From assembly GCA_965112155.1 (NCBI GenBank), contig OZ218100.1: a DNA stretch of 64,000 nucleotides, one strand, 5' to 3'. Under the pieces are notes generated by a model. That model saw only the letters and a list, made by a program, of their open reading frames with translations, was not told the origin of the DNA and did no database searches. The position numbers were made by a program, and so were the translations under genes. How positions within the stretch are numbered: position 1 is the stretch's first letter; each line of letters starts with the position of its first letter. Positions 1 to 64,000 of the stretch are shown here, in pieces. Origin of the DNA: Podarcis liolepis. Lineage: Eukaryota.

Positions 1-350
1 TGCTTGAGGCCACTACCACCAGCACTAATGCCATCATACCTGCTCCTGCCACTGCCACTGCCACCTGCACCGCTTGACCTGCCGCCACCGCTTGACCTGC
101 CGCCACTACCCATCCTGCTGCCTCCATGACTTGTGGAGAAGTAGCACTGGCATCAGCACCAGTGGGTGAGATCTCTGTGAGATCTTGGCTGAAGTTGCTG
201 AGATCTCACTCCAAATCGGTGCTCATGCCAGCGCCACTTCTCTGCCACTGGCAGAGGCAGCAGAACAGGCATGGCACCCATGGGGGTGTCACCTTAGGGC
301 TTCCACTGCCTGAGGCAGCCACCTCATGTAGAAATAACAGAGGTCGGCAC

Positions 351-538
351 CATAGCTGTCAACCTACCCTTTTTTGGTGGGAAATTCCCTTATTCCAGCG
401 CCGTCTTCCGCTGCTTCCCGCTGCTATCCCGGATTGTTAGATATCCTGTAGACTGTCCCCGGGACAGGTGAGGCCACTGATCCCTTATTTCCGAGGCTGC
501 TGATCCCTTATTTCCAGATCTGAAAGTTGACAGCTATG
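351..538. mobile_element. Short non-autonomous DNA transposon (MITE, hAT-like)
   Basis: Terminal inverted repeats CATAGCTGTCAAC / GTTGACAGCTATG; flanks ggtcggcac / gtttggcac resemble a degenerate 8-9 bp TSD. Confidence 0.7.
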
Positions 539-1112
539 GTTTGGCACAGGAGTTGAATGCATGTGAGCTGTGCAGGAGCAAGAAAGCAAGCAAGCAAGCA
601 AGCTCCAAGCAAGCTGCCGGCTAGCTCTGCCGAGGCTCCTTTTATTAGCAGAAGTCAGCAACTGGAAACAGTACTGAAACCACCCTGAACTTAACGTATT
701 TCCAGCAAGGCACATTTCCAGCGTTAGCGATACACGTGTCAGACAGGTGTTTCCCCCAAATGTTCCCCTGATACACGAAAGTCTGCTTCATTCGTCATGC
801 TCCAGCCAAGTGGAACATTAAGCAAAGCTTTCTGCGAGGGAGGCAAAGGTCAGAGAGTGGGCATGGCAGCTAGACATGCTGTGGCGTGTCTTATGCCGAG
901 GTGGGGGTGTGCCCCCATGCTGCATCTGTCATCCTCACAGCCTCACCCTACCTAATGGTTGTGGGGCCATAGTAGATAGCTTGATGACTACATTGACCCA
1001 GTGTATAGCAGCTGTGAAAAAGGCAAAATCCATGTGGAGGAACATTCTCGGTAGTGGCGCCCTCCCTGTGGAACCCCCTCCCACCAGATGTCAAAGAGAA
1101 CAACAACTACCA

Positions 1113-1268
1113 GACTTTTAGAAGACATCTGAAGGCAGCCCTGTTTAGGGAAGCTTTTAATGTTTGATGTATCACAGTATTTTAATATTCTTTTGGAAGC
1201 CGCCCAGAGTGGCTGGGGAAACCCAGCCAGATGGGCGGGGTATAAATAATAAATTATTATTATTATTA
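1113..1268 (+). mobile_element. L2-type LINE 3' end fragment
   Basis: Nearly the same sequence as the 3' end of the L2 copy at 46469-47063 (TTTAGAAGACATCTGAAGGCAGCCCTGTTTAGGGAAG...), ending in (TTA)n. Confidence 0.8.
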
Positions 1269-2728
1269 GGAAAGGAATTGAGCCACATTTGGAATAATGT
1301 GTGTAGTTTGGGTCATCTCACCTCAAAATGCATACTATAGAGTTGGAGAAGGTTCTGATTGGCCACTGTGAGAACGGGATGCTGGACTAGATGGGTCACT
1401 GGCCTCACCCAGCAGGCTCTTCTAGGCTGTGATCTGAAATACACTTACTATGGCGTAAGTCATGCTGAACACAGCCAGGCTTACTTTCCAAGTAAATATG
1501 CACAGAATTGCACCGCTTGTGCACAATATTTGCGGTGTTTTCTATTACAGGTTCTACACCATGAGAAATCTAAATTGGTTACTGCCAGAAGAAAGCTAAA
1601 GCATCATCTCTTGCTGTCAGATAGTATACAGGAAAAGAAGTTAGTTTATCTAACTGTTCTGTCTGGTAAAACTGGCCACCCTCCCAGATTCCATTGTCAT
1701 TTTCAAAATTACATTTGTTCAAACAAGATTTTTTTTGCTTGCTTAAGATAAACACTGCAGATTCCAGTAAGTTGCATCGGGGTATAAATACAAGAAAATG
1801 CACCTAAATTGAGCTGGTTTACTAAGATTGTTACGGAAGCACTGCAGGAATAATAAGTAGCTATATTTCAACATAACTATTTTTAGCACAGCCCAGAGCC
1901 TTGAGTAATATGACATCTCAAATTCCTTATCTTCTAAATTCTGCTAGCTAATATGTTTTATTTAAAAATGCAGCCTTGTCACAGAGATTTGTCTAGCTTT
2001 GCTTCCCAGCTGTTGTCTTTTTACTGAATAGCTGAGCACCAGAAGTGACTCTATAATGCTACTTGACCTTCATTGACACAGTAGATCCTTTTCATTTTTC
2101 AAAAAGCAATGTCTCCATCTCTGACCATGATTGAATAGAATCACAGCGTCTGTCATTGGGAGCACTGACCTTTTAATCTGTTATAAATACAAAGATGGAT
2201 GCTTGACCATTATTTCTTCTAAGCCCAAATAAAGATCAGAATTCAAAAAGCCATTCCTGATCTTAGCATACTATATGTGACTCACATGTAGTTCATACTA
2301 GTATTGACAAGGCAGGTGACATTTTTTTGTTGAGCAATCAGAAATTCCACGAGCAGAAAATCCAGATTTGGATTGCTTAATTTGCAGCTGCTCTGGGGAA
2401 TGTAAACTTTTGTTATACTTTTTATTTTGTTTTAAATTTACTGGGGAACAGGTATCCAGGGAAAAGGAGCAAAGATGTCAGGGTAGAAGAAAAGGAATGA
2501 GATGTAATGGAGAATTGGAGCCTGTGTGGTATAGCATTGGACTAGCAATGGGGGCTGGGAACAAAAGAGGCTAATTTAAATCCATGCTGAGTCATGGAGG
2601 TCACTAGGTGACCTTGGGGCAATCATTTTCTCTTAATATAACCTCCCTCACAGGGCTGTTTTGAGCATTAAAAGTAGGGAGCTTGCACATTGCACTAATC
2701 CCTTTAGAGAAAGGACAGGATAAAAATA

Positions 2729-2970
2729 CAGTGGTACCTTGGGTTACATACACTTCAGTTTACAGATGCTTCAGGTTACAGACTCTGCTAACCAAGAAAT
2801 AGTACCTCGGGTTAAGAACTTTGTTTCAGGATGAGAACAGAAATCATGCTGTGGCGGCCCGGCGGCAGTGGGAGGCCCCTTTAGCTAAAGTGGTGCTTCA
2901 GGTTAAGAACAGTTTCAGGTTAAGAACGGACCTCCAGAATGAATTAAGTCCTTAACCCGAGGTACCACTG
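2729..2970. mobile_element. Tc1/mariner-pogo-type MITE
   Basis: TIRs CAGTGGTACC(T)... / ...GGTACCACTG with TA on both sides; same family as 53521-53762. Confidence 0.9.
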
Positions 2971-5745
2971 TAAAAGAATAATTAACTGTATGTGATCTCA
3001 GCTTTATGCCATCCCTGTCTAGACATCCTCTAGTTTCTGACTTCCAGCAAGCATAGTTTCAAGTTGTTTGCCATTGTGAACACTGGAAATGTGCTCAGTA
3101 CAGTATTCTGGATTGGAGGCTATATTCCATGCTTCAACCCATGATCACTGCCAAACATGAATTTTTTATTAAATTTGTTCTATGAATACTATAGAGCTTG
3201 GAAGACAACAAGCTTGTGTATATTCTCTGTATAAGGCTTGGTGACTACAAAGTTTATACCAAATCATAGGAACTCTAAAATGCTTATTTGAGCTCAGAGC
3301 ATTAGATCGCTTTTCTATTTTCCCTCCACCATTTACAAGAAGCTTATTGATCTATTACAGATTGCTTCACCATAAAGTACTTCCCTCACATCATCCAGAA
3401 GGAAAAGTAAGAAATGTGGGTCATAAAATCGTAAAGATAGAAGACCAGGGGGAAGATGGTAGGAAGCACAAGGAAAATGGAAGTGTGCAGTTGGTGTAAA
3501 TAGAGGAATGCAAAAAACAACAACACACAGTGTAAGAAAAGCAAAGAAAATGGTGGAAAATGAAACAATGCATAAGTACTATTAAACGAAATTGCATGCA
3601 TAGCATCGAAACCCAAACCAATGTCCTCTTTCTCCATTCTCAAAACACAATCTTGCAATTTTTCTTGAGGATGGGCAGTTCAAAAGCACCTCAAAATAGT
3701 TCTGAGGACCCAAAATTGAAGTTATTTTAAACAACCCCTTTCTCCAAAAATGGTAAACATCCACTTTGCCCTCTTCCACCTTGTAATGTCTAGTGTAACA
3801 TCCAAATTGGGAAACTGCAATGCTAGACAGGGGGCTAGCATGAAAGATAGTTTGGAAACTTCAAATGGTTCAAAATGCAGTGGACAGAGTTTTAATGTGC
3901 TTTCTAGCTGCTAAGTAGTAGTTGTTCTGCACTTGAAAATTATGCTGTCCACCTGACACTGATGACTGGGTAGCAGAAACAGAATAGGCAGAGAATGACA
4001 GAAGGACAAAGGAATAATATAGGATGCTTTTTTGAAGTGCTACAATTACAAAAACAATACCTCAAACCACCAGTTGCTATGACATGTGGCCTCATACTCA
4101 GAACTGGCTCACCAGGTAGGATAGAGCTGCTATGCTAGCTTCTCTGCAGGTGGTTCACTGTTGCTTAGCGGAGTGAAGAGCGGGGAGATAGTTGTGAGGC
4201 TGGTGCGGTGCAAACACACCAAACAATCTGGCACTCCTGCACATACATTTTAATTGCATCAGCCTCTCTGCCACTGCACCCCTTCCTACCAGTAAGCAAG
4301 AGCAACATACTTGCCAGGAAGCTAGCATAATTCGACCATTTCCTTAGCTGACAAACAAAAGCTCACTCCCATCCTTTCCTCCTCATGTCTTGTTTTCCTT
4401 TTAGTTTTCTTGTTGCCTTTTTGAAATCAGGTTTTCAATAATTTCACAGAAATCCAAAACTGTAAAAATGTATGTATCAGAATGATATTTTCTTTTGTTG
4501 TGCACAACCTAAAAGGACACTGTGTATTTTCCCTCTCCTTTAAAACACTCATTAGCTTTTACAAACAGGTTATCCAATTGTCAGGATTTTTTAAAAAATG
4601 CACTATTCTATTGAGTACGTTTTTGTTTTAGTGAGACCGAATCCTATGAAGTGGCGGGTGTTGAGGAAGTAGTTTTTATTTCAAGTGGTACTACCCTATA
4701 TTTCCATGACTTTGATTCATTGCTTTTTGGATGGAGTTAAAGTCAAGATCTTGCTGAAAGGTGTACTAGCTGTTAACTTCAGAGTGATTAATGGCAAGAC
4801 AAGATATCAGGTATCAGAGTTGAGAACCCATTAACTCAGGAGAAAACTGAAAAAGCCAGAGGGAAGTAACAAAAGGAGACCCGAATGCAATGTACTCCTC
4901 GATTGCATCTGCTTGATATGATCTTGAACTCCTGTTTAGTTGTCAAATGAATGTCACATTACTTGTTGCATGTTTTATTGCCTGATATGTCAGGTCTTTT
5001 CAACACACTGGAATATATGCATTTTGGCCTTAAACTAGAGAAATAATAGATACCTACAACAAACTAATGTGAAATCACTGTCTGCAGAGAATACAGATGT
5101 ACGGATCAGCTTATTTTCTGTTCTGTCTCAGTTTCACTCATGTTTAGTCATAATGTCTTTCTGTCCCATTTTCTGCAGATATTTAAAACATACACCCACT
5201 CATTTAAATTATACACACCTTTCCAAGCACTTCCCCCTAAAATATGTAACACATTTGGAATTTCAGAGAAGTGTGCAACTTGCCCATGTTCTGATCTGTG
5301 TATAAACCCAGAAACTGTAAATTTGGTCAGTTCATTTTAAAATGCAGTTTGAACCAAAGTCTCCTCCATCTAGCAAGGAACCTTTAACTACACATTTACA
5401 AAAGTAAATAAAAACTGTACTCCACAATTCAGTTAAAGAATCTGGACTAAGCAACTGATTCACAAGGGGACAATGAACTGGGTTCATACATGCAAAGGCA
5501 ATCCCCAAGGCAATCCCTCTCAACTGCCCCTTTTTGCAACAACTACAATAATTGAAATCACAGTGGAAATATTATCAAAGTAGTGTCGCTTTGCCATCAA
5601 GCTCCTCCCTCCCTCTGCTATTACCTGGCAATAAGGGCAGGGGAGAAATTAAATTTGGTTTGCATTTTACTGACTCGGTAAACCAAACCACAACTTTTTT
5701 TTCAAAATTCACACTTTCCCGAAGTTTCTATATTTTGTAACAGAA

Positions 5746-5768
5746 TGTGTGTGTGTGTGTGTGTGTGT
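5746..5768. repeat. (TG)n microsatellite
   Basis: Direct reading. Confidence 0.95.
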
Positions 5769-6617
5769 ATAAGAGGAAAGTGTGCATAAAAATGCAAATA
5801 TTAGGGAAGATACCATACATATATTATGTACAATTGCTTTGCAAAGATATGTATATAAGGAAAAATTTGCATGAAAATCAAATGAATTTTCAGAAGTTTT
5901 TAAAAAGAATGCTGGCTGATGCACAAAAGTGACAAACTCAACTTAAAATGGGAAAAATGAGAACTGGATATTAAGACAGATTTGTCCATTCCTACCTAAG
6001 AGCAGCCATCCCACCAAGCCACAAAAGAGGGAGAGACGAGAAGCAGGATCCTTCCATTGACTCAACTGAAAGTTCTGCAGTTTGTGGATCTTTTTTTTCC
6101 TTTGAACTCTTTCTACTCCAGCTGCTCGTAATAAGATCATCACAGCTTAGAACAGGTGCCTGGGATTGTCTCCTTCCCTTCTTTTTATGCCATGCCTTCT
6201 AGGTTGCAAGCCTAAGTGGAGGGCCTGTCTTATAACTAATTATTTTACATACACTGGGAAACTTGTCAGCTGATGGGTAAAAATGATTCAAATGCATGCA
6301 TTTCTCCAGAGGGCCAAAGTTTACCATTTGGCCTGCTCCAGTCCCCAAAGGAATCTGGCAGCAGTGACTGCTTTGAAGTGGAGCCTGGTCTGTTGTGGTA
6401 TGACTGAGGGGACAAAAATGCCCCTGGCGGAGCCAGGTACCCATTCTCTCCAACACCAGACACAGTCCCCTGACTGAAGACGGAGCTTTGTTTGCCAAGG
6501 CAATCATGCTGTACTCAGGAAGTCAGGAAGTGTTGCCCCAGCAACCGGGGGGGGGGGACAAAACCACAATCATTTTGGCCATTTTTAAGCCCCATCTTCA
6601 AGTGCTAACAGTTTTAC

Positions 6618-6668
<51 letters not shown>
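6618..6668. repeat. (AAAG)n microsatellite
   Basis: Direct reading. Confidence 0.95.
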
Positions 6669-6669
<1 letters not shown>

Positions 6670-7848
6670 CATTTCCACTGTCACTGACTAGAAGGTCAAC
6701 ACTGAGACCCCCACACTCAATCCTAAGCACTCTGGAACTAAAACAAGAGGTATACCCACCATAGGAGCCAACTCCTAGAGGCCAAGGTCCCATCGGGCTC
6801 CCCAAAGTTGATGGGCATTGCAATTCAAATAGTGTTTGTGTGCCAAGTCTTGTGATCAATTATGTGTGGCAGGGCTTAATTATGTGTGGCAGGGCTTATC
6901 TGCCCGCCTCCCCATATTTTATTCAAGTTAGCACCCCTGATATGCAGTGTTCAGGACACTTAATATTAGAACACAAAGAGAAATCAAGCACATGTTAACA
7001 AATGAAAAATGTCACCTACCTTAGTGTGAATGCATAATAAGACCCAATAAACAGGCAACCATCGACTTTTTACATATGTTTATTTCACCTGCCTTTGCTG
7101 TCATTTGTAGAACAGGGACTTGTTACCTGTCAGAAATCTGTACAGGAGTTTAGCACATCTAACTTCTCTTGCTCACTCGCTCTCTCTTTTTAACAAATTG
7201 CTCTATGAATTTTACTGTGCTTCCTTCACACTTTCCATTGCCGTTAAACTAAATTCATTTTCTTGTGTTTTTGTTTCATGTCACGTCTACTGAGAGCTTT
7301 GCAAAAGCAGTGGTAGAGATTCAACAGCAGTCAGCAGTGCCAACCTTTGTGATTTAATTGCCAATTCCACCACTTTTAGGGTTTCCAGAAATCTGACATC
7401 CTGTGATATGATAAAATAACAAGAATGAGGGCTTAAGTTTTTTTAACGGTACCTTTTTAGCTTTTGTGGTTTCTCAGAAAACATTGGTTATAGTGTGTCT
7501 TAAAGAACTATGTGACCCATAACGCTCATAAAGAAGGCTGGATTTATTTTTAGAAGTGAGCAACTAATATAAATTTCCACTTCGGAAAAAGAAGTCCACC
7601 TTGGTTACTAAAAGCTGAAGAGTTTAAATCTGAATGTTTGCTTCAAATGATACATATAACACACATTACCACTACACAAATCCCCCCTCCTTTAGAACAA
7701 AGTGCTTCCTTAGATCATCTTCACTTAGGACATTTAGTTCTTATAAGCATTATGTGACTAGTATATCTACTGAGCTATGTATTTTCAGTTGCAAACCCCT
7801 CCAACTTTGCATGGGGAATTCTGAATCAGATACAGGCAGGCTTTAGGC

Positions 7849-7981
7849 CAGGCTTCCTCAACCTCGGCCCTCCAGGTGTTTTGAGACTACAAGTCCCAGC
7901 ATCCCTGACCCCTGGTCCTGCTAGCTTGGGATCATGGGAGTTGTAGGCCCAAAACTGGAGGGCTGAGGTTGAGGAAGCCTG
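7849..7981. mobile_element. hAT-type MITE
   Basis: TIRs CAGGCTTCCTCAACC / GGTTGAGGAAGCCTG; perfect 8-bp TSD CTTTAGGC at 7841-7848 and 7982-7989. Confidence 0.9.
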
Positions 7982-9932
7982 CTTTAGGCTTTCCAGGTCA
8001 AGTCCACTACTGGTTAGCTTTCTTCATTTCAGCAGGTGAGAAAAATTAATTTCACTGATGCTGTTGTTTCTTGCAAGAATCTGTTGCAAATCACTGAAAG
8101 GCAAACCAGTTGATCCTGCTCTGTTTTCTGCATCTAAGTGCATAAGACAGATGTCCTTAAGAAAAAGTCAGTGTGGTGCTATCCCTGATCTTTACCAGTG
8201 CAAATCAGGAAATTAGCGACCCAATTCATTCTCTCCTAGGCAGTGTGCAATCGGTTCAAAAGAACAAGTTTTTGATGAAGGCCCCATCTGCACTATACAT
8301 TTAAAGCTGTATCAAACCACTTTAAACAGTTTTCTCCATTGAATTCTTGGAACTGTAGTTTATTAAGGGTGCTGAACTTTGTTAGGTGACACTGTGTTAC
8401 CAAGAGTCCTCCGGGACTGGTCATTCTTTCTGTACATGTACTTAGGTAAAATAAAGATCTATTCATGGATCCTCCCTGTCCTTGCAATTCATTGGCTCTC
8501 TGTTACAAAGATAGTTCAGGGTTTGAAACCAGACCCAGCAACACAGAACTACAATATACTTTTTAAAATGTAAAATGCGGTGGGTCCTAAGCTGCACACC
8601 TAAAGCGAATGAGGAAAGTGAAGAGGAAGCTCTTTCTTGATTCTGTGGCTGGTTTCTATCCTTCAAGATTTGTTAAACAAATACTCTGGGTGGCACATGC
8701 GTGTGTTTTAGCCTTTGGTGAGGCCTGTCATCCTTACTGTATATTTTGCTCCATATGTTAACAGAGCCTGAGGTCAGCAACTGTCTGATAGTGATAAGAT
8801 TTTTTTTTAAAAAAATAGTTCATTAAACTTGCATGTGCTATAGTGAATTGTGGTGCCAATAAACTAGAGCGGCAGGTGCATCTTCAACCCTGATGTTTCT
8901 ATTTGGAGTTTAATTGCAAGCTATTAGAATTCTGCCAATATATTTAGACGAAAGTAAAAGGTTATTAAAATCCCACTAAAACAGCTGAGAACTATTGAAA
9001 TTCAGGCTTATTCACCCTCTCCTCCCCAGGTTGTCCTGTCTGCTTGGTTTCAGAATTTGATGGTCTTTCCCGTTCCAAGTACATACAAGCTCTTTTCAGC
9101 ACCTTGAGAATTTGTCTGCGTGCTTTCATAATCTCTTTCCAACCTGGCTTTATCACCGTCACTCCTTAAGTTTCATAAGCATCTCTTCCTCCTTCCCTCT
9201 TTAATCTTTTTCCCCCTGCCTTGCTTTGAGCCTTTCATACTTATTAACGCTTGTTTGCTGCGTATTAGCAAGCTTAACAATGAATGCATTTTTAAGCATA
9301 GCTGTGATGTGCAAAGCGACAAATTTCACAACTATTTCCACCAATGCTACTAAACTTTACCACAAAATTAAACACATTAGGTTCCTTCCCACAGTTTCAA
9401 AGGTGACAGAATTTTCTATAGAACAAAGTCTTTCCATTGTAATCATTTAGCTGCTGCACTTTGCTTGAAACCACTTATTGATTTGATTGGGGAAATTCCA
9501 GTGGCCCCGTGATAATAATGGTGTCCAGAAACATCCCCACAGTGCCTGCAACAGTTGCTTTGTTCCACTGTCTATACAGAGATGTCTGCTCTCCTGTGTT
9601 CTGTTTTAGATGCATAGTATCATAGAATTGGAAGGGACCCTGGGGATTACCTAGTCCTAGTCCAGCCTCTGCGCCTGTCTCATATGGGGATCGAACCTGC
9701 AACCTTGGTGTTATCAGCACCATGCTCTAAGCAACAGAGCTATGCAGTTCTGTTTCAAAATGGGATTTATAAATCACCATCTCATTAAATATATAATGAT
9801 GCTGGACACAACCCCCCCCCCATAAAATTACAAAATTGCTTCATTAGCTTCCTCTTCTTAATTGTTTAGGATGCCTTGGTTGAAATTTCTGGAATCATAT
9901 TCGAGATGATTGTTCCTTTCTGTACTTATTTA

Positions 9933-10279
9933 AGGTAAAGGTCAAGGGACCCCTGACCATTAGGTCCAGTCGTGGCCGACTCTGGGATTGCGGTGCTCAT
10001 CTCGCTTTATTGGCCGAGGGAGCTGGCATACAGCCATGTGGCCAGCATGACTAAGCCGCTTCTGGCGAACCAGAGCAGCACACAGAAACGCTGTTTACCT
10101 TCCCGCCGGAGCGGTACCTATTTATCTACTTGCACTTTGACGTGCTTTCAAACTGCTAGGTTGCCAGGAGCAGGGACCGAGCAATGGGAGCTCACCCCGT
10201 CACGGGGATTCAAACCGCCGACCTTCTGATTGGCAAGTCCTAGACTCAGTGGTTTAACCCACAGTGCCACCCGCGTCCC
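9933..10279 (-). mobile_element. Sauria SINE
   Basis: tRNA-like head GGGACGCGGGTGGC... and (ACCTTT)n tail on the minus strand; 15-bp TSD TTCTGTACTTATTTA (9918-9932, 10280-10294). Confidence 0.9.
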
Positions 10280-10578
10280 TTCTGTACTTATTTATCTTCC
10301 CCTTATTTATGTTCCTACTCCCAGCATTTTCCTTCTTACAGAACCCCTTATTCCAACCCTGATTCTCTGACATGTCTCTTATTTGCCGCCCTGTTTCTAG
10401 GTTTTCAGCCCTATTGCTGCCCACATAACTTTCCTATCTTCATGCTTAATAGGTTGAATCCAATGTTAGTTCTACTCAGAACAGATTCATTGAAATCAGT
10501 GGGTCCACTTCAAGTCTAACTTAGTGGGATACAAGCCTACGTGTTTCCTTTTTCTGACATGCGCTGTTATTTTGTATA

Positions 10579-11471
10579 CAGTGGTGCCCCGCAAGACGAA
10601 CGCCTCGCAAGATGGAAAACCCGCTAGACGAAAGGGTTTTCCGTTTTGGAGGCACTTCGCAAAACGAATTTCCCTATGGGCTTCCTTCGCAAGACGAAAG
10701 CCCATAGGGAAATCTCCGGGACAGCGGGGAAGCGCAGCGCGTCTTCCCCACTGTCCTCGGACCTCCTCCAAAGGCTGGCGGTGGGGCGGAGAGACCTCCT
10801 CCCGCCGCCAGCCTTCGGAAGGCTGCTCCGAAGCCTGGTGGCGGGAGGAGGTCTCTCTGCCCCACCGCCAGCCTTCGGAAGGCTGCTCCAAAGCCTGGCG
10901 GCGGGAGGAGGTCTGTCCGCCCCACCGCCAGCCTTCGGAAGGCTGCTCCGAAGACTGGTGGCGGGAGGAGGTCTCTCCATCCCACTGCCAGCCTTCGGAA
11001 GGCTGCTCCGAAGCCTGGCGGTGGGGCGGAGAGACCTCCTCCCGCCACCAGGCTTCGGAAGGCTCCTCCGAAGGCTGGCGGTGGGGCGGAGAGACCTTCT
11101 CCCCGCGCCAGCCTTCGGATGGCTGTCCTGAAGACTTGTGGTGGGAGGAGGGTTTTCCTTCCCACTGCCAACATTCAGAATGCTGTTCTGAATGTTGGCG
11201 GTGGGGAGGAAAAACCCTCCTCCCACCGCAAGCCCCGGGAACAGAGGAGAAGCGCTGCGCCCCTTCCCCTCTGTTCCCGTACCTGTCCTGAAGGCTTGCG
11301 GTGGGGAGAAAAGCCCTTCTCCGCACCGCCAGCCTGGCAAGCAGTTTCCATAGGAACGCATTAATTGATTTTCAATGCATTCCTATGGGAAACCGTGCTT
11401 CGCAAGACGAAAAACTCGCAAGAAGAAAAAACTTGCGGAACGAATTAATTTCGTCTTGCGAGGCACCACTG
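10579..11471. mobile_element. Tc1/mariner-pogo-type non-autonomous transposon with an internal GC-rich minisatellite
   Basis: TIRs CAGTGGTGCCCCGCAAGACGAA / TTCGTCTTGCGAGGCACCACTG; TA at both flanks. Confidence 0.9.
10770..11235. repeat. ~60-bp GC-rich tandem repeat (~8 units) inside the MITE
   Basis: Recurring ...CCGCCAGCCTTCGGAAGGCTGCTCCGAAG... with a 60-nt period; explains the overlapping low-complexity ORFs on both strands. Confidence 0.9.
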
Positions 11472-12955
11472 TATTTTAAAACAAACTTTTCCTCTTTTTG
11501 GTCTTGCCCTTTCTTACCAAGCTTCACTGCTTTCTCTCTGCTCTCTCTCTTGGTGCCTCCAGTTCCAGAGAGCAATCTGCCTGCATAACATGCAGCTGTA
11601 TACAATGAAGTAATCCTGTTTGCAAAAGAACTTTTGCATGTGCAACAGAAACTCCCCTTTCCTCTTTTTTGTGCACCCCAACTCACCCCACCTGCTCTGG
11701 AGGGTTGGGGGGAAACCCACTATAAGTGCGGGGGGCAGGGAGAGGACATTTTATTGTACAACTGGAAGTCCTTAGCTGAGCAGGGCCAATTTGTTGAATA
11801 CAACCACTCCACTTCCTTACTCTACTGCTCATCTCTATAGCTTTTTAATATTCCTCCTGTAGGGGACTCTCCTTCTAAATATTCAGCTTGCCTCCTATTT
11901 GTCTCACTTTAAGAAACGATTAAAGAACACCCACATCATTTCATTCAATCATTGCCCTCTCCTTTTTCTGACTGGCTTTCAGAATCCCTTCCTACTCCAA
12001 GGTTAATTCTTCACCTCCCCCCCCCCTTTTTTTTGCCTGTGCACAAAGTTTCCTCCTTTCCCACCAACTCCTTTTTAGTTTTAGTCCCATCTTTCTTAAA
12101 AGGTGTTCCTGAAGGCAGGGACTTGTGCTTTTCTAGTTTTGTATGGTGCCTAGTACATATTAGGTGCTTCTATAAATGATAAATTCTAATTGCGATGAAC
12201 CCCGCTTTGTTCAAAATTCCTTTAATGCTCTACTTCCAAATTTGAAACTGGGAGTTTAGCTGAGTGAAATTAATAGCTCTTTCTCCCTCTCCCTCTCTTT
12301 CATAAGCAAAGCTGCTTTCAGAGAGTGCTCTGACATTTGTTTCATTATTAGTGCACAGGAAAGAAAAGGCATTTTCGGAAGTAGGTGAATCACTTCTCGC
12401 TTGTCAACATGCTATTAAAGATCTTTGCACAGAGCAACCACTGGCTTTAAAGGCCACTGGTAATAGTAAAGTATATGGAATGTCTGTAAGTGCAGTCATG
12501 GCGAAGATTGATAAGCCATTTCTGCAATCTAAATGTAAGCCTCCTTTCCAACTTTGTTTCACTACTAATATTCTGAATTATTGCTCTGAACAAGTGGAGA
12601 CTCCTGTCAGTGGGAGCGGGGAAAGTCAATTTTTGCCACCACAGCCATCCCCACAGCCCACAGCACCACCTCCAGAGAGCCTCCAATCCTTCAGAACATA
12701 TTTTCTGAAAGGCATTGGAGACTTTAGGGGTAATCAGGTAAAAATTGCCTCCTCCCCTTCCCCTTGCGGGATCCTCTGCTAGATTAGAGCCTATATTTCT
12801 GCCAACATCCTTGAGGGTTTATTGTCACACTAGCTGAGGATGAGACATGTCTATCAAGTGCATTCTGCTGACTGTTGCAACAAGTGCTCTGTCAAAATCT
12901 GCCCTCCAATTTCTTATACATTTTCTTCTCCTGTGAAGAGAAGCTTCTGTTTTTC

Positions 12956-13606
12956 TTTTTTTTAAAAGATATTTATTGAGATTTTAAACAGTAAAAGAAA
13001 CCTTCACACACAAAATAAAGCAGAAAAATGCATTAAAATACATTAAAAAGGAAAAAAGAAAAAAACCTAAAAAATATAAGAAAAAAAGAGAAAAAAGAGA
13101 AGAAGATAAGAAAAGACATAAAAATCAAATTTTTTACTTGTTATTTTCATACCCCTTCTTCCTGACTTCCTCACATCTCCCTTTTTTGTGTTCCTTTTTA
13201 CACAACCATATTCAGCAAATATCTTACCCTCTTTCAAATCTTGATCTATATTATATATTTCAACACAATGTGTCTCCAATTCTTCCTTTTATATCCTTTT
13301 GTTTACATTTGACACAATGTGATCTAACTTTTTTTTTCACCCTTGTCTTTTGAAACTTTTGTTACCTACTCCTTTTACCTATGTCACTAATGCCACATTG
13401 TCTTCATATCTTGCATCATTTTAACATTCCAACATTTTAACATTTTAACACTCTGATATTTTACAATGTTTTTGCAAATAGTCTTTAAACTTCTTCCAGT
13501 CCTCTTCCACTGACTCTTCTCCCAGGTCTCGAATTCTGCCAATTCCATGTAGTCTATCACTTGCATCTGCCATTCTTCCAGGGTGGGTAAATCTTGTGTC
13601 TTCCAG
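12956..13606 (-). mobile_element. 5'-truncated L1/Tx1-type LINE (ORF2 C-terminus, 3' UTR, poly-A)
   Basis: Minus-strand peptides WKTQDLPTLEEW...YMELAE and EEDWKKFKDYL; AATAAA followed by an A tail; 18-bp TSD GAGAAGCTTCTGTTTTTC (12938-12955, 13607-13624). Confidence 0.8.
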
Positions 13607-16456
13607 GAGAAGCTTCTGTTTTTCATCCTCATTCATAGGATAGGGCACTTTAGAATTTCCTAAAATGCTTGCCCTATCACTGCAAGGTCACTGACAGTGC
13701 TGAGATGTGGATGTGCATCTGTTTCTGCTTTGCAATACCAATATGTCCAGGAGAGACTTCATTAAAAGACGAATGTAAGAGTGCAGGTGTTCGGTTACAA
13801 GGCTGACTGAGAGCGAGTGCATATGCAAATAGCTACACTGGTTACTGTGTCATAGTTATTAGTCTTCTCATAACAATAACCTGGGCATAGTTTTAGTTGG
13901 CCTTTTCATATGCATCCTCGGTACCTGACAGCAGCCTTCTATGCTCTCAATATCTACATATTAATGTGTTCTCGGTTGCTACTGCTATTGCCCATCTGTT
14001 GCAATATTAAGAAAAAAGATGGCAACAGACATTCCTTCTTTTGTACAAGCTGCAACAAAATTAGCTTTAAAAGATAGGAACAGCTGGAAGTCATTCCTTT
14101 TCTTTGTGCGTGTGTGGGGTGTGTGTGTGCTCATTTGTAAAAACAGGTGGTTACAAGGTATGCTACAATATCCCATATGCTTTGCTTAACTTTTCTCTCT
14201 CTCTTTTATTGAAAGTGTATTTCTGTGGCATCCATGATGTCAGAATGCCCTTGTCGTGTTTCCCATCCTCCAGGTACTAGATGGCAAGGAAATCTGGACA
14301 TGATCCTTGAAGGCCAAACTGGACATTTATTGAAATATATAAGCATTGTGCTGAAGAAAGAAGTGGTGTTTTTTTGTATTAGTAACCAATGCGTTTTGGG
14401 CAGAATAGGCCTTACTCATATGAATTTTGCCTATGGTGTTTTCATTTTTTTTGTTTTGTTGTTGTTTCTTGCCAAAACATTTCAGGCATTAAAAGAATGC
14501 GCAATACTCACAATACTCTTTCTTCAGTATCTTGAGAATGGTTTTCCTTTTTGCCATTTCCACTGGATGCTTCCCATTTGTGTGTGCAAGGGGTTATGAT
14601 TGTAAGACATTAGTCTGTGAGGTGCAGATAATTTTGCACATGAAATCACAAAGATTGACTTCCTCAAGTAATTCTAGCTTCCAGGAACTGGCTCGAGGCA
14701 ACCAAAGTAGTCAGTTCTGATTCTAGGTTTGTTTGCTTTTAAAATATATCAAACAGAAAACAAACTGAGATGACCTGTTTACAGGAGCATCTCTCAAAGA
14801 CCATTTGCCTCGTCTTTCCTGTAGAGCAAAATGTGGGTTTATAGTTCACCCAAGTGCTCTTTAAAAACAGGTCTCTGCTTTTATGCTTATAATTTTATGT
14901 TGCCTGTTACTCATTATGAGAGTGTCTTTATTTTCTGTGTCAGTTTTACTATAGCTTGCTTACAATATTTGTATTCTTTACAGAATCCCTATAATTCTTC
15001 ACATTTGTTTTGTCAACTTTCCGTAAGTCACCTCTGCATTCCATTTTCTTGTCACTCTGTATTTCTCTCCACCCCCTCTTTCATATTTATTATACGTCAG
15101 TTCTCAAAAGAACACAATAACTGTATGCCTTTCTACAAATGGGCCGATAGTGTAAACAAATTTTCAGAGGGAGCTTTATATAGGCCGGCTTCTCTCTGCC
15201 TTTTTGTTTTGATGAGACTGTCATATCCCTGTCCCTGTCAATATTCAATCCATCATTTCTTGTAAAGGAGACCTTGCTTACACAAATGCAGAGTGAGTGC
15301 TGCTGCTAAGTAGCAATAAATTCAGGCCGCTGTCTATACAACCTGCCACTTATCTGGTTTATCTTCATGCACTGCATGCCCTGGCCTTACACTAAGAATT
15401 TTGGAATAAAGTTCTACAGGATGAAAAAGAGACCAGTGTATATGTGACCTTGGCTCTTCTTCTCCTAATTATGGAAAGTTTATACTCATGCCACTCCATG
15501 GCTCTCTTCCCTAGAGATGACATGGTGGAGGTTAATGCATTAATTGAGCGTTTAGGAAATCTTGGCTTCCCTTGAACATCTGAATCAGCTCAGAAAGGCT
15601 ATATCCAGCTGGATCCTGCCCTCCCCACTCCATGTCACTTGCTTGCTTGGACACTTCCACATCACGCAACACAGGAGCAAATAGGGCTGTCAACCAATGG
15701 ATTATTTAGTTGATTAATTCCCTGCTTTTAACAAAACTAATGAAATGCATATGAACCGTGCTAATACTGCAGATTAGGCACTTTTCAGATTAACCTACTG
15801 ATTAATCACCCTGTACAGCTCAATCCTATGCATATCTACTCTGAAGGTGCATTGAGTACAATGGTGCTTCCTCCCAGGTAAGATTTTACAGGAGCAAATT
15901 AATTTTGTGGTCCTTGTAAATAACCATTGTGTCCAGCAATGGTTTCCTATATCTGGTCTATGCAAATTAGCAAGGCAACACCTGCACCAGTGTCTCCCTT
16001 TGAAACAGGTGAAAATTCATGACCAGGTGGGCACTTTGTTCACACACATACCTGGAGCAGTATGAAATGTTTTAGCCAGCATACCAACCCAATGAATAAT
16101 CTCAAGCATCCTCTGCCCCTGCAAGTATGCATTCACTTTTGAGTATGTGGTGAGAATCCTGTAGATTAAGTTGCTTGAAGGGGTCCAACATCCAATGGAA
16201 ATGCCAAACCTGATGGGACAAGCTTGTTTACCAATGCTGGCGTGGCATGTGCTGGAGCCCTACAGACTATCAAGCTTCATTCATTGAGTTCATGTTGACC
16301 ACTACTGGTAAATCCAAAGTCTTCCCCCGAGCTTCATGGCTGAGGAAGTGCTGTAGCTGCTGCTCTGATATGAGATCCAAGTAATGCCCATACAGATGCA
16401 TGCACCAGGAAGGATTTGGACGACAAAAGTACATTTCCTACAGATGCCATTGGAAA

Positions 16457-16640
16457 GGGCTGCAGCTCAGTGGTAGAGAATCTGCTTTGCATGCAGAAGG
16501 CACCAGGCTCAATTCCTGGCATCACCCGGTAGGGCTGAGAGAGCCCCCTCTTCCCGAGGCTCCAGAGAGCAGCTGCCAGTTAATATGTCTACTAAGCTGG
16601 GCAATGGTCTGGCTTGGCTGAAGGTAGCATCGTGTGTTCT
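16457..16640 (+). mobile_element. tRNA-derived SINE, diverged
   Basis: GGGCTGCAGCTCAGTGGTAGAG...GGCTCAATTCCTGGCA, resembling A and B boxes; followed by SINE body, no acceptor stem. Confidence 0.65.
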
Positions 16641-18230
16641 TTCTGTTCATGAGTGAAACTACAAAAATTGCAGAAACTACAGCAAGTCAGGAAAGCAGAA
16701 GTGTGAACCAACTGCACTTTCCTTGATAATGCACAAAATGGAGCTTGCCAATCAAACCCATATGCTTAGTCAGCTTCTCTGTAACATCTGAACTAGTTGC
16801 TAGAGATAAATTCTGCCCTCGATACCAGCAGCCACATGAACAGGACTACTATTATTGTGGGGCGGGGGTTCCTGCCCCCACCCTCAAAACCAAGCTATAA
16901 ATATGCAGTTCATCCTGCAAGCACAGAATCCATTTCAAACAAAACAACCCTTTCAGCATTTTTAATGTGCCTTTGTGAGAAAAGGAAAGGGAAAGAGATA
17001 ATAGAAAGATGGTAAAGTAGAGCAAAAGGGAAAAAAAAATCCAGAAGCATGAGTCTTTTTGATTATTCAAAGCACAAAATGATGAATGTGTCTGACCTTA
17101 TTAAGTATATTAAATCCTTTCCCACCTCTTTGTAAAAGAAAATAGTTTTTACACTTGACTACATCTGATTCACATCCATTCACAAGCTAAGGCACCAGAC
17201 TGGAAAGACATCAGCTAATACTCCATTACTTTGTTTTTCTGTTTTTCTAAACAGATTCAGGGAAAGGGACTGTGGTTTACAATTTCACCTCAGCCAGCAT
17301 AATTGGAAATATTTTGACTAGAGTGAAGACTGGCTCAGGCTCAGAGTTGTTTTTATTAAGTGTACAGACTTGTACCATCACACACAATTATGAGTTTCTT
17401 GGGCACAAGAGATCCAGCCAAAGTGAGATTGTATTAAGGTTGCAGTCTTTGGCTTATTTAATTGGAAGTCCAGAATACCCTGTCATAAGGCACATAGCAA
17501 AGTTCCCTGAAGCCTGATGCCACCACTCTTACGATTTCATTAGAAATACACTCTCTGAGCTCTTTTTCAGCCTGCAAAGCAATACAACAATCTTCCACTA
17601 CAAATCAGACTTCCCACTGGAAAGTGAGCCCCTTATAAGCAAGGATGATTCTCTGCCAGTGCTGCCAAGTCATGCTTGAGCGTAGAATGAACTGCAACCT
17701 GAGCCTTCAGGAAGGCATTTATTTACTCATGTGCAACAAGCCATGAAATGGGACAAAAGTAGTCACTTGAGTGGTATTAACTCACTGTCCACCCCCAAAG
17801 TTTAGCAGCAGTTGTGCTAACACAGGGCTTCTACAGACAGCGGTGACAGCGCCATCTTAGGCTGCCTTCACATGGTAGTTTATTCTACTTTTCCCTAACT
17901 GTTAAGTTCTGCAATCTAAGCAGTCACGTGATATAAAAGCCATTCCTTGAACTATAGTGCAAGTTTAGTGTTTACTTCTGTGTTATTTGCTTCCAGAATA
18001 AACCTGTGAAAACAATATAGAAATGAGTGCTAAACTTGCCGTATATTCCACTGGAAATAGCTATTACGTTGTGTGGAAGTTCAAATATAATGTGGAAATT
18101 AACAGTTCAGGGGATGTCATGAAAATGGAGTAAATTTTCCCTCGGCTCCCTTGCCTTAGGATTGCCCCTTATCTTCGCTACACCCTGTGTCTTCAGTGCA
18201 CTCCTCAGTCTCTCCTGTATGAAGTTGTAA

Positions 18231-18574
18231 AGGGTAAAGGGACCCCTGACCATTAGGTCCAGTTGTGACCGACTCTGGGGTTGCAGTGCTCATCTGCTTT
18301 ATTGGCCGAGGGAGCTGACGTACGGCTTCCAGGTCATGTGGCCAGCATAACTAAGCCACTTCTGGCGAACCAGAGAAGCACGGAAATGCTGTTTACCTTC
18401 CCACCGTAGCGGTACCTATTTATCTACTTGCACATTGACGTGCTTTCGAACTGCTAGGTTGGCAGGAGCTGGGACCGAGCAATGGGAACTCACCCCGTCA
18501 CGGGGATTCGAACTGCTGACCTTCTGATCGGCAAATCCTAGGCTCTGTGGTTTAACCCACAGCACCACCCGCAT
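18231..18574 (-). mobile_element. Sauria SINE
   Basis: Same family as 9933-10279; TSD CTGTRTGAAGTTGTAA. Confidence 0.9.
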
Positions 18575-19252
18575 CTGTGTGAAGTTGTAACATTAGCTAA
18601 ATAGACAACTGTCCCATCCCTCACACTACAAACTGATTTTTTCCCTGGGCAACTAGGCATTCTGAGCCACCACACCGGATCAGCCAATCAGTGTTTTTCA
18701 GTACCATAAACACAATACTATGTTGATTTGCAATTGACTGGCCTTGTGGTCAGAAAACCAAAGAGAAGAGTAGCTCGATGCAATGTGTAATTAACTTATG
18801 ACATTCACTGCCACAGGTGTGTGTGTTTATTTATGAAATTTATTTATATACCACCCTCTCATAAAATATAAGGACAGAGTATAGCAATATAAAAAACACA
18901 AACAGCCATTAAAAGCAGTACTGAACCATAATTAAAATGACGGACAACTCAAGAAAAATGTAAGCAATTCTATAATCCTGTCAGCATTAAGAGTAAAAAG
19001 AAAAGAAAGCATGCCAAATCTCCACTGGAAGAGTGTTCCACAGCATGATGCCGGCGACACTAAATGTCTGACTTCTAGTTGAGGCTAGTCAGGCCTCTGT
19101 AACATGGGAATACAAATACCAGTCTTCATCTGGATTATCTTGGTGATTTGGCTGGGCTATAAGGACCCAGGAGAACCTCTAAGCTATGCTGATGGTTTTG
19201 GGTTTGGATTGCTTTAAAGGGGGATTAGTTAAAAGAATAGTCATTTCTATTT

Positions 19253-19648
19253 GGCTGATCGCTGAAGAATTGATGCTTTAGAATTATGGTGCTGGAGGAG
19301 ACTCTTGAGAGTCCCACGGACTGCAAGGAGATAAAACGTATCCATTCTGAAGGAAATCAGCCCTGAGTGCTCACTGGAAGGACAGATGCTGAAGCTGAGG
19401 CTCCAATACTTTGGCCACCTCATGAGAAGAGAAGACTCCCCGGAAAAGACCATGATGTTGGGAAAAATAGAGGGCACAAGGAGAAGGGGATGACAGAGGA
19501 TGAGATGGTTGGATAGTGTTCTCGAAGCTACCAGCATGAGTTTGACCAAACTGCAGGAGGGAGTGGAAGACAGGAGTGCCTGGCGTGCTCTGGTCCATGG
19601 GGTCACGAAGAGTCGGACACGACTAAATGACTAAACAACAACAACAAC
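19253..19648 (+). mobile_element. RTE/BovB LINE 3' fragment
   Basis: GAATTGATGCTTT...TGGTGCTGGAGGAGACTCTTGAGAGTCCC...GAAGAGTCGGACACGACT followed by a (CAA)n tail. Confidence 0.9.
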
Positions 19649-22600
19649 ATTCTCCATTAATCTGTGAGCAGCTATTACCCACAATAATAAATTGAACTTC
19701 CAGGTTCAGAAGCAGTATACCTCTGAATGCCAAATCCTGAGGGCGAACACCTTACTTGTTAATTGTTAAGTGCATCTGCCTCACCACCAAAATAGAGATG
19801 GACATCAGCCTGATCCATTTTCTCTCTTTTATTTCCGCCTTTGCCTTGGGAGAGGTAAAGTTTCCAAACACCTGGCTATGGTCATTCTCTTTCTTTACAC
19901 AAATCGACATTTCTGAAGAAGAATGTTGAAACAAAGAATGTGCAGAAAGCCACTATAAAAAAGGAAAAATGCAGAATGAAGAGAGAATAAGCATTGTTTG
20001 CCACTTTCGCAGTTCTACAAAAAGCGGAGCTGTTAGATTGGTGATCTCACCTCATAGTGGGGAAGAGAACGTCATGTGCAAATCATCTGTGACCTAAGCT
20101 GAGTTTTGGTAATTTGCTGCCAGCATGGCATGTTGCTTTGGGGACTGAGGAGGCGTAAAGGGAATAATTCCTTATCACAATAATCTATAAATTGACTCAG
20201 CACAGTTACGGCGATCAATCAGAAGCATGCTTTTCATTTACACTTCACAGGCATTAGTGCCGGCCCTATAAAAATGTGAATGTAAACTTTTGCCATTTTA
20301 ATCATTTTTCTATCACGATGCTAAAATCAAGTCCTAAAAAACCAATCAGAGTGCTCCTGCAATAAGGTTCTGCAATTGTGATCTCTCCCCCCGCCTCCCA
20401 CCACACAAAACTGGCATTCAAAACAACCTCGAACTGAGGAAAAACACTGATTGTGAGGAAGAAAGCTTTTATTTGCACACAAATGTCTTGGCAATCAAAG
20501 AGGTAGGAGGTACGGAAAAATAAATCACTGTGCGGTAAAATTAGTTTGATGTGAAATTTCAGCTTGTTGCAGTTCTGGTAATATATATTCTGGTAATATA
20601 TATTCTGCTACTATTACATCAAGCTGTAATTTACTTCCTTTTTCATTTCCTTCATCTTGCGACTACAGTGTAAGTATAAATTTGAATGCAAGCACAATAT
20701 TATGTTTATGTTCTTTCTTCTGAGACTACCAGCTTCTTAAAAAGGTCCCTGTAGTAACCTACAACATTTAGAACTGGGGTAATTATGTATATTTACAACT
20801 TGCTCTATACTTGAAGGATCAAAGCGGATAAGATCACTTCCAAGGAAAAAAAATATAAAAATGGAAATATGCAGCTAAATTACCTGATATCCACAACCGT
20901 TAATATACAGACATCATAATGGTCAGGTATCCAATTCCCTTATTTTAAAAGAAATTGTGAAGTAAATGTAACGACTGGGGCAACCTTATCCTATGTAGAT
21001 CCAGGTAATCTTCTAATCTGTAGATGTCTTGTTGTAGTATTATACCCTATTCCTTTTTCTGCCAGCACCCCCCCTTGCATATCATAGTCAGATTCTAGCG
21101 TAAGAAATCTAGCATAAGAAAATGGGCAATAATTGTATGTAGGGGTTCTTTGAAAAGTCTGAAACTAGGACGTGATCACATCAAGCAAATTATCCCAATG
21201 TGGTGACTCTGAAATTATTATGGGCCAAGAGCAAACTCTTTTAAAGGTCAGGCTCGGCTTATAATAGGTCTGGTCATCTGTGATCCATACCTCACAGTGC
21301 CCCTTTCCTTACTTCTAAGTAAAATTTCGTAAGCCTGGATCCAAAGGTGTCCTCTTGCATGCAAAAGGGACTTTCTGTTCACATCATGGCTGCTTTACAC
21401 ATTGTACACGAAAAGTGAAACTAAATCAAAATATGTACTCTGGTCCTTCCCAGCACTTGCATGTGGTCTTCAGAAGGTGTCGCAGAGGGAAATGTGGCCC
21501 TTGGGCTGAAAAATGTTCCCCACCTCTGCACTAGAACCAGGGCTGGCCCACCCATGAGGCAAACTGAGACAGCTACCTTGGGTGGCAGAATCCCAAGGGT
21601 TGACAGCTCTGTAGGCGCCCCACCTCTGCCACCACTGGAGAATAATCAGTGGTGGTGGCAGCGACTTCTGAAGAGTTCTCACAAGATTTCACCGCTGTCA
21701 CCACTTCTCTTTACTTCTCCGGAGCTGATCCCAGTAAGCAGGGCTTTGGCGAGGAGGAGGGGCAGGGATGGCACCTTTCCGTTTCACCTCAGGTGGTGAA
21801 ACAGGATGGACCACTCATTACTAGAACATGGATGGATAAGAACTGCTATAGATCTATTAAAGGTTTGCATATGGAGCTATTAAAGGAATTGCTGTTAAAG
21901 GTTTGCATGAACTCTTGTACAAGGATTTGCGATACAGTGCTGGTGATTATTTTCATTCCTCTCACAGTTCTTTGGATCTAACCAGCAAGGTCTACCATCT
22001 ACTCTGGCGATTCAATAACTGTATACAGCAGAACAGAAATATTTCTCAATGTTAGAATAAATGACTACTGTACCTTGTAGCTGATCAATTTAAAACATTC
22101 ATTGTCACAAGGTAGAGTTCAACAACAGCAGCATTTAGACATCCATTCATTTGCACATAAGCATTTGGGTTGCATTGATTGAAATTTGACTGACAAACAC
22201 CACACTTTTAATGCTGGCACTCCAGCCACCATCTTTCTCGGTGGTAAAGGGGTGTCCTCACACACAGCTGTGCATGGCGATATGTTAGGTAGAGTGGCCA
22301 AGCCTACATAGTCAGCCAAGCATACATACGTAGACTGCTCCTGCCTGCTCCTTCTTTCCATCATTGCACTTGCCTGCCCTTCCTTTTTTCATACTGTGAC
22401 TAAGGTGCTGCTTTGAGGGCAAACAGGAAAAGTTGGCCAGCTGGCTATCTAGTCATTCAGGCTAGGCTTTCGACCTACTTCTTACCGTGTTAGGTGATGC
22501 AGCAGTTGTTAAATAGCTTAACTGGTTTAATTGGTCACTTTGGCATGAAGGTGTGGAAATGGAAACAGGTCAGCTTGGTGACCTCTGAGGCACCTTTGGG

Positions 22601-23961
22601 GTGGGCAAGTCCTGAGGCCTGCAGGCCAGGGTTTCAGGGCCTGAAAGCAGGAATTGATCTGCCTTTGGGTCCAATATACCTCATCCACCTAGGGTTTGGG
22701 GAGCCTGGATGGTGGTGATGTGGGACGGCCTTCCTCCTCACCTTCAGAGTGTGTGTGGGGCTTTATTTCTCCTGGCATGGGTTGGCCACCATAGAGCAGT
22801 TAGCACTTGCCTTGTATTTATTAGTTCCCACACCAACACTTCTCTTTAGTATGTTTTAATGTCATAACATAAAAAGTAGTCCTTAGTTCATCCCAACTGC
22901 ATGTTTCTGTGTATTTATACCAACCCTTGGCCACAATCACAACTTTCTTTTTGATATGGCCAATTTAGCATGACTTATTTTTAATCAATTCAATGTGGTG
23001 AATATTTTTTCATGCCTAGAAGGGAACCTGCTAGCTTTCGAGGCTTTTCTCTTAAATTTTAAATGCAAGATGTCACGAATGGGGGCAATTCTCTGACTCT
23101 CAAACCACTAGAGATACGCTTTAATCAGCTGGGTAAAGTATTGGATTGGCAGTCTGTAAATCGGTTATTGAATCCTACTGAAGCCTGAGGCAAATCACAA
23201 ACAGTAGATCAATTTTCCTTAGTGTGAAAGAGCCCAGATGAGCAATTCAGCTGTATATCCTTGCTGCACCACATCAGAAATTAACACGAAGCTTGAGCAG
23301 AACACTTAATGTGTTGACAAAATGTACAGTTTATGCCACAAAAAGTTTTGTTTAAATTAAGGTCAAAAAGAAAAAAAAAATCCACATAAAGTTGTTTTGA
23401 GTCTAGCAGTGTGCTGAAATCCCCTTACCAATTTGAGGAAATTCTTATTTTCTTGCTTCCCTGTCGCAGCCTCTTTTCCAAGGGGTGGGGGATGTAAAAA
23501 AATATTTACCTGTGTTTTTCCTCTTTTTATTAAATACTTGGGTTGTATTTAAAATAAACCATCTTTATGCTGATGCTCCTGTGCTAAGCAGCTAGGGATG
23601 GATGAACCCATTATGTAAGGTTATTCCCTGTTCCCTTTTCTGTATCAGGATAGGACTAAGTCCATCCATTGCATCTCCATTCCTTTAAAATCCATGCAGA
23701 AATACAAATGTAGAACAACAGATACAGCATTGGCATCCCTAGACCATCTTGCAATCAGCAGGACTGCGTATTTCAAAGCAGCCTAAAACAGAGTCATGAT
23801 CTGACCCAAGTCATGATCCAAGTCATGGATCAGGAAACATGAAGAGTAACAAAATGTAGAAATCCGCTTGACTTTGTCCCGTTTGACTTTGAATGGCTAA
23901 CCTGTAATGGCTAATGGCTAAACATGTAACTTTTGGATAAACCTGTAAATCTGTTCCTTAC

Positions 23962-24075
23962 CTGCAGCATATTTATTGCACTGGCATCTGTAAGTATTTG
24001 AAGAAACCCTGTGGCAACTGCCACTGTAGCAACTATGTGGCTGGCACTCACCAATGATTTCCGAACAGTTCTTTC
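23962..24075 (-). CDS. EYS: EYS second coding exon (EGF-like repeat; equivalent to human exon 5)
   Basis: 114 nt, phase 1/1, polypyrimidine tract and AG acceptor, GTAAGG donor. Translates (G)KNCSEIIGECQPHSCYSGSCHRVSSNTYRCQCNKYAA(G), matching human EYS GKNCSEIIGQCQPHVC.... Not in the supplied ORF track. Confidence 0.93.
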
Positions 24076-24502
24076 CTTATGAAAACAAAGAGGGGGGAAA
24101 GAGAAATGAATAGAAGACTCGCCTTCCCCAAAAAGATGCTTCCCCCAAAAGTCCAGAGAATAATTAGTAATCCTTCAACTAAACATTATCAAAAGCAGCA
24201 CAGTTTCCACACAGTTCTTCCCATATGTAAATTAAGTATATCCTGATCATCACTGCTTAACGGCATGTTTATGCCATCTCCTAAATCAAATCTCGAGCTG
24301 GTGTAGGACAATATTACAATACATATCAAAGTATTAAAACACAGAAAGAATGGGAATACTAAGGCAGAGTTAACGAATTGCCTAAACATCAATAACAAAT
24401 TGCCTAAACATCAATAATGTGAGTGCTTGCTTAAACACATGGGGAAGATGATTCCATTGTGTGGGTGCCTCAGCATAAAAGTCCTTTCCTCCAGTGGCTG
24501 CT

Positions 24503-24716
24503 AAGGCGTGTTCTCCTTCAAATGAGAGCACGTGTTGCGGTTGGGCGAATACAAGCCACCCTGCTGTTATCAGGCAGTTGAATGAGGTAGAACCCTTTAA
24601 AGGGTTAATTGAGTTACTGGGGAGTTTAGCATGTTGCCAATTAGGAAGGAAGGGCAGAGGCTATAAATACAGGTTACCCACGTTGGGGCGTCCTCTTGGC
24701 CTCTGCATCGGATCAC
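24503..24716 (+). repeat. Split direct repeat A1 (214 bp)
   Basis: Identical by eye to A2 at 30900-31113. Confidence 0.95.
24637..24700 (+). promoter_or_regulatory. Putative Pol II promoter in repeat A
   Basis: CCAAT 24637-24641, TATAAAT 24662-24668, pyrimidine-rich initiator-like CCTCTT about 30 nt downstream; duplicated in A2. Confidence 0.6.
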
Positions 24717-25608
24717 GGAGCAGATCGTCTGGAGCCTGGTTGTATTTGAGTATTTAAGAACTTTGCTTATCTGCTGCTGATTTCTTTGAGCCTTATAACC
24801 TTCTGTTCCTCCCCCTTTATTTATTTAATTTCCTTTCCACATTTTTTCCTCCCTCCTTCCGTTAATTCTCTCTTTTGGTTTAGTTTAATCTGAATTAGCA
24901 GCGGCTTTATTGGGAGCGGGAGTCCCCACCCCCCCCAGCCCGGGGGAGGCTTTCCTCCCGGCGTCGGGGAAGCGCCCGCGCTTTCGCCAGGCCGCGGCCC
25001 GCCCTCCCCCCGTCCTTAGCTCCGTAGCGCGGAGCGTCTCCGAGAGCCGCCCCCCCGCCCTCCTCGCGTCTCCCACACTTGGGCCTACCTGGAGCCGCGT
25101 CGGGCGGCTGGATTCGGGCCCACTTTTGCCGGAGGTCGTTGCCGCGTCGGCGGCGTCCCGTCCTCCGGTGCTGTGTCCTTGCGGCCGCGCGGCGGCGGCG
25201 AGGAGCGCGCTCCACCGGGGATTTCTTCAGCGGGCCCCTTTTGACCTAACAGGCCCACCCGCCTCGCGTTAGCGCGCGGGGGGGGGGCACATACAGGCCC
25301 GGTTCGCTAGCGCTGCGGCCTGGGCGCGCTCGCGGCCTGGTCGCAATTGCTAAGTCATTCCGGTTAGCTCCGCCATTTTAGGTAGCGTCTTGCCGACGGA
25401 GGCTCCCCCTGGTGGCTAGGATTGGTACTGCGCCTCAGTTGCTTTTCTTGAAGAGCTAGGCCGCACCCCCTACCCCTCGCCCCCTGCTGGTTGCTAGTAT
25501 ATTACGCTTTACTAATTGCTGTTTGGTAGTGATTGCTTTGCGTTTGGGCCTGCTGAGGCCTCCTGAGTTGGCAACAGTGCTCAGGACTGTTGTCCTGGCT
25601 TGGTTTGT

Positions 25609-25642
<34 letters not shown>
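25609..25642. repeat. (GATA)n microsatellite in the retrotransposon 5' leader
   Basis: Direct reading. Confidence 0.95.
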
Positions 25643-25820
25643 CTTCGATAGTCCGATACACCTGGCTGTTGCCTGGCCAAGAGACAGTCTTTATTCCGAG
25701 CTGCGGCCTAGATTTCACTCGAAGGCCCAACAGTGCTTTTTTGGTTGGAGGTTGCTAGCTTCATTTTGCCGTAGCGTTTGAATATTGACTTGGTTTTGAT
25801 TTTATTTCCTGCTAGCAGGT

Positions 25821-27347
25821 ATGGCTCCAAAGAAAGCTGCTGCGCGCTCCAGCTCTGTCATCGCGTCAAAGCGGCCTATTAGAGGTCCATCCCAAGCGCT
25901 TCGCTCTCCCCCCACCAACCAACCGGTGGGGCGAGTGCAATCGTTGGTAGCAGGCATGGCAGGTGACCCGGTGGCTCTATCTCGCTTCGCAGCTGACTTG
26001 GACCTTTTTCTGCAACATCGTTCTTCTCAACCATCAACATCTGGAGGGCTGCCCTCTTCAGCAGTGGTGCCGCCTCCGGCTTCATCGTCATCTAGCGAGG
26101 ATGAGGGAGAAGGACCGTCATCACAGGGTTTAATTAGGAACCCACAGTCATCCCAGTCTCCTGGCTTACCTGTAATACAGAACCGGCCTCGGAGGGCAGG
26201 CCGCCTGTCCAGGCGGGCCTCTGAAAAGAGTGCACCATTGGCTGTGTCCACTCGCCGGCGCACGCCTGCTCGGTCTCCACCGGTTGTGGCATCCGGGTCT
26301 GGTATCTCACATGTTGTCTCTATGCAGTCTGTTTCAGTTCCGTCCCAGCAGCATCCTGAATCGGAGTCCTCTGTCGAAGACAGTCTCCCGGTCCCCGCCA
26401 GGAAGTCCATGGGAGGGAAGCGTCGCCACAAGAGGGTGTCTCGAAAACGTGCAAAGCGCAGGAAGGACGACTCCTCTTCCTCTACTTCGGGTACGTCTTC
26501 CTCTAGCTCTGATGATGAGGGTACTCACTTGGAACTTTATTGGGGTTTTGGTGAATCGGCTTCAGGGCTTCCTAGGTGGGCTTGGGAACGCAGGTCCAAC
26601 GCTCATCGGGCAAAGTATGGGGCTGTTCAGGAATGCAGGGATGGTGTGTTGGTTCCCGACGTTAGAGTCTCAACCAATTCGGCCAGGGATATCATCCCAG
26701 GCTCACACTTGTCATCGAAATTGCGGTCCAGGATCTTAAATGGACGCTATGTAGACATTTTCAAATTGGCCCCGCCCTCTGAAGAGCAAGAAAAAGGAAG
26801 TGCTTCCACCAAAAAACGCTCAGGGGTTTCTGCGGCGGGTAGGTCCTTCGAACAGTGGCTCGACTGTTTTCAGGTCTTCGCCGGTATAGTCATGGCAGCT
26901 TATCCGCGTAGGTCCCTTCATTTGTTAGTTTATCTATCGATTGTGCGCTCTGCCTTTACCAAGGCGGGTGATAAAGCTGCAATTAAATACGATGAGAACT
27001 TTAGGCGCCGCGCGGCCAAGATCCCTTCTGCACGCTGGGATCGGAAAGATCTCGATGTGTGGACTACTTACGTCGCTCCGCTCATTGACAAAAAGGTACC
27101 GGAGCAGCAGAAACTGGGTGTCTCTACTTTTAGACCTGGCCGTCGATTGCCGTGTTGGGATTTTAACAGGACCTCATGTCAGCGTTCAACTTGTAGATTT
27201 GCGCACACCTGTGAGAAATGCAATGGATTGCATCCGGCTTCCTCTTGTTTTGGTGGACGGCGGCCCTTTCGTGGAGGAAAGGGGGGCTCCCAACAACCCC
27301 CCAAGTCAGTCCCCCCCACACCCTCAACCTCAGGAACAGCAAAATAA
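25821..27347 (+). CDS. gag: Ngaro Gag-like ORF1 (508 aa)
   Basis: S/P/R-rich N-terminus, basic cluster KRRHKRVSRKRAKRRK, core motifs RILNGRYVDIFKL / W..CF..F / KYDENFRR, C-terminal Cys/His finger CWDFNRTSCQRSTCRFAHTCEKCNGLHPASSC. Confidence 0.85.
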   Translation: MAPKKAAARSSSVIASKRPIRGPSQALRSPPTNQPVGRVQSLVAGMAGDPVALSRFAADLDLFLQHRSSQPSTSGGLPSSAVVPPPASSSSSEDEGEGPSSQGLIRNPQSSQSPGLPVIQNRPRRAGRLSRRASEKSAPLAVSTRRRTPARSPPVVASGSGISHVVSMQSVSVPSQQHPESESSVEDSLPVPARKSMGGKRRHKRVSRKRAKRRKDDSSSSTSGTSSSSSDDEGTHLELYWGFGESASGLPRWAWERRSNAHRAKYGAVQECRDGVLVPDVRVSTNSARDIIPGSHLSSKLRSRILNGRYVDIFKLAPPSEEQEKGSASTKKRSGVSAAGRSFEQWLDCFQVFAGIVMAAYPRRSLHLLVYLSIVRSAFTKAGDKAAIKYDENFRRRAAKIPSARWDRKDLDVWTTYVAPLIDKKVPEQQKLGVSTFRPGRRLPCWDFNRTSCQRSTCRFAHTCEKCNGLHPASSCFGGRRPFRGGKGGSQQPPKSVPPTPSTSGTAK

Positions 27348-28953
27348 GGTGCTGACTTCCTTGGCTCAGACTCCTATACGTCTGCCGGCCCTTAAAAAGT
27401 GGCTCAGGTTTTACCCAGATAGGGAGGCCGCTCGTTACCTGAGCGACGGTTTTTCTGTTGGTTTTCGGATTCCGGTAGCCAAGCCTCCCGTGGCTCGGAA
27501 TTCGTCTAATCAGAAATCAGTTCGTGAGTTGCCAGAAATTGCTCGAAGAAAGATCACAAAAGAGGTGGCTATGCACCGGATGGCTGGCCCCTTTTGTGCC
27601 CCTCCATTTCCTAAATTGCATGTTTCCCCACTGGGCATCGTGCCAAAGAAAGCCCCTGGTGAATTCCGTTTGATTCATAATTTATCACACCCTAGGGGTA
27701 CTTCAGTTAACGACGTGATTCCTCCAGAGCTTTGCTCAGTTAGGTATGCCTCTCTTGATCACGCGATCAAGATGATCCGGAAATTTGGACCAGCTGCGTT
27801 ATTGGCAAAATGCGACATAGAGTCGGCATTCCGTTTGCTGCCGATTCATCCGGAGGATTTCTGGCTGCTCGGTTTCCAGTTTGAGGGAAAATACTATTTT
27901 GACAAAGCCATGCCCATGGGCTGTTCTATAGCGTGCGCTGCTTTTGAATCTTTCAGTACCTTTTTGGAGTGGGCCCTCAAGCTGAAAACCGGGTTGGATG
28001 GGGTTACTCATTATTTGGATGATTTTTTATTGGCTTCTGATTGTAATACTGACAATTGCTCGGTTCTGTTGCAAGCTTTAGCGGCCCTTACTGAGGAATT
28101 GGGGGTCCCGTTAGCGGCAGAAAAGACTGAGGGTCCCTCGACTCAGCTCACGTATTTGGGTATCCTTTTGGATACGGTGTCTCAAACTTCTAGCTTGCCA
28201 AAGGTGAAGCTGGTGGCTTTGAAAAAGGTTATAGAGGAATTGCTTCCCTTAAAGAAAGTGTCCCTACTGCAGATCCAATCGCTGTTAGGTCACCTGAATT
28301 TTGCCTGTAGGGTGGTGGCCCCGGGCCGCCCCTTTTGCTCTCGTTTGGCTCGCCTCACGGTGGGCTTGAAGGCCCCGCATCATCGTGTTCGTCTTTCCAG
28401 GGAGGTGAGGGCTGATCTCAGCATATGGCTTGAGTTTTTGGAGGAATTCAATGGGGTATCGTTATGGCAAGACACTCTGAACTTGCAGAACGATTTTCAG
28501 GTGCACTCAGATGCTGCAGGGTCCCAGGGTTTCGGCCTATATTGGATGGGTAGGTGGTGTGCCAAGCGCTGGCCTCTTGACTGGCAGGGAACAGCCATTA
28601 CGCGGGACCTAACTTTTCTTGAGTTCTTTCCCATTGCAGTGGCAGTGCACTTGTGGGTCGAAGAGTTCAGGGACCGACGTGTCTGCTTCTGGACTGATAA
28701 CCAGGCGGTGGTGGACGTGCTGGCCAAGCTGTCGTCCCGCTCTCCTAGGGTGTCGGCCCTTTTGCGGGCTTTTGTTTTACATTGTTTACGTTATAATATA
28801 GTCTTTTCCGCTCGTTTTGTTCCGGGGGTGTCTAACGAAATTGCCGATGCTCTGTCCCGTTTTCAGATGGAGCGGTTCAGACTTCTGGTTCCAGAGGCTC
28901 GGAAACGTCCGGAATGTTTCCCGGAACATCTCTGGAGCCTTGGCAGGAGCTAG
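26941..28953 (+). CDS. pol: Reverse transcriptase-RNase H (ORF2); true start uncertain
   Basis: RT motifs FRLIHNLS, KCDIESAFR, MPMG, YLDD; RNase H SDAAG, LEFFPI, TDN, NEIADALSR; overlaps gag in the +1 frame. Confidence 0.95.
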   Translation: MCALPLPRRVIKLQLNTMRTLGAARPRSLLHAGIGKISMCGLLTSLRSLTKRYRSSRNWVSLLLDLAVDCRVGILTGPHVSVQLVDLRTPVRNAMDCIRLPLVLVDGGPFVEERGAPNNPPSQSPPHPQPQEQQNKVLTSLAQTPIRLPALKKWLRFYPDREAARYLSDGFSVGFRIPVAKPPVARNSSNQKSVRELPEIARRKITKEVAMHRMAGPFCAPPFPKLHVSPLGIVPKKAPGEFRLIHNLSHPRGTSVNDVIPPELCSVRYASLDHAIKMIRKFGPAALLAKCDIESAFRLLPIHPEDFWLLGFQFEGKYYFDKAMPMGCSIACAAFESFSTFLEWALKLKTGLDGVTHYLDDFLLASDCNTDNCSVLLQALAALTEELGVPLAAEKTEGPSTQLTYLGILLDTVSQTSSLPKVKLVALKKVIEELLPLKKVSLLQIQSLLGHLNFACRVVAPGRPFCSRLARLTVGLKAPHHRVRLSREVRADLSIWLEFLEEFNGVSLWQDTLNLQNDFQVHSDAAGSQGFGLYWMGRWCAKRWPLDWQGTAITRDLTFLEFFPIAVAVHLWVEEFRDRRVCFWTDNQAVVDVLAKLSSRSPRVSALLRAFVLHCLRYNIVFSARFVPGVSNEIADALSRFQMERFRLLVPEARKRPECFPEHLWSLGRS

Positions 28954-29837
28954 TTTTTCAGGGAGTAATGGCTTCTATTTCTCCTTCTACTCTCAGGTCA
29001 TACACTAAAGCATGGGCTGATTTTTTGTCCTTTACATATCAGTCAGCCGAGGAGCAAAGGGGGGCTTCCCCCTCTACTTCTCAGGTGCTAAGATATTTGG
29101 CGCACCTGTTTCAGTTAGGACGTGCAGCTAAGACGCTAAGAATTCAGGCAGCTGCCATTGCCTTTTTCTGCAAAGCTTATTTCGACAAAGATCCTTGCGC
29201 TAAATTTGCCGTGCGTAAGGCCCTTGAGGGATGGGGTAGGCTTTGTCCTTCCCAGCCAGCTACTAGGCACCCTATCTCATATGATTTGCTGTGCAAAATG
29301 CGCAAGGAGTTGAGGAAGGTTTGCTGGTCCAGGTATGAGGCTCGTCTTTTTTCTGCGGCCTTTTCTATTGCCTTCTTCGGAGCACTAAGGGTTGGTGAGC
29401 TCGTATGGGAGGAGCACAATAATGGCAGTTCTAGGGGATTATTGCTTCAGGATGCACAGCTATCTCCAGATGAGCTGAGGCTCCTCATTAGGAACTCAAA
29501 AACGGATCAGGACGGAAGGGGAGCCCTCATTCGTCTCCCGGCCACAAGGGAGGTGGGTCCGTGTCCGGTCAAAGATGTCAGGAGGTACTTGTCCATCCGG
29601 GCCCCGGGGGAAGGTCCACTGCTGCAGCACGAAGATGGGTCGCCTCTATCTAGGCGACAGTTTGCAAGGGTGATGCGGAAGGCCATTGCGGCTTGTGGTG
29701 ATTCTGCTAGTGATTTTGCCCCACATTCTTTCAGGATTGGGGCTGCCACGACGGCAGCGCATTGGGGCCTGTCTGCAGGCAGAATAAAGAATTTGGGTCG
29801 TTGGAAGTCGAATGCGTTTAGAGGCTATGTTCGCTAA
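28914..29837 (+). CDS. Tyrosine recombinase (phage-integrase family), 307 aa
   Basis: Catalytic set ALRVGEL (R), SKTDQ (K), HSFR (HxxR), GRW, terminal Y in FRGYVR. Confidence 0.95.
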   Translation: MFPGTSLEPWQELVFQGVMASISPSTLRSYTKAWADFLSFTYQSAEEQRGASPSTSQVLRYLAHLFQLGRAAKTLRIQAAAIAFFCKAYFDKDPCAKFAVRKALEGWGRLCPSQPATRHPISYDLLCKMRKELRKVCWSRYEARLFSAAFSIAFFGALRVGELVWEEHNNGSSRGLLLQDAQLSPDELRLLIRNSKTDQDGRGALIRLPATREVGPCPVKDVRRYLSIRAPGEGPLLQHEDGSPLSRRQFARVMRKAIAACGDSASDFAPHSFRIGAATTAAHWGLSAGRIKNLGRWKSNAFRGYVR

Positions 29838-29893
29838 CATGATGTTTTATATTTTGTTTCTCTATACCAGGTTTAGCAGCCGTACGCATATGG

Positions 29894-30445
29894 ATGGTGG
29901 GGCACAGTATCGTACATTGGGCCGGTGTTGGAGCCAGGCAGCTCAGATTGGGACCAGGTCTCGGCCTTCCTCCTCACGTGCGCGTATCTTGGCTGGCCAG
30001 AAGGGGAATGTCCTGGACTGAGTTTCTGCCACTGATTCGTAGGCAGCTAGCCGAGGAAGGGCCGCCCTCGGCCATTGTTGTGCAGTTGGGTGAGAACGAC
30101 CTGGTTTCTATGGACTGTGCTTCTTTACGTGCTGCTATCTTGGGTGATCTTGAAGTGCTGCGAGCAATGGTGCCGGCAACAAAAATTTTCTGGTCAAAAT
30201 TTTTGCAAAGGCGCAGTTGGAGAGGCAGTCGGTGCCCGACTGCCACCGAAAGGGCTAGGAAGCGGATCAATTCGGCAGTCTCAAAAAAGGTTTTTGAGTT
30301 GGGAGGTGACGTGATTTCTCATCCTGAGATTCTGGCTAGGGATGAATCTCTTTTCAGGGATGATGGGGTGCATCTTTCGGCTTTAGGGAATAAAGCGTGG
30401 CTGGGTGCTGTGGTGGCTAAGCTAAGGTCTTGGCTGGGTTCGTGA
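29894..30445 (+). CDS. SGNH/GDSL-family hydrolase (esterase) ORF; probably a spliced exon starting at 29871
   Basis: Blocks VGHS (Ser), RRG, QLGEND (Asn), DGVH (His). Confidence 0.88.
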   Translation: MVGHSIVHWAGVGARQLRLGPGLGLPPHVRVSWLARRGMSWTEFLPLIRRQLAEEGPPSAIVVQLGENDLVSMDCASLRAAILGDLEVLRAMVPATKIFWSKFLQRRSWRGSRCPTATERARKRINSAVSKKVFELGGDVISHPEILARDESLFRDDGVHLSALGNKAWLGAVVAKLRSWLGS

Positions 30446-30475
30446 GTGGTTTGGCGGCGAGCTTAAGGCTCCATA

Positions 30476-30901
30476 TGGCGGTTAGGCATTGGTTTAAAAT
30501 TGGTTGGGAGGGGTAAGTGCCTACCCCTCCAATGGTGGTGCGAAAAGGGAATTCCGTTAAAGGAATCCAGGGGCTTGCCATTCTTTCGTCCTTGTCCCCG
30601 GAGTCGGACCTGGGCCGTGCAAGCCCCACAGGAACATGAGGGTGAGAGGTGTGGGACTGTTACCCAGCCTCACCTTCTCACCCAATACTTGTTTCCCAAG
30701 CTGGCTTCCGCTGGAATCCGGAAGACCAGCCCTGTCCCTGGGCAAGGACAGATAGTCTTAACCAATGCCTAAGCAACCACTCACGTATTTGTATTTTAAT
30801 AAAGTTGTGGCCAAAAATCATGCCAAAAACCTTAAACAAAAATTAATGTGTGAAGTGTGAATTATTTTGGTGAGGGTGGCTTTGTGGGACTCAACACGCA
30901 A
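30476..30901 (+). repeat. Split direct repeat B1 (426 bp)
   Basis: Matches B2 (offset 811) with two substitutions seen: 30541 C / 31352 T and 30554 C / 31365 A. Confidence 0.95.
30798..30803 (+). terminator. Poly(A) signal in B1
   Basis: AATAAA followed by GT/T-rich downstream sequence. Confidence 0.6.
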
Positions 30902-31113
30902 GGCGTGTTCTCCTTCAAATGAGAGCACGTGTTGCGGTTGGGCGAATACAAGCCACCCTGCTGTTATCAGGCAGTTGAATGAGGTAGAACCCTTTAAAGG
31001 GTTAATTGAGTTACTGGGGAGTTTAGCATGTTGCCAATTAGGAAGGAAGGGCAGAGGCTATAAATACAGGTTACCCACGTTGGGGCGTCCTCTTGGCCTC
31101 TGCATCGGATCAC
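30900..31113 (+). repeat. Split direct repeat A2
   Basis: Identical to A1; contains CCAAT 31034-31038 and TATAAAT 31059-31065. Confidence 0.95.
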
Positions 31114-31286
31114 CCGCCCACCCTCCCTTTTAAAGGGGGGGTTTCTTGGTTATTGACCTTGCTATGCCTGTCATGGGGTCGTTCGCCTTGGTGCGGGGGC
31201 CTGGTAGGAATTTACCATTTGGCTGATTGGCTGGTGCCATTTGGGTTTCGCCTACTACGTAGCAAATAAGTCACAACTTGTAAGGT
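31114..31286 (+). ncRNA. Unique A2-B2 spacer; candidate structured RNA element
   Basis: Nested complementary segments, e.g. TTGCTATG/CGTAGCAA and TGGTAGG/CCTACTA; no meaningful ORF. Confidence 0.45.
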
Positions 31287-31712
31287 TGGCGGTTAGGCAT
31301 TGGTTTAAAATTGGTTGGGAGGGGTAAGTGCCTACCCCTCCAATGGTGGTGTGAAAAGGGAATTACGTTAAAGGAATCCAGGGGCTTGCCATTCTTTCGT
31401 CCTTGTCCCCGGAGTCGGACCTGGGCCGTGCAAGCCCCACAGGAACATGAGGGTGAGAGGTGTGGGACTGTTACCCAGCCTCACCTTCTCACCCAATACT
31501 TGTTTCCCAAGCTGGCTTCCGCTGGAATCCGGAAGACCAGCCCTGTCCCTGGGCAAGGACAGATAGTCTTAACCAATGCCTAAGCAACCACTCACGTATT
31601 TGTATTTTAATAAAGTTGTGGCCAAAAATCATGCCAAAAACCTTAAACAAAAATTAATGTGTGAAGTGTGAATTATTTTGGTGAGGGTGGCTTTGTGGGA
31701 CTCAACACGCAA
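31287..31712 (+). repeat. Split direct repeat B2 (element 3' end)
   Basis: Copy of B1; ends ...CAACACGCAA; AATAAA at 31609-31614. Confidence 0.95.
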
Positions 31713-33291
31713 CCACACTTCCATAAGCTGTGGCATTACCAGGAGTGCCTCAACAGTTGAGGCAGGGTTGTGCAGGGCAGTAAGGAGAAAGGTGTTTCTT
31801 CAGGTATCCTGATCTCAAGTTGTTGGCACACCATACCAATTATGCACCTCCAAAAAGAAGCAGGCTTCATCATTGTACATGATCTGCCCTAACCATCTTG
31901 CATTAGAGGTAGATGCTATCAGAACATTGTGGGACTGGCCATGCAAAAGAAGTTGCAGCCATGCCACTGCTCCAGAAAAGATACAAATAATCAAATCCAA
32001 ATAAACTTGAAGAAAGGTTTTGTAGCGAAACACCACACATAAAATTGAACTTTCTGTTACCCCATGCTTGGAAGTGATCAACAGGAAATGGTTTCCACTA
32101 CCATTATGCCATGTTTGTGAACAACTCATAGGCATATAGGATACTTCCAAAGACTACTTTTGGAAACAGAAAGCGAGTAGATTCTGGAAGTCAGTTCTTA
32201 TAGCAAACAGTTCAAGCCTAAACATGTCTACTCAGACTCAAGCGTCACTAAATTCAATAGGGCAATCCCAAGTCAGCATGCTTGTTAGGAGTAGCTAACA
32301 TGGTGCCTTCCATATGTTGTTGGAATCTAACTCTTGTCAGTCCCAGATAGCATGACCAAGGGCCCACTAACATTCAGTGGGCCATAGGTTCCTCATCGCT
32401 GTTTACAAGATGCTTATAAGGTAAATGCTCTAAATTTAGCAGGAAACAACCTTCAAATATTTGAATATAAGACACCTTCTAATATTTATTTTTCAGCATG
32501 ATTTAACAGCTGACTGGAAATGCAGACAGTTTTAGGATGAATTCTGCTTAAACATGCTGCTTACTGGAAATTACCGATCATAAATTGCTTGTGCTTTTAC
32601 AGCATATGGGACTAAATACCGTATAATTATGCTTGTCATTTGAATTGTTGCTATACTGTTATTCACACTTGAGCAATTATTGCTTTTTTTGAAAAACAAA
32701 AAAATAAAAGTATGAGAACCATTGTTCTCTTGCTCACACCTGTGAGCTACAACCCAAAATCAAATGTTTTAATCTCACTGCCTTCTTTTCTTCCCACGAA
32801 GGTTGTTCAGGTTTTGCCTATAATGCTACTGCAGTCTATTAAATAGCTCTCATTGTGCCTGACTCAGCTGGTTCCTAAAATTTTCAGTACTGCTCTTACT
32901 GAAGTGATTGAGAATCCTTCTTTGGGCTTTTAAATGAAGCTGGGTCAAGCTCAATTTTTAGACTGAGTTCATTTGGAACAGGCACTGAAAGAATCCATAC
33001 TGTGCCTGCCTACATGTTTTCAATTCATTCTAAAAGAAATCCTGTGTCACTTTTCTGAGGAGATTTGGTTCTAATTGTACTACAATTATTTATAAAGGAT
33101 GCTTTATTATCCTCAAGATAGCAACTAAAATTATTTCTACCTTTGAGTGTTTGGGATTAGGAGAAATTATCTCGGGTTCTTTTTATTGTTGCTGCTGTTA
33201 ATAATCTTCATGTAGATTTCAGGACACTTTCATATGTTACCATGAAGATATCTTACTTATTTTTACAATTTAGAATGGTCCAGAAGTAAAG

Positions 33292-33443
33292 ACCAAACCC
33301 TGGTCGGAGCCTTGTGCTCATGAATGGGCTTATAAATGGTCAAAGCATGGTCTGGCATTGTACTTGAACCAAACCCTGGTCGGAGCCTTGTGCTCATGAA
33401 TGGGCTTATAAATGGTCAAAGCATGGTCTGGCATTGTACTTGA
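33292..33443. repeat. Perfect 76-bp tandem duplication
   Basis: ACCAAACCCTGGTCGGAG...GTACTTGA occurs twice, followed by the microhomology ACAAACCC. Confidence 0.95.
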
Positions 33444-34010
33444 ACAAACCCATTGTGTCTACATTCCTCTTATTTTGTTTATTTTTGCTAAAAGTAGCCA
33501 CTCACACCCGTGGTGTATCACATTTCTATTGTTCATTAATCCATTGCTATAGTATATTTTAATACATTCTTTTTATTGTTTATTTCCAAAACAACTACGC
33601 TTCTCACATAGTTTGATTTTACGTGCATGATAGTTGATAGATAAATAGATAGATAGATAGATGAAGCATAGATTGCAAAGTAGATTGGAAACATGCCATG
33701 AGGGAAGGGGTTCTTAACCCTTTGTGCCCACTTGAGTCTTGGTCAGAATTCCCCCACCCCTATGGTTGTTGTTCACAATGAAATGAAGTCTCTCTTTGTT
33801 CTATGGGAGGTTTTTTTCTATTCTAAAGAGCCGGGAGGGGAATTCTGATTAGGACAATGACAAGAACAAAAAGTTACAGCCCTCTTCCCTTGCATCAGGA
33901 TCCCAATTTATGTGAGCTATTTAAAAAGAAAAAAAGAAATATTTCATGCAAGACCAAGTCACATGACAAATATCATGTCTAGTTAAGTCCTGAAACACAT
34001 TAGTTCTTAC

Positions 34011-34764
34011 CTGCAAACATTGGGGGGCATATACATTCATAGGACTCTGCATCAAGTTCTCCTTTCACTCCCTTTCTAACGCAGGAGGCGTTGTTGTAGC
34101 AGGGCTTACTGGAGCACACATCAAATTCTTGGCAGAATTGTCCCGAATACAACTGGTTACAGTGGCAATTGTAGGCTTCCTCCCAGATGTGACTTAAACA
34201 TATGCCCCGTCCAGAGCAAAAGGGTGCACTTCGAGACTGCTGGCAAAGATGTGGTTTCACTGTCACATTCAGCCTCAGCCCTAAATTACATAAAGGTGGC
34301 CCTCGGCTCGGGACTTCAGTGAAATAATGCGTTCCAACTCCAAGCCATTGCGGGTCGATCTGATGCATCCCACTTAACCTGCAACCAAAAATCATCTGCA
34401 GCTGAGGGATATCAGTTTGTTGAGGACACCTGATGAATTCCTCCCGGGAAACATTTGCCAAGTTCATGCCATGCGACTGAAAAGAGGGCTCGGAGGAAAC
34501 AAATAGTGCATCTCCCAACTGAAGCTGTAGAGGACAAAGCTGGGGATGACTCAAAGCTGAATGTTCTAGAGCATTCACATCGGTATTCCAGCAATCGGCG
34601 TAGAAGTTGGAACAGATGTTTTGGGTCAGGGACCACTTCACAATATGTACTGTCGGCTGCAGTTTCCATTCTGAAGTTGAAGACCTTTTGCAGGCAGTCT
34701 GCCCGTCAACAATGCAACCTTGAAAGACATGAACCATCACAACAATGATTGACTTTAGTTTCAT
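34011..34764 (-). CDS. EYS: EYS (protein eyes shut homolog) first coding exon: signal peptide, N-terminal domain and two EGF-like repeats
   Basis: Translation aligns with the human EYS N-terminus (W.LT.NIC..FY.DCW, CPLQ.QLGD.L..SSEPS, FGCRL.GMH, GTHYF, LGLRLNVTVK, FCSG.G.CLS..W, FSG/YSG..CQE.D.CS.KPC.NN); ends at the phase-1 donor G|GTAAGA. Confidence 0.96.
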
Positions 34765-35867
34765 TGTTCATTAGGAGAAAAGATGGGCGCACCTCATTAC
34801 AACTGTGCTTCTTGAAGACAGGAGTGATCCTTTCAATTGCTGCACGGTTGGAGCCCTTTCATTTACGTTCCACTGCCATCTGTGAAATGATAAAGATATG
34901 CATGCATGAACAATGTGATATCTTTGGATAAAATATTGGCACTGAGACCACAGTGCTAAGATCAAACAACATCATCAACAAAGCAGGGAAGAGTATGCCC
35001 AGTTGTTCAGACTCCCTTCCACCTGCACAGCTATTACATACAACAAAATATAAGCATCAGCAAGAAAACTCGGACAGCAACAGAAACATCCAGTGGCAAC
35101 CAAGCTAAAGCAGTCTCAAAAGCTCCTCTGAAATGCCATGCTTCCATTTCCCTGTAGAAGACAAGAAGAAATGCAATGAGAGTGCTTTCAACTGTGCTCT
35201 CGACTTGCCTCTGTTGAAGATGAGACATGGCACAAGGCTTTCCCCAGTAATTACAGTTTGAATGCATGCAGTTTACTCTAGACCCAAATAGTTTAGGCCA
35301 TTTAAAGGTTAAAGCCACAATTTTCAATTGGAGAGATAGTATGATATTGGTGTTTTTCAAATTTCAGTGGCACCCTGTGCGAGGCCAAATTTTGGCACCC
35401 TCCACCTCTCACCTTCCGTTCTACTCAATTCACTACATCATAGTTGCAACACCCTGCAGCACCTCCTAGGCTCAGTGCCCAGTGCGGCAGAACCAGGCGC
35501 TTTGCCCTAAACCCACCTCTGCATGTGATCATTAATGCAGGCTCCCACAAGCAACCTAGTTAATGAATTCTGTACCAACTGATGGTTCAAGAGGCAACTT
35601 CAAAGGCAGTCCCACACAGAGCATGTAAACATGATTTAAGCTGGGTGTAACCAAGATGTGTGCAAGTTGTAGTAAGACCTGCCTTCTAAATAAAAAAATA
35701 ATCCATATAAGGCAGTTTTCTAGTCTCATAATATTAAGATCTTCTCTGTCTCTAGATAGGAAGAAATGATGGAGTTGGATATCAAATGTGTATTGGTGAA
35801 ACCAGACACCAAATCTGTTGGCCTCAGAGATAAACATACCCACCTAGTATGTTGTCAGAACTAGCCC

Positions 35868-35894
35868 AAACAAACAAACAAACAAACAAACAAA
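35868..35894. repeat. (AAAC)n microsatellite
   Basis: Direct reading. Confidence 0.9.
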
Positions 35895-38800
35895 CCACAA
35901 TGCATCTTCATTTTCAGGGATGGGCTAACCAATTTACTTCTTGGCTAGATTATGTTCATGTATCTATGCATTTATTTATTTTAAAGCTGCACAGAATGTG
36001 CCATTAAATATGCATTTAAGTACATTTTTAAAACATTTCCTTTCTCTCAATATACTTATTTCTAATTGCATATACTGTTAACGTATGCATTTCCAGATGT
36101 GTCTTTTTTCAAATACTTTTTTTGGTAGTCTGTTTCTTGAGTCAAGAATTGGATCAGAACATTTGGGAGAGGCAAGTGCTGGTGCATAATGAAATCCCAA
36201 TCCACGCATAAATCTGCAAGGTGTGAATAAATCAGTTCGTATCACAATCTGCAAACACTTAATTCCTCAAGCATCTCTGGTGTTTCCAAGCTTCCTTGCG
36301 CTTTACTGCCTTTGTAAAAGCTATTGATAACAGCATGTTTGGAAACACACACTGGTAGCCGACACAGATGGATACTGATTATGACAAAGGACGGCTGTAT
36401 TCAAGAAAGCATCATGGGCTGGATCTCTTCAAACAGGGAGTTTCTTGGTAGGAAATCATATTTATGATCAGAGGAAAGAACAGATGAATAATTGCTGTTT
36501 ACTGTTCCCTGAGACTTAGTCACTTGTGCCAACCTATTCAGCGCAGAATTCTTGAGTCTATATTTAATTGTAAACACATTTGGAAGAATCATATATGCAT
36601 GCCGTTCAAATAATGTGGGCATTAAAAAATACACAGGGATTCTCAATGTAAATGGGAAACCCAGGAAAAAGAGGCTATTTACATTAATTGCTTATCACAC
36701 ACTATCCTGAGTTGTCTACATGGGACCCAGAAACTTCCATGTGCAGTTCTTATAACCAACTGCTGGGTCTGCTGCTGTGCTGGCACTGTGGTGACTGCTT
36801 CTGAGCAATTTCTATGATAATATATTTTCCTCTGTGGTCCAAATGTTATCACTTGTTTTGCTGATTTCATTATTCCATTCAGAAACACATTATATTATTA
36901 AACAATACTTAGCAATGCACATTAGATTTGCCTTCTGCTGCTTCTGTTGCCTTTGCTTTCAAGCTGGAACATCTAAGAATTCCAAGACAGTGCTTGCCGT
37001 ACTCAATGCAAATACACTGTGATTTCAGAATAAGATATTGCTCCTTTCATATGCCTAAGAAAAAGGATCTGCGTCTGTATTTCCCCACCTATCACCTACA
37101 TTACAGGAGTACAAAGAACAGCTTTTCGTTGTAAGTTTGAATTTGGGGCACTAGACATCAGGCAGCCACATTTTTTCTCTGTCAAGACAGGAACTGTAAC
37201 AGAATAATATAGTAACTTCCTTTCAGTGAATATTTCACTTATTTTGTCTGGGGAAAAGGCTGGGTTGATCATGAGCCAAAGAACTCTTTGAAAGCACTGA
37301 TTCCCGCTATGTAGAAACTGGATGTGATGCAAATTTAAGCATGGTGACTTGCAAACATGAACGTAATATGCAAATCATGGGTCACATCGCTTTGAAATCT
37401 GGATGTGGCAACTGCATGTAGTTTTACCTGAAAGATATACCCACCACAGAGAATTCAGCCAAATCCCCATGTTCCCATCAGGCAGCTGACCTGAAATCTG
37501 CTATAGCTTATATCAGCCTGTTAGGTTGGTAGCAAGTCAACATGCTGTAAAATGACAAGCTAGAAGTTCTTCTTTAAGCCTCTGCTGATAAGTTAAATTC
37601 ATTTAATGTGACTCTTAGTCTTGTGTTGTTTGGGGAAACTTGTTTTAATGATGGGCTACTCTTGCTTTTATATAAAAAACCTTTGGGTTTGTTTCTTATA
37701 CTTTCCCCCTCCCCCACCTCCAGGTTTGGGCAGCAAGCTCACTGCATTTATAGGCTGCATAATCACAAAAATCCAAAAGGTATACATTATATATCCCACT
37801 TAAAGATGTTATACCTCAGGCTTAGAAATGCTTACAGAAACTTATTTTTGCCTGAACATGAATAAATGCACAAAATTGCTTTAAACAAGGTGATCTACAG
37901 AAGCTACAAGAGTCCATTCATGGAGGAAGGGCGGGTGGGGGCTGTATTACATAATTGTATAAGAACCAGATAAATTTTGCATGGCACTGACTGCAGATCC
38001 ATATATGACAGTCATGTAAACAGCCAACCAAGATTCACCTTGTATCTGTATCTGTGACATGTTTGGTTTTTTAAAAAATAAACCCTATCTTCTTCTGAGT
38101 TGTTCTCTGGTCACTCTGCTTCTGTCTGCATTTCAGATTCCAAGCTTCTCCATATAAAGTTCTGTGTTTCATTTACTATAATGAAGCAAATTAAGAAACT
38201 AAAACTATAACTTTGCCTCCTTTTTGGCCAAATTGGGTTGAATTTACAGGCCCAGAAGTCCCTCCAGAGTGAATTAAACTTATCAGATTGCCGATAAACA
38301 GGTTTCAGGGGCCTTTTATTTTCATGGGGAAAGTAAAAGGGATTCATTTCCCCCCATAATGAGGGATAGGAGTGGAGAGTTGCCTCTTGTTCTTTAAATA
38401 ATGATGAAGGCCTGCTCCCAGGTTGCCCATCATGGTAGACCCTTACAGCTACTGGGTCTGGACTTTACTTAAATACCGGCTACTCCCACCTACAGATTTG
38501 CAGGGAGCCGTAGGACTCCCTCCCTCCCTCTCTCTTTTTTAAAAAATAGATGTATGTTGTGATTTTCAACTAAAGTTCTCAAAGTGGCAAATGACATTTA
38601 TGCAACACAACAAATGCACCAATAATCACATTCTCACAAAACAAAACATCCATCACCGGTGGAGCAAGAACCAGAATTTGATGTATGCTACTTGATCATG
38701 ATATACCACTGAGGCCTTTCCATACCAGGTGAGATATATTTGCTTTCGAAACCACTCAGACCAGAGCATGGATCATTAAATGCAACATATATTTAATTAA

Positions 38801-39913
38801 TTATTAAACAATTGGAATATATATATCAGAGTTTCAATACTTTATCCAAATGTGGCCAAATGTGTCCCCAGCTGATGTCCTAACTCCTTTTATTATATAC
38901 TGATATATATCTCTCAACCTATGTTCTTTCTTTTGCCATTTTTCTGACACTTTCTACTAGTCATTCCCTCTGCCCAGAAATCAGTTTTTCCCACTGTCAA
39001 TCATTATTCCTTGAGATCTTCTGTGACAATCCCTTTCACCTCATTGGACTTGTTGGATACAGATGGAGGAATTGTTTCTGGAATGAGTTAAGGACTTGGC
39101 TTCACTTCCTTACCTCCCTTACTTTATGTCACTAGCAAAGGGTGCAGAGGATGCTAATGGATTATGATTTCTTTGGCACCAAGATATTAAAAATCTTTGG
39201 GTGTATGAATTTATCATGCCAATGTCCCCATGAAATGATCAGGATCAGTGTGAATATACATCAATTTCAATGGTGAATTATATTCTTTAAGAGAAATCCT
39301 ATGAACGTCTACTTGGAAGTAAGTCCCATCTGTCTTTTGTTCATTGCTATGACAACCCTAAGGCAGGCCTTGAATCAAATTGAAATATTTCCTAAGTTTG
39401 AAGATATCACTTCACATAATCTAATTTTGCATTGCACCTCTATGTAGGAACACTAGATGTATATACTAAAATATTTTTGTACAGGTTTTTTATTCATGGA
39501 CTGGTTTTGTTTAACACATTTCATCAGCTGCCTTGCATCATATACAGCAATATGCAGAATCCTCTATGGAGTTTAAACATGAGCTTAAGACAGTCACAAT
39601 TACTTCTTTTTGGATGAATGATCTTTTATATTCTTCCATCTCACAGTAGCAATACAGCTATTTTTCCATCTGTGAAATCCAATTTTAAGCACAACATTTT
39701 TGCTTGTTAGGATATTTGATCTTGAATTAAAACACCAGAGCCTTAATAATTCTCTGTGCCTAACTGAACTTAGCTAGCACTATTTCAAAATCATTCACTT
39801 TAAATCATTACCCTTTTCTGCTTGCCCCCCCCATAGGTTGGAATTATTTTATGCAAAGTCACTGTAGCTCTCCAGTTCAAGAAGGTATTTCTGTGTAGTA
39901 CACCTGACAAAAA

Positions 39914-40280
39914 GGGATGTGGGTGGCACTGTGGTCTAAACCACTGAGCCTCTTGGGCTTGTTCAAATCCATGCGATGGAGTGGGCTCTTGTTGCTCTGT
40001 CACAGCTTCTGCCAACCTAGCAGTACGAAAGCACACCAGTGCAAGTAGATAAATGGGTACTGCTGTGGTGGGAAGGTAAATGATGTTTCTGTGTGCTCTG
40101 GCTTCCGTCACGGTGTTTCGTTGTGCCACAGCAGTTTAGTCATGCTGGCCACATCACCCAGAAAAGTTGCTTGCAGACAAACACCAGCTCCCTCAGCTTG
40201 AAAGCAGAGATGAGCGCTGCACCCCATAGTCGAATTTGACTGGACTTAACCATCCAAGGGTCCTTTACCTTTATATTTAC
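39914..40280 (+). mobile_element. Sauria SINE (older, internally deleted)
   Basis: GGGATGTGGGTGGCACTGTGG head, CCTTTACCTTT tail, TGACAAAA-like TSD. Confidence 0.85.
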
Positions 40281-41871
40281 TTGACAAAATGTAAAAATCC
40301 AAACATTTCCCCTGCATTGCCTAGGTGTGACGGGGACCTATTACCTAATGAATGCTGTTATTTTACCCTTTTTGTAAATTATGTGGTAGGCATCTCCTAC
40401 AAGATGTTCTCACAAAAATGTGCTGGGTTAAACCCACATAAGATAAAGCAGAACATCAGTGGGGTTTTCCATTTCACAGATACCAATGGACCATATTGAA
40501 AAGCATGGAATGGCACAGTGAAATCAGAAGAATTCAGTGAAGCTGTCTTGTGGAAGGGCTCTTCTTCTCACACAAGACATTTCTAGACCAAAGCCTCTAT
40601 TTATGCTATCTAGAAGCTCATACAAACATAAAAAGAGCCCTGATGCAACAGACCAAAGACTCATCTAGTCCAGCTTTCTGTTTTCACAGTGACCAACCAG
40701 ATACTTATGGGAAGCACACAAACAGGACATGAGCTCAGTGGCACGTGCCCCACTTGTGTTGCTTAGCAACTGGCATCCATAGGTATCCTAGTTGCTGAAG
40801 AAGACAATTCCATTACTGGCCAATTCCATTACTCCATGAATTTTTCTAACCCCCTTTTTAAAGCTGCCCAAGTCAGTGGCCATTACTATGGACCATGGTG
40901 GCAAATGTCACAGTGTAACTATGTGCTGAGTGAATAATTTTGCCTTTCCTGAATCTTCCAGTATTCAAGTTCATTGGATAGCCCTGTAAGCAACATTCTT
41001 GGATGCTTCGATTTAGAAGGCAAATTTAGCACTCCTCACCTGACAAAATAGATTAGACCTGTATATCTATAAGAAGATACAACCCTCCTACTTTTGAAGA
41101 GAAGCAAAATTGAATATATACACCCAGTAAATCTTTTTCCACGGCGTCCCAACACATCTAACTTACCAGAGGACAGTTTTAATGCTGAACTTTGCCCAGC
41201 ATGGTGTCTGAGTACCTGCAGCTCAACCATTAAATGAAAGCAGTGTTCTTACAGAGCCCGAGGCTCATTTTTTAAATTCTAAATAATAAAACCTAGTGTA
41301 ACATGATAAACGAGTCCGGTTGCAGCACAGGGGCACCATAGGGAGCCTGCTGCCCTGTCTATAAAGGAAGGATGAATATCAGGTGGTTGAAAATAATCAA
41401 CATGAAGACTCTTGTCTACTCTATATTTTATCTTACCACTTCAAGAATATTTGAGGATGCAATGCAATGAGAAGCTTCAGGAAAAGAAATTTAATAAAAA
41501 CAAAAATTCATTGGAAAATTATTTTTCTTCCTTTTTTAAAAAAAGTTTATACTGTATTGGTGGAACCCAGACAAATCATGAGATACTATAATCCTGCAAA
41601 GCTATCATTTTTGCCCCTCTTTTAATGGTCAATCTGCATAAAACAGTTAAAACAGGATCATGCCAGTTTTCACAATCATGGCTTCCATCAAAGAAAACTT
41701 GAAATGTTCTTTGTTAAGGGTGCTAATGGTTGTGAGCAACAATGCCCAGAGTTCCCTGGTAAGAGAGATTGACTCTGAGAACTGTAGTTCAGTGCAGCAA
41801 ATAGGAAGTCTCCTAATAACTCTCAGCACCCTTAACAAACTACAGTTCCCATGATTCTTTGGGAGAAGCCA

Positions 41872-42290
41872 AAGATGATCAAGGCTCTGGAAAGCAAGCC
41901 TTATGAGGAATGCTTGAAGGAGCTGGATGTACTTAGCCAGGAAAAGAGGAGACTGAGAGGAGATATGATAGCCATCTTCAAATATCTAAGGGGCTGTTAC
42001 ATGGAAGATGCAGCAAGTTTGTTTTCTCCTGCTCCGGAGGACTTGAATCAATGGCTTCAAGAAAGGAGATTCCAACTAAACCTTGGGGGGGGGGGAACCT
42101 TTCTGACAGTGAGAGTTGTTTGACAGTGGAACAATCTCTCTCAGGAGGTTGTGGACTCTACTTTCTTGGAGGTTTTTAAGCACAGGTTGGATGGTCATCT
42201 GTCATGGATGCTTTAGCTAAGATTTCTGCATTGCAGGGGGTTGGACTAGATGACCCTTGGGGTCCCTTCCAATTTTACAATTCTATGATT
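41872..42290 (+). mobile_element. CR1 LINE 3' fragment nested in an older short repeat
   Basis: Peptide KMIKALESKPYEECLKEL...EKRRLRGDMIAIFKYL; typical ending GGTCCCTTCCAA...ATTCTATGATT; flanked by GAAGCCA / GAAGTCA. Confidence 0.88.
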
Positions 42291-43497
42291 TGAAGTCATG
42301 ACTGTTTAAAGTGCTGTGATGCTGCTTTAAATGTACAGTGTAGAGGGGGCCAATAATAACCTTTCTTAGAATATTTTTTCTGGTTTTTTTATGCACTTTA
42401 AATTTCTACTGAACACACCTGGACAATTAGGGATGTGCTTTACTCTCCCATTTAATTCAGCGGAAAGCCAAAGTGTGAGGGAGTGTTGTAGCTAAATGGC
42501 AGAGCACATGGTCTGCACATGGTCCTCAAAGCCATACAGAGGATCGTAGGACTGGGAAGAAAACCCCCTGTCTGAAACTTGCCAATCATTATGAACTATA
42601 TTGTGCCAGATGGACCAATGGTCTAACTCTGTACAAGGCAGATTCCTAGGTTTCTAACTTTGACTGGATTGTACTCATCTTCACTAATGTGTGTGTGTGT
42701 ATGTTTATTTACTTGCATGTTTTGAATATCTGCCTCAAGTCAGTTTATTTTTCATTTCAGCTAAACATGAGGGACGGATGAAATCGACACCGCTCCTGTG
42801 TGAACTTAAATAATAATGCTCCCAGTAAACTACGTCCTTTTTAAAAGAGACAGTGTGCAGAGTATTTTCCTTTTCTCGTTTATGAACTAATGAGCAAAAG
42901 CTTTGCATTTCAAAATCCTCAGAGGGAAACTAACCAGATTATGTCGTCTCATGGCTAGATTAATTCCAATCACATCATAAAAGTGCAGGGGAAAGCTCTA
43001 AAGAAGTAATTGGATGAATAATAACTTTCAGTGTCTTAAACCCTGTTTTGTTTTATTGAGAGGGAAGGCATAGCACAATGAAGATGTGTAGTGCTGTAGC
43101 GGCAACACCTGGCTATTCCCTTTGTGTCTCCAAGTTCTGTTCCTTGGGAAAACTTGAAGCATCTGCTTCAGACAGGAAGCTTCATGTCAGGGCTGCCTCA
43201 TGGGCAATCCATGACAGTGCGTTTCCCTTTCACTCCTGGATACAAGATACTGTTCTGACAAAGTTGCCACTCACAGAGCAACCCTCAACTTACTTGACAT
43301 TTTCTGTGCATAAAAATGAGAATAAGTGAACAAGAGAGCAGTGAGCTTCTGTGCGGTCTTCTTAAAACCAGCGGGAAGAAAGTGGTTATGGTCATGTGAA
43401 AATCCATATTACTATGTGGACTTCATTTTATTCCCTAAAAGCAAAGCTCCCCATTAAGCACATGTATGTGGTCTTCATTGGATATCTCCTCTTCAAT

Positions 43498-43874
43498 ATT
43501 GTTGTTGTTTAGTCGTTTAGTCGTGTCCGACTCTTCGTGACCCCATGGATCAGAGGCACGCCAGGCACTCCTGTCTTCCACTGCCTCCTGCAGTTTGATC
43601 AGATTCATGTTTGTAGCTTCGAGAACACTATCCAACCATTTCGTCCTCTGTCGTCCCCTTCTTCTTGTGCCCTCAATCTTTCCCAACATCAGGGTCTTTT
43701 CCAGGGAGTCTTCTCTTCTCATGAGGTGGCCAAAGTATTGGAGTCTCAGCTTCAGGATCTGTCCCTCCAGTGAGCACTCAGGGCTGATTTCCTTCAGAAT
43801 GGATAGGTTTGATCTTCTTGCAGTCTATGGGACTCTCAAGAGTCTCCTCCAGCACCATAATTCAAAAGCATCAA
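43498..43874 (-). mobile_element. RTE/BovB LINE 3' fragment
   Basis: Reverse complement of the family at 19253-19648; peptide MRREDSLEKTLMLGKIEG.RRRGRQR.KW. Confidence 0.9.
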
Positions 43875-44459
43875 TATCTTCAATATTAAGACACAGCAAT
43901 AAAACTTGGCCTGCCTTTCAAGGTTTGAAAAGCCACCCTAATCAAACTGCATCTCCCCACCTACCCACCCCTTCGAGCGGGGTACAGAAAAAGCTAAAAT
44001 GCCCTTTGTGTGATCACTCAAAGTAATCAGTGTGCAGTAAAATATTGCAGGGCATTTGCTTCAGCAGGAATCACACAGAGTTGCAGCCATTGTTCTGAGG
44101 GTGCTTTAGTACCACAGGAAAGTGTTTTCCATTGAGAAAGAGGCCCACAGGGCCCTTCTCACCAGTGGGACTCAACGCTCTTCCAAGGAATGGGCCACTT
44201 CCACAGTCTCTGCCTTCCCCATGGCACAAGGTGGGCTTTGATGGGAAGGTGCTTGGGACACGTGGAGGGATGGAAGGAAATGTTTTCTGGATATTCCAAT
44301 GCCAAGCATGCAAAGCCCTTGCTAGCATGTTAGCATTTCCCAACTGGAACACTTATACAAAGGACCAGTCTTTTTGTGTGTTGGGGGGGGGGGGGGACTT
44401 TACAGAAACAGTATTTCACAATGCATATGAAATTAAACCTAGACCCTGGAAGGGCATTT

Positions 44460-44720
44460 AAGCAATGGATTCAAGTTACAGGAAAGGCGATTCTGACTAA
44501 ACATTAGGAAGAACTGTAAAAGTAAAAGCTGAACAGTAAAAGCTGTTCAGCAGTGGAACAGACTCCCTCAGAAGATGATGGACACTTCTTCCTTGGAGGT
44601 TTTCAAACAGAGGTTGGATGGTCATCTGTCAGGTATGCTTTAGTTGTGATTCCTGCATTGCAGGGGGTTGGACTAGATTACGCTTGAGGGTACCCTTCCA
44701 ACTCTACAATACTGCGAATC
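44460..44720 (+). mobile_element. CR1 LINE 3' fragment
   Basis: Same 3' end as 41872-42290 (CAGAGGTTGGATGGTCATCTGTC...GGGGTTGGACTAGAT...CCCTTCCAACTCTACAAT). Confidence 0.8.
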
Positions 44721-45799
44721 ACTATTCTGATGGCTAAGCCCCTCAATTATTTCCACCAACCTTCCCTCAACCTGGTGCCCTTCAGGTATTTTGGAGCACC
44801 ACTCCCATTACCCCAACCATTGTGGGCCTGGTGGGGATTTCTCCAAAGCAGCTGGAAGGTACCAGGTAGAGAAAGAGTGCCTTACCTCACAACGTAGCCA
44901 CATTTTGACTTGTTTTACAGTAACAAAGAAATTTAATTGGCAGGTGCTGATCGGGTTGTTTAAAACCTACCCTTATTTTAATAACAAACTTATTTTAATA
45001 ACAAACCAAAGTAATAATAAGGGTTAGTGGGTCACAAGGCAGCTTAACACCACATATTATACTTTCATAACGCAAGAGCAAGCTTTTTCATGCCTCAGTC
45101 TTTATGGAGAAAATATTATCTCCAAGGACTTAGAACAAAGTCTGTGGCAGTTAAAGGAAATACAAAGGGCTACATGCTTATTGTAATGTTTAAAAAGGCA
45201 TTGTCACAATGACCGGCAGGACAAGTTTATGGAAATTATTAGAAGCAATGTTTCCCCATTGTGCTAGGGTGATGTAGAGGCCAGAAGCTGCACTTTTCAA
45301 GATTCTGAGAGACATTCAACATCACCCGATAGCAAAGGTTCTGTCAGCACAAGCACTGACTGAATGTTCTCTCCTCCCCTATAGTTCGGGGTTTTCTTCC
45401 ATGCACAACTCAAGCCAATTGTGGGGGTGCAGGGAGTGCACAGGGGAGAAGCCCCTTTGCATTAGTAGAAGTCCTTGTGCAAGCTTCTGTTAGTGGGACT
45501 AATTAGCTGAATCCGGCCCACTGACTTCAGTGCTCCACCAGAAAGTCCTGCCTCAGCATTTTTGAGAAACTTTAGCGTAAATCAGAAGTGTCAGTAGCAG
45601 CCAAGGCTAGAACTAAGGACCATTTGATCTGTCCTCCATCACCTCTACTGGTGATCTACCCAAAGGTGAAGAAGACAGAGAGTTCTATTATCTTCCCAGA
45701 TTCCAGTTTAGCTCTACCCATCCAGGTGTCACCATTGCTTTACCACGGCCTGAGTCAGACCTGGATCTTTGCTTGGACAACAGAAAATGTTGACCACAG

Positions 45800-46100
45800 C
45801 TTCTGAAATGTACATGGAGTCAAGAGTGGATTTCATGCTCATTATTCAGCTCATAGTGGTGAGGAGGAATGGAAGTTCCCCCAGAATGTCTGCTTTATAT
45901 ACATTATTTACACAATGGGCCCCATGTGATTGGCTAATTCCGGGATTCACCTGTAGGCCAATCAGGTTGTGGATTCACTTCCACCTGAAGCTGGATTGGG
46001 TGGCTCTTGTGGACCAATCAGACTGCTGCATTCTGGATCCTATTGTTCTAGGACCAATCAGACTGCTGCATTCTGAATCCTATTCAACTCGGTACATAAC
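45800..46100 (-). mobile_element. LTR remnant
   Basis: Minus strand begins TGTTATGTAC, with several CCAAT boxes in short internal repeats and a TATATAAA; left boundary unclear. Confidence 0.45.
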
Positions 46101-46188
46101 AGCTTCCCAGTGCCTTCTCTGCTATCATCACAGTTCTGCCTTGGCTTTTTAAATAAAAAGTAGTGACAACATGGTGTAGTGGTTAAAG

Positions 46189-46323
46189 CAGTGTTTCTCA
46201 AACTTGGTTCTCCAGCGGTTGTTGGACTATAACTCCCATCATTTCTAACTAGCAGGACCAGTGGTTAGGGATGATAGGAGTTGTAGTCCAAAAATGCTGG
46301 AGACCCAAGTTTGAGAAACACTG
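46189..46323. mobile_element. hAT-type MITE inserted in a tRNA-derived SINE
   Basis: TIRs CAGTGTTTCTCAAACTTGG / CCAAGTTTGAGAAACACTG; 8-bp TSD GGTTAAAG / GGTTAGAG. Confidence 0.85.
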
Positions 46324-46468
46324 GGTTAGAGTGTTGGGTTAGGACAGGGGAGACCCAGGTTCCAATAACCAATCAGCTGTGAAACTCAGCAGATGACCCA
46401 ATCACCAATCTCTCAGTCTTACCGATCTCACAGGGGTTGTGAGTATACAATGGGAGGAAAGAGCCAAG

Positions 46469-47021
46469 TCTCGCTTGGACTACTGCAATGCGCTCTACGT
46501 GGGGCTACCTTTGAAGGTGACCTGGAAACTACAGCTAATCCAGAATGCGGCAGCTAGACTGGTGACTGGGAGCAGCCGCCGAGACCATATAACACCAGTC
46601 TTGAAAGACCTACATTGGCTCCCAGTACGTTTCCGAGCACAATTCAAAGTGTTGGTGCTGACCTTTAAAGCCCTAAACGGCCTCGGTCCAGTATACCTGA
46701 AGGAGCATCTCCACCCCCATCATTCTGCCCGGACACTGAGGTCCAGCGCCGAGGGCCTTCTGGCAGTTCCCTCATTGCAAGAAGCAAAGCTACAGGGAAC
46801 CGGGCAGAGGGCCTTCTCAGTAGTGACGCCCGCCCTGTGGAATGCCCTCCTATCAGATGTCAAAGAGATAAACAACGACCTGACATTTAGAAGACATTTG
46901 AAGGCAGCCCTGTTTAGGGAAGTTTTTAATGTGTGACATTTTAATGTATTTTTGATCTTTGTTGGAAGCTGCCCGGAGTGGGTGGGGAAACCCAGCCAGA
47001 TGGGCGTGGTACAAATGAAAA

Positions 47022-47063
<42 letters not shown>
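46469..47063 (+). mobile_element. L2-type LINE 3' fragment (RT C-terminal region)
   Basis: SRLDYCNALYVGLP...LQLIQNAAARLV...HITPVLKDLHWLPV...RAFSV..P.LWN; (TTA)n tail. Confidence 0.9.
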
Positions 47064-47064
<1 letters not shown>

Positions 47065-48016
47065 TACCATTTTGAGCTCCTAGGTGGAGTATAATTGTAA
47101 TAAATTCAAGGTCTAACACTGATTGTTCTTTCTGAGTTCCTCTCCTATTCTGTATAAAAAGAGTACTTTGTGTGGCATACTAAAAGTTAACGTAGATGGC
47201 AGGATAATAAAATTAAATCCCACATCCCTGTCTCTACTGCAAAGTAAGAATGGGAAGGACTCAATATAATGCAGGTGGTTGAAAGCCAACCCTGTACAAC
47301 CATGGGGCATGTGGTATCAAGTTACCTCATGGAAGAAGATGGAGCCTGTTTTTCCATCCAAGGAAAGTAAGGTATGGAGACAAATGGTGAAGCCATCACA
47401 ATTTGCCAGGAACAGCCTTCAGGTTTATGGGCAGTTGAAGCAATGCCTCCCAAATTGCAGACTGAACAATTTGCCATCCTACTCTAGCATGCCTGATAGA
47501 ACCATTTCATTCATGTAAGGAGGTGCAGTGTGCCGTGGACTTCCAAATTCTCCTCATTAACAAAGTACAGCAAAAATAATATTTTTAAATGAATGATTAA
47601 GAAAAAAAATTTGCTATGATTAATTAGCTTCCTGGATTAAATGACAAGACGAACACTAGAAGAACAAAATATGTAAATGTGATCCATAATCTTCAGAGAA
47701 TTTTCAAGGTTTTCCAATGGTAACAATAAAGCCTAAATCGTGATGTGGATACAACAATGCACTACATGAAGTGCATTCAGAAGGCTTGAATCTTGGAGAG
47801 ACTTGATGTTAATTGGCTCAGTAAGACTGCCAAAGCAATTAAAGCAGCAGTGGGTGGCTTTAAGATGATGCACATCAATGATGCCCCATCAAACATAATA
47901 AAATCCTACCACTTTTAGCCTGAGTGGATTCTTGAGTGAACCCACCCACACAGAAAAGCTATTTCAATGTTCTGCACTCAGATATACTAAATGGTGCTTT
48001 GCAATGTGTTAAATAA

Positions 48017-48250
48017 TAAAGGTTAAGAGCGGTAGTCTCATAATCTGGGGAACCGGGTTCGCGTCTCTGCTCCTCCACATGCAGCTGCTGGGTGACCTTG
48101 GGCCAGTCACACTTCTCTGAAGTCTCTCAGCCCCACTCACCTCACAGAGTGTTTGTTGTGGGGGAGGAAGGGAAAGGAGAATGTTAGCCGCTTTGAGACT
48201 CCTGAAGGGGAGTGAAAGGTGGGATATCAAATCCAAACTCTTCTTCTTCT
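48017..48250 (+). mobile_element. 5'-truncated tRNA-derived SINE
   Basis: B-box-like GGGTTCG, core GGGTGACCTTGGGCCAGTCAC, (CTT)n tail. Confidence 0.7.
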
Positions 48251-50733
48251 GCTGCTGACATTTCATACAATACACAGGAGCATATACATTCCATTTGGAG
48301 ACTTCTTAAAGGAGTCTTGAATGCTTTTTGCTACTGTCATTCAAAGAGTGAAGCCAAAATTGCATGCTTCATTATCAAACTCTCATTTATATGAAATTTA
48401 TTACTTGGCATTTAATGTTAAGAAGAAAAAAAGAACACTTTACTTGGAATAGGAGCTTCAGTTCAAAACACATCCAGTTTTTTTCAATATTAGGCAGTAT
48501 TTGCTATAGACACTTCTTAAAAGTACCTAATGGGAAAACTGTTTTCTGCTATTTTCTTTAGTAGGAATTAACATTTTTAAGGGATGGGGCTAAGCTCCCC
48601 ACCCCCCGGTCTTCCAAATTTTTCAAATATTTTGCCTCAGCCAGAGCTCCAAATTTTGCTTCAAAATTTCATTTTCGGTAAAAATTTTTGCCCTATAAGC
48701 AGTGATAAATTTGTATAGTCACCAGACAAATGAAAAATGAGATAGGAATGAGGAAATCTTTTATCAACAACAGTTGCCTATCAGAGCTAAATGGAACACT
48801 GAGGTTCATGCTTCTAAATTTATCTTTGTGAGTACAAACAAGCACAATCTTAGTATGGTCTAATAAGGTTAATGTTTATTATGGTCTTACGCTGGGAGCT
48901 TAGATTCCTTGACTTGGGAGATCGGGGGCAACTATTCAAAAACTCTCAATACAGAGTAGCTTCCTCTGATATTTTAGAGGGAGAAAATTACTCTGTATGA
49001 ATGTGACATAAAATGGCCCTGAAAAGCCTTTATAATTGATGGAGGGGGCAAATTGTAAGCATTTCTTCCTACTTTCATACATCAACAAAAAGCGCACCTT
49101 GGTGGTGTTGCCTTGCACTGGAAAAAGGATGAAAGTGTTGTAAACAAAGGCCTTTTGATCTCTCCAGACCCTGAATCATTTGTACAGATAAATATGCCAT
49201 TCCATTTGGTCTTTAAAAAAAAAAAAAGATTAAAATGGATAGGATAGAAGTAGTAGCTTTCTGGCAAACTAATTTAGTTCTGTCGGTCTGGTTTTTTGGA
49301 TTTATGCTTTCTAGAGTCAAAAAAATTATTGTGTGTGTGGGGGGGGGGGTAAAGGGTATTTGCAACCTATCTAAATATATTTCCTGCTCCCTATGTTTTC
49401 AGGTTTCTTTTCTATTTACAGGTAGCTGTGATTGTTCAGTGTCATTATGTAGCAAATTCAAGGCTTCCTTTAAAGAAGAAAAAATAGTGTAGCAATAATA
49501 GTTTTAAAGGTTTATTTTAAAAAGGCGAGAAAATAGAGAAAATTAATACCTCAGTGTAACTCAATGCAAGAGTGAAGAGACATTGCTTCACAGTTGTTCT
49601 AGTGTACTTGCACTCCTATTCTCATAATTCATGCATATATTCGACTGACCTGAGTGCCTCAAACTTTACTTGTGGCAGGATTATATTCGGCATTTCTCTT
49701 CGTTCTAAAGTTCCTGAGCCTATTGTGAATCATGAATTCTTTAGACAGGTCAGTTCTAAAACCCTTTTTCTTATCTACTGGAAATTGAATTTTCCTACCT
49801 CAATATTTGGCTTTTAAAAATCTGACAGGTATGTTACATGGTGGAAACCTTTGTTTGCTAATCTGATTACTCTTTCATCTTCTTGAGAGGCGATTATAAC
49901 TGGAGTAAAATCAACATCTCTTAGAAGTTTTAGGTCTGGTTCTAGTGTGTGAAATTGAATTGGAGCACTAACATTGATTCTTACAAATGTCCTTACAGTT
50001 CATTTCAACAGGGAAGTTTGTGTGCTTCATGCTTTTTAAAGCAAGACCTGCTTTATTGTGAAGATCAAGAGTAGATTCAAAGGAGCAGCAAAATGCATAA
50101 TTAAGATGTTCACACCATCTTCTTATTAATTCTTTGTCCAGGCAGAGCTCTTTCCATGCTACAACAGAGAATGTTAGGTGATCAGTGTGGTTATATTCAG
50201 TCTGTTTCACAACAATTTGTTGGTTCATGCAGGTATATGAAGAGAGATTGGAAGGGTGATGAAGCACCCTTCTCTGAATATTCCTTTCTTGATTTCCCTA
50301 CAAGCTGAGCCATCACCCAGAGAAGATGTAAAGGGGAAGCCGATCTCTTTATCCCATCCTGTTCTCAGAAGAATGAGGACAGAGTAGAGATCTGAAGTTG
50401 TCAGCCTCAGGGAAGAGGTTGGTGGTAGATGCCTGGTGGCCAAGCTGGAGGAAGCAACTTTGGCTTTGGCTTCAAAAACCCAATTTTCATCAGGTCCTCC
50501 CCCTGTTCCAGTGTAAGCTTCTTCAAAGTAGGAAGTGTCAATGAAATCTTGTGTGGGAGGGGTTTTAATAAGTACAGCTCACAATCTTTGTGCTTTCCAT
50601 CTTTCATTCCAGGTTGATACAGTGTTGCAACCTTAAGATAAAGGTTCAGTGAAATTGGTCATTTTTAGCTTATGGTGTTTGTGATTGTCCTTTCTCTCAT
50701 TCAAAAAATTCATCTCACCAGAAGCCTATACTC

Positions 50734-50991
50734 CATGGGTAGGCAAAGCAAGGCCCAGGGGGCGGATCCCGCCCAATCACCTTCTAAATCCAGCCCGCAG
50801 ACGGTCCAGGAATCAGCATGTTTTTACATGAGCAGAATGTGTGATTTTATTTAAAATGCATCTCTGGGTTATTTGTGAGGCATAGGAATTCGTTCATTTT
50901 TATTTTATTTTTTTCAAAATATAGTCCAGCGCCCCACAAGGTCTGAGGGACAGTGGACTGGCCCCCTGCTAAAAAAGTTTGCTGACCCCTG
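50734..50991. mobile_element. hAT (Charlie-like) MITE
   Basis: Imperfect TIRs CATGGGTAGGCAAA / TTTGCTGACCCCTG; no clear TSD. Confidence 0.6.
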
Positions 50992-52902
50992 CACTCTGTA
51001 GCCTTTCTGAGTGCTCATGGTTCAGTTAAAGCCCAGGAGAAGGCATCATGAGGTAACTTCTCCCATGGGACTTTTTTAGATTAGGAAGCATGGGCAGTTA
51101 GTGGGGCTGCAGGGTGCTGGAGATAAGCACATGCACCATCTGGCAATTTTACAATAATAATGTAAGCTCAAGACCCAACAGCCACCAAAATCTGAAATTC
51201 TCAAGTGCCCCAAGAATGAGGCAGATAAATGCCAAACTATTTTAAATAGAATGAAAACTTGAGAACCTAAATGACAGATTTTGGCACAGCACTAGCTGAA
51301 ACCAACCAGACAACGGGGCTGTCTAACTCAATTAAGCATTTCTCTGTGTAGAGAGGTGCCCACAAAGGTTGGGTTCACAGCAAGAACTTAGCTGCCAGCA
51401 TAATCTAGGCTGTGAAGATTGTAGGATCCAAACTGTGAGCAGAGAGAAGTATAATGCTAAATGGTACTTTAATGATCAGACCTTTATTTAGCTATTGATA
51501 TAATTGTAAGAGAATTTGCTAGCCTTTGACAGAACTTAAGTAGTCATGCCTGATAACTTCATGACTTAGGCATTTTCAGATTCATTAATCATGCAATTTA
51601 ACATTTTGTGAACAAACCATGATAGAAAGCATCTGCTGATCATCCTGGCCTACTATGTTATGTTTTAAGTATCAATGGCCTGTTTAAAAAAGCATATACT
51701 TAATACAGAATTACAGTGTATTAATTATGGGCTTGATAGAGCCAAAGTTATGCACTTATAAGACCCATTGATTTCAGAGGGATTTAAAACCCATGGTTGT
51801 CACAGAGGAAAACACAACTCTCACGTGCTTAATGTCTGGAATGCATCCAGTGAAACTTCTGTTGGGTCCTTGACGTACCCATCAACTTTACCCTACAGTA
51901 AGCTGCCATGTTTTCCTTAAAGATATACTCCAAAGAAAATAAAATCAAAGCTGCAGGCATCAAATGCTTCTCATAGTTTGATACTGATTAGATGTGACAC
52001 CAGAGTCTGAGAACTGAGAAGCATCATGTTGGAACAAGAATGCTATAATACATCTCACTTTAGCTGAACTTCTAAGATCTCAAGGGGATCTCTATTTACA
52101 GCTCTACTGGTAAAGGAAACAGTAACATGCCTGGGGAAATAGACTTAATTCCCACAAAGCCCAAATGTGTTCTCTCCAAAGGTTACTTGGAATGAAAAAT
52201 AAATATAGATTTTCTTCAAATTATGGCTATAGTCCAAAAGACAGAGTTTATTTTTCAGTGACCTGCTCAAATTCTCTTGGACTATTTATAATTTCTGTAT
52301 TACAGTTCCACTCTCTAAATGGCTGTCAGTCCTTGACCACATTCACACAGCAGTTCATAATGCATCCCTGATGTTTCCCTAATTATTAATTTGCGCATTA
52401 TATTTGTGCTTTCACACAATGTAAAAGCCACTTCCAGAAACAGCAGAATATAGCACAAGTTTAGCACTCATTTGCAAACAGTTCCTCACCTCTCCCAGAA
52501 GCAAATGACACAGTAATCAGCACTCATTTGTGCTATTCTCCATTCTATTTCTCAATTGTCAAGGTGTTAGTACTAACATATAAGGCCCTGTACAGCTCAT
52601 GACTTGAGATACTGTGTTATCCCTTATACATCCAGTAGACCACTGCAATCTATGGGAAAGCTTTTCCTGCAAGTTCTAAATAGACCAGAGGCCTTCTAGT
52701 GTGGCTGCCCCTGTTCTCTGGAATAGCAGTCCAGTTAAGATACAGCATGTGCCCACTCTCTGTACTTTCCAGAAACAATTGAATACATTTTTGTTCTAAA
52801 GGGCCTCCTAGCTGGATAGACGGGTCTCTGCCAGACCTGTCTATTTTGTATTGTTTGGTTTTAAATATGCATCTGGGAGGGAGGGATTGGTAACACCAGT
52901 GT

Positions 52903-53345
52903 TGTCAAGGCTTCGGAAGCTATTCCTTCCCCAGTTGCAACAAGAGCAGAGAAAACAAAGTAGAGTCCTTTTTAATAAGTTTATTCAATCATAATAGCGA
53001 GAGAGAAAAGAACATAGCCAGCCTTAACAATGATGTTGCTCCAAACTGGGCTCCTCCTTCCCTAACAACAGCATCCCTCCCTTACGGTGGCCACTCTGAT
53101 TCCTTTGTTCCTGCACTCTTAACAAACAGCACATTCTGGGAGAAGGGGGATCAGAAATATTCTCCAGTGACAGCGTGTCCTATGGCTGCCCTGTGGCAGT
53201 TTCCCCCCTTCTTCTAACACTGCCCAACTCTTCTGTTCGTCTATCTCTGAGCTGTGACATCTCTCAAATGCCTCAAAGCCTTGCTGTAATTAGTCTCCAC
53301 CATTCCTCTTCCTCCATCTCGCCCTCTTGAGTCCAATCCCTGACA
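52903..53345 (-). mobile_element. Solo LTR (5-bp TSD, Gypsy-like)
   Basis: TGTCA...TGACA termini, flanks AGTGT / AGTGC, AATAAA on the minus strand near 52980. Confidence 0.65.
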
Positions 53346-53520
53346 AGTGCCGAGGGAACTATGGCCATTCAAATGATTAGCTACAACTCTCACCACCCAT
53401 TGGTCATGCTGGCTGGAGATGATGGAAGTTGAAATCCAACAGAGCTGCAGAATTTCCTTTCTTTTGTTAGACAGTGATGGGGCAGACTGGTATTATCCAC
53501 AGCACATATTTTGGGGAGCA

Positions 53521-53762
53521 CAGTGGTACCTCGGGTTAAGTACTTCATTCGTTATGGAGGTCCGTTCTTAACCTGAAACTGTTCGTAACCTGAGGTACCA
53601 CTTTAGCTAATGGGGCCTCCTGCTGCTGCCGCGCCGCTGGAGGACGATTTCTGTTCTCACCCTGAAGCAAAGTTCTTAACCCGAGGTACTATTTCTGGGT
53701 TAGCGGAGTCTGTAACCTGAAGCGTCTGTAACCTGAAGCGTCTGTAACCCGAGGTACCACTG
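53521..53762. mobile_element. Tc1/mariner-pogo-type MITE (inverted relative to 2729-2970)
   Basis: TIRs CAGTGGTACCTCGGGTTA / TAACCCGAGGTACCACTG. Confidence 0.9.
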
Positions 53763-56700
53763 TTTGGCAACTGTGTTTGCCTCACAACAGAGCTGCACCT
53801 CATACTACAAAAGTCACTACTTTTTCACGCATGGGTATGCTACACCATATATCCACTCACCCCCACCCCCACCCTTTTTCATTGGGAAAGGTTTAATAAG
53901 TGATTTCACAACTTCTTTAAAATGTAGTGAGGAATTAAATCAATACGGGATGGTTGCAAAGTCCAGACCAAATCACAGACAATACAATTGCGTTGGGAAA
54001 GTCTTTGCTCTCCATGACTCCAATTCTAATCCCAAACTAAATAAAATACTGTCAGGTTTGATCGCTATGCCATTCAGGTCAGGAAGAGTTAATTTAAACT
54101 CCAGCAAGAAGCAGCTCAAAAAGGTATCTGAATAAAAAGCACTGGCAATAGTGTGCAAGATTCTCCCCACCCTAACCGCTTTACAGTGTAGACAAAATCC
54201 CATTGCGATCTCATCTTTCAGATAGCCTGAAGTGAAAAAAAGATTAACTTGAATCTTCACTGGGTATTTTCTTCCCCACTTGACCAGTCAATATATTCAG
54301 TGCTAATCCAAGATTGATAAGCCCTCCCTAGCCTATAGGCTCTAGTAAAAATAAAATAAAAAATGAGGCAAATTAGGCTAAAAGTCCTAGGGATAAAACT
54401 AATGAAGGTAATGATAGGTAGGGTAATGCATTAGCTTAACAAAACCTGGAGGCACTCAGTGTCAAGTTTCATTCTCTTAGCACAAATAGCCTTCTGGAGG
54501 TGGACATGCTGAGGGACCTCAGATGATGGAATATACAAAACAAAATTATGAGGCACGAATAGGTTCACTGAGGACTGATTACATAAAATATCTGAACTCA
54601 AACATTGTATTTCATTTCAGATATGAAAAGAGGAGGCTACCACAGCTCACTGGTCATATACATGCTTTGTATTCAGACGTTCCCTGGTCTAAACCTTGGC
54701 AACTCCAGTTAAAGGGACCAGGCAGCAGATGATAGGAAAAAACAAAGACCCAGTGTATGCTGAGGTTTTCAATAAATATCCCCTTCTTATAAACTATACT
54801 TCATGTGCACACCAGACAGAGCTCTAGAAGTTCTTGGCATTTGATCACACTGCACATACACGTAGGTCAAAGGTGAAGGACTGGAGATGGCTTATTCAGA
54901 GCCATTAATTTCAATTAATGTACTCTGAGGAAAAGTTAGTCACTCCATCTCTTTCCTGATAAAAGCCACCCATCATGGTGAACAAGGCTAATTTTGTCTC
55001 ATAATCAAGCCTGGACCCATGTGGGTTTCTTGAGTGTGTGCACAACTGTCCCCTTAAGGGCACCATGGACCCACGCCTCACACAAGGAAAGATGCACTAT
55101 CCACACACTAGATCTATCCAATCAGTTCCATTCAGCTTCTTCAAAATAGCCACGAAAGCCAAGATTCAAGAGAGCATGTGGTGGGTTGCCTAGTTGCAAG
55201 TATCTTGTCTACATCCTTATGCTTCAGAGCTAATTCTGATGCCACAAAACTGGACACCTAATTAGGATTTTCTACAACTGTGGCATCCAGGTCAGCCCAC
55301 GTATGAGTGATTTTATCCTTAACACACCTAGTAAATTGCCATAGCAGGTGCCTGAGGGGTTCCAGCATCCCAGATGCTGGGGTCAATGTCATCAGCCCTC
55401 CAACCGCATGAAACAATTCAGTTGGACAGCTGCTTGAGTATGTGATGCAAGCACAAAAACTTTGTTTGCTGCCTTCACCACAACACGGTGGGCCCAACCA
55501 GGGGCTCTAGAACATGCCAAGGTGTCTTTGCAGTTATGTCACCTGAGTTCCAACCACCTGAGTTGCCTCATGGAACTACTCTTCCAGGGAGCCACCTGAG
55601 CTCTGCAGCATTAGAAAGGCACTCAAGAGAGATTGTGTTGATGCCTTTTTATGGCAAGATCAAGTTATAGTTGGGGGGGGGAGGAGTGAAATAAGAACTT
55701 GAAAGGGAGGCCCAGAGAGCAAATTATGTCGGTTAAAAAAAGTTGTCACACACTATGCACACCTTATTGAAAATTATTAGGCCTGTTTGTCACACAAGTT
55801 ACTGTGAACTATTGCTCATACATTAAGATATTAATATTTCAACAAGTGTGCATTAAACTGTCGCCTAATGGCCTGGGTGTTGGAGGAAAATGTATTACTA
55901 GAGGATCAAGTCAGTTTCTGTGTGAATTATTGCTTCACATTTGCCATCATATTTTCAAAGGATGAGTGCTAAATCATATTTAACATGGAGAACATGAGGA
56001 TCTTTCTTAGCAATAGGGCAAATATATTGGATGGGTCTTTTTTCATAGTTTTACCTTACGGTGTATAAAAAGCAAAGGTATCCATTTTAGTCTACAGGAA
56101 AAGAAACTCCACAATCCACAGCTGGGCAAGACCTTTATTTGGACCAACCAAAATGTCACCAAAGTGTGGCAGGCTTATGAAAACTTGCAACACTTTTGTC
56201 ATGTTTTGGCCACAATTTTGGTTGGCCCCAATGAAGAAGGGGCCCCCACCTGGCTTCCCAACATGGCTCCCAATTTGGCCTGTGAGGTTGTTTTACCCAA
56301 ACCACATACTCCTACCACACACCTCACAACATTTTTTAAAAGTCAAAAACTGGTGAAGAAATGTGGAGAACTAGAAAAGTTTGAAAAACTAGAAACCAGG
56401 AGAACCAACAATTGAGATTCTCCCAACTCTAGTTTTCTGTGAGTTCCTACTCTTCTCAATAAGCAAAAGCAAACCCTCTTTCTACACACCACCCAGTTCT
56501 AAGCATATGTATTCAGAAGCAAGCTTCATCAAAGTCACTACACATTTCAAAGCAGGTTGCAGCCACAGTCTCATTGGGAAAAATATGGAAATCTTAACCC
56601 AGTTCACATAACTTAGCAAGGCGAAGTTGTCATAGGGTGACAACTATGGAGAGCGTAAGCTTTTAGGGTTGCATTTTCTTAACTGTGGTATGGTTTATGG

Positions 56701-59079
56701 ATCCAGTGTGGATTTCTTCTTCTTTTTTAAAAAAAGAAGTTGTAATCTCACAGGTACTGAGCCATCACTTTTTAGAAGAAAGAAGAAATACAGCATTTTT
56801 GTTTGTCTGAGGGAGCTGCTGCAAATTTTCACCAGCTGAACACTCAGAATAGTATAGTAAGTAAAAACAGAAATTTTAAAAAATGCAACTAACAAGAAAG
56901 ACGTAGCATGCCAAGCTCCTGCTGAGTTAGATAACAATAAGCAGCAATTAGGTAATTGATTTTATTTTTTCTTAAGAAAAAGAAGCAGCTCATTAATGGA
57001 ATATTGGATATAACTGAAACAAATGCTCCTTTCTCTTGTTGTGACAGTCCTTCCTCTGCTTCTAACTGAAGTGAAGAATAGGGAAGCTTGAGGAGTTCGA
57101 TCTTGGTGAGTTTCTACAAAAATTACCTGATCCACACTTCTCAGCCTCATGCCAAGAATTGGAACCTGGCTATTCACTGAATTTTGCATCTCTCTAAATA
57201 CTGTGACGATAGCCTGCTGCTTAAACGTATCAAAACAGACACATTTTGGCAGATGTCTTTAAAAGTTACCATTTAAAGTGGAAACCGAATGGAATTATGG
57301 ATGGAACATGCAGAAGTGGCATAAGCTGAAAGGAGACAGATTTGCCATTCTTTACAACAAAAATTCAGGTTGAACGAAACTGCTATCAGCCTCAGTGACA
57401 ACCAATGAAGTGCGGAGTTCCAGGACCTCCAGGTCACCCAAAGGGTGAGGGTGCCCACTGCCATTTGGGTGGCTTGTGGAAGGCCCCTCTAGCTAAAGGT
57501 CACTGTGTGCTCTCTCCAGTGTGACAGACTAGAAAAGTTGAGGATGGGTGTGGTTGGTAGGATTGCTTGAGTGAGAGATGGGTGGGGGAAGGGTGTTCAT
57601 CTGGAGTTGGCAGCCAGTGGCAGAGGTGGTATAACCTGAGCATCTTTTGCTACTGGGCACTGGCATTAGGACTTCCAGTCCCAGAATCTACAAAGGGAAA
57701 GTGATACTGCAGGCACCATTCCTCCAAGGAACAGCTGTGAAGAGGGATCTGCTCCCCCTGAACCTACTAATGAACATTTGAGGATGAGTGCTCACAAATG
57801 TGACCATGGCTGCATTCATATGGCTGTTTATTCCATTTCCCTAACTGTTAATTTCCACATTATATTTCAGCATTCACATGAAGTAAAGGGCACTTCCTGA
57901 AAACTGGTGGAATAAAGTACATGCTTACCTTTCATTTCCAGGTAATTTGCTTCTAGAAAAATCTAGAAGCTTAGCTGAGAAAATCATCTGAAGTGACTAA
58001 ATTTGTGGCGGCATACTGGCATGTACTGCTTTTCTGCTGTTTTCATGGGGGGAACACATGTATAGAAAGAAGGGGGATCTAGTGATGTTGTCCAGTGATA
58101 TTCACTGTTGTGTCACAAGACGCCCAGTGGTGTGAATGAAAATTAGCATGACATGCTGGTATGTGGGTAAAAAACCAAAGTTTCATAACACAACAGGTCC
58201 TGCAGTGTGAAAGGAACAATGGAAAACAGTTCAGAATATAGCACTATAATTAGGAAAACTAACACAATATTCCTCACATCAGAATGCATGCTAAGTCACA
58301 TGGAAAGCCTGTAGGAACAATAATTTGGAATTATACTACTTCCTACTTCCTATGGTTCATAATTTTTTATAAACTGGAGATAATGTCTGACAGATTCAAC
58401 ATCTTCAAATCAAACCCAACACAATTCATCTTATTATTATTCTTTTTTTACTATGCAATTCTCTAACATCTCTACATGAACATATTGTACCCTCTTTCCT
58501 TGTCCAAATTAAAGCAGAAACCCTACTGAAGAGCAAATGGCACAAAACAGGAAGCATGCTACAAGAAATCACACAACGTTGGGTTATTATTTTGTAGACA
58601 GGCTATTGAAAGCTGTACTTCATTGTTAAGTAGCATGACTGCTTGTATGAAGTGGGGAAGAATGTAATTAAATTGGCTAGTTGCAAAATATGTACCCATA
58701 GAGCCTCAAAGTCTCCTACAAGCTCTGGGGAAAAGTTTTCCATTTCGTTACCAGAATTACTTCTCAGATAAAGCTCTGCAACTATTGATCAGCAAATGGC
58801 AACCTCTGAGAATGCCTAAAGGATGGGACAAAGAATAATGGTGTGATTGAAATAGCCAGTGTGTCAGGTGGTGTCAGCTGTAAATAACACACTATAGTCT
58901 CGATCTGACATTCTGTTGTCAAAGTGCTCTAACGATTAAAAATTTCTCCCAAGAACCAGTTGCACTACAATCTAAGTGTAATGCGGCCACAGCTGACAAT
59001 GTTTGGGGTCAGTGAAATTGTATGGCTGAATGAACAGAACACGTAATATCGAAGATTAGTAGTTTTTTGGGCTTCAGAC

Positions 59080-59600
59080 AATTGCTTTCCCGTTGTCAGC
59101 TGCTCCCAGTGGTTTCATATAGATATTAAACAGCACTGGGGAAAAGCTCCCCACAGCACAACTGCTGGGGGAGAGAAGACAATCACCCAAAGCTATTATT
59201 TGAAAGCAACCCTGGATATTGGACTGGAACCACTGTAAAACAATGTCTCCAACACCCATCCCACTAAGTTGGCTCAGAAGGATACCATGGGCCAATGGTA
59301 TCAAAAATGGCTGAGAGATAAAATAAGAATAGTAGCATTACATGCCCCCCTGTCCTTCTCATCCATCAGGGTGAGCAAGGCCGGTTCAATCCCATAACCT
59401 GAACTAAGTTTAAAATGAGTCAAGGTAATCTGTTTCATCAAGAATACTTGCAAGTGTTGCACCACAGTCCTCTCGGCCATATTTCCCCCAACGTGTGTAT
59501 TTGTGACCAGGCAGTAGTTGTCATACACCAATGGGTCCAGGGTGAGCTTTTTCTAGGAATGGTCCAATTCCTATTTCTAGTAACAGGAATCACTATTTTC
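59080..59600 (-). mobile_element. Decayed L2/CR1-group RT fragment
   Basis: Frameshifted RT-like peptides HGILLSQL..MGVG...LQWF, SPVLFNIYMKPL, GYGIEPALL. Confidence 0.65.
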
Positions 59601-60122
59601 AACAAAGTACTTGTGAACTTGTTAAGGCAAAGCCCATGAGCCATTAAACATGCTTTGCATCATGTTTCAATCTCCAGCATCTTCAGGTAAGTCTATGTCA
59701 CTGTCAGTAGTCACTTGTCAGTAAAGATGAACGGAATAGTCTTAACCCAGTTCCTGTCCCTTGCTCACTAGCAGATCAGTAAGTCAATTCTGTCAAATGC
59801 CCATGTGGATTTTAAGGCCAATTTGCAGGCAAATGCTGCATTCCCTGGTGTCATGGCAGCTACCAAGGGCATTCAACTGGGTGGGGTGGGGGTGGAGAGA
59901 GAGATATGCTGCCATCATAGGTACATAGGGGCAGCCATCTTTTTCTCTGTATCCAGTAAGTGGTGGCATGCCAGAACATATTGCTGTTTATAAGGGCTTT
60001 TTGCCAAAACTGTTTCAGCAACTCTGACAAACACTGCACTTTTTTTAGCCGCTCCAGGCCACTAGATGTGGGGTGCTTAATTTTGTTTTTGAAGAAAATA
60101 AAAACGAGCTAGAGAGCCCTTA

Positions 60123-60477
60123 AGGTAAAGGTAAAGGGACCCCTGACCATTAGGTCCAGTCATGGCTGACTCTGGGGTTGCAGCGCTCATCTCGCTTTAT
60201 TGGCCGAGGGAGCCGGCATACAGCTTCCGGGTCATGTAGCCAGCATGAGTAAGCCGCTTCTGGCAAACCAGAGCAGCACATGGAAACGCCGTTTACCTTC
60301 CCATTGGAGTGGTACCTATTTATCTACTTGCACTTTGATGTGCTTTCGAACTGCTAGGTTGGCAGGAGCAGGGACCGAGCAACGGGAGCTCACCCCGTCG
60401 TGGGGATTCAAACCGCCGACTTTCTGATCGGCAAGTCCTAGGCTCTGTGGTTTAACCTATAGCGCCACCCGCGTCCC
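60123..60477 (-). mobile_element. Sauria SINE
   Basis: Full head and tail; 12-bp TSD AGAGAGCCCTTA. Confidence 0.9.
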
Positions 60478-60658
60478 AGAGAGCCCTTAGACCACCTCAT
60501 AAAAGCAAAATATGAGCAGAAATGAACCATGTTTAGAAAGGCAAATCCACATGCCTGCATTCTGATCAAAGTATGATCTGTTGAAGGCAGACATGGGAGG
60601 TTTATGCCAAATTGTGGCATAAAGCAAAATACTCCCCATCTCTGCTTTTGGGGGATAT

Positions 60659-61007
60659 AAAGGTAAAGGTACCCCTGCCCGTAGGGGCCAGTCTTGACAG
60701 ACTCTAGGGTTGTGCGCTCATTTCACTCTAGAGGCCAGGAGCCAGCACTGTCCGAAGACACTTCCGGGTCACGTGGCCAGCGTGACAAGCTGCATCTGGC
60801 GAGCCAGAGCCGCACACGGAACGCCGTTTACCTTCCCACTAGTAAGCGGTCCCTATTTATCTACTTGCACCCGGGGGTGCTTTCGAACTGCTAGGTTGGC
60901 AGGCGCTGGGACCGAACAACGGGAGCGCACCCCGCCGCGGGGATTCGAACAGCCGACCTTTCGGTCGGCAAGCCCTAGGCGCTGAGGCTTTTACCCACAG
61001 CGCCCAC
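60659..61007 (-). mobile_element. Sauria SINE, second subfamily
   Basis: Shares TATTTATCTACTTGCAC and GCTTTCGAACTGCTAGGTTGGCAGG with the other copies, with a different 3' body; CpGs retained. Confidence 0.85.
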
Positions 61008-64000
61008 GGAAGCAGAATTGGATCAAGATTAGAGTGTTAGACAGAGGATAGTTTAAGTTTTTCCAACTCCATTTTCCAAATGTTTGTGTTTGTGTTATTG
61101 GAGAAAAGCACACTTGGCAATCAGTTTGGTGGTTACTGCAAAGCAGTGGTGTAGTGTGGGAAGCACCAGGTTACCTTCTGCAAAAGCACCAGAACTAAAA
61201 ATATACAGTCATTGGCTCCTAGCTAGGGACAAGATCTTTACAATCTACTTCCAAGATCCACTGTACTTCAGAGAAGTTAAATTGCTGGGTCCCCCCCCCC
61301 CCATAAAACCCACCTGGGAGATTTATTTCATACCTCTTTTTCAGCATAAAAAAACCGACTTTGAAAAGGATGGAGAATGGAGGAAAGACGACACACTGTT
61401 ATACACATCTTTGTCTAATGCTTTAGGGAATGCTACTGTTCACGCAGAAATTAGCAAGGGGGCAAGTATCATTGCCTCTTGCCTCTGGAGACTCAAGTTC
61501 AAATTCTCATTAGTTCACAAATGAAATCATATTTGTTGAGCTCATCTTGGCTGCTGTATGTCCTTATCATTAAAATACAATATGCTTCTACATAATTGGT
61601 TTGGAGAATGAGACACAGAGAATGAAAGTGACAGCCTGGATTTGACTGGGTATCTACCTAAAATAAAATGCAATAGTGTTGTATTCTTGTACCGGCACTG
61701 GATTTAAGGCATGTGGCAGCTATCGCAGATGCAAGGAACACAATCTTCATATAAATCCACCTCTAGCACACCCAGAGCTGTGCAGTTTGCTAAGGTCCTG
61801 CAAACTTCGGAATGCAGAACTAACCTATTGCATACCAATTATATTCTCTCTTTCATGATTTATCTATTAAAATATTCCCAGAAACTGAATTTGCATTTGA
61901 GCTGGCCTGAACCTACACAAAAACGACCATCGCTTTGTGATCCATTATCGACATTAGGGTGGGTGTTGGGGACAGGTCAGCAATAACTCACAAGGTGTCG
62001 GTGAATTTAACTTTTTGTTCAAAGAAACAGAAAACAGCTCAGGTCAAGCGAACATGGCAACTCTTCCCAAATGCCCCAATGAGGGCTGAGTTGTGAGGGC
62101 TGAAGTTTCCACAGTTCCCCAATTCTCCTTCTCCCCTAGATCCTTCTCAAGCATCCTGAGGCTCCTTTGTTTTTTTCTTCTCTTTGATCTGCCCTCTTCA
62201 TTTTTCTTCATGTTCTGGGAAACCAGAGAGGAGGGGAGCTGTTCACAGCAGGAAAAAGGGACACCCTGACTTCTTCAGCAGCCTGCCTGATCTCCGCCTT
62301 TTGCCCTCACCCCCTTTCTCCAGCCTCTGCCTCTGGACTGCTGTCTGCCACATGAATACAGTTAGGGTGGACACAGTGACAATGGCTTGAAGGCGAGAAT
62401 AGGCCTATCACTGGCTGCTAGTAGTGTTGTGGAGGCAGAACAAAGGGAGCCTAGCTCTGGACTTCCAAGGTAACTGAAGAACCTTCCTTCCTCTGACAAG
62501 TGAATTAGGTGATAAAGAGGCTTTCAAGTTTGTGACACAGGAAGTCAGAGAATTCATTCAGCTGAACCCATGAAAAGACTCCTATGTGCATACAGCTTAT
62601 ACATGTGTAGAGTTTCCCAAGGGAACAGGAACCCTGCACAATTAATATACTTTATTGCATGGGAAACCTTATTGACATGTAGCTAAATGAGCATATAACC
62701 CTTTTCATATACATGCAAAAAAACAAAAACAAAAAAACACACCCACAAAAAAGATTTACAGCCAGCAAACACAATCTCATGCATGTTCAACAAACATATC
62801 TAATGTTTTAAGAAATTTTTTAATATAAATATTTGTAGTCAAGTATTCTACCACTTTCCCTATCTTTTGCCCCTGACTTGACTCCATTCGATTTAACTTA
62901 AATTAAAGACAAATATTCTCACAACAATCTTTTTGATAAGACTGGAAGGAAAATGTTACACTGTCACCTTAAGCTTGTTACTTCCTTTCCTAATAAGAAA
63001 CTGCTTAGAAAACATTTTAAAATATTATGTATATTGTGTGTATTTATACATACACCTCCATATGTGGCTATTTTTCTAGAATATGTTTAAATAGCAACAG
63101 AATTAAGCTGATTGTTAGAATAACAGACAACACAACAGGGGGGAAATCATGAATGGATGAACAGAAATCATTTATATTCTATCATCTTCCACCTTATCCA
63201 GACCTACAGCTCTTTTAGAGCAATTACTTTTAATGTATTCATCACTGACAAAATGCAATTATTTCTAAAAGTGTATCCAGAACAAAACAAACAACCTCAC
63301 TTATTTGCATGCATGAGAGGATAAAAGAGCTTAGGAATTAAGGAACTGCTCCATTGATTCTCCTGAATGTGTGTAACAATTCTGCAGAAGAACAAGTGAA
63401 GTAATGTAAGATAGGAGACTGAATAACGCAAGAGAAGGCATTCTAAAATGTTTATGTAGAGTGCATAATCATCAATTAAATTGAGAATGTAAATAAGTAC
63501 CAAAATGTTAATTAAAACAGGAGAGAAAATAAACACACATTTTTTGCAAATTTTTTTTGTTTCTTTATCAAGACAGATGTGCATATTTAAAGCTGTTGGT
63601 ACCTGTATTTGTTTGGAGCTGGGATGGTGGTATTATGATTGTGTACGGTAATCTGTGAGATGGATTTTGTGATGGACACGATTGTATTACACAATTAACA
63701 AGCTGATCCTATTGTATTTTCTCAGAAGAAAGTTCTAGTTATTTCAACAGAATTTGCTTCCAAGTAGAAGCTGAATTATGTGTGATAGGATGTTTCAAGA
63801 GAGATACTTAATATAGAGAGTAGACTTCACAGGAACAAGGATTTTATTTATTAGATTTATATACCATCCTTCACCACAAGGATATATAGTGGAATAGTTT
63901 GTGCTTTAATGTAAGGGTGTAGATTAAAATTCCAAGCATACCTGACTAGAAGGCATTAGTTGGTAAGTGTACTTGGGATTGGATCTAAATCTTGGCCTAG

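Follow-up and report, generated by a model that had tools for sequence, protein, structure and literature searches.

A recently inserted and structurally complete Ngaro element of the SGNH type in a lacertid lizard, and its predicted expression by splicing from a single Gag donor

Organization of the element

Fish, amphibians and squamates carry tyrosine-recombinase (YR) retrotransposons in abundance. A Ngaro-type retrotransposon of 7.2 kb lies at positions 24503-31712 (+) of the 64-kb stretch of DNA analysed here (the window), in the layout A1-ORFs-B1-A2-173 nt-B2. The element and the neighbouring host exons comprise the following features.

24503-24716, +: A1 repeat, with a TATA box at 24662 (putative promoter)
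24690-25820, +: predicted 5' leader, GC/CpG-rich, its start placed from the TATA box
25821-27347, +: Gag-like ORF1, 508 aa, with low-complexity N-terminal half, helical core and zinc finger
25821-26490, +: predicted shared Gag-N exon with phase-1 donor (intron begins at 26491)
26929-28953, +: RT/RNase H frame, shifted +1 from that of Gag, without methyltransferase
27264-27272, +: candidate site of a +1 ribosomal slip into RT, reading CCC_TTT_CGT in Gag
28832-28866, +: candidate YR acceptor region, branch-point-like CTAAC and phase-1 acceptor, within RNase H coding sequence
28867-29837, +: predicted tyrosine recombinase exon (Gag-N-YR, 546 aa)
29834-29870, +: candidate SGNH acceptor region, with a CTAAC that resembles a branch point, a pyrimidine tract and a phase-1 acceptor
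29871-30445, +: predicted SGNH esterase exon (Gag-N-SGNH, 414 aa)
30476-30901, +: B1 repeat, with AATAAA at 30798 and an RNA domain of several hairpins closed by a 13-bp stem
30893-30909, +: B/A junction, 7-bp inverted repeat flanking a 3-nt core
30900-31113, +: A2 repeat, containing the second TATA box (31059)
31114-31286, +: unique spacer between A2 and B2, 173 nt
31287-31712, +: B2 repeat, AATAAA at 31609
34764-34011, -: host exon, the first coding one of a presumed EYS-like gene
24075-23962, -: following host exon of 114 nt, EGF-like, its phase matching that of the first coding exon

Repeat alignment bore out the split direct repeats described in the initial annotation: A1 and A2 are identical (214/214), and B1 and B2 match at 424 of 426 positions, differing at 30541 and 30554. 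The internal pair lies 3' of YR, as in the Ngaro layout; the terminal repeats are direct, not inverted with an internal complementary region (ICR) as in a DIRS1-like layout. The left, internal and right junctions have only AA in common. Judged from the filled site, this agrees with the order DIRS, in which no target-site duplication is left and the junction of the circle has the same short core. The junction palindrome was considered as a general YR site and kept as a weak lead only, being absent in the relative L007 and equalled in 17 of 445 bins. A short A2/B2-type spacer is present in L007 too. The spacer as an ICR equivalent was dropped: no stretch of it of 11 nt or longer is complementary to the rest of the element, and its RNA fold is not significant (z -1.6). 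All four matches in an Rfam scan of the element are far under gathering scores, so that it holds no known ribozyme or RNA family.

Coding capacity

Four stop-free frames were found: Gag at 25800-27347, RT/RNase H at 26929-28953, YR at 28836-29837 and SGNH at 29843-30445. The gag, RT/RNase H and YR ORFs share one strand, as in Ngaro elements, and the SGNH hydrolase is the fourth ORF, 3' of YR, as in the SGNH-bearing subtype. In the Pfam scan RVT_1 scored over the cut-off (E 2.7e-13), Phage_integrase (3e-5) and Lipase_GDSL_2 (1e-5) under it. The scan gave no Dam methyltransferase match in the element, in agreement with Ngaro and not with PAT-like elements, and the RT/RNase H frame ends 28 residues past the last RNase H motif. 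Motifs for RT, RNase H, YR and SGNH were located in their frames, at residues that we take to be catalytic. The four intact ORFs with catalytic motifs and no methyltransferase reported earlier are confirmed by the frames, the Pfam scan and the motif locations. Their earlier treatment as independent ORFs overlooked candidate splice and frameshift signals. The sole early Met of the SGNH frame lies three residues N-terminal of the catalytic Ser, and consequently this frame is not a free-standing gene.

The SGNH structure model (pLDDT 97) matched SGNH folds, including 4c1b; a PDB sequence search with SGNH returned nothing significant. ORF1 is putatively called Gag from its position and zinc-finger pattern; its N-terminal half ends in a basic patch (26418) and the zinc finger lies at 27153. 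Its model has pLDDT 81 and a best structural Z of 5.0 (rmsd 4.4, 81 aligned), Foldseek gave no match at E<=0.001, no clear capsid fold emerged, and a search in the Atlas returned unnamed eukaryotic clusters only.

Age and genomic context

Of the 638 repeat sites compared, 2 are different (0.31%, 95% 0.04-1.1%). At an assumed rate of 1-3e-9 changes per site-year this gives an insertion age of approximately 0.5-1.6 My (bounds 0.06-5.7 My), and the earlier proposal of a recent insertion is upheld. One of the two B differences is a CpG-to-TpG change, in B2. The observed/expected CpG ratio is 0.70 for the element, 0.43 for B, 0.55 for A, and 0.28 and 0.22 for the flanks; the CpGs, previously called not depleted, are indeed less depleted than those of the flanks but still depleted.

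The possibility that this intact copy is silenced, or that the family is already extinct, so that we are looking at a recent fossil, is, at somewhat below even odds, a serious one. CpG decay explains one of the B differences, no second copy of the element was found within the 64-kb window, and the closest RT among the matches listed is just 90% identical. Against this stand the intactness of all frames and cis-signals and the low divergence of the repeats.

The element is antisense to the host gene, which is on the minus strand. The intron that it occupies is bounded by exons 34764-34011 and 24075-23962, and 427 nt separate the element from the acceptor downstream. Sequence searches identified the host product as a chordate EGF-repeat protein, nothing more specific. 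These searches do not yield the name EYS given in the initial annotation; we presume that the gene is EYS-like.

Splice signals and the proposed expression scheme

One phase-1 donor in Gag (26491) matches in phase the acceptors ahead of YR (28866) and SGNH (29870). By a crude hand-made score the donor ranks 7 among 341 GT sites, and the SGNH and YR acceptors rank fourth and eighth among 366 AG sites; two acceptors scoring above the predicted ones sit within YR. Acceptors close to the RT start and at 28961 are in phase 0 and were rejected, their phase differing from that of the donor. The leader contains no ATG in 1131 nt, the mean for 300 dinucleotide shuffles being 9.6 and the minimum 3. A leader intron was also discarded: the leader offers no good GT donor for the rank-5 acceptor that precedes the Gag ATG, and relatives have no AG there.

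The YR acceptor CAG/AT is the same in the relatives L001-L003. As its CAG encodes a Gln that is retained by 105 of the 120 RT matches listed, and CAG is commonly used for Gln (43 of 72 Gln codons), retention in 4/4 elements says little by itself. For SGNH, a phase-1 CAG lies 5 nt 5' of the same Trp codon in L001-L003, which are invertebrate-type elements with 44-46% RT identity. From the upstream stop to the catalytic Ser, two of these three SGNH frames contain no Met, and the third has one three residues before Ser. The splice evidence from L001-L003 is DNA and independent of gene models.

We propose that all proteins of the element would be made from one start codon. RNA from the A1 promoter would be alternatively spliced, the one Gag donor being joined to either the YR or the SGNH acceptor, while unspliced RNA would yield Gag and, by an occasional +1 slip, Gag-RT/RNase H. 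In an element without protease, the Gag N-terminus on every enzyme may act as an assembly and nuclear-targeting tag. Splicing of Gag-N to SGNH, giving a Gag-N-esterase of 414 aa, is very probable, and splicing to YR, giving a Gag-N-recombinase of 546 aa, is probable. Splicing taken alone we consider likely; its combination with the slip falls a little short of being favoured.

Candidate frameshift into RT

TTT_CGN occurs in the Gag/RT overlap of 6/6 overlapping elements, 85-112 nt 5' of the RT start motif; it is a zero-frame motif inside a +1 overlap, at a conserved position among these six, with per-element shuffle P values of 0.05-0.19. The residues PFR are conserved in 17/17 full Gags, and TTT_CG codes 17 of 39 Phe-Arg pairs elsewhere. 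In four of five invertebrate-type RT frames no Met precedes the RT start motif. Twenty-two of 60 readable RT leaders fit the slip motif; most frog and second-squamate-group leaders do not, and TTT_CGN is absent near RT in four non-overlap loci. A low-rate +1 slip at UUU_CGU on unspliced RNA, giving Gag-RT/RNase H (1043 aa) beside Gag (508 aa), is on this evidence modestly favoured. The UUU_CGN +1 frameshift is known from influenza PA-X and amalgaviruses (PMC3498833; PMC5052127), with the same in-frame motif and +1 overlapping frame as here. The candidate site follows a CCC codon; in PA-X tests this codon reduced shifting without eliminating it. In the literature searched, we found no report of a UUU_CGN slip in a YR retrotransposon.

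A competitor, somewhat less probable, retains splicing for YR and SGNH and has RT made from spliced RNA or by stop-restart. The protein model P0005 links the same Gag residue to RT, weak phase-1 acceptors lie in the overlap at 27133, 27169 and 27196, and the slip motif is missing in other clades. However, P0005 is one of the 120 RT matches listed, its join deletes a conserved RT start motif, the element has no AG at the matching place, and the slip motif keeps its position in all six overlapping elements.

Gag-N fusions among database proteins

A search with Gag-N gave 31 matches, 14 of them Gag-N plus SGNH and 17 full Gag; the fusions are automated gene models, most from related Podarcis copies. 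Thirteen of the 14 Gag-SGNH models join at the predicted junction, and ten of these 13 are 413-414 aa long (predicted 414). Two pairs of models carry one leader on both enzymes: the SGNH model P0130 is identical to P0309 (YR, Zootoca) over 207/207 leader residues, as is the SGNH model P0216 to P0361 (YR, Anolis sagrei) over 141/141. In P0320 the homologous Gag residue is joined to the predicted first YR residue. A long non-RT leader is present in 31 of the 120 YR matches listed; 15 of these carry an isoform label, and Asp stands at the projected junction in 10. The pyrimidine-tract-plus-CAG pattern is read through in 10 of 26 short-leader SGNH matches, versus 99 of 1586 control windows. Among the 150 SGNH matches listed, 13 are fused to YR pieces and one to RT, and 131 leaders have no match to this element. 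The same annotation pipelines produce such odd joins of SGNH to YR pieces or RT.

Separate translation of YR, SGNH and RT, from internal promoters or by internal entry or reinitiation, would make the Gag fusions annotation artefacts. We consider this improbable. YR does have in-frame ATGs of its own (28914 and 28968), and 84 of the 120 YR matches listed start near the acceptor or 3' of it, at these ATGs or beyond; P0001 has Met where the element has GTG directly after the Gag stop, P0002 begins at a Met equivalent to 27223, and gene models do yield spurious joins. On the other hand, neither this copy nor L001-L003 has a usable SGNH start, two lizard families have models in which both enzymes bear the same leader, and the acceptor position is conserved in DNA far from lizards.

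The locus is thus, in our judgement, likely to be a recent and structurally complete SGNH-type Ngaro element of a lacertid lizard that would express YR and SGNH by splicing. We found no report of the splice and slip scheme in the literature searched, although reviews or Repbase reports may mention splicing. The YR retrotransposon papers searched gave no account of the translation of overlapping downstream ORFs, the role of the hydrolase or the RT primer, and the element supplies exact coordinates for questions of ORF translation, hydrolase role and RT priming. If the scheme is correct, the actual proteins are Gag-tagged fusions, which changes the design of YR and esterase expression and assays, and many 'uncharacterized LOC' genes of squamates would be transposon splice products. 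It would also represent a retroelement strategy of tagging every enzyme with a Gag N-terminus without a protease.

B-repeat stem and replication

A long RNA stem begins at the left edge of B. In B1 it has 13 bp (30482-30494 paired with 30760-30772), and 0 of 292 control windows were as good. The corresponding stem has 14 bp in L001 (3/298 control windows) and 17 bp in L003 (1/255), with two compensated positions between them; that of L007 (8 bp) is not significant (20/301), and none was detected in L005 under a strict test. AATAAA lies approximately 27 nt past the stem, so a primer end would require trimming. No tRNA gene was found in the 64-kb window.

This stem is a candidate structure for priming, in a scheme that we put forward tentatively and regard as rather unlikely. 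The 3' region of the RNA would fold back via the stem at the left B2 edge and prime minus-strand DNA there. The internal B1-A2 junction would template the missing ends, and YR exchange at the AA that all junctions share would insert the circle without target duplication, as in the published DIRS-order model. For DIRS-1 of Dictyostelium, also a YR retrotransposon with internal copies of its own ends, a 3' hairpin has been proposed as primer (PMC7192593). DIRS-1 has inverted repeats, an ICR and a methyltransferase, whereas the present element has direct split repeats and an esterase. It would be a long shot that SGNH-type Ngaro elements from invertebrates to lizards combine splicing, a PA-X-type slip and self-priming by a conserved stem whose base sets the left edge of the B repeat, all undescribed in print.

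Relationships and known systems

Foamy viruses express pol via splicing. Ty1/Copia retroelements also use splicing for gene expression (PMC5580714). In these systems subgenomic spliced RNAs set enzyme-to-Gag ratios, as proposed here; the element would differ in joining one Gag exon in frame to two different enzymes and in lacking a protease. The ZfL2-1 ORF1p esterase of non-LTR retrotransposons combines an SGNH esterase with N-terminal basic and helical segments in a single ORF (PMC3905857; PDB 4c1b). This layout is similar to the predicted Gag-N-SGNH (fold match E 5e-7), which would instead arise by splicing. At rank 33, 4c1b is equalled or outscored by bacterial SGNH enzymes, so that a special kinship with ZfL2-1 is not indicated.

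The best RT matches listed are from Podarcis muralis (85-90% identity). In an RT tree made by a quick method (49 rows, none of them a labelled reference from Ngaro, PAT or DIRS), the element belongs to a group of nine rows, all lacertid, inside a squamate group, which supports the lizard origin assumed in the initial annotation. Related RT models occur in at least eight named squamate species among the 120 matches listed, which makes an intact copy in an amniote unsurprising. SGNH-bearing families that resemble Ngaro, namely DIRS-53_XT and DIRS-54_XT, are described from Xenopus in the main text of PMC9210276, and the element is therefore not new in kind. They share with it the A1-ORFs-B1-A2-B2 layout, the order Gag, RT/RH, YR, SGNH and the lack of a methyltransferase, and young Xenopus copies likewise have near-identical repeats. 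That main text treats the Xenopus ORFs separately and presents the hydrolase as without proven function; the parts of it covered make no mention of splicing or frameshifting.

The Ngaro-type architecture claimed earlier therefore stands on the direct split repeats, the ORF order and the missing methyltransferase, RT placement among labelled references aside. A PAT-like element that lost its methyltransferase is highly improbable: PAT elements also have split direct repeats, one such loss in nematodes is reported in PMC4157794, and the RT tree contained no labelled references, but no methyltransferase domain is given for any of the 120 RT matches listed, from lizards to invertebrates, and the four-ORF SGNH layout equals that of the Xenopus families, which group with Ngaro (PMC9210276, main text) and whose RTs are among the matches listed at 49-51% identity. 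The B repeat is 426 nt long in this lacertid element, compared with 152 nt in the Xenopus elements of the same text.

The element and its age

24503-31712: Ngaro-type element

As the initial annotation had claimed, the two A repeats (A1 and A2, 214 nt) are identical, B1 matches B2 at all but 2 of 426 positions, the four frames (Gag, RT/RNase H, tyrosine recombinase or YR, and SGNH esterase) are all free of stops, and a full set of catalytic motifs is located in these frames. B and A overlap by 2 nt (AA), and a 173-nt spacer lies between A2 and B2. Pfam matches were obtained for RT, YR and GDSL/SGNH. The structure model of SGNH (pLDDT 97) matched hydrolases of the SGNH type, among them 4c1b, the ZfL2-1 esterase, which ranked 33rd; that of the Gag core (26640-27290) exceeds pLDDT 90 in 125 of 217 residues, and no clear match to it was found among solved structures.

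A repeat divergence of 2/638 sites over the A and B pairs, together with the four open frames, bears out the view of a young, intact insertion, dated under assumed rates to about 0.5-1.6 My (bounds 0.06-5.7 My). The observed/expected CpG ratio is 0.70 in the element vs 0.22-0.28 in its flanks. No second copy was found in the 64-kb window. The element is genuine, of recent origin and of an ordinary kind, and may be active. It fits published Ngaro definitions as excerpted from PMC4157794, PMC3783388, PMC3266345, PMC6681497 and PMC8547959, and resembles the Xenopus Ngaro-like families described in the available part of PMC9210276, which likewise lack a methyltransferase and have both split direct repeats 3' of YR and a fourth ORF for SGNH. 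By its architecture it is one more example of this already known SGNH-bearing type.

Expression of the esterase and recombinase

Since the SGNH frame lacks a usable start, its route of translation was examined. Among the 150 SGNH matches listed, five match the element's Gag outside SGNH, 13 its YR, one its RT and 131 none of these; four of the five end their Gag part at residue 222, which corresponds to a phase-1 GT at 26491. Phase-1 AGs precede YR (28866) and SGNH (29870), each with CTAAC 31-33 nt upstream, and joining the donor to these acceptors gives stop-free products of 546 aa (YR) and 414 aa (SGNH). On a crude frequency-based score, the donor ranks 7/341 and the acceptors 8/366 (28866) and 4/366 (29870).

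A search with the front half of Gag (Gag-N) returned 31 matches, 17 full Gags and 14 fusions of Gag-N to SGNH, 13 of which join at the predicted junction. The 120 YR matches listed comprise 31 with a long non-RT leader, 84 starting near or after the acceptor, four with an RT-derived leader and one read-through; 15 of the 31 are labelled isoforms, a label that would normally imply transcript support. In the database protein P0320 the homologous Gag residue is joined to the predicted first YR residue, and YR and SGNH relatives share identical leaders in P0309 (Zootoca) and P0130 (207/207 residues) and in P0361 (Anolis sagrei) and P0216 (141/141).

Evidence independent of gene models comes in part from nine related DNA loci (L001-L009), which were drawn from a prokaryotic genome collection. 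Low coding density and simple repeats surround these elements, which argues for host contamination of metagenome-assembled genomes, the probable explanation, rather than transfer. The Ngaro elements at these loci are of animal type, although their contigs, from prokaryotic bins, are labelled Sedimenticola, Nitrospirales, Rhodothermales, Nitrosopumilaceae and Gammaproteobacteria; two lie on long contigs (439 and 932 kb). SGNH is carried by three of the nine (L001-L003), all with a phase-1 CAG 5 nt upstream of the same SGNH Trp codon and CAG/AT at the end of RNase H; two of the three have no Met ahead of the catalytic Ser. The RNase H-end CAG is weak evidence alone, since the Gln is conserved in 105 of the 120 listed RT matches and CAG makes up 43 of 72 Gln codons. 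A pyrimidine tract plus CAG occurs in 10/26 short leaders (unspliced predictions) vs 99/1586 controls, and the 1131-nt 5' leader holds no ATG vs 9.6 expected.

Against splicing, however, the fusions are gene models, the supporting copies are related to each other, and the same annotation pipelines also produce odd joins; moreover, stronger acceptors in the element are left unused and YR has in-frame ATGs. The proposed splicing of Gag-N is well supported for the esterase and fairly well supported for the recombinase, and the scheme can be checked in existing RNA-seq.

The shared Gag exon has a conserved segment near residues 17-61 and a basic patch at its end. Through this exon, YR and the esterase would be anchored to Gag particles and carried into the nucleus, with no need of a protease. 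The predicted Gag-N-SGNH protein is similar to ZfL2-1 ORF1p, which has a phospholipid-binding esterase (PMC3905857, in excerpt).

Expression of RT

The RT frame is +1 to Gag with an overlap in the element and in five of the nine loci, and in each of the six the overlap contains TTT_CGN, read in the frame of Gag, 85-112 nt upstream of the RT start motif. By codon shuffling the chance of this motif is 0.05-0.19 per element, but the six are related to each other and the same TTT_CG codons occur in 17/39 other Phe-Arg pairs. PFR is kept in 17/17 full Gags, and PF is read in the +1 frame at the motif site in six named RT leaders of lacertid or gecko type. Influenza PA-X has TTT_CGN as its demonstrated +1 site, with about 1.3% shifting (PMC3498833), and the motif is also reported for amalgaviruses (PMC5052127). 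In the element, the predicted frameshift product has 1043 aa. Only 22 of 60 readable RT leaders are compatible with a slip, most of those from frogs and a second squamate group not fitting, so it would be at best clade-specific. A +1 slip for RT is moderately supported.

The literature covered, including passages of PMC9341512, PMC4350176, PMC9940879 and PMC5633606, yielded no mention that Ngaro elements splice their RNA or shift frame; an earlier mention, for example in the main reviews or in Repbase, is possible.

Replication signals and RNA structure

Each A copy has a TATA box and each B copy an AATAAA. In the genomic RNA, A1 would lack its beginning and B2 its end, and the B1-A2 junction would template the restoration of both, following a model cited in PMC6681497. 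B1 and B2 agree from the first base, and synthesis therefore probably begins or ends at that edge. AA is the only sequence common to all three junctions.

B forms a multi-hairpin fold (z -4.9 and -4.2) closed by a 13-bp stem that starts 6 nt inside its left edge. Stems of 14 and 17 bp in L001 and L003, 16-19 nt inside the B edge and extendable to it, show two compensated positions in their arms, the sequence between the arms having diverged; that of L007 (8 bp) is non-significant, and a strict test found none in L005. A 3' hairpin has been proposed as primer for DIRS-1 (PMC7192593, in excerpt). Our best, tentative guess is that the B stem acts as a fold-back primer, which we consider rather doubtful; alternatively, it may serve packaging or 3'-end control. 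In the B1 context only, it can be extended by 11 bp (30441-30451 with 30775-30785) across the SGNH stop codon, which might affect poly(A) choice between B1 and B2. A2 and B2 have their own TATA box and AATAAA (31059-31640), and this stretch could be transcribed on its own into a structured non-coding RNA some 550 nt long (z -4.2). A contains a perfect 16-bp palindrome (24591-24606), and the beginning of the spacer has a comparable hairpin (31121-31141).

Genomic setting and relatives

34764-34011, minus strand: EGF-type host exon, in phase with 24075-23962
24075-23962, minus strand: EGF-type host exon, in phase with 34764-34011

Both flanking exons are on the minus strand and the element is thus antisense to the host gene, 427 nt from the host acceptor. 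Of the proposed EYS intron, the position between two in-phase EGF-type exons stands; Pfam and Atlas give a chordate EGF-repeat protein only, which we take to be EYS. The host-gene strand of 24503-31712 carries eleven AATAAA/ATTAAA hexamers which, with the proximity to the acceptor, could influence host transcripts.

The RT search gave 1345 relatives. Among the best 120, which were examined, the closest are from Podarcis muralis (85-90%) and Zootoca vivipara, followed by further squamates and amphibians. A quick tree was built from 49 rows, namely 39 named matches, the nine loci and the window element; in it, the element's RT falls inside a lacertid-only group of 9 rows nested in a squamate group of 25. 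A lacertid is the most likely host. Among the RefSeq models retrieved, dozens of squamate entries named 'uncharacterized LOC' or 'xerD homolog' are proteins of Ngaro elements that annotation has counted as host genes.

Elsewhere in the window, 46397-46936 and 43541-44026 resemble the ends of what we take to be L2 and RTE/BovB LINEs; Pfam gave no support for the L2 name on 46397-46936. A GC-rich minisatellite at 10796-11234 (60-bp unit, 5.8 copies) is the source of several spurious ORFs, and a 76-bp near-perfect tandem duplication (33292-33451) lies in the same intron as the element.

Follow-up and report, generated by a model that had tools for sequence, protein, structure and literature searches.

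The SGNH esterase of an intact Ngaro-type tyrosine-recombinase (YR) retrotransposon in the lizard Podarcis liolepis is probably made by splicing onto the N-terminal part of Gag (Gag-N), with the basic cluster of Gag included. This fusion, the core of the original prediction, is supported at the sequence level by the phase of the acceptor across relatives, by intron-less copies and by gene models.

Structure of the element and of its esterase

The element covers 7210 bp (24503-31712, plus strand) of the window, that is, of the whole 64-kb stretch of DNA analysed, within which no further copy was found. Its split direct repeats, all on the plus strand, follow the order A1...B1-A2-spacer-B2, a feature of Ngaro elements. 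A1 (24503..24716) carries a TATAAA at 24662, the probable promoter, and B1 (30476..30901) an AATAAA at 30798, a candidate end of the spliced mRNA; A2 (30900..31113) is separated by 173 nt of unique sequence (31114-31286) from B2 (31287..31712), which has an AATAAA at 31609. A1 and A2 are 100% identical over 214 nt, B1 and B2 differ at 2 of 426 nt, and the element is young in the lizard genome. Elsewhere in the window lie a perfect tandem duplication of 76 bp (33292-33443) and, on the minus strand, a long host exon with EGF-like domains (34000-34767). This exon resembles the first coding exon of EYS, in which case the element would lie downstream of it and antisense to the host gene.

Four open frames, all on the plus strand, are uninterrupted: gag (25821..27347, 508 aa), RT/RNase H (26929..28953), the tyrosine recombinase (28836..29837) and the SGNH hydrolase (29843..30445). 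Pfam matches identify the reverse transcriptase (RVT_1, E 1.8e-13), the recombinase (Phage_integrase) and the hydrolase (Lipase_GDSL_2, E 1e-5). Gag was identified by its position, by a weak match to a C-terminal CCCH-type finger (Pfam E 0.086) and by homology to the first ORF of other YR elements, while the region that we take to be RNase H, which has no Pfam match of its own, was named from its end motif. The RT frame is +1 relative to gag and has no nearby ATG (26929-27370), and no consistent acceptor was found ahead of RT in six elements. The 5' leader (24690..25820, plus strand, 1.13 kb) lacks any ATG where 9.8 would be expected, in keeping with scanning as far as the gag ATG, from which all Gag-N products begin. 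It holds a GC-rich stretch and a (GATA)n run, and ends two bases before the gag ATG at CAG|GTATGG (25818/9), which scores both as an acceptor and as a strong phase-1 donor. A Pfam scan of the four ORFs (E up to 0.1) gave no methyltransferase domain. We used the definition of Ngaro given in the available text of PMC9210276, namely absence of a methyltransferase and an SGNH hydrolase ORF after YR, and the ORFs and repeats of the element show the layout given there for hydrolase-bearing Ngaro.

The esterase exon (29871..30445, plus strand) encodes 191 aa, counting the split Gly at its start. SGNH blocks I, II, III and V (Ser, Gly, Asn, Asp-x-x-His) are all present on an SGNH fold, as S13, G46, N76, D165 and H168, and a catalytic role is predicted from these motifs. 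Block I reads GHS rather than GDS, and G46, N76, D165 and H168 are invariant in 14 sequences. The AlphaFold model (pLDDT 94) matches SGNH hydrolases, and the best PDB sequence match is the esterase of ZfL2-1 ORF1p (4C1B, E 1.8e-5). In the model, beta-strand 1 spans residues 5-11 counted from the split Gly and the first Met is residue 9. A start at ATG 29894 lies inside this strand and would thus remove more than half of the strand leading to the catalytic Ser13. It had been proposed that the whole strand lies upstream of the only ATG; this ATG indeed cannot give the full strand, but it falls inside the strand, not after it, and is the first in-frame ATG rather than the only one. An in-frame TGA (29840-29842) closes any longer unspliced esterase frame, as predicted. 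The esterase in this element is without a usable start of its own.

Splice signals and lacertid gene models

Splice sites were scored with simple matrices of consensus frequencies, not with MaxEntScan. The esterase acceptor (29843..29870, plus strand) consists of a polypyrimidine tract and a CAG, with the junction CAG|G at 29870/29871. The tract, with 16 T in 25 nt and 20% GC, is as unusual for the element as had been claimed: in the coding region, only 6 of 4600 windows of 25 nt, located at two places, match its composition. The acceptor ranks third among the 451 AGs of the element; weaker in-phase AGs nearby would give exon starts at 29877 and 29880. A branch-point-like GCTAAC (29833..29838, plus strand) overlaps the YR stop TAA (29835-29837) and occurs once on the plus strand of the element. 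It is not conserved, however: only 4 of 14 loci have YTRAY 15-45 nt before the AG, close to the background of 0.13-0.31 per window, and the motif therefore contributes little to the case.

Two gag donors on the plus strand had been proposed, and both are phase 1 counted from the gag ATG at 25821. CGG|GTACGT (26488..26496, junction 26490/1) ranks sixth and CAG|GTGACC (25960..25968, junction 25962/3) 11th among the 311 GTs of the element. We joined 30 phase-1 gag GTs in silico to 29871 and compared the products with nine models of 412-414 aa. By mean score, 26490 ranked first and 25962 29th; the junction of the latter was found in 0 of 49 homologues, and this candidate was rejected. We infer that 26490 would be the main donor in this copy. 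The proposed first coding exon (25821..26490, plus strand) holds Gag residues 1-223 plus one base and ends just after the basic cluster (Gag 195-217; 26403..26471, plus strand; 13 K/R in 23 aa), a candidate RNA-binding or nuclear-localisation motif. The putative intron (26491..29870, plus strand, 3380 nt) would contain the C-terminal half of Gag, RT/RNase H and YR. On recheck, the positions originally assigned to GCTAAC, the TGA, CAG|G, ATG 29894 and both donors were all correct. Of four contig sets compared with 24503-30895, the one guessed to be RNA gave 19 contigs, with zero depth over the donor and acceptor bins; 26490->29871 is not among the 15 joints listed of 87, a result that speaks neither for nor against splicing.

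The closest proteins to the element come from lacertid lizards and are up to 84% identical. In 19 of the 49 homologues, the Gag part ends at about residue 223, directly behind the basic cluster, and the esterase follows from the same split Gly. These 19 models, which are automated and can be ab initio, span Podarcis muralis, P. lilfordi, P. raffonei, Lacerta agilis and Zootoca vivipara, and the basic cluster is kept in their alignment. Joining 26490 to 29871 gives a product of 414 aa, and 16 of 20 compared models are gap-free for 20 residues on each side of the junction. The conservation of the donor is seen at the protein level only, in a Ser-rich stretch. The remaining 30 homologues comprise one with a later gag donor, two with other low-complexity N-termini, seven YR-derived, nine with a Met in or before the tract, five host-gene fusions and six partial or other models.

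The seven YR-derived models indicate that the predictor will attach other phase-1 donors. They also raise the possibility of a real acceptor used mainly with a donor in YR or elsewhere, the product then being a YR-fragment/esterase or another chimaera. Several of the seven are joined at the same KTDQRG position, and strong, phase-compatible GTs exist in RT and YR (e.g. 28404, 29394). The YR part of such an mRNA would still require a start, whereas the gag donor is used by 19 models and the intron-less copies described below carry a promoter-proximal Arg-rich exon and no YR sequence. We consider this arrangement unlikely.

A wider profile search retrieved 3277 relatives (E up to 0.001), and among the best 150 of them the esterase is usually C-terminal to a low-complexity segment. 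The 20 of these 150 looked up by name, whose N-termini may derive from gag, come from squamates, a newt, a caecilian, frogs, teleosts and Mytilus. A segment of 13 aa immediately ahead of the esterase distinguishes Mytilus isoforms X1 and X2, and it is also at the esterase entry point that caecilian isoforms diverge; as a rule, annotation pipelines list isoforms only with transcript support.

A second phase-1 acceptor, TTTTCAG|A (28847..28867, plus strand), lies inside the RNase H end motif and is in frame for YR. The motif occurs in five of eight sequences tested, with an AG at the same place in all five and a CAG in four. Relative to the YR frame, this AG falls in phase 1 in the window (28867) and in L002 and L028; of the other two sequences, L001 is without YR and L022 is broken. 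In the models P0046 and P0063, a basic Ser-rich N-terminus passes into YR at the residue equivalent to 28867. This acceptor probably serves the recombinase through a Gag-N/YR splice, but it is constrained by RNase H coding, which makes it a weaker case than the esterase acceptor. In L001 (805-3068), gag, RT/RH and the esterase are present with no YR between them, as a deletion derivative or a YR-less form.

Acceptor phase and intron-less copies among relatives

Relatives were taken from 27 loci on metagenome contigs, many with YR or RT upstream, of which 20 entered the scoring at SGNH block I. In six others the match does not include block I (L019, L020, L021, L023, L025 and L027), and L024 was omitted as probably bacterial (GC 0.61, 24% identity, neither YR nor RT; best AG -0.5, phase 2). 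Two loci (L004 and L006) were scored although no YR or RT is in view, the latter resembling a fish host-gene form. A search of viral contigs yielded 20 pattern matches and no relatives. Four loci came from genome contigs, L028 being the only YR element among them. The contig of this locus (L028:1-5049), a YR retrotransposon of eukaryotic type, was assigned to a bacterial MAG and is probably host contamination.

Within 60 nt of block I, the highest-scoring AG is phase 1 in the window and in all 17 non-fused loci, and L028 provides an additional phase-1 acceptor outside these 17. The offsets of the phase-1 AG from block I vary (-2, -8, -11, -17, -35, -38); in L018, the best AG is at -56 with a score of 0.5, an unconvincing acceptor. 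In control windows inside coding frames, the best AG was phase 1 in 75 of 188. The YR- or RT-linked loci form 12 groups by identity, for which 0.4^12 gives about 2e-5 by hand, a value that overstates the case because the 12 groups share ancestry. A fixed phase with a moving offset appears to us the stronger point. The AT-rich spacer between the YR stop and the AG ranges from 12 to 254 nt in 14 loci, and the esterase is read in frame 0 to YR in two, +1 in five and +2 in seven of them. Between L007 and L012, which are 98% identical, the spacer differs by one base and the frames differ. Only 8 of 18 loci have an in-frame Met ahead of block I, scattered from -2 to -29, and in-frame stops lie 5-25 codons upstream of the esterase in most loci. 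A fixed phase combined with a varying spacer, frame and Met is the behaviour of an intron end and would not be expected of a start region, signal peptide or recoding site. Conservation of phase in other hydrolase-bearing elements, as originally envisaged for both splice sites, was recovered for the acceptor in 17 of 17 loci and for the donor at the protein level only.

These observations also bear on a stand-alone esterase ORF, either unspliced or preceded by a non-coding leader spliced from 25818, that would start at an upstream hydrophobic Met or at ATG 29894. A Met with a hydrophobic run precedes the esterase in 9 of the 49 homologues, and 25818 would be a suitable donor by its score. In this element, however, TGA 29840 closes the frame and ATG 29894 cuts the first strand; among relatives, the Met is absent in 10 of 18 loci and spacer length and frame vary freely. 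The hydrophobic run itself would be what a T-rich tract yields on translation, and P, S or L stands before the Gly in nine of nine cases, as the NYA codons of a YAG|G acceptor would encode. Such an independent ORF is, in our view, improbable.

Splicing onto Gag-N is further suggested by short copies, from two families of invertebrate type, that lack the putative intron. In L014 and L017, identity to the YR-linked loci L008, L009 and L011 (91-97%) starts exactly at the G of the acceptor AG. Tract, YR and RT are all missing upstream of this point, where a TATA-like box is followed instead by an Arg-rich open frame that begins MPGRG and runs into the esterase in phase 1. They share their 3' end with L011 and then diverge from each other, with no poly(A). 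The same relation holds between L026 and the full-length L022, which are 95-96% identical from the AG onward, although in L026 exon 1 and the esterase are in different frames. In both families, the homology at the joint amounts to 1 nt of shared sequence only. The assignment of exon 1 to gag rests on the MxGRG start that it has in common with the full-length gag of a second element in L007, which begins MPGRG and has a phase-1 donor, CTG|GTAGGC, after 48 codons. No unspliced source of the exon 1 of L014 or L026 was found among the fetched loci, so the donor GT is unseen for both families, and the contigs that hold the four fused or partner families all belong to a single name series and could be DNA or RNA. 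The simplest reading would be that the machinery of the element itself reverse-transcribed spliced RNA and inserted the copies. A GACGTCA-like core, possibly a recombination core, occurs near both ends of L014 (763-771 and 2356-2364) and L026 (near 1400 and 3385).

It might still be argued that no functional splicing takes place, the AG being a by-product of an AT-rich spacer, the models predictor artefacts and the short copies DNA deletions. The models can indeed be ab initio, and AGs scoring above 29871 exist inside YR (29085 and 28997). Yet phase 1 recurs in 18 of 18 cases at six or more offsets, and two families are joined exactly at the AG with a single shared nucleotide, and we regard an absence of functional splicing as highly improbable. 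Barely credible is a C-terminal extension of YR by read-through or frameshift: the esterase ORF begins 5 nt past the YR stop and a few models (P0046, P0047 and P0050) run YR straight into the esterase, but all three relative frames occur, even between 98%-identical copies, across spacers of up to 254 nt and with in-frame stops upstream in most loci.

Proposed product, captured exons and comparison with known systems

Under the Gag-N/esterase splice model, transcription would start from the A1 promoter, and unspliced RNA would yield Gag and also serve as the template for copying. The host would splice a share of this RNA from 26490 to 29871, removing the C-terminal half of Gag, RT/RNase H and YR. 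Read from the gag ATG, the spliced mRNA would encode a 414-aa protein made of a helix pair, a disordered linker, an Arg/Lys cluster and the SGNH esterase. The linker of Gag-N is Ser/Pro-rich and disordered, and in the model of P0023, a 76%-identical homologue, helices at 35-45 and 50-68 (pLDDT 59-89) are followed by disorder at 70-224 and then by the SGNH domain. Gag-N could bring the esterase into the RNP of the element, the helix pair binding full-length Gag and the basic cluster binding RNA, and the targets of the esterase could be membranes or acyl groups, as has been suggested for ZfL2-1 ORF1p. By analogy with that protein, Gag-N quite possibly holds the esterase at the RNP for a step that involves membranes or lipids. 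The gag-region donor may also reach YR through 28867, and one Gag-N tag may thus head several products.

Related esterases are also found at the ends of host gene models. P0040-P0044, from Zootoca vivipara and Podarcis muralis, are long zinc-finger/RS-repeat models, one of them ZNF638-like, that end in a Ngaro esterase at the same Gly. A His-to-Asn change in block V is common to P0040, P0042 and P0043, which represent both species, and likewise to P0041, which suggests that the captured exon is old and catalytically dead; the copy at the end of P0044 is a different one and retains the His. Cold-shock-domain (CSDE1-like) proteins, three of them named as teleost, carry a related esterase (P0146, P0164, P0169, P0174 and P0057), with the His intact in four. 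L006:585-1129, with its phase-1 acceptor, looks like the matching cold-shock-protein esterase exon, and the cold-shock/esterase protein is a candidate domesticated fish gene. P0135, P0198, P0225 and P0053 are host models with an appended esterase (PRPF39 in Bombina, an isoform named SPRY4 in Rhinatrema and CIR in Mytilus) together with a gecko protein with six esterase repeats.

A phase-1 exon offers a simple route by which esterase domains could reach the ends of many host gene models. We tentatively propose that hydrolase-bearing Ngaro elements, from invertebrate hosts to lizards, might use a retrovirus-like alternative splicing that joins a basic Gag-N exon, in phase 1, to the esterase or to YR, that the spliced esterase RNA can be copied as a short non-autonomous element, and that the phase-1 exon was repeatedly captured by host genes (lacertid Matrin/ZNF638-like, teleost cold-shock-domain). 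If true, vertebrate RNA-binding proteins would have gained SGNH domains from Ngaro elements time and again. YR elements described with overlapping ORFs may also be mis-modelled. By naming an actual 414-aa protein, the splice model makes the function of the Ngaro hydrolase testable.

In retroviruses, env is expressed by leader splicing, which yields a membrane glycoprotein; here, Gag-N would be an in-frame tag on an enzyme. The env-like strategy of the original prediction therefore fits only loosely, as the supported product starts with Gag-N, adopts a soluble SGNH fold in models and shows no evident signal peptide or membrane anchor. Host splicing also sets protein output in the case of Ty1/Copia shGAG, but the Copia product is Gag alone (PMC5580714). 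Bdelloid LTR retrotransposons and Athena encode a GDSL esterase as ORF3, and LTR ORF3s are typically expressed from spliced messages; this extra SGNH ORF likewise occupies the 3' (env) position, although these elements belong to a different retroelement order and no Gag-N fusion is described in the available text (PMC5408684).

The Ngaro hydrolase ORF was already known, with its function unproven (PMC9210276, PMC7192593, PMC6681497). Xenopus DIRS-53_XT and DIRS-54_XT share with our element the A1...B1-A2-B2 repeats, gag, RT/RH, YR and a fourth SGNH ORF after YR, but the available text of PMC9210276 treats the hydrolase as a separate overlapping ORF, whereas here it would be a 3' exon fused to Gag-N. 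Neither 'splic' nor 'intron' occurs in the main text of PMC9210276, the splicing passages available from PMC7192593 concern a reporter intron, and the available text of PMC9341512 holds nothing relevant to hydrolase splicing. In full-text searches of the openly available literature, we found no description of splicing of the Ngaro esterase. Splicing as a retroelement strategy was already known (PMC5408684, PMC5580714).

A further likeness is to the esterase-bearing ORF1p of CR1/L2/RTEX elements, which has the same order of N-terminal helices, Arg-rich motif and C-terminal SGNH domain (ZfL2-1, PMC3905857, PDB 4C1B). In ZfL2-1, the helices self-associate as a dimerising coiled coil, and the active esterase binds liposomes, though not oligo(A), according to the available text of PMC3905857. 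The differences are clear: ZfL2-1 is a target-primed element with a single ORF1, whereas here splicing would cross pol and YR; its coiled coil has five heptads, in place of a short helix pair with about 150 disordered residues; and here full-length Gag exists alongside the esterase fusion, unlike in ZfL2-1. Our element is a YR retrotransposon with the esterase as its last ORF, not its first, and the protein is not a member of the CR1/L2 ORF1p family. The resemblance that had been predicted holds for layout, including the Arg-rich motif, and by analogy for function, in that the product would work like CR1/L2 ORF1p. A YR retrotransposon would thus have arrived at the helical/Arg-rich/esterase layout along a different path, which lends weight to the view that retrotransposition includes a common step in which RNP-tethered esterases act.

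Follow-up and report, generated by a model that had tools for sequence, protein, structure and literature searches.

Priming of reverse transcription in the DIRS order of retrotransposons is stated to be unknown in PMC7192593, which says the same of the DIRS-1 primer and cites a 3′ hairpin proposed for this role. The vertebrate Ngaro layout, as given in PMC9210276, is A1-ORFs-B1-A2-B2, with gag, reverse transcriptase (RT)/RNase H, tyrosine recombinase (YR) and SGNH frames. The term 'secondary structure' does not occur in that paper, which includes the Xenopus element DIRS-53_XT, and PMC4157794 served for classification only. A literature search on RNA structure or priming in Ngaro and DIRS elements, with the founding Ngaro papers outside its range, gave no account of the fold described here. 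This fold, in repeat B of a Ngaro element of Podarcis liolepis, is a cis-acting RNA structure that is apparently uncatalogued, and it belongs to an element family that is already known. It would bear on the priming step, and we infer its function from the evidence below.

Organization of the host element

The window is the whole 64,000-nucleotide stretch of DNA that was analysed (assembly GCA_965112155.1, contig OZ218100.1), and all positions refer to it. The host of the fold, at 24503-31712, is an SGNH-bearing Ngaro tyrosine-recombinase retrotransposon. It contains, in order, A1, a gag-like ORF, RT/RNase H, tyrosine recombinase, SGNH hydrolase, B1, A2, a 173-nt spacer and B2.

24503..24716, plus strand: repeat A1, the 5′ end of the element; 214 nt, 100% identical to 30900-31113
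24662, plus strand: TATA-like TATAAATA, within A1
25821..27347, plus strand: gag-like ORF, assigned by position in Ngaro elements (PMC9210276)
26929..28953, plus strand: RT/RNase H frame, stop to stop; Pfam RVT_1, E 1.8e-13 on 27346-28953
28836..29837, plus strand: tyrosine recombinase frame; Phage_integrase, E 3e-5, below the Pfam cut-off
29843..30445, plus strand: SGNH hydrolase frame; Lipase_GDSL_2, E 1e-5, below the Pfam cut-off
30476..30901, plus strand: repeat B1; two differences from 31287-31712
30860..30965: imperfect palindrome at the B1-A2 junction, AA core 30900-30901; z -4.8 for the tile 30800-30999; also folded as DNA
30900..31113, plus strand: repeat A2; 100% identical to A1
31114..31286, plus strand: non-repeated conserved spacer; candidate ENE-like loop 31204-31255, 5′ arm of the predicted S0 clamp 31270-31279
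31287..31712, plus strand: repeat B2, with the second copy of the domain; AATAAA 31609-14, S0 3′ arm 31613-31622

The split direct repeats (A1..B1-A2-B2) are those of Ngaro elements, and RT/RNase H is followed by YR and SGNH as in the vertebrate type, the latter two on matches below the Pfam cut-offs. A methyltransferase domain, which would mean PAT, had no Pfam match in the four frames scanned. The Pfam search of the gag-like ORF returned zero matches, and RNase H has no separate match of its own within the RT/RNase H frame. The second copy of the fold lies 811 nt downstream of the first.

The empty-site joint 24502>31711, seen in a single contig of run X1 with two ambiguous letters, fits an insertion at the AA core that duplicated no longer stretch. 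The long palindrome around this core is a candidate recombinase site, into which single-stranded DNA could fold.

The 5′ leader of the element carries an AGAT microsatellite (25594-25651). Elsewhere, the window has an array of 60-nt units at 10763-11205, each with an internal inverted repeat, an exact tandem duplication of 76 nt at 33292-33443, and repeats that we take to be Sauria-SINE-like.

Structure of the fold in B1

30482..30772, plus strand: multibranched RNA domain closed by P1 and holding P2-P7
30482-30494/30760-30772, plus strand: P1, exact reverse complements
30507-15/30522-30, plus strand: P2, exact reverse complements
30551-55/30562-66, plus strand: P3, exact reverse complements, with a GUUAAA loop
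30570-78/30619-27, plus strand: P4, exact reverse complements, with an invariant U.G pair 30589:30614
30700-10/30719-30, plus strand: P6, exact reverse complements
30732-37/30746-51, plus strand: P7, exact reverse complements

The initial annotation, made from the sequence, had proposed a domain at 30480..30775 that is closed by a 13-bp helix, starts almost at the B boundary and ends about 25 nt before AATAAA. The arms of P1 are exact reverse complements, P1 starts 6 nt inside B1, and it ends 25 nt upstream of AATAAA (30798-30803). All of the stems listed there are found in the sequence, the main ones in their proposed places. The stem GGTGAG..TGGG/CCCA..CTCACC (P5) is present, but the predicted fold favours another register for it, pairing GGGTGAG (30640-46) with CTCACCC (30677-83). 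The proposed limits proved too narrow, as two elements described below, P0 and H0, lie outside them. The suggestion that the RNA defines the repeat holds for the 5′ edge of B; at the other end, B continues for about 130 nt beyond the fold, through the poly(A) site and up to the recombination junction.

On the plus strand, a 296-nt segment has a minimum free energy of -135.8 kcal/mol (z -5.89), and 0 of 200 shuffles are as low. The strand is not given by energy alone, because the reverse strand folds as well (z -7.05). Among 200-nt tiles over 24200-32000, plus-strand z values of -2.8 or lower are confined to 30600-31000 and 31400-31600. Two coding tiles, 27800-27999 and 30200-30399, have minus-strand z values of -4.2 and -3.7 (25 shuffles only).

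Conservation and covariation among families

The genome examined (1.57 Gb) has both P1 arms, 230-290 nt apart, at 3981 places, with 0 in controls. It has 1287 SGNH candidates, and the best 150 of these span 100% to 48% identity. Elements with both B repeats numbered 55 as collected, 54 after one was skipped and 33 at 96% identity; 32 were aligned, by sequence only, with L044 omitted for its internal duplication. This element belongs to a family (L044-L046, L048, L051) in which the P6 segment is duplicated (B of 449 nt); it still folds and has spread.

With the helices of the window imposed on the alignment, 87.5% of the cells pair, as compared to 34-56% for slid controls. Double changes are found at 33 of the 82 pairs in the 32 young elements, all of them paralogous families within one genome, and 0 of 500 shuffles reach so many. 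The count of further pair types is not above that of shuffles (69 vs 73), and P5 aligns poorly between clades (68-76% paired). As relatedness inflates covariation counts, a tree-based count was used. It gives 14 compensatory events (same-branch Watson-Crick swaps) over 75 pairs, distributed over P1-P7, against 1.4 ± 1.2 expected and a maximum of 8 in 2000 re-pairings. RNAalifold, run unaided on the 16 nearer elements, returned the same architecture, and family representatives have z values of -3.0 to -6.8 in 12/12 tested. The shuffle and covariation tests that the initial annotation had suggested both bear out the fold, and B is confirmed to hold a conserved, covarying structured RNA.

Distant families have P6 and P7 reduced or missing. 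The P3 hairpin is present in 53/54 elements, its GUUAAA loop in 47/54 and the P4 GUCC in 54/54. P1 also persists and is nearly invariant, with 9 of its 13 pairs free of any variation. The base of the fold lies at the B boundary even in families whose SGNH proteins are only ~48% identical to that of the window. Protein and motif scans of metagenomes and a viral scan gave 0 homologues outside this genome.

Two candidate kissing loops (P2 loop-P5 loop, and P3 loop-UUUAAC) were rejected on inspection, as they fit single families only. A group I S-like AUAGUC was also set aside, being missing in one family and having no R partner. A cluster of many distant-clade copies with open SGNH frames is found on contig G000:C20.

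Strand and RNA evidence

The evidence leans towards a fold that acts in plus-strand RNA. The U.G pair is invariant (32/32), P2 and P6 show GC/GU/AU series, and the plus strand has the lower energy in 11 of 12 families, the exception being the window's own. Strand-neutral tests, which are underpowered, are not significant (GU 8 vs AC 4, p 0.39; 10 vs 9 types).

30790..30824, plus strand: UGUA, AAUAAA (30798-30803) and putative cleavage near 30824; motifs in 54/54 elements

RNA reads of a related species were mapped at 80% likeness onto the solo copy L143, which belongs to a distant family. They pile up at AATAAA on the plus strand (89 vs 8 and 80 vs 5, plus vs minus). Moreover, 41 and 28 reads, from this distant family and one sample, and possibly from a single locus, run into pure A ~20 nt past the hexamer. 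A DNA run on L143 is strand-symmetric and lacks those As. The poly(A) signal works in this related family; the reads do not tell which repeat is used. By homology, cleavage in the window would be located near 30824. At 88% likeness, no more than 92 and 81 RNA reads could be mapped to the window.

Elements flanking the domain

30441..30471, plus strand: P0 5′ arm and hairpin H0, a B1-specific context; 144 genome matches, 0 in the control
30773..30785, plus strand: P0 3′ arm, by duplex folding

The unit is bigger than the domain described earlier, with P0 in both contexts and parts of the spacer at B2. The P0 helix (30442-51/30775-84, pair probability 0.74-1.0) adjoins P1 on its outer side. B supplies the 3′ arm of P0, and a 5′ arm is maintained independently ahead of each B repeat. 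The TGA stop of the SGNH frame falls within the 5′ arm at B1, and the H0 hairpin follows at 30459-71. P0 and H0 are misaligned between clades and were excluded from the 32-element covariation count, and P0 was assessed by duplex folding instead. The duplex at B1 has energies of -14.8 to -24.1 kcal/mol in 27/27 distinct contexts and is weaker at B2 (-7.3 to -18.3 kcal/mol). The two arms change in concert between clades.

The spacer diverges least of all segments when full elements are compared (0.135, against 0.20 in the fold and 0.34 in A), and its core motif has 2978 genome matches, with 0 in controls. It contains a two-sided, U-rich internal loop flanked by G-C pairs, with both motifs in 54/54 elements, and from its sequence this loop is a candidate ENE-like element. 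Allowing one G.U, a 10-mer near the end of the spacer (31270-79) can pair with 31613-22, which lies next to the B2 hexamer and overlaps its last bases. This pairing, S0, is predicted to form a 10-bp clamp next to AATAAA (-14.0 kcal/mol, pair probability 0.44-0.59). The full 10 bp are found in 47/54 elements, and S0 is near-invariant, with no covariation.

The B boundary and the homogeneity of the repeats

The homology between B1 and B2 begins 2-9 nt upstream of P1 in 55/55 full elements; the distance of 9 nt comes with a mismatch or gap, and one family starts just 2 nt ahead of P1. As to a tRNA primer-binding site, whose mark would be a conserved, TGG-led complement of a tRNA 3′ end, most families have TGG at the start of B, the L095 family being an exception. 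The length of B in full elements is 359-452.

Substitutions between B1 and B2 were found at 38 of 7009 sites in the folded part, most of the loci having been picked for their B differences. The corresponding number for A1 and A2 is 23 of 3883 in 21 elements, with 4 of the 23 stemming from spurious alignment. A1 and A2 would share one template under any model. The rate for B1/B2 is not above that for A1/A2, and hence all of B is apparently re-made from one template each cycle. Among the differences listed (at most eight per element), no internal B1/B2 difference is common to several insertions. A copy junction, or switch point, is likely at P1. Since P1 is almost invariant, the junction can be narrowed down only to the stretch from -2 nt to where the 5′ arm ends.

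Copy classes and short units

The 70 SGNH-anchored loci comprise 45 full elements, 24 that stop after B1 and one without B. An upstream B1 is missing for 60 of 61 spacer matches, which were chosen for diversity among the first 100 listed. In the two near clades, there are 440 B2-context copies, 144 B1-context copies and 74 exact B-A junctions. Short units are several-fold commoner than ORF-B units, although B is longer than A and more closely spaced. This excess would be expected if a short RNA were copied directly, and likewise if short inserts were better retained. A mosaic test of short copies gave 5/12 vs 4/32, a comparison confounded by age.

Multi-copy elements without an ORF of >250 codons keep the full A1..B1-A2-spacer-B2 frame with 0-1 B1/B2 differences, consistent with mobilization in trans. 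Twelve loci (L264-L269, L271-L274, L276, L277) are non-autonomous multi-copy chimeras, with terminal repeats of the near clade and a decayed interior of a distant family (RT about 32-55% and YR mostly 30-46% identical to the window, and no gag match). L270 (G000:C89) is an intact element with a tandem extra A-spacer-B and three copies of B. Permuted integrants (A-spacer-B-A-ORFs-B) were not found among 3 + 15 more loci inspected.

A proposed role in priming and closure

The reading that we favour, tentatively and at somewhat less than even confidence, is that the B fold is a plus-strand signal for the priming of reverse transcription and for closure at P1, marking where replication starts and ends. 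RT binding or priming, a candidate of the initial annotation, thus stays the likeliest of its proposals. The read-through RNA would consist of the end of A1, the ORFs, B1, A2, the spacer, B2 and poly(A), and the complete signal would be assembled only at spacer+B2, where S0 and the ENE-like loop may hold the tail. The conserved P3/P4 core would be bound by RT or Gag. Cleavage immediately 3′ of P1, for which RNase H is a plausible agent, as it reportedly cleaves the primer when Tf1 primes itself, would turn the P1 3′ arm into a primer, and first-strand copying would start at the 5′ edge of B2. RT would then jump from the RNA 5′ end into A2 and go on through A and the whole of B1. In sequence, the DNA end made in this way would match the P1 3′ arm, and it could anneal to the P1 5′ arm beside its own start, closing a circle that the recombinase would insert at the AA core. 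B2 would be rebuilt from B1 in every cycle, and the short RNA (A2-spacer-B2) would serve as a substrate too.

Priming from P1 is favoured by the covariation, by the position of P1 at the boundary in 55/55 elements and by B1 and B2 being nearly identical throughout. The lean towards the plus strand, the high conservation of the spacer and the excess of B2-context copies (440 vs 144) argue in the same direction, as does the whole frame retained by ORF-less multi-copy elements. The cut at P1, the start of the cDNA and the binding of RT are putative steps of the model. The poly(A) site, some 50 nt beyond P1, is the sole end of the RNA to have been observed, and as a result P1 priming requires an internal cut, which is unseen. 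The stronger P0 at B1 also speaks against priming at B2, as it suggests that B1 has some role of its own.

A bolder version, which we regard as improbable in its entirety, makes spacer+B2 an RNA machine of ~520 nt that would clamp its own poly(A), prime from P1 and circularize the cDNA by splinting its ends. The short RNA from the A2 promoter would be copied directly, so that the thousands of A-spacer-B units would be a mobile non-coding family. If true, split-repeat tyrosine-recombinase retrotransposons would have their first defined mechanism of priming. The fold as such would add a large uncatalogued vertebrate RNA motif. Exact, covariation-backed helices are located where the repeat begins, and natural variants exist in their thousands, along with intact young copies and derivatives that do not code. 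With these variants and helices, the priming and closure question is directly testable.

Alternative explanations

The fold may instead control 3′-end formation or stability, an unlikely explanation but one to be taken seriously. The identical repeats could differ in poly(A) use through their flanks, with a strong P0 and H0 at B1, and a weak P0, S0 and the ENE-like loop at B2, and the tail of the genomic RNA would be protected. The spacing to UGUA/AAUAAA is fixed, S0 overlaps the last bases of the hexamer, poly(A) reads occur at the homologous site in the related species, and the element must read through B1. The ENE of Evade is a precedent (PMC12501189). However, this explanation accounts neither for the start of homology at P1 nor for the conservation of the P3 loop, and the hexamer is predicted to be similarly accessible in B1 and B2. 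The role in 3′ stability that the initial annotation had listed fits the neighbouring spacer, with its ENE-like loop, better than B itself.

A second explanation, on balance rather unlikely, concerns the C-tract at the other repeat edge.

31113..31127, plus strand: four C3 runs at the A2/spacer edge; in 42/54 elements

These runs, which are separated by single-base loops of varying sequence, are a candidate G-quadruplex on the minus (cDNA) strand, or a candidate Sp/KLF or poly(C)-binding site. The minus strand would be primed at the RNA 3′ end, and the plus strand at the 5′ edge of B1 and halted by the G-quadruplex at the start of the spacer. A B1-A2 splint would join the cDNA ends, as the internal junction copy does in DIRS-1 but in trans, and the fold would only recruit RT. 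Both repeat edges are explained in this way, since plus-strand priming at B1 gives the same boundary and repeat A ends 0-5 nt from a run of four C triplets in 19/19 elements with A1 recovered (the run is missing in 2 of the 21 elements of the A1/A2 comparison). The conserved, B1-specific H0 would have a place here as well. On the other hand, some inherited B1/B2 differences would be expected, and the rate in B is not above that in A. A conserved purine tract is absent (16/54), and 12 elements lack the C-tract motif, 10 of them from one family in which the tract is imperfect.

A nuclear export or packaging element for the unspliced RNA, like the MusD transport element (MTE), is a still less probable identity for the fold. 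In size, and in lying 3′ of the last ORF, the MTE resembles the fold. Its multibranched form is comparable too (PMC3362945), but the boundary would be unexplained, and no kissing loop or pseudoknot emerged from a search, of low power, for stacked covarying pairs outside the predicted fold.

A self-cleaving or other ribozyme, also raised in the initial annotation, is very improbable. The fold is large and conserved with invariant unpaired bases, and self-priming would need a cut, but reads of the related species cross the P1 3′ arm uncut to poly(A). Rfam gave no match at the gathering score in 24000-32000 and six diverged loci, only weak ones far below threshold. The hammerhead core CUGANGA is found in 0/54 elements on both strands, and rough versions of the twister, pistol and group I R motifs in 0/54, while HDV-like and group II D5 motifs are sporadic. 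ARAGORN found 0 tRNA genes and no cloverleaf.

Equally doubtful is a role for the structure in minus cDNA in its single-stranded state, such as that of a terminator or of a folded substrate for the recombinase, since the invariant U.G and the GU intermediates would be C.A mismatches there, even though the minus strand folds well (z -7.05), the strand tests are not significant and the cDNA of DIRS-1 is single-stranded (PMC7192593).

Comparison with known systems

DIRS-53_XT of Xenopus has the same repeats and gene order, but its B is 152 bp, compared to 359-452 here (PMC9210276), and the domain is therefore not universal, which counts against P1 priming.

DIRS-1 is also a YR retroelement, in which an internal junction copy (ICR) restores the ends. 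It has inverted repeats and a 14-nt hairpin, whereas the present element has direct repeats and a covarying domain of 290 nt (PMC7192593). In Tf1/Tj1, as proposed here, there is no tRNA primer and an intramolecular RNA duplex would supply one. Their primer is the 5′ end of the RNA, pairing downstream, and an integrase is used; in comparison, the candidate duplex here is near the 3′ end (PMC4600332).

The Evade ENE has a U-rich internal loop, flanked by G-C pairs and located upstream of the 3′ repeat, and the similar loop here is in the spacer. B has no two-sided U-rich loop, the spacer loop of the window is poorer in U than those of its relatives, and a triplex would be hypothetical (PMC12501189). 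The MusD transport element is likewise a large structured cis-element of a retrotransposon RNA (PMC3362945).

Isolated A-spacer-B units have counterparts in SIRE of the T. cruzi element VIPER and in the solo AB repeats of Cafeteria Ngaro elements (PMC6681497, PMC8547959). The origin of those units is left open or put to recombination in these sources, whereas priming from P1 would predict their direct production.

What the first reader, a model, noticed from the sequence alone, without database searches (positions are those of the whole stretch)
31059..31640. Possible second transcription unit: an element-encoded ~550-nt non-coding RNA (A2 promoter, unique spacer, B2 poly(A))
Seen: repeat A carries CCAAT and TATAAAT boxes and repeat B carries AATAAA plus a GU-rich tract. 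The split-repeat layout therefore forms two parallel promoter-to-poly(A) cassettes: A1 to B1 containing the ORFs, and A2 to B2 containing only a 173-nt unique spacer and the structured B domain. Inference: besides mRNA and a read-through genomic RNA, the element may make a small, highly structured ncRNA (about 31089-31635). It could act as primer or template-switch partner, packaging RNA or regulator. This would be an RT + ncRNA system that I do not know to be described for these elements.
Basis: partly seen in the sequence, partly recalled or inferred. Interest (0 to 1): 0.8.

Follow-up and report, generated by a model that had tools for sequence, protein, structure and literature searches.

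The report
Ngaro retrotransposon tail, not proven RNA gene
The stretch is the ordinary repeat-bearing tail of an intact lizard Ngaro "jumping gene"; it does carry a second copy of the element's promoter and poly(A) signals, but nothing available shows that a separate small RNA is made from them or that such an RNA would have a job.

Summary
The sequence observation holds. The window holds one intact Ngaro-type tyrosine-recombinase retrotransposon (24503-31712, + strand). Its layout is A1 - ORFs - B1 A2 - 173-nt spacer - B2. A (214 nt, copies identical) holds the element's only TATAAA. B (426 nt, 2 mismatches) holds AATAAA and a GU-rich tract.

The interpretation could not be tested. No RNA run holds the stretch. 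The runs laid were contigs of unknown type from other species, so they show no RNA ends.

The second TATA and the internal AATAAA are most simply forced by the element's copying strategy. The genomic RNA lacks about 190 nt of A and about 80 nt of B, and the internal B1|A2 junction is the only template that can restore them.

An RNA starting in A2 would lack that junction. Its spacer has no complementarity to the rest of the element and is not unusually structured. Only the B domain is, and the full-length RNA carries it too. Primer or template-switch roles are therefore unlikely.

Low-level A2-to-B2 transcription is plausible, by analogy with DIRS-1, where both repeats are promoters. The closest precedent is T. 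cruzi SIRE, which equals A2 + unique + B2 of VIPER. Other notes in this scan describe ~0.8-kb ORF-less units on other DNA of this genome; A-spacer-B here is 813 nt.

The parts
24503..24716 (+). Repeat A1 (5' terminal repeat; CCAAT 24637, TATAAATA 24662)
   Evidence: 100% identical to 30900-31113; motif positions
24717..30475 (+). Internal region: 1.1-kb leader; gag-like ORF 25821-27347; RT ORF 26941-28953; tyrosine recombinase ORF 28914-29837; SGNH/GDSL hydrolase ORF 29894-30445
   Evidence: ORF list. Pfam: RVT_1 E 2.7e-13, Phage_integrase E 2.6e-5, Phage_int_SAM_4 E 4e-4, Lipase_GDSL_2 E 7.8e-6. R..HSFR..Y catalytic residues read
30476..30901 (+). Repeat B1 (internal copy; AATAAA at 30798)
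   Evidence: 426 nt, 2 mismatches to B2; motif
30873..30958 (+). Long imperfect hairpin spanning the B1|A2 junction (the sequence of the circle junction)
   Evidence: dG -59.1 kcal/mol, z -6.0, 0 of 200 shuffles as stable. The 250-nt window 30753-31002 gives z -7.3, the most structured place in the element
30900..31113 (+). Repeat A2 (internal copy of the promoter-bearing repeat)
31034..31066 (+). CCAAT (31034-31038) and TATAAATA (31059-31066) of A2
   Evidence: TATAAA is found only in A1 and A2 within the element
31087..31092 (+). Predicted start site if the A2 TATA fires (28-33 nt after the first T). Only about 22-25 nt of A would be transcribed
   Evidence: Inference from TATA spacing; no RNA data
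31114..31286 (+). Unique 173-nt spacer. It includes a 10-bp hairpin at 31120-31142 and a possible 12-bp helix between the A tail (31095-31106) and 31190-31201
   Evidence: Unique in the window. Fold z -1.9, 8 of 200 shuffles as stable. Its 3' two-thirds are present at roughly 90% identity in contigs of other species (pieces 31162-31288)
31287..31712 (+). Repeat B2 (3' terminal repeat; structured domain about 31290-31600)
   Evidence: z -3.8 for 31378-31627 and -4.2 for the B1 equivalent
31609..31614 (+). AATAAA poly(A) signal of B2; CA dinucleotides at 31630-31631 and 31635-31636 are candidate cleavage sites
   Evidence: the cleavage site is inferred
31657..31700 (+). GU-rich tract downstream of the poly(A) signal, inside the last ~80 nt of B that would not be transcribed
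   Evidence: read

Best explanation
31059-31640 is the A2 - spacer - B2 tail of an intact, young Ngaro-type (DIRS order) tyrosine-recombinase retrotransposon.

How it works:
- Repeat A is the element's Pol II promoter, with CCAAT and TATA about 50 nt from its 3' end.
- Repeat B carries a structured RNA domain followed by the poly(A) signal.
- The replicative RNA starts about 24 nt before the end of A1 and ends about 80 nt before the end of B2. It therefore lacks about 190 nt of A and about 80 nt of B.
- These parts can only be restored from the internal, contiguous B1|A2 copy. That copy also carries the hairpin-forming junction at which the circular DNA recombines with the target.

The split-direct-repeat strategy therefore forces a second TATA (in A2) and an internal AATAAA (in B1) to exist. 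No second gene is needed to explain them.

The A2 promoter probably fires at some level, weakened by read-through from A1. That would give a ~545-nt non-coding polyadenylated RNA sharing its first ~24 nt and its last ~345 nt with the genomic RNA. I take that RNA to be a by-product, like 3'-LTR or solo-LTR transcripts, and not a selected component.

Shown: repeat anatomy, motif positions and uniqueness, folding, absence of coding capacity.
Inferred: start site, cleavage site, which sites are used, and all statements about RNA abundance.
For: - Exact split-repeat anatomy.
- RT, tyrosine recombinase with R/HxxR/Y, and an SGNH ORF in Ngaro order.
- TATAAA occurs only in A within 7.2 kb, and AATAAA lies near the 3' end of B.
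- The strongest structure of the element is the B1|A2 junction hairpin (z -6.0 to -7.3). This fits the junction, not the spacer, as the critical internal cis element.
- The spacer is not unusually structured and has no complementarity to the rest of the element.
- No Rfam family or tRNA-like gene lies in the element.
- Literature: Ngaro is A1-[ORFs]-B1A2B2 (PMC8547959, PMC9210276). The reverse-transcription model for Ngaro/PAT involves annealing between repeat portions and implies near-identical A1/A2 and B1/B2 at insertion (PMC6681497). DIRS-1 RNA lacks most of both terminal repeats and restores them from an internal region (PMC7192593).
Against: - No RNA data of any kind were available, so promoter and poly(A) use are inferred from motifs alone.
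- Both DIRS-1 terminal repeats are strong promoters (PMC4482531), so A2 could be as active as A1.
- The spacer's 3' part is kept at roughly 90% identity in other species, about as well as B and the ORFs. It therefore probably has some cis or trans role that this explanation leaves unnamed.
- Terminal modules are 10-50 times deeper than the ORFs in runs of related species. A pure by-product view does not predict this.
Confidence: 0.68

Rival explanations
1. One reading: A2 to B2 is a selected second transcription unit. Its ~0.55-kb structured ncRNA serves the element as primer, template-switch partner, packaging RNA or regulator.
For: - A complete promoter-to-poly(A) cassette is present.
- The predicted RNA is non-coding and folds better than shuffles (z -3.8).
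- It would share both termini with the genomic RNA, so it could compete for or recruit RT/Gag.
- The spacer is conserved in related species.
- In DIRS-1 the second terminal repeat is an active promoter (PMC4482531).
Against: - No RNA evidence.
- It lacks the B1|A2 junction, so it cannot supply the missing ends.
- No spacer complementarity of 14 nt or more to the element, so there is no obvious priming site.
- The structure signal comes from B, which the genomic RNA carries twice; the spacer gives z about 0 to -1.9.
- In contigs of relatives the core of A, including CCAAT and TATA, does not align, while the junction, spacer and B do (joints 30942 to 31102/31152). TATA-to-spacer continuity is therefore not shown to be conserved.
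- Other Ngaro are drawn as B1A2B2, and VIPER has only ~30 bp between A2 and B2 (PMC8547959, PMC6681497), so a sizeable spacer is not universal.
Confidence: 0.07
2. SIRE-like reading: A - spacer - B (813 nt) matters as a separable unit that accumulates on its own in the genome. Three routes could produce it:
(a) in-situ A1 x A2 recombination, giving a solo unit;
(b) resolution by the recombinase of the two-junction circular DNA into an A-internal-B circle and an A-spacer-B minicircle, each able to integrate;
(c) transcription from A and copying in trans, with the junction borrowed from a co-packaged full-length RNA.
For: - T. cruzi SIRE corresponds to A2 + ~30 bp unique + B2 of VIPER (PMC6681497).
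- Solo AB repeats of Ngaro occur in Cafeteria (PMC8547959).
- Terminal modules are 10-50 times deeper than the ORFs in four runs of two other species.
- Unchecked scan notes report three ORF-less ~0.8-kb units read as terminal units of a YR retroelement (s1-845479). They also report a copy with only one of each end module (s1-845487), which is the reciprocal product.
Against: - No stand-alone copy exists in this 64-kb window.
- The type of the laid runs is unknown, and contig depth is a poor copy-number measure.
- The scan notes are leads that I could not check.
- Routes (b) and (c) are my inference, without precedent that I could cite.
Confidence: 0.17
3. The motifs are chance matches: transcription starts and ends elsewhere, for example at a TATA-less start in the leader, or by read-through from the host intron.
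For: Motif-only evidence; the element sits inside a host intron according to a scan note (s1-846423).
Against: - TATAAATA with a CCAAT 25 nt upstream occurs only in A, and AATAAA plus a GU-rich tract lies near the end of B. About 0.03 and 0.04 chance matches are expected per repeat.
- Both motifs lie where the split-repeat model needs them.
Confidence: 0.08

Closest known systems
Ngaro retrotransposons (DIRS order), e.g. zebrafish and Xenopus Ngaro with an SGNH hydrolase ORF
   Same: Gag-like, RT/RH, tyrosine recombinase and SGNH ORFs in that order. Split direct repeats A1-[ORFs]-B1A2-B2 with identical partners. No target-site duplication (PMC9210276, PMC8547959).
   Different: The host is a lizard. 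There is a 173-nt unique spacer between A2 and B2, and B is long (426 nt) and structured. The Xenopus DIRS-53_XT repeats are 236 and 152 bp (PMC9210276).
SIRE / VIPER of Trypanosoma cruzi
   Same: SIRE is the 5' repeat piece + a short unique region + the 3' repeat piece, i.e. the A2-unique-B2 module of a split-repeat tyrosine-recombinase retroelement, existing as a dispersed short unit (PMC6681497). The module here has the same architecture (A 214 + unique 173 + B 426).
   Different: No dispersed copy is shown here. Kinetoplastid transcription is polycistronic, so SIRE needs no own Pol II promoter. There is no sequence relation.
DIRS-1 of Dictyostelium: second terminal-repeat promoter and E1 transcript
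   Same: [quoted passage not shown] The second one yields extra transcripts besides the genomic RNA (PMC4482531).
   Different: DIRS-1 repeats are inverted, so the second promoter gives antisense RNA that feeds RNAi. Here the repeats are direct, so any A2 transcript is sense, short and co-terminal with the genomic RNA.
3'-LTR and solo-LTR promoters of LTR retrotransposons and retroviruses (established knowledge)
   Same: A duplicated promoter and poly(A) signal are an unavoidable consequence of regenerating termini by reverse transcription. The downstream promoter copy is usually weakened by read-through but can fire.
   Different: In an LTR element the 3' promoter reads out into host DNA. In the Ngaro layout it meets the element's own poly(A) site after ~0.55 kb, so it would give a discrete element-internal RNA.

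Membership tests
Ngaro (DIRS-order tyrosine-recombinase retrotransposon) | Reverse transcriptase ORF | tested here: met
   RVT_1 E 2.7e-13, 50.5 bits against a cut-off of 29.6
Ngaro (DIRS-order tyrosine-recombinase retrotransposon) | Tyrosine recombinase downstream of RT, same strand, with catalytic R / HxxR / Y | tested here: met
   Phage_integrase E 2.6e-5 and SAM-like domain E 4e-4, both just under the Pfam cut-offs. ALRVGE, HSFR and GYVR motifs read in the translation
Ngaro (DIRS-order tyrosine-recombinase retrotransposon) | Split direct repeats A1-[ORFs]-B1A2-B2 with A1=A2 and B1=B2 | tested here: met
   A 214 nt at 100%; B 426 nt at 99.5%; B1 abuts A2
Ngaro (DIRS-order tyrosine-recombinase retrotransposon) | No methyltransferase domain (separates Ngaro from DIRS1-like and PAT) | tested here: met
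   No methyltransferase family among the Pfam hits of any ORF. The C-terminal 262 aa of the RT ORF gave no hit at all, so RNase H itself was not confirmed
Ngaro (DIRS-order tyrosine-recombinase retrotransposon) | Extra SGNH hydrolase ORF after the recombinase (vertebrate Ngaro) | tested here: met
   Lipase_GDSL_2 E 7.8e-6 over the full profile, below the curated cut-off; described for amphibian Ngaro (PMC9210276)
Independent Pol II ncRNA gene (A2 to B2) | Core promoter and poly(A) motifs in the right order and spacing | tested here: met
   CCAAT 31034, TATAAATA 31059, AATAAA 31609, GU-rich tract about 31657-31700
Independent Pol II ncRNA gene (A2 to B2) | RNA 5' ends mapping in A2 and continuing into the spacer | not testable with these tools
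Independent Pol II ncRNA gene (A2 to B2) | Discrete ~0.55-kb polyadenylated product | not testable with these tools
   Same as above
Independent Pol II ncRNA gene (A2 to B2) | Constraint on the unit beyond that of the surrounding element | tested here: inconclusive
   Spacer pieces are roughly 88-92% identical in other species, similar to B and the ORFs, while the core of A does not align. No second copy in the window allows a covariation test
SIRE-like dispersed A-unique-B unit | Stand-alone copies without ORFs | tested here: inconclusive
   None in this window. There is an excess of terminal modules in other species' runs of unknown type. Scan note s1-845479 was not checked
Any catalogued RNA family (Rfam 15) or tRNA-derived unit | Covariance-model or tRNA match | tested here: not met
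   The only match is a chance-level one at 24900-24955 on the minus strand (E 0.04, 20.7 bits against a gathering score of 50). No tRNA was found

The most novel reading that the evidence does not exclude
The A2 - spacer - B2 module is a working mini-unit. It is transcribed from its own A promoter into a ~545-nt polyadenylated, B-domain-bearing RNA that shares both ends with the genomic RNA. This RNA is recognised by the element's Gag/RT and is either copied in trans or competes with the genomic RNA. If copied, the missing junction would be borrowed from a co-packaged full-length RNA, seeding the ~0.8-kb ORF-less units and the excess of terminal modules in related lizards. This would be a vertebrate counterpart of SIRE/VIPER, built into every autonomous copy.
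Probability: 0.1. Interest if true: 0.7.

Novelty: new member of a known kind. Interest (0 to 1): 0.3.

Why it matters
How split-direct-repeat retrotransposons are transcribed and copied has never been worked out experimentally. If A2 were shown to drive a discrete RNA, every Ngaro, PAT and VIPER element would carry a built-in second transcript. That could explain SINE-like satellites such as SIRE.

As it stands, the stretch is the expected tail of a known element type. Its value is a clean, young, fully intact reference copy. The promoter, poly(A) site, junction hairpin and spacer can be placed to the base on it, and the simple RNA-end experiment can be designed from it.

Tried and rejected
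1. RNA evidence. The look-up of sequencing runs (kind rna) found no run on record as RNA. Read laying on 25800-31799 with four runs gave only fragmentary contigs of guessed type from other species, with no ends, strands or usable expression level.
I wanted transcript contigs and related eukaryotic loci from it.
3. Other copies for comparison or covariation. None in the window by blastn, nhmmer or tblastn. None in viral contigs with the RT ORF. None in metagenome contigs with a conserved 22-mer of B.
4. Rfam and tRNA scans of the whole element gave nothing. A tRNA-derived or catalogued RNA is rejected.
5. Primer idea. I searched for inverted matches between the spacer and the rest of the element and found none of 14 nt or more.
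6. 'Highly structured spacer'. Rejected: z about 0 to -1.9.
7. Goodwin and Poulter 2004 (the Ngaro paper) is not held in the library, so the original replication model is cited only through later papers.
8. The comparison of TATA-in-A and AATAAA-in-B across other Ngaro families was not run. It needs eukaryotic loci that the open tools do not serve, and it would not separate the rival readings. I therefore did not spend a large protein search on it.
9. A tRNA-type primer-binding site in the spacer (TGGTGCGGGGGCC, 31190-31201) was considered but not tested, because no reliable tRNA sequences were at hand.

Full report
**What is there**

The window contains one copy of a 7,210-bp element at 24503-31712 on the + strand.

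- A 214-nt repeat A occurs at 24503-24716 (A1) and 30900-31113 (A2), 100% identical.
- A 426-nt repeat B occurs at 30476-30901 (B1) and 31287-31712 (B2) with two mismatches.
- B1 abuts A2 directly. The two bases AA are shared at the boundary and stand at both outer ends of the element. There is no target-site duplication.
- Between A2 and B2 lie 173 nt (31114-31286) that occur nowhere else in the window.

The internal 5.76 kb holds four ORFs:

| ORF | Coordinates | Evidence |
|---|---|---|
| gag-like, 508 aa | 25821-27347 | no Pfam family |
| reverse transcriptase | 26941-28953 | RVT_1, E 2.7e-13 |
| tyrosine recombinase | 28914-29837 | Phage_integrase and SAM-like hits; ALRVGE, HSFR and GYVR motifs |
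| SGNH/GDSL hydrolase | 29894-30445 | Lipase_GDSL_2, E 7.8e-6 |

No methyltransferase family was found. This is the defining layout of Ngaro elements, A1-[ORFs]-B1A2B2, with the hydrolase ORF known from vertebrate Ngaro (PMC8547959, PMC9210276). A scan note places it in a lizard intron; I did not test the host.

**The observation**

All the sequence claims hold.

- CCAAT is at 31034 and TATAAATA at 31059-31066, both in A2. AATAAA is at 31609-31614, and a GU-rich tract lies at about 31657-31700 in B2.
- TATAAA occurs only in the two A copies in the whole element. AATAAA occurs four times: twice inside ORFs (29783, 30389) and once in each B.
- By base composition, about 0.03 TATAAA are expected per A and 0.04 AATAAA per B. 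Their placement near the 3' ends of the repeats is unlikely to be chance.
- A transcript from about 31089 to a CA at 31630-31636 would be about 545 nt. It has no ORF beyond 17 codons.

**Structure**

- The 546-nt RNA folds better than shuffles (z -3.8).
- A scan of the whole element in 250-nt windows shows that the signal lies in the B domain (z -4.2 in B1, -3.8 in B2). The strongest signal lies at the B1|A2 junction (z -7.3).
- The junction folds into a long hairpin at 30873-30958, with dG -59 kcal/mol and z -6.0.
- Windows centred on the spacer give z about 0. The A tail plus spacer gives z -1.9, and 8 of 200 shuffles fold as well.
- 'Highly structured' therefore applies to B, which every full-length RNA carries twice. 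It does not apply to what is unique to the proposed RNA.

**Was RNA evidence obtainable?**

No.

- No run on record as RNA holds the stretch.
- I laid four small runs of guessed type from two other species on 25800-31799 at 85% likeness. They are Logan contigs, so they give no starts, ends or strand.
- They do show three things. First, the spacer's 3' two-thirds (pieces 31162-31288) and B exist in relatives at roughly 88-95% identity, like the ORF pieces.
- Second, the core of A, including CCAAT and TATA, is skipped or not alignable in some contigs (joints 30942 to 31102 and 30942 to 31152/31153), although the sides are short. The first ~43 nt of A, which lie in the 3' arm of the junction hairpin, are kept.
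- Third, terminal modules are 10-50 times deeper than the ORFs. Because the run type is unknown, this may be copy number or expression.
Scans for related DNA elsewhere found nothing. The window has no second copy.

**How it most likely works**

For these elements the published model has the genomic RNA shorter than the DNA copy, with the missing ends restored from an internal region.

- This is shown for DIRS-1 RNA (PMC7192593).

Placing the motifs on this copy gives the following:

- An RNA starting about 24 nt before the end of A1 and ending about 80 nt before the end of B2 lacks about 190 nt of A and about 80 nt of B.
- The only contiguous template for these two pieces is the B1|A2 junction inside the same RNA.
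- The promoter therefore has to be present a second time (A2), and the poly(A) signal has to be present internally (B1).
- The 'two parallel cassettes' follow from the copying strategy and need no second function.

The layout is equivalent to a circle with two B+A units, opened at one B|A boundary. The circle has one long inter-unit region (the genes) and one short one (the spacer).

**What an A2 transcript could and could not do**

- It would begin downstream of the junction, so it cannot donate the missing ends. The template-switch-partner idea fails on anatomy.
- The spacer has no inverted match of 14 nt or more to any other part of the element. Nothing in the element matches a tRNA or an Rfam family. 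A primer role has no support.
- The RNA would share its first ~24 nt and last ~345 nt with the genomic RNA. A decoy, packaging-competitor or mini-genome role is therefore conceivable but untested.
- That A2 fires at all is plausible. Both terminal repeats of DIRS-1 are strong promoters and the second gives extra transcripts (PMC4482531). Downstream LTR promoters are known to be weakened, not abolished, by read-through (established knowledge of retroviral transcriptional interference).
- My estimates: about 0.4-0.5 that a discrete A2-to-B2 RNA is detectable where the element is expressed, and about 0.07 that it is a selected component.

**A different way in which the module may matter**

- A + spacer + B is 813 nt.
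- In T. cruzi the short dispersed repeat SIRE corresponds to A2 + ~30 bp unique + B2 of the split-repeat element VIPER (PMC6681497). Cafeteria Ngaro leave solo AB repeats (PMC8547959).
- Unchecked notes of this scan report, on other DNA of the same genome, three ORF-less ~0.8-kb units read as terminal units of such an element (s1-845479). They also report a copy with one of each end module (s1-845487).
- These are the two reciprocal products expected from A1 x A2 or B1 x B2 recombination. They are also expected if the recombinase resolves the two-junction circle into two circles.
- Together with the excess of terminal modules in relatives, this makes a SIRE-like reading the most interesting open alternative (about 0.17). 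I could not test it in this window.

**Verdict**

Its proposed functions are mostly disfavoured by the anatomy.
- The feature is the ordinary terminal module of a new, intact member of a known element type.

Noticed in passing
window 30873-30958: The B1|A2 junction folds into a long imperfect hairpin (dG -59 kcal/mol, z -6.0). The surrounding 250-nt window is the most structured place in the element (z -7.3). It is probably the recombination or circle-junction site. The first ~43 nt of A, in its 3' arm, are the part of A kept in relatives.
   Followed up: partly
window 28878-29127: A strongly structured window (z -4.6) lies at the overlap of the RT and recombinase ORFs. It may relate to how the recombinase is expressed: by frameshift, or by the splice acceptor proposed in another scan note.
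   Followed up: no
window 30400-31800 compared with 25800-30400: In contigs of four runs from two other species, the terminal modules are 10-50 times deeper than the ORF region. Variant joints suggest a 154-nt deletion form of B (30591 to 30746) and an SGNH-less form (29922 joined to the start of B).
   Followed up: partly
window 31095-31106 and 31190-31201: The ~24-nt transcribed tail of A can form a 12-bp helix (three G-U pairs) with the spacer. The same tail at the 5' end of the genomic RNA could pair with the spacer near the 3' end and bring the two ends together. This is not statistically remarkable (z -1.9).
   Followed up: partly
window 31120-31142: A 10-bp hairpin, CCCUCCCUUU / AAAGGGGGGG, lies just after A2. 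A loose-end consensus from another species shows a different sequence at the same place that can also form a short hairpin.
   Followed up: no
window 24717-25820: An unusually long (1.1-kb) leader lies between A1 and the gag-like ATG. It has a very GC-rich stretch (24900-25400) and no Pfam-recognisable ORF.
   Followed up: no
window 33292-33443: A perfect tandem duplication of a 76-nt unit lies in the host flank, 1.6 kb downstream of the element.
   Followed up: no
window 29783 and 30389: Two further AATAAA hexamers lie inside the recombinase and hydrolase ORFs, upstream of B1. They are possible premature poly(A) sites.
   Followed up: no

Follow-up and report, generated by a model that had tools for sequence, protein, structure and literature searches.

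Ngaro-like elements of Xenopus have the same layout as the retrotransposon analysed here, including the SGNH esterase (PMC9210276). Two of them, DIRS-53_XT and DIRS-54_XT, share with it the A1 ... B1-A2-B2 repeats and four ORFs for gag, RT/RH, YR and SGNH (PMC9210276). The main text of that paper uses the term "secondary structure" 0 times, and no description of a spacer RNA element was found there (PMC9210276). In ENEs a U-rich internal loop forms a triple helix with the poly(A) tail (PMC7583470, PMC13541005). The ENEs of Evade/Copia93, the single and double ENEs of plants and fungi and the KSHV PAN ENE have in common with the predicted fold of the Ngaro spacer a sense-strand U-rich loop between G-C-rich helices (PMC12501189, PMC7583470, PMC13541005). 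Those of transposable elements also share its location, non-coding spacer sequence with the poly(A) signal of the retrotransposon a few hundred bases downstream, and the ENE of Evade, which lies in the spacer that separates ORF and 3' LTR, promotes mobility (PMC12501189). For CR1 LINEs the conserved 3' feature in print is a terminal hairpin and octamer, which differs from the spacer fold (PMC4316615). In the literature covered by the search, no structured element was found described in Ngaro spacers and no ENE in CR1 or DIRS elements.

The window, the 64,000-nt stretch of Podarcis liolepis DNA that was analysed, contains an intact, young Ngaro-type tyrosine-recombinase retrotransposon encoding SGNH at 24503-31712. 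Self-comparison gave split direct repeats in the Ngaro order A1 ... B1-A2-B2. Repeats A1 (24503..24716, + strand; TATAAA at 24662) and A2 (30900..31113, +; TATAAA at 31059) are 100% identical over 214 nt. Repeats B1 (30476..30901, +; AATAAA at 30798) and B2 (31287..31712, +; AATAAA at 31609, ~350 nt downstream of the U-rich loop described below) are 99.5% identical, with 2 differences. Reverse transcriptase and tyrosine recombinase ORFs are present and the SGNH ORF follows the latter, which is the Ngaro gene order. ORF1 (25800..27347, +; from the ORF list) has a C-terminal Cys/His knuckle and no Pfam match; it is gag-like by position, a presumptive label taken from the Ngaro layout (PMC9210276). 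ORF2 (26929..28953, +) encodes a reverse transcriptase (Pfam RVT_1, E 2.7e-13), with RNase H expected. ORF3 (28836..29837, +) encodes the tyrosine recombinase (Pfam Phage_integrase, E 3.1e-5) and has relatives in lizards and amphibians. ORF4 (29843..30445, +) encodes the SGNH/GDSL esterase (Pfam Lipase_GDSL_2, E 1e-5). The closest named proteins to those of the element are from lacertid lizards. Protein scans of viral contigs gave no Ngaro loci.

Several minor features of the element were recorded. No target-site duplication was present at its ends. A short inverted repeat around a 3-base core spans the B1-A2 junction (30893-30909) and is likely a recombinase site. Splice-acceptor-like pyrimidine-rich sites precede ORF1 (about 25800-25819) and ORF4 (about 29845-29871), suggesting spliced mRNAs. 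A GATA microsatellite lies at 25605-25641 within the 5' leader. In the B repeat a 13-bp long-range helix was predicted (31293-31305/31571-31583) that closes several strong hairpins within 31292-31583 of the window, and the same was predicted in B1. Two parts of B, 31288-31305 and 31360-31395, had very deep coverage in relatives' contigs. The B repeat may be a second structured element.

Repeats A2 and B2 are separated by a spacer of 173 nt (31114..31286, +), unique by self-comparison and with no second copy within the window. The initial annotation had described a branched fold of an outer helix, a hairpin and inner helices in this spacer, and both coordinates and helices were recovered in the MFE structure of 31149-31277 (+), at -41.9 kcal/mol. 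The predicted three-way-junction module (31154..31273, +) is delimited by the MFE structure, by contig-piece starts in relatives and by its counterpart at locus L042. It is closed by P1 (31154-57/31270-73 and 31159-66/31258-65, +; MFE). The P2 hairpin (31177..31201, +; MFE and variants) is made up of 31177-80/31198-201, a bulged G31181 and 31182-86/31193-97. The P3 arm (31202..31257, +) comprises a lower helix P3a (31202-08/31251-57), a U-rich internal loop, upper stems and an apical GATTGG loop, the TGGC/GCCA upper stem lying at 31220-23/31236-39 (+; MFE). Among the helices originally listed, P1, P2, P3a and TGGC/GCCA stood, and the AATTTA/TGGGTT register was replaced in the MFE structure by a 6x6 internal loop (31209-14/31245-50) with 31215-17 paired with 31242-44.

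The folding energy was unremarkable (z -0.93), with 35/200 shuffles folding equally well. Pair probabilities were 0.74-1.0 for P1 and only 0.25-0.5 for P2 and P3. Inclusion of the context 31085-31400 gave a different predicted fold. A search of 30400-31800 with the Rfam 15 covariance models gave sub-threshold matches only, none of them on the spacer. The fold is taken to be more than chance because of the comparative evidence given below, not because of its energy. With that evidence the RNA structure of the spacer is very probably real. Judged by sequence comparison, the spacer is predicted to hold an RNA structure that is conserved, acts in cis and lies on the sense strand of the Ngaro transcript. 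Two further pairings were seen outside the module. At the start of the spacer (31114-31142) there is a predicted hairpin of 10 bp (31120-29/31133-42), and pairing of the first five spacer bases with the beginning of B2 (31288-31292) would close the whole spacer.

Of the 24 listed runs, 4 were aligned to 31000-31520 at 80% likeness, among them contigs of three other organisms. In all three organisms the block 31154-31273 was 50- to 1000-fold deeper than A2. Summed depth, which is not copy number, was 91,806-1,164,046 over 31162-31269 compared to 510-2,211 over A2 (31000-31089), and B was also deep (13,865-544,865). The depth step coincides with the P1 boundary, 8 of the 24 listed contig pieces begin at 31152-31154, and one 286-nt contig aligns solely to 31154-31267. 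Many copies thus share the module and B and diverge in A. One RNA run aligned to the spacer region gave 58 reads on both strands, none of them 99% alike and with no end pile-up.

The substitutions in these relatives bear on the pairing itself. Among the best-supported 40 of 109 substitution rows, 11 fell within the module. All five of the substitutions at paired sites in these 40 rows preserved pairing, where the expected share is 0.33 for each and 0.004 for five, at sites that are not fully independent. Two further substitutions in the same 40 of 109 rows give P2 an additional pair at its top. The remaining four module substitutions lie at unpaired sites, and two of these put a further U into the internal loop. 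The covariation anticipated among Ngaro spacers was found in this pair-keeping form (5/5 among the best-supported 40 of 109 rows). In P2 the variants 31183 T>C, 31184 C>T, 31187 C>T and 31192 T>A kept or added pairs, and in P3 the variants 31254 A>G, 31256 T>C and 31257 A>G kept them. The alternative fold predicted with context retained only 3/6 pairs under the same variants. The U runs were lengthened by a T insertion after 31210 and by 31245 G>T and 31249 C>T. Loose-end consensuses showed partner changes from C-G to U-A at 184/195 and from U-A to C-G at 202/257, and a consensus C at 205 that fits the G variant at 254. From these consensuses we infer that partner changes are linked in the relatives.

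A degenerate P3 pattern scan gave 79 metagenome loci and 34 prokaryotic-genome loci, the 34 being taken as chance controls. Only three of the 79 metagenome loci (L041, L042 and L072) carry the motif family, and all three come from one metagenome with vertebrate, probably bird, DNA. The repeat found there comprises 2-3 tandem motif units, 70-82% alike between loci, and spans L041:7210-8280, L042:690-1745 and L072:5390-6090, with ~550 nt of decayed sequence upstream and, after the units, a poly(A)-like signal. It was also seen as spurious ORFs in several assemblies. The 52 nt upstream lie outside the pattern; when 66 distinct sites were ranked there by likeness to the spacer, the three loci, which form a single family, came 1, 3 and 5. 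The first unit of L042 folds alone to the same junction (z -3.2, 0/200 shuffles). In the first units of L041 and L072 the junction was not the MFE structure (z -1.4 and +0.9, respectively). Rfam 15 covariance models gave only sub-threshold matches on L042 650-1350.

A covariance model built from the spacer alone was run on 37 of the 113 loci, 33 of these being non-vertebrate controls. It matched the first unit of L042 at 30.3 bits (E 3.4e-6), which puts a counterpart outside lizard Ngaro, in a tandem repeat from what is probably bird DNA. The other bird-like units scored at most 11.2 bits. In the 33 non-vertebrate controls no pattern site scored above 12.2 bits, and a single site outside the pattern reached 18.8. 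In a hand alignment of the spacer with L042 unit 1, 28/28 pairs were kept, 6 of them through a double change, including a G-C/A-U double change in P2. The reverse comparison was weaker. With the RNAalifold structure, a model built only from the bird-like units did not find the spacer, and one with the L042 fold gave it a non-significant 9.1 bits (E 3, rank 13 of 17); in a search of 67 sources with the latter model the spacer was not among the matches. BLASTN of the Ngaro element against the bird-like loci showed no similarity, and self-comparison of those loci showed no A-B repeat layout. Homology of the spacer and the bird-like repeat is likely from these alignments, mainly through one well-kept copy. 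The module is very probably a conserved RNA structure within a known element type, and it is probably shared with at least one other vertebrate repeat.

Other leads from the scans were set aside. L093, from the same metagenome as the bird-like loci, was judged to be a chance match. Reading the DNA upstream of the bird-like units as YR or SGNH coding gained no support; what the searches matched were spurious ORFs belonging to the bird-like repeat, and a single repetitive protein that is unrelated. UCON3 and SINE-body identities gave no lead. In viral contigs 18 loci had the first pattern and were taken as chance, 0 had a tighter pattern and 1 had a CR1-type pattern.

The conserved feature could in principle be a DNA site. 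At 31223 the spacer carries CTGATTGG, a reverse CCAAT or NF-Y box, and the fold around it would then be incidental or due to chance. The deepest bins in the relatives (31216-31251) include CTGATTGG, and the folding z of only -0.93 suits this explanation. The pair-keeping and double changes in P1, P2 and P3a are left unexplained by it. In addition, both L072 units have an altered box and L072 unit 3 has none. A conserved DNA site as the whole explanation is considered very improbable.

The best-surviving core of the module is the U-rich internal loop between G-C-rich helices. In the window copy there are three U on each strand, with AA and CG between the U runs and the lower G-C pairs; the AA may pair with UU, shrinking the loop. 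Loose-end consensuses of the relatives have four U then CC on the 5' strand and five U on the 3' strand. Runs of at least four U on both strands are found in 7/8 bird-like units, and L072 unit 3 keeps the loop with the apical part missing. On the upper side of the loop a single A separates the U run from the C-G pairs in the window copy; in the relatives' consensuses and in L042 these pairs adjoin it directly. On the lower side AA and CG/G separate the U runs from the G-C pairs. Judged by sequence, the module is sense-oriented and close to the 3' end, with a poly(A) signal downstream of it (AATAAA at 31609 and at L041:8204).

These features are compatible with an ENE-like poly(A) clamp set within a three-way junction, a reading of the sequence that we favour tentatively and give somewhat less than an even chance. 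The poly(A) tail added after the B2 signal would fold back into the U-rich loop as U.A-U triples, and the triple helix would shield the tail from deadenylation. Given its place between A2 and B2, the module would be present only on RNA whose synthesis runs past the B1 poly(A) signal or begins at the TATA box of A2, and it would therefore favour full-length RNA containing the B1-A2 junction. Transcription, poly(A) site use, triplex formation and stabilisation of Ngaro RNA are all putative steps here. There are differences from known ENEs. In contrast to theirs, the Ngaro loop makes up one of the arms of a three-way junction that also has a bulged-G hairpin and a GATTGG loop, and the window copy has short U runs (3+3) with AA/CG before the lower G-C pairs. 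P1, P2 and the apical loop lie outside the features of ENEs in the available text of the published descriptions (PMC12501189, PMC7583470, PMC13541005).

The conservation of P1, P2 and the apical loop beyond the needs of an ENE fits a protein-binding signal on the full-length RNA. Such a signal could act in packaging, in RT or Gag recognition, or in CTE-like export of unspliced RNA, with the junction and GATTGG loop being recognised and the U-rich loop serving as a protein pocket. It would also fit the position of the spacer, which marks only RNA reaching B2. The splice-acceptor-like sites before ORF1 (about 25819) and ORF4 (about 29871) would add to its appeal, as unspliced RNA may need an export or packaging mark. 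Against a protein signal, both U runs are lengthened by the relatives' variants, the bird-like units retain the U loop while losing the apical part, and there was no Rfam match. We regard the protein signal as possible and only a little less likely than the ENE-like clamp.

A different role for the spacer would lie in reverse transcription, as a site of priming or template switch, or in a short A2-spacer-B2 RNA transcribed from the promoter in A2 and comparable to the SIRE of VIPER. A2 has TATAAA (31059) and B2 has AATAAA (31609), SIRE equals the A2-B2 region of VIPER (PMC6681497), and a 12-bp pairing is possible between 31190-31201 and the 3' end of A. This 12-bp pairing is disrupted by the common variant 31192 T>A, and the counterpart of the module consists of tandem units in a repeat that lacks the A-B layout in self-comparison. 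A reverse-transcription or short-RNA role is held to be improbable. As a separate observation, the A2 TATA box, the spacer and the B2 poly(A) signal (31059-31609) could make a stand-alone unit of ~550 nt, like the SIRE of VIPER (PMC6681497). Stand-alone A2-B2 derivatives could account for the spacer and B being far deeper than A in relatives.

Frog and turtle CR1 UTRs may carry a motif similar to that of the spacer. The form in amphibian and reptile CR1 3' UTRs would be ATTGG...GGTTTTT(C)GCCTTCC, of which GGTAGG...CCTAC in the spacer would be a compensatory variant. The initial annotation had named this GGAAGG/CCTTCC form, and it was found in a bird-like repeat unit. At L072 a CR1 ORF2 end lies directly upstream of the motif-bearing repeat, near the contig end, but no CR1 tail was found downstream. 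No CR1 ORF2 end lies upstream at L041 and L042, which share a different upstream sequence. Within the window, both CR1 3' ends with ORF2 remnants have short UTRs in which the motif is absent (2/2). The motif was not found in the supplements of PMC4316615, PMC8665684, PMC11303007 and PMC6523648, sets in none of which untrimmed CR1 UTRs are established; the alignment of PMC4316615 is trimmed at the ORF2/UTR boundary.

Capture of esterases by several retroelement classes is already in print (PMC5408684). A single-sequence PDB search with the SGNH ORF gave no match. With a profile of Ngaro SGNH proteins the best PDB match, and so the best solved relative, was 4c1b (E 9.7e-5), which is the ZfL2-1 ORF1p esterase (PMC3905857). 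This profile match indicates that the Ngaro and LINE esterases are related. The ZfL2-1 esterase lies within the LINE ORF1, far from the 3' UTR, and no physical link to the RNA fold was found. In the Ngaro element the fold is ~700 nt from the SGNH ORF, behind B1 and A2. No SGNH signal was detected upstream of the bird-like units, where the DNA is decayed and which represent one other carrier family only. Motif and esterase were accordingly not seen together at the bird-like loci, and the suggestion that they form a shared module gained no support from the ~700 nt that part them in Ngaro or from the upstream DNA of the bird-like units.

The spacer offers a defined, testable 120-nt cis element that bears on how Ngaro/DIRS elements select and protect full-length RNA. 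If it is an ENE, poly(A) triple-helix protection would also reach tetrapod retrotransposons and elements of the tyrosine-recombinase class, with the three-way junction as a new setting for it. Should the CR1 link hold, a module of structured RNA has passed from one retroelement class to another and has very many copies in reptile, bird and amphibian genomes. The broadest reading is that a three-way-junction module with an ENE-type poly(A) clamp is common to unrelated tetrapod retroelement classes (YR Ngaro, the bird repeat and long-UTR CR1 LINEs) and in Ngaro is positioned to stabilise the full-length replication template in preference to RNAs that terminate at B1. Taken as a whole this is unlikely.

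Three other features of the window were noted. A GC-rich tandem array at 10490-11380 has open frames on both strands. An exact 76-nt tandem duplication occupies 33292-33443. A host exon with EGF-like domains lies at 34000-34767 on the minus strand, ~2.3 kb downstream of the Ngaro element and on the opposite strand to it.
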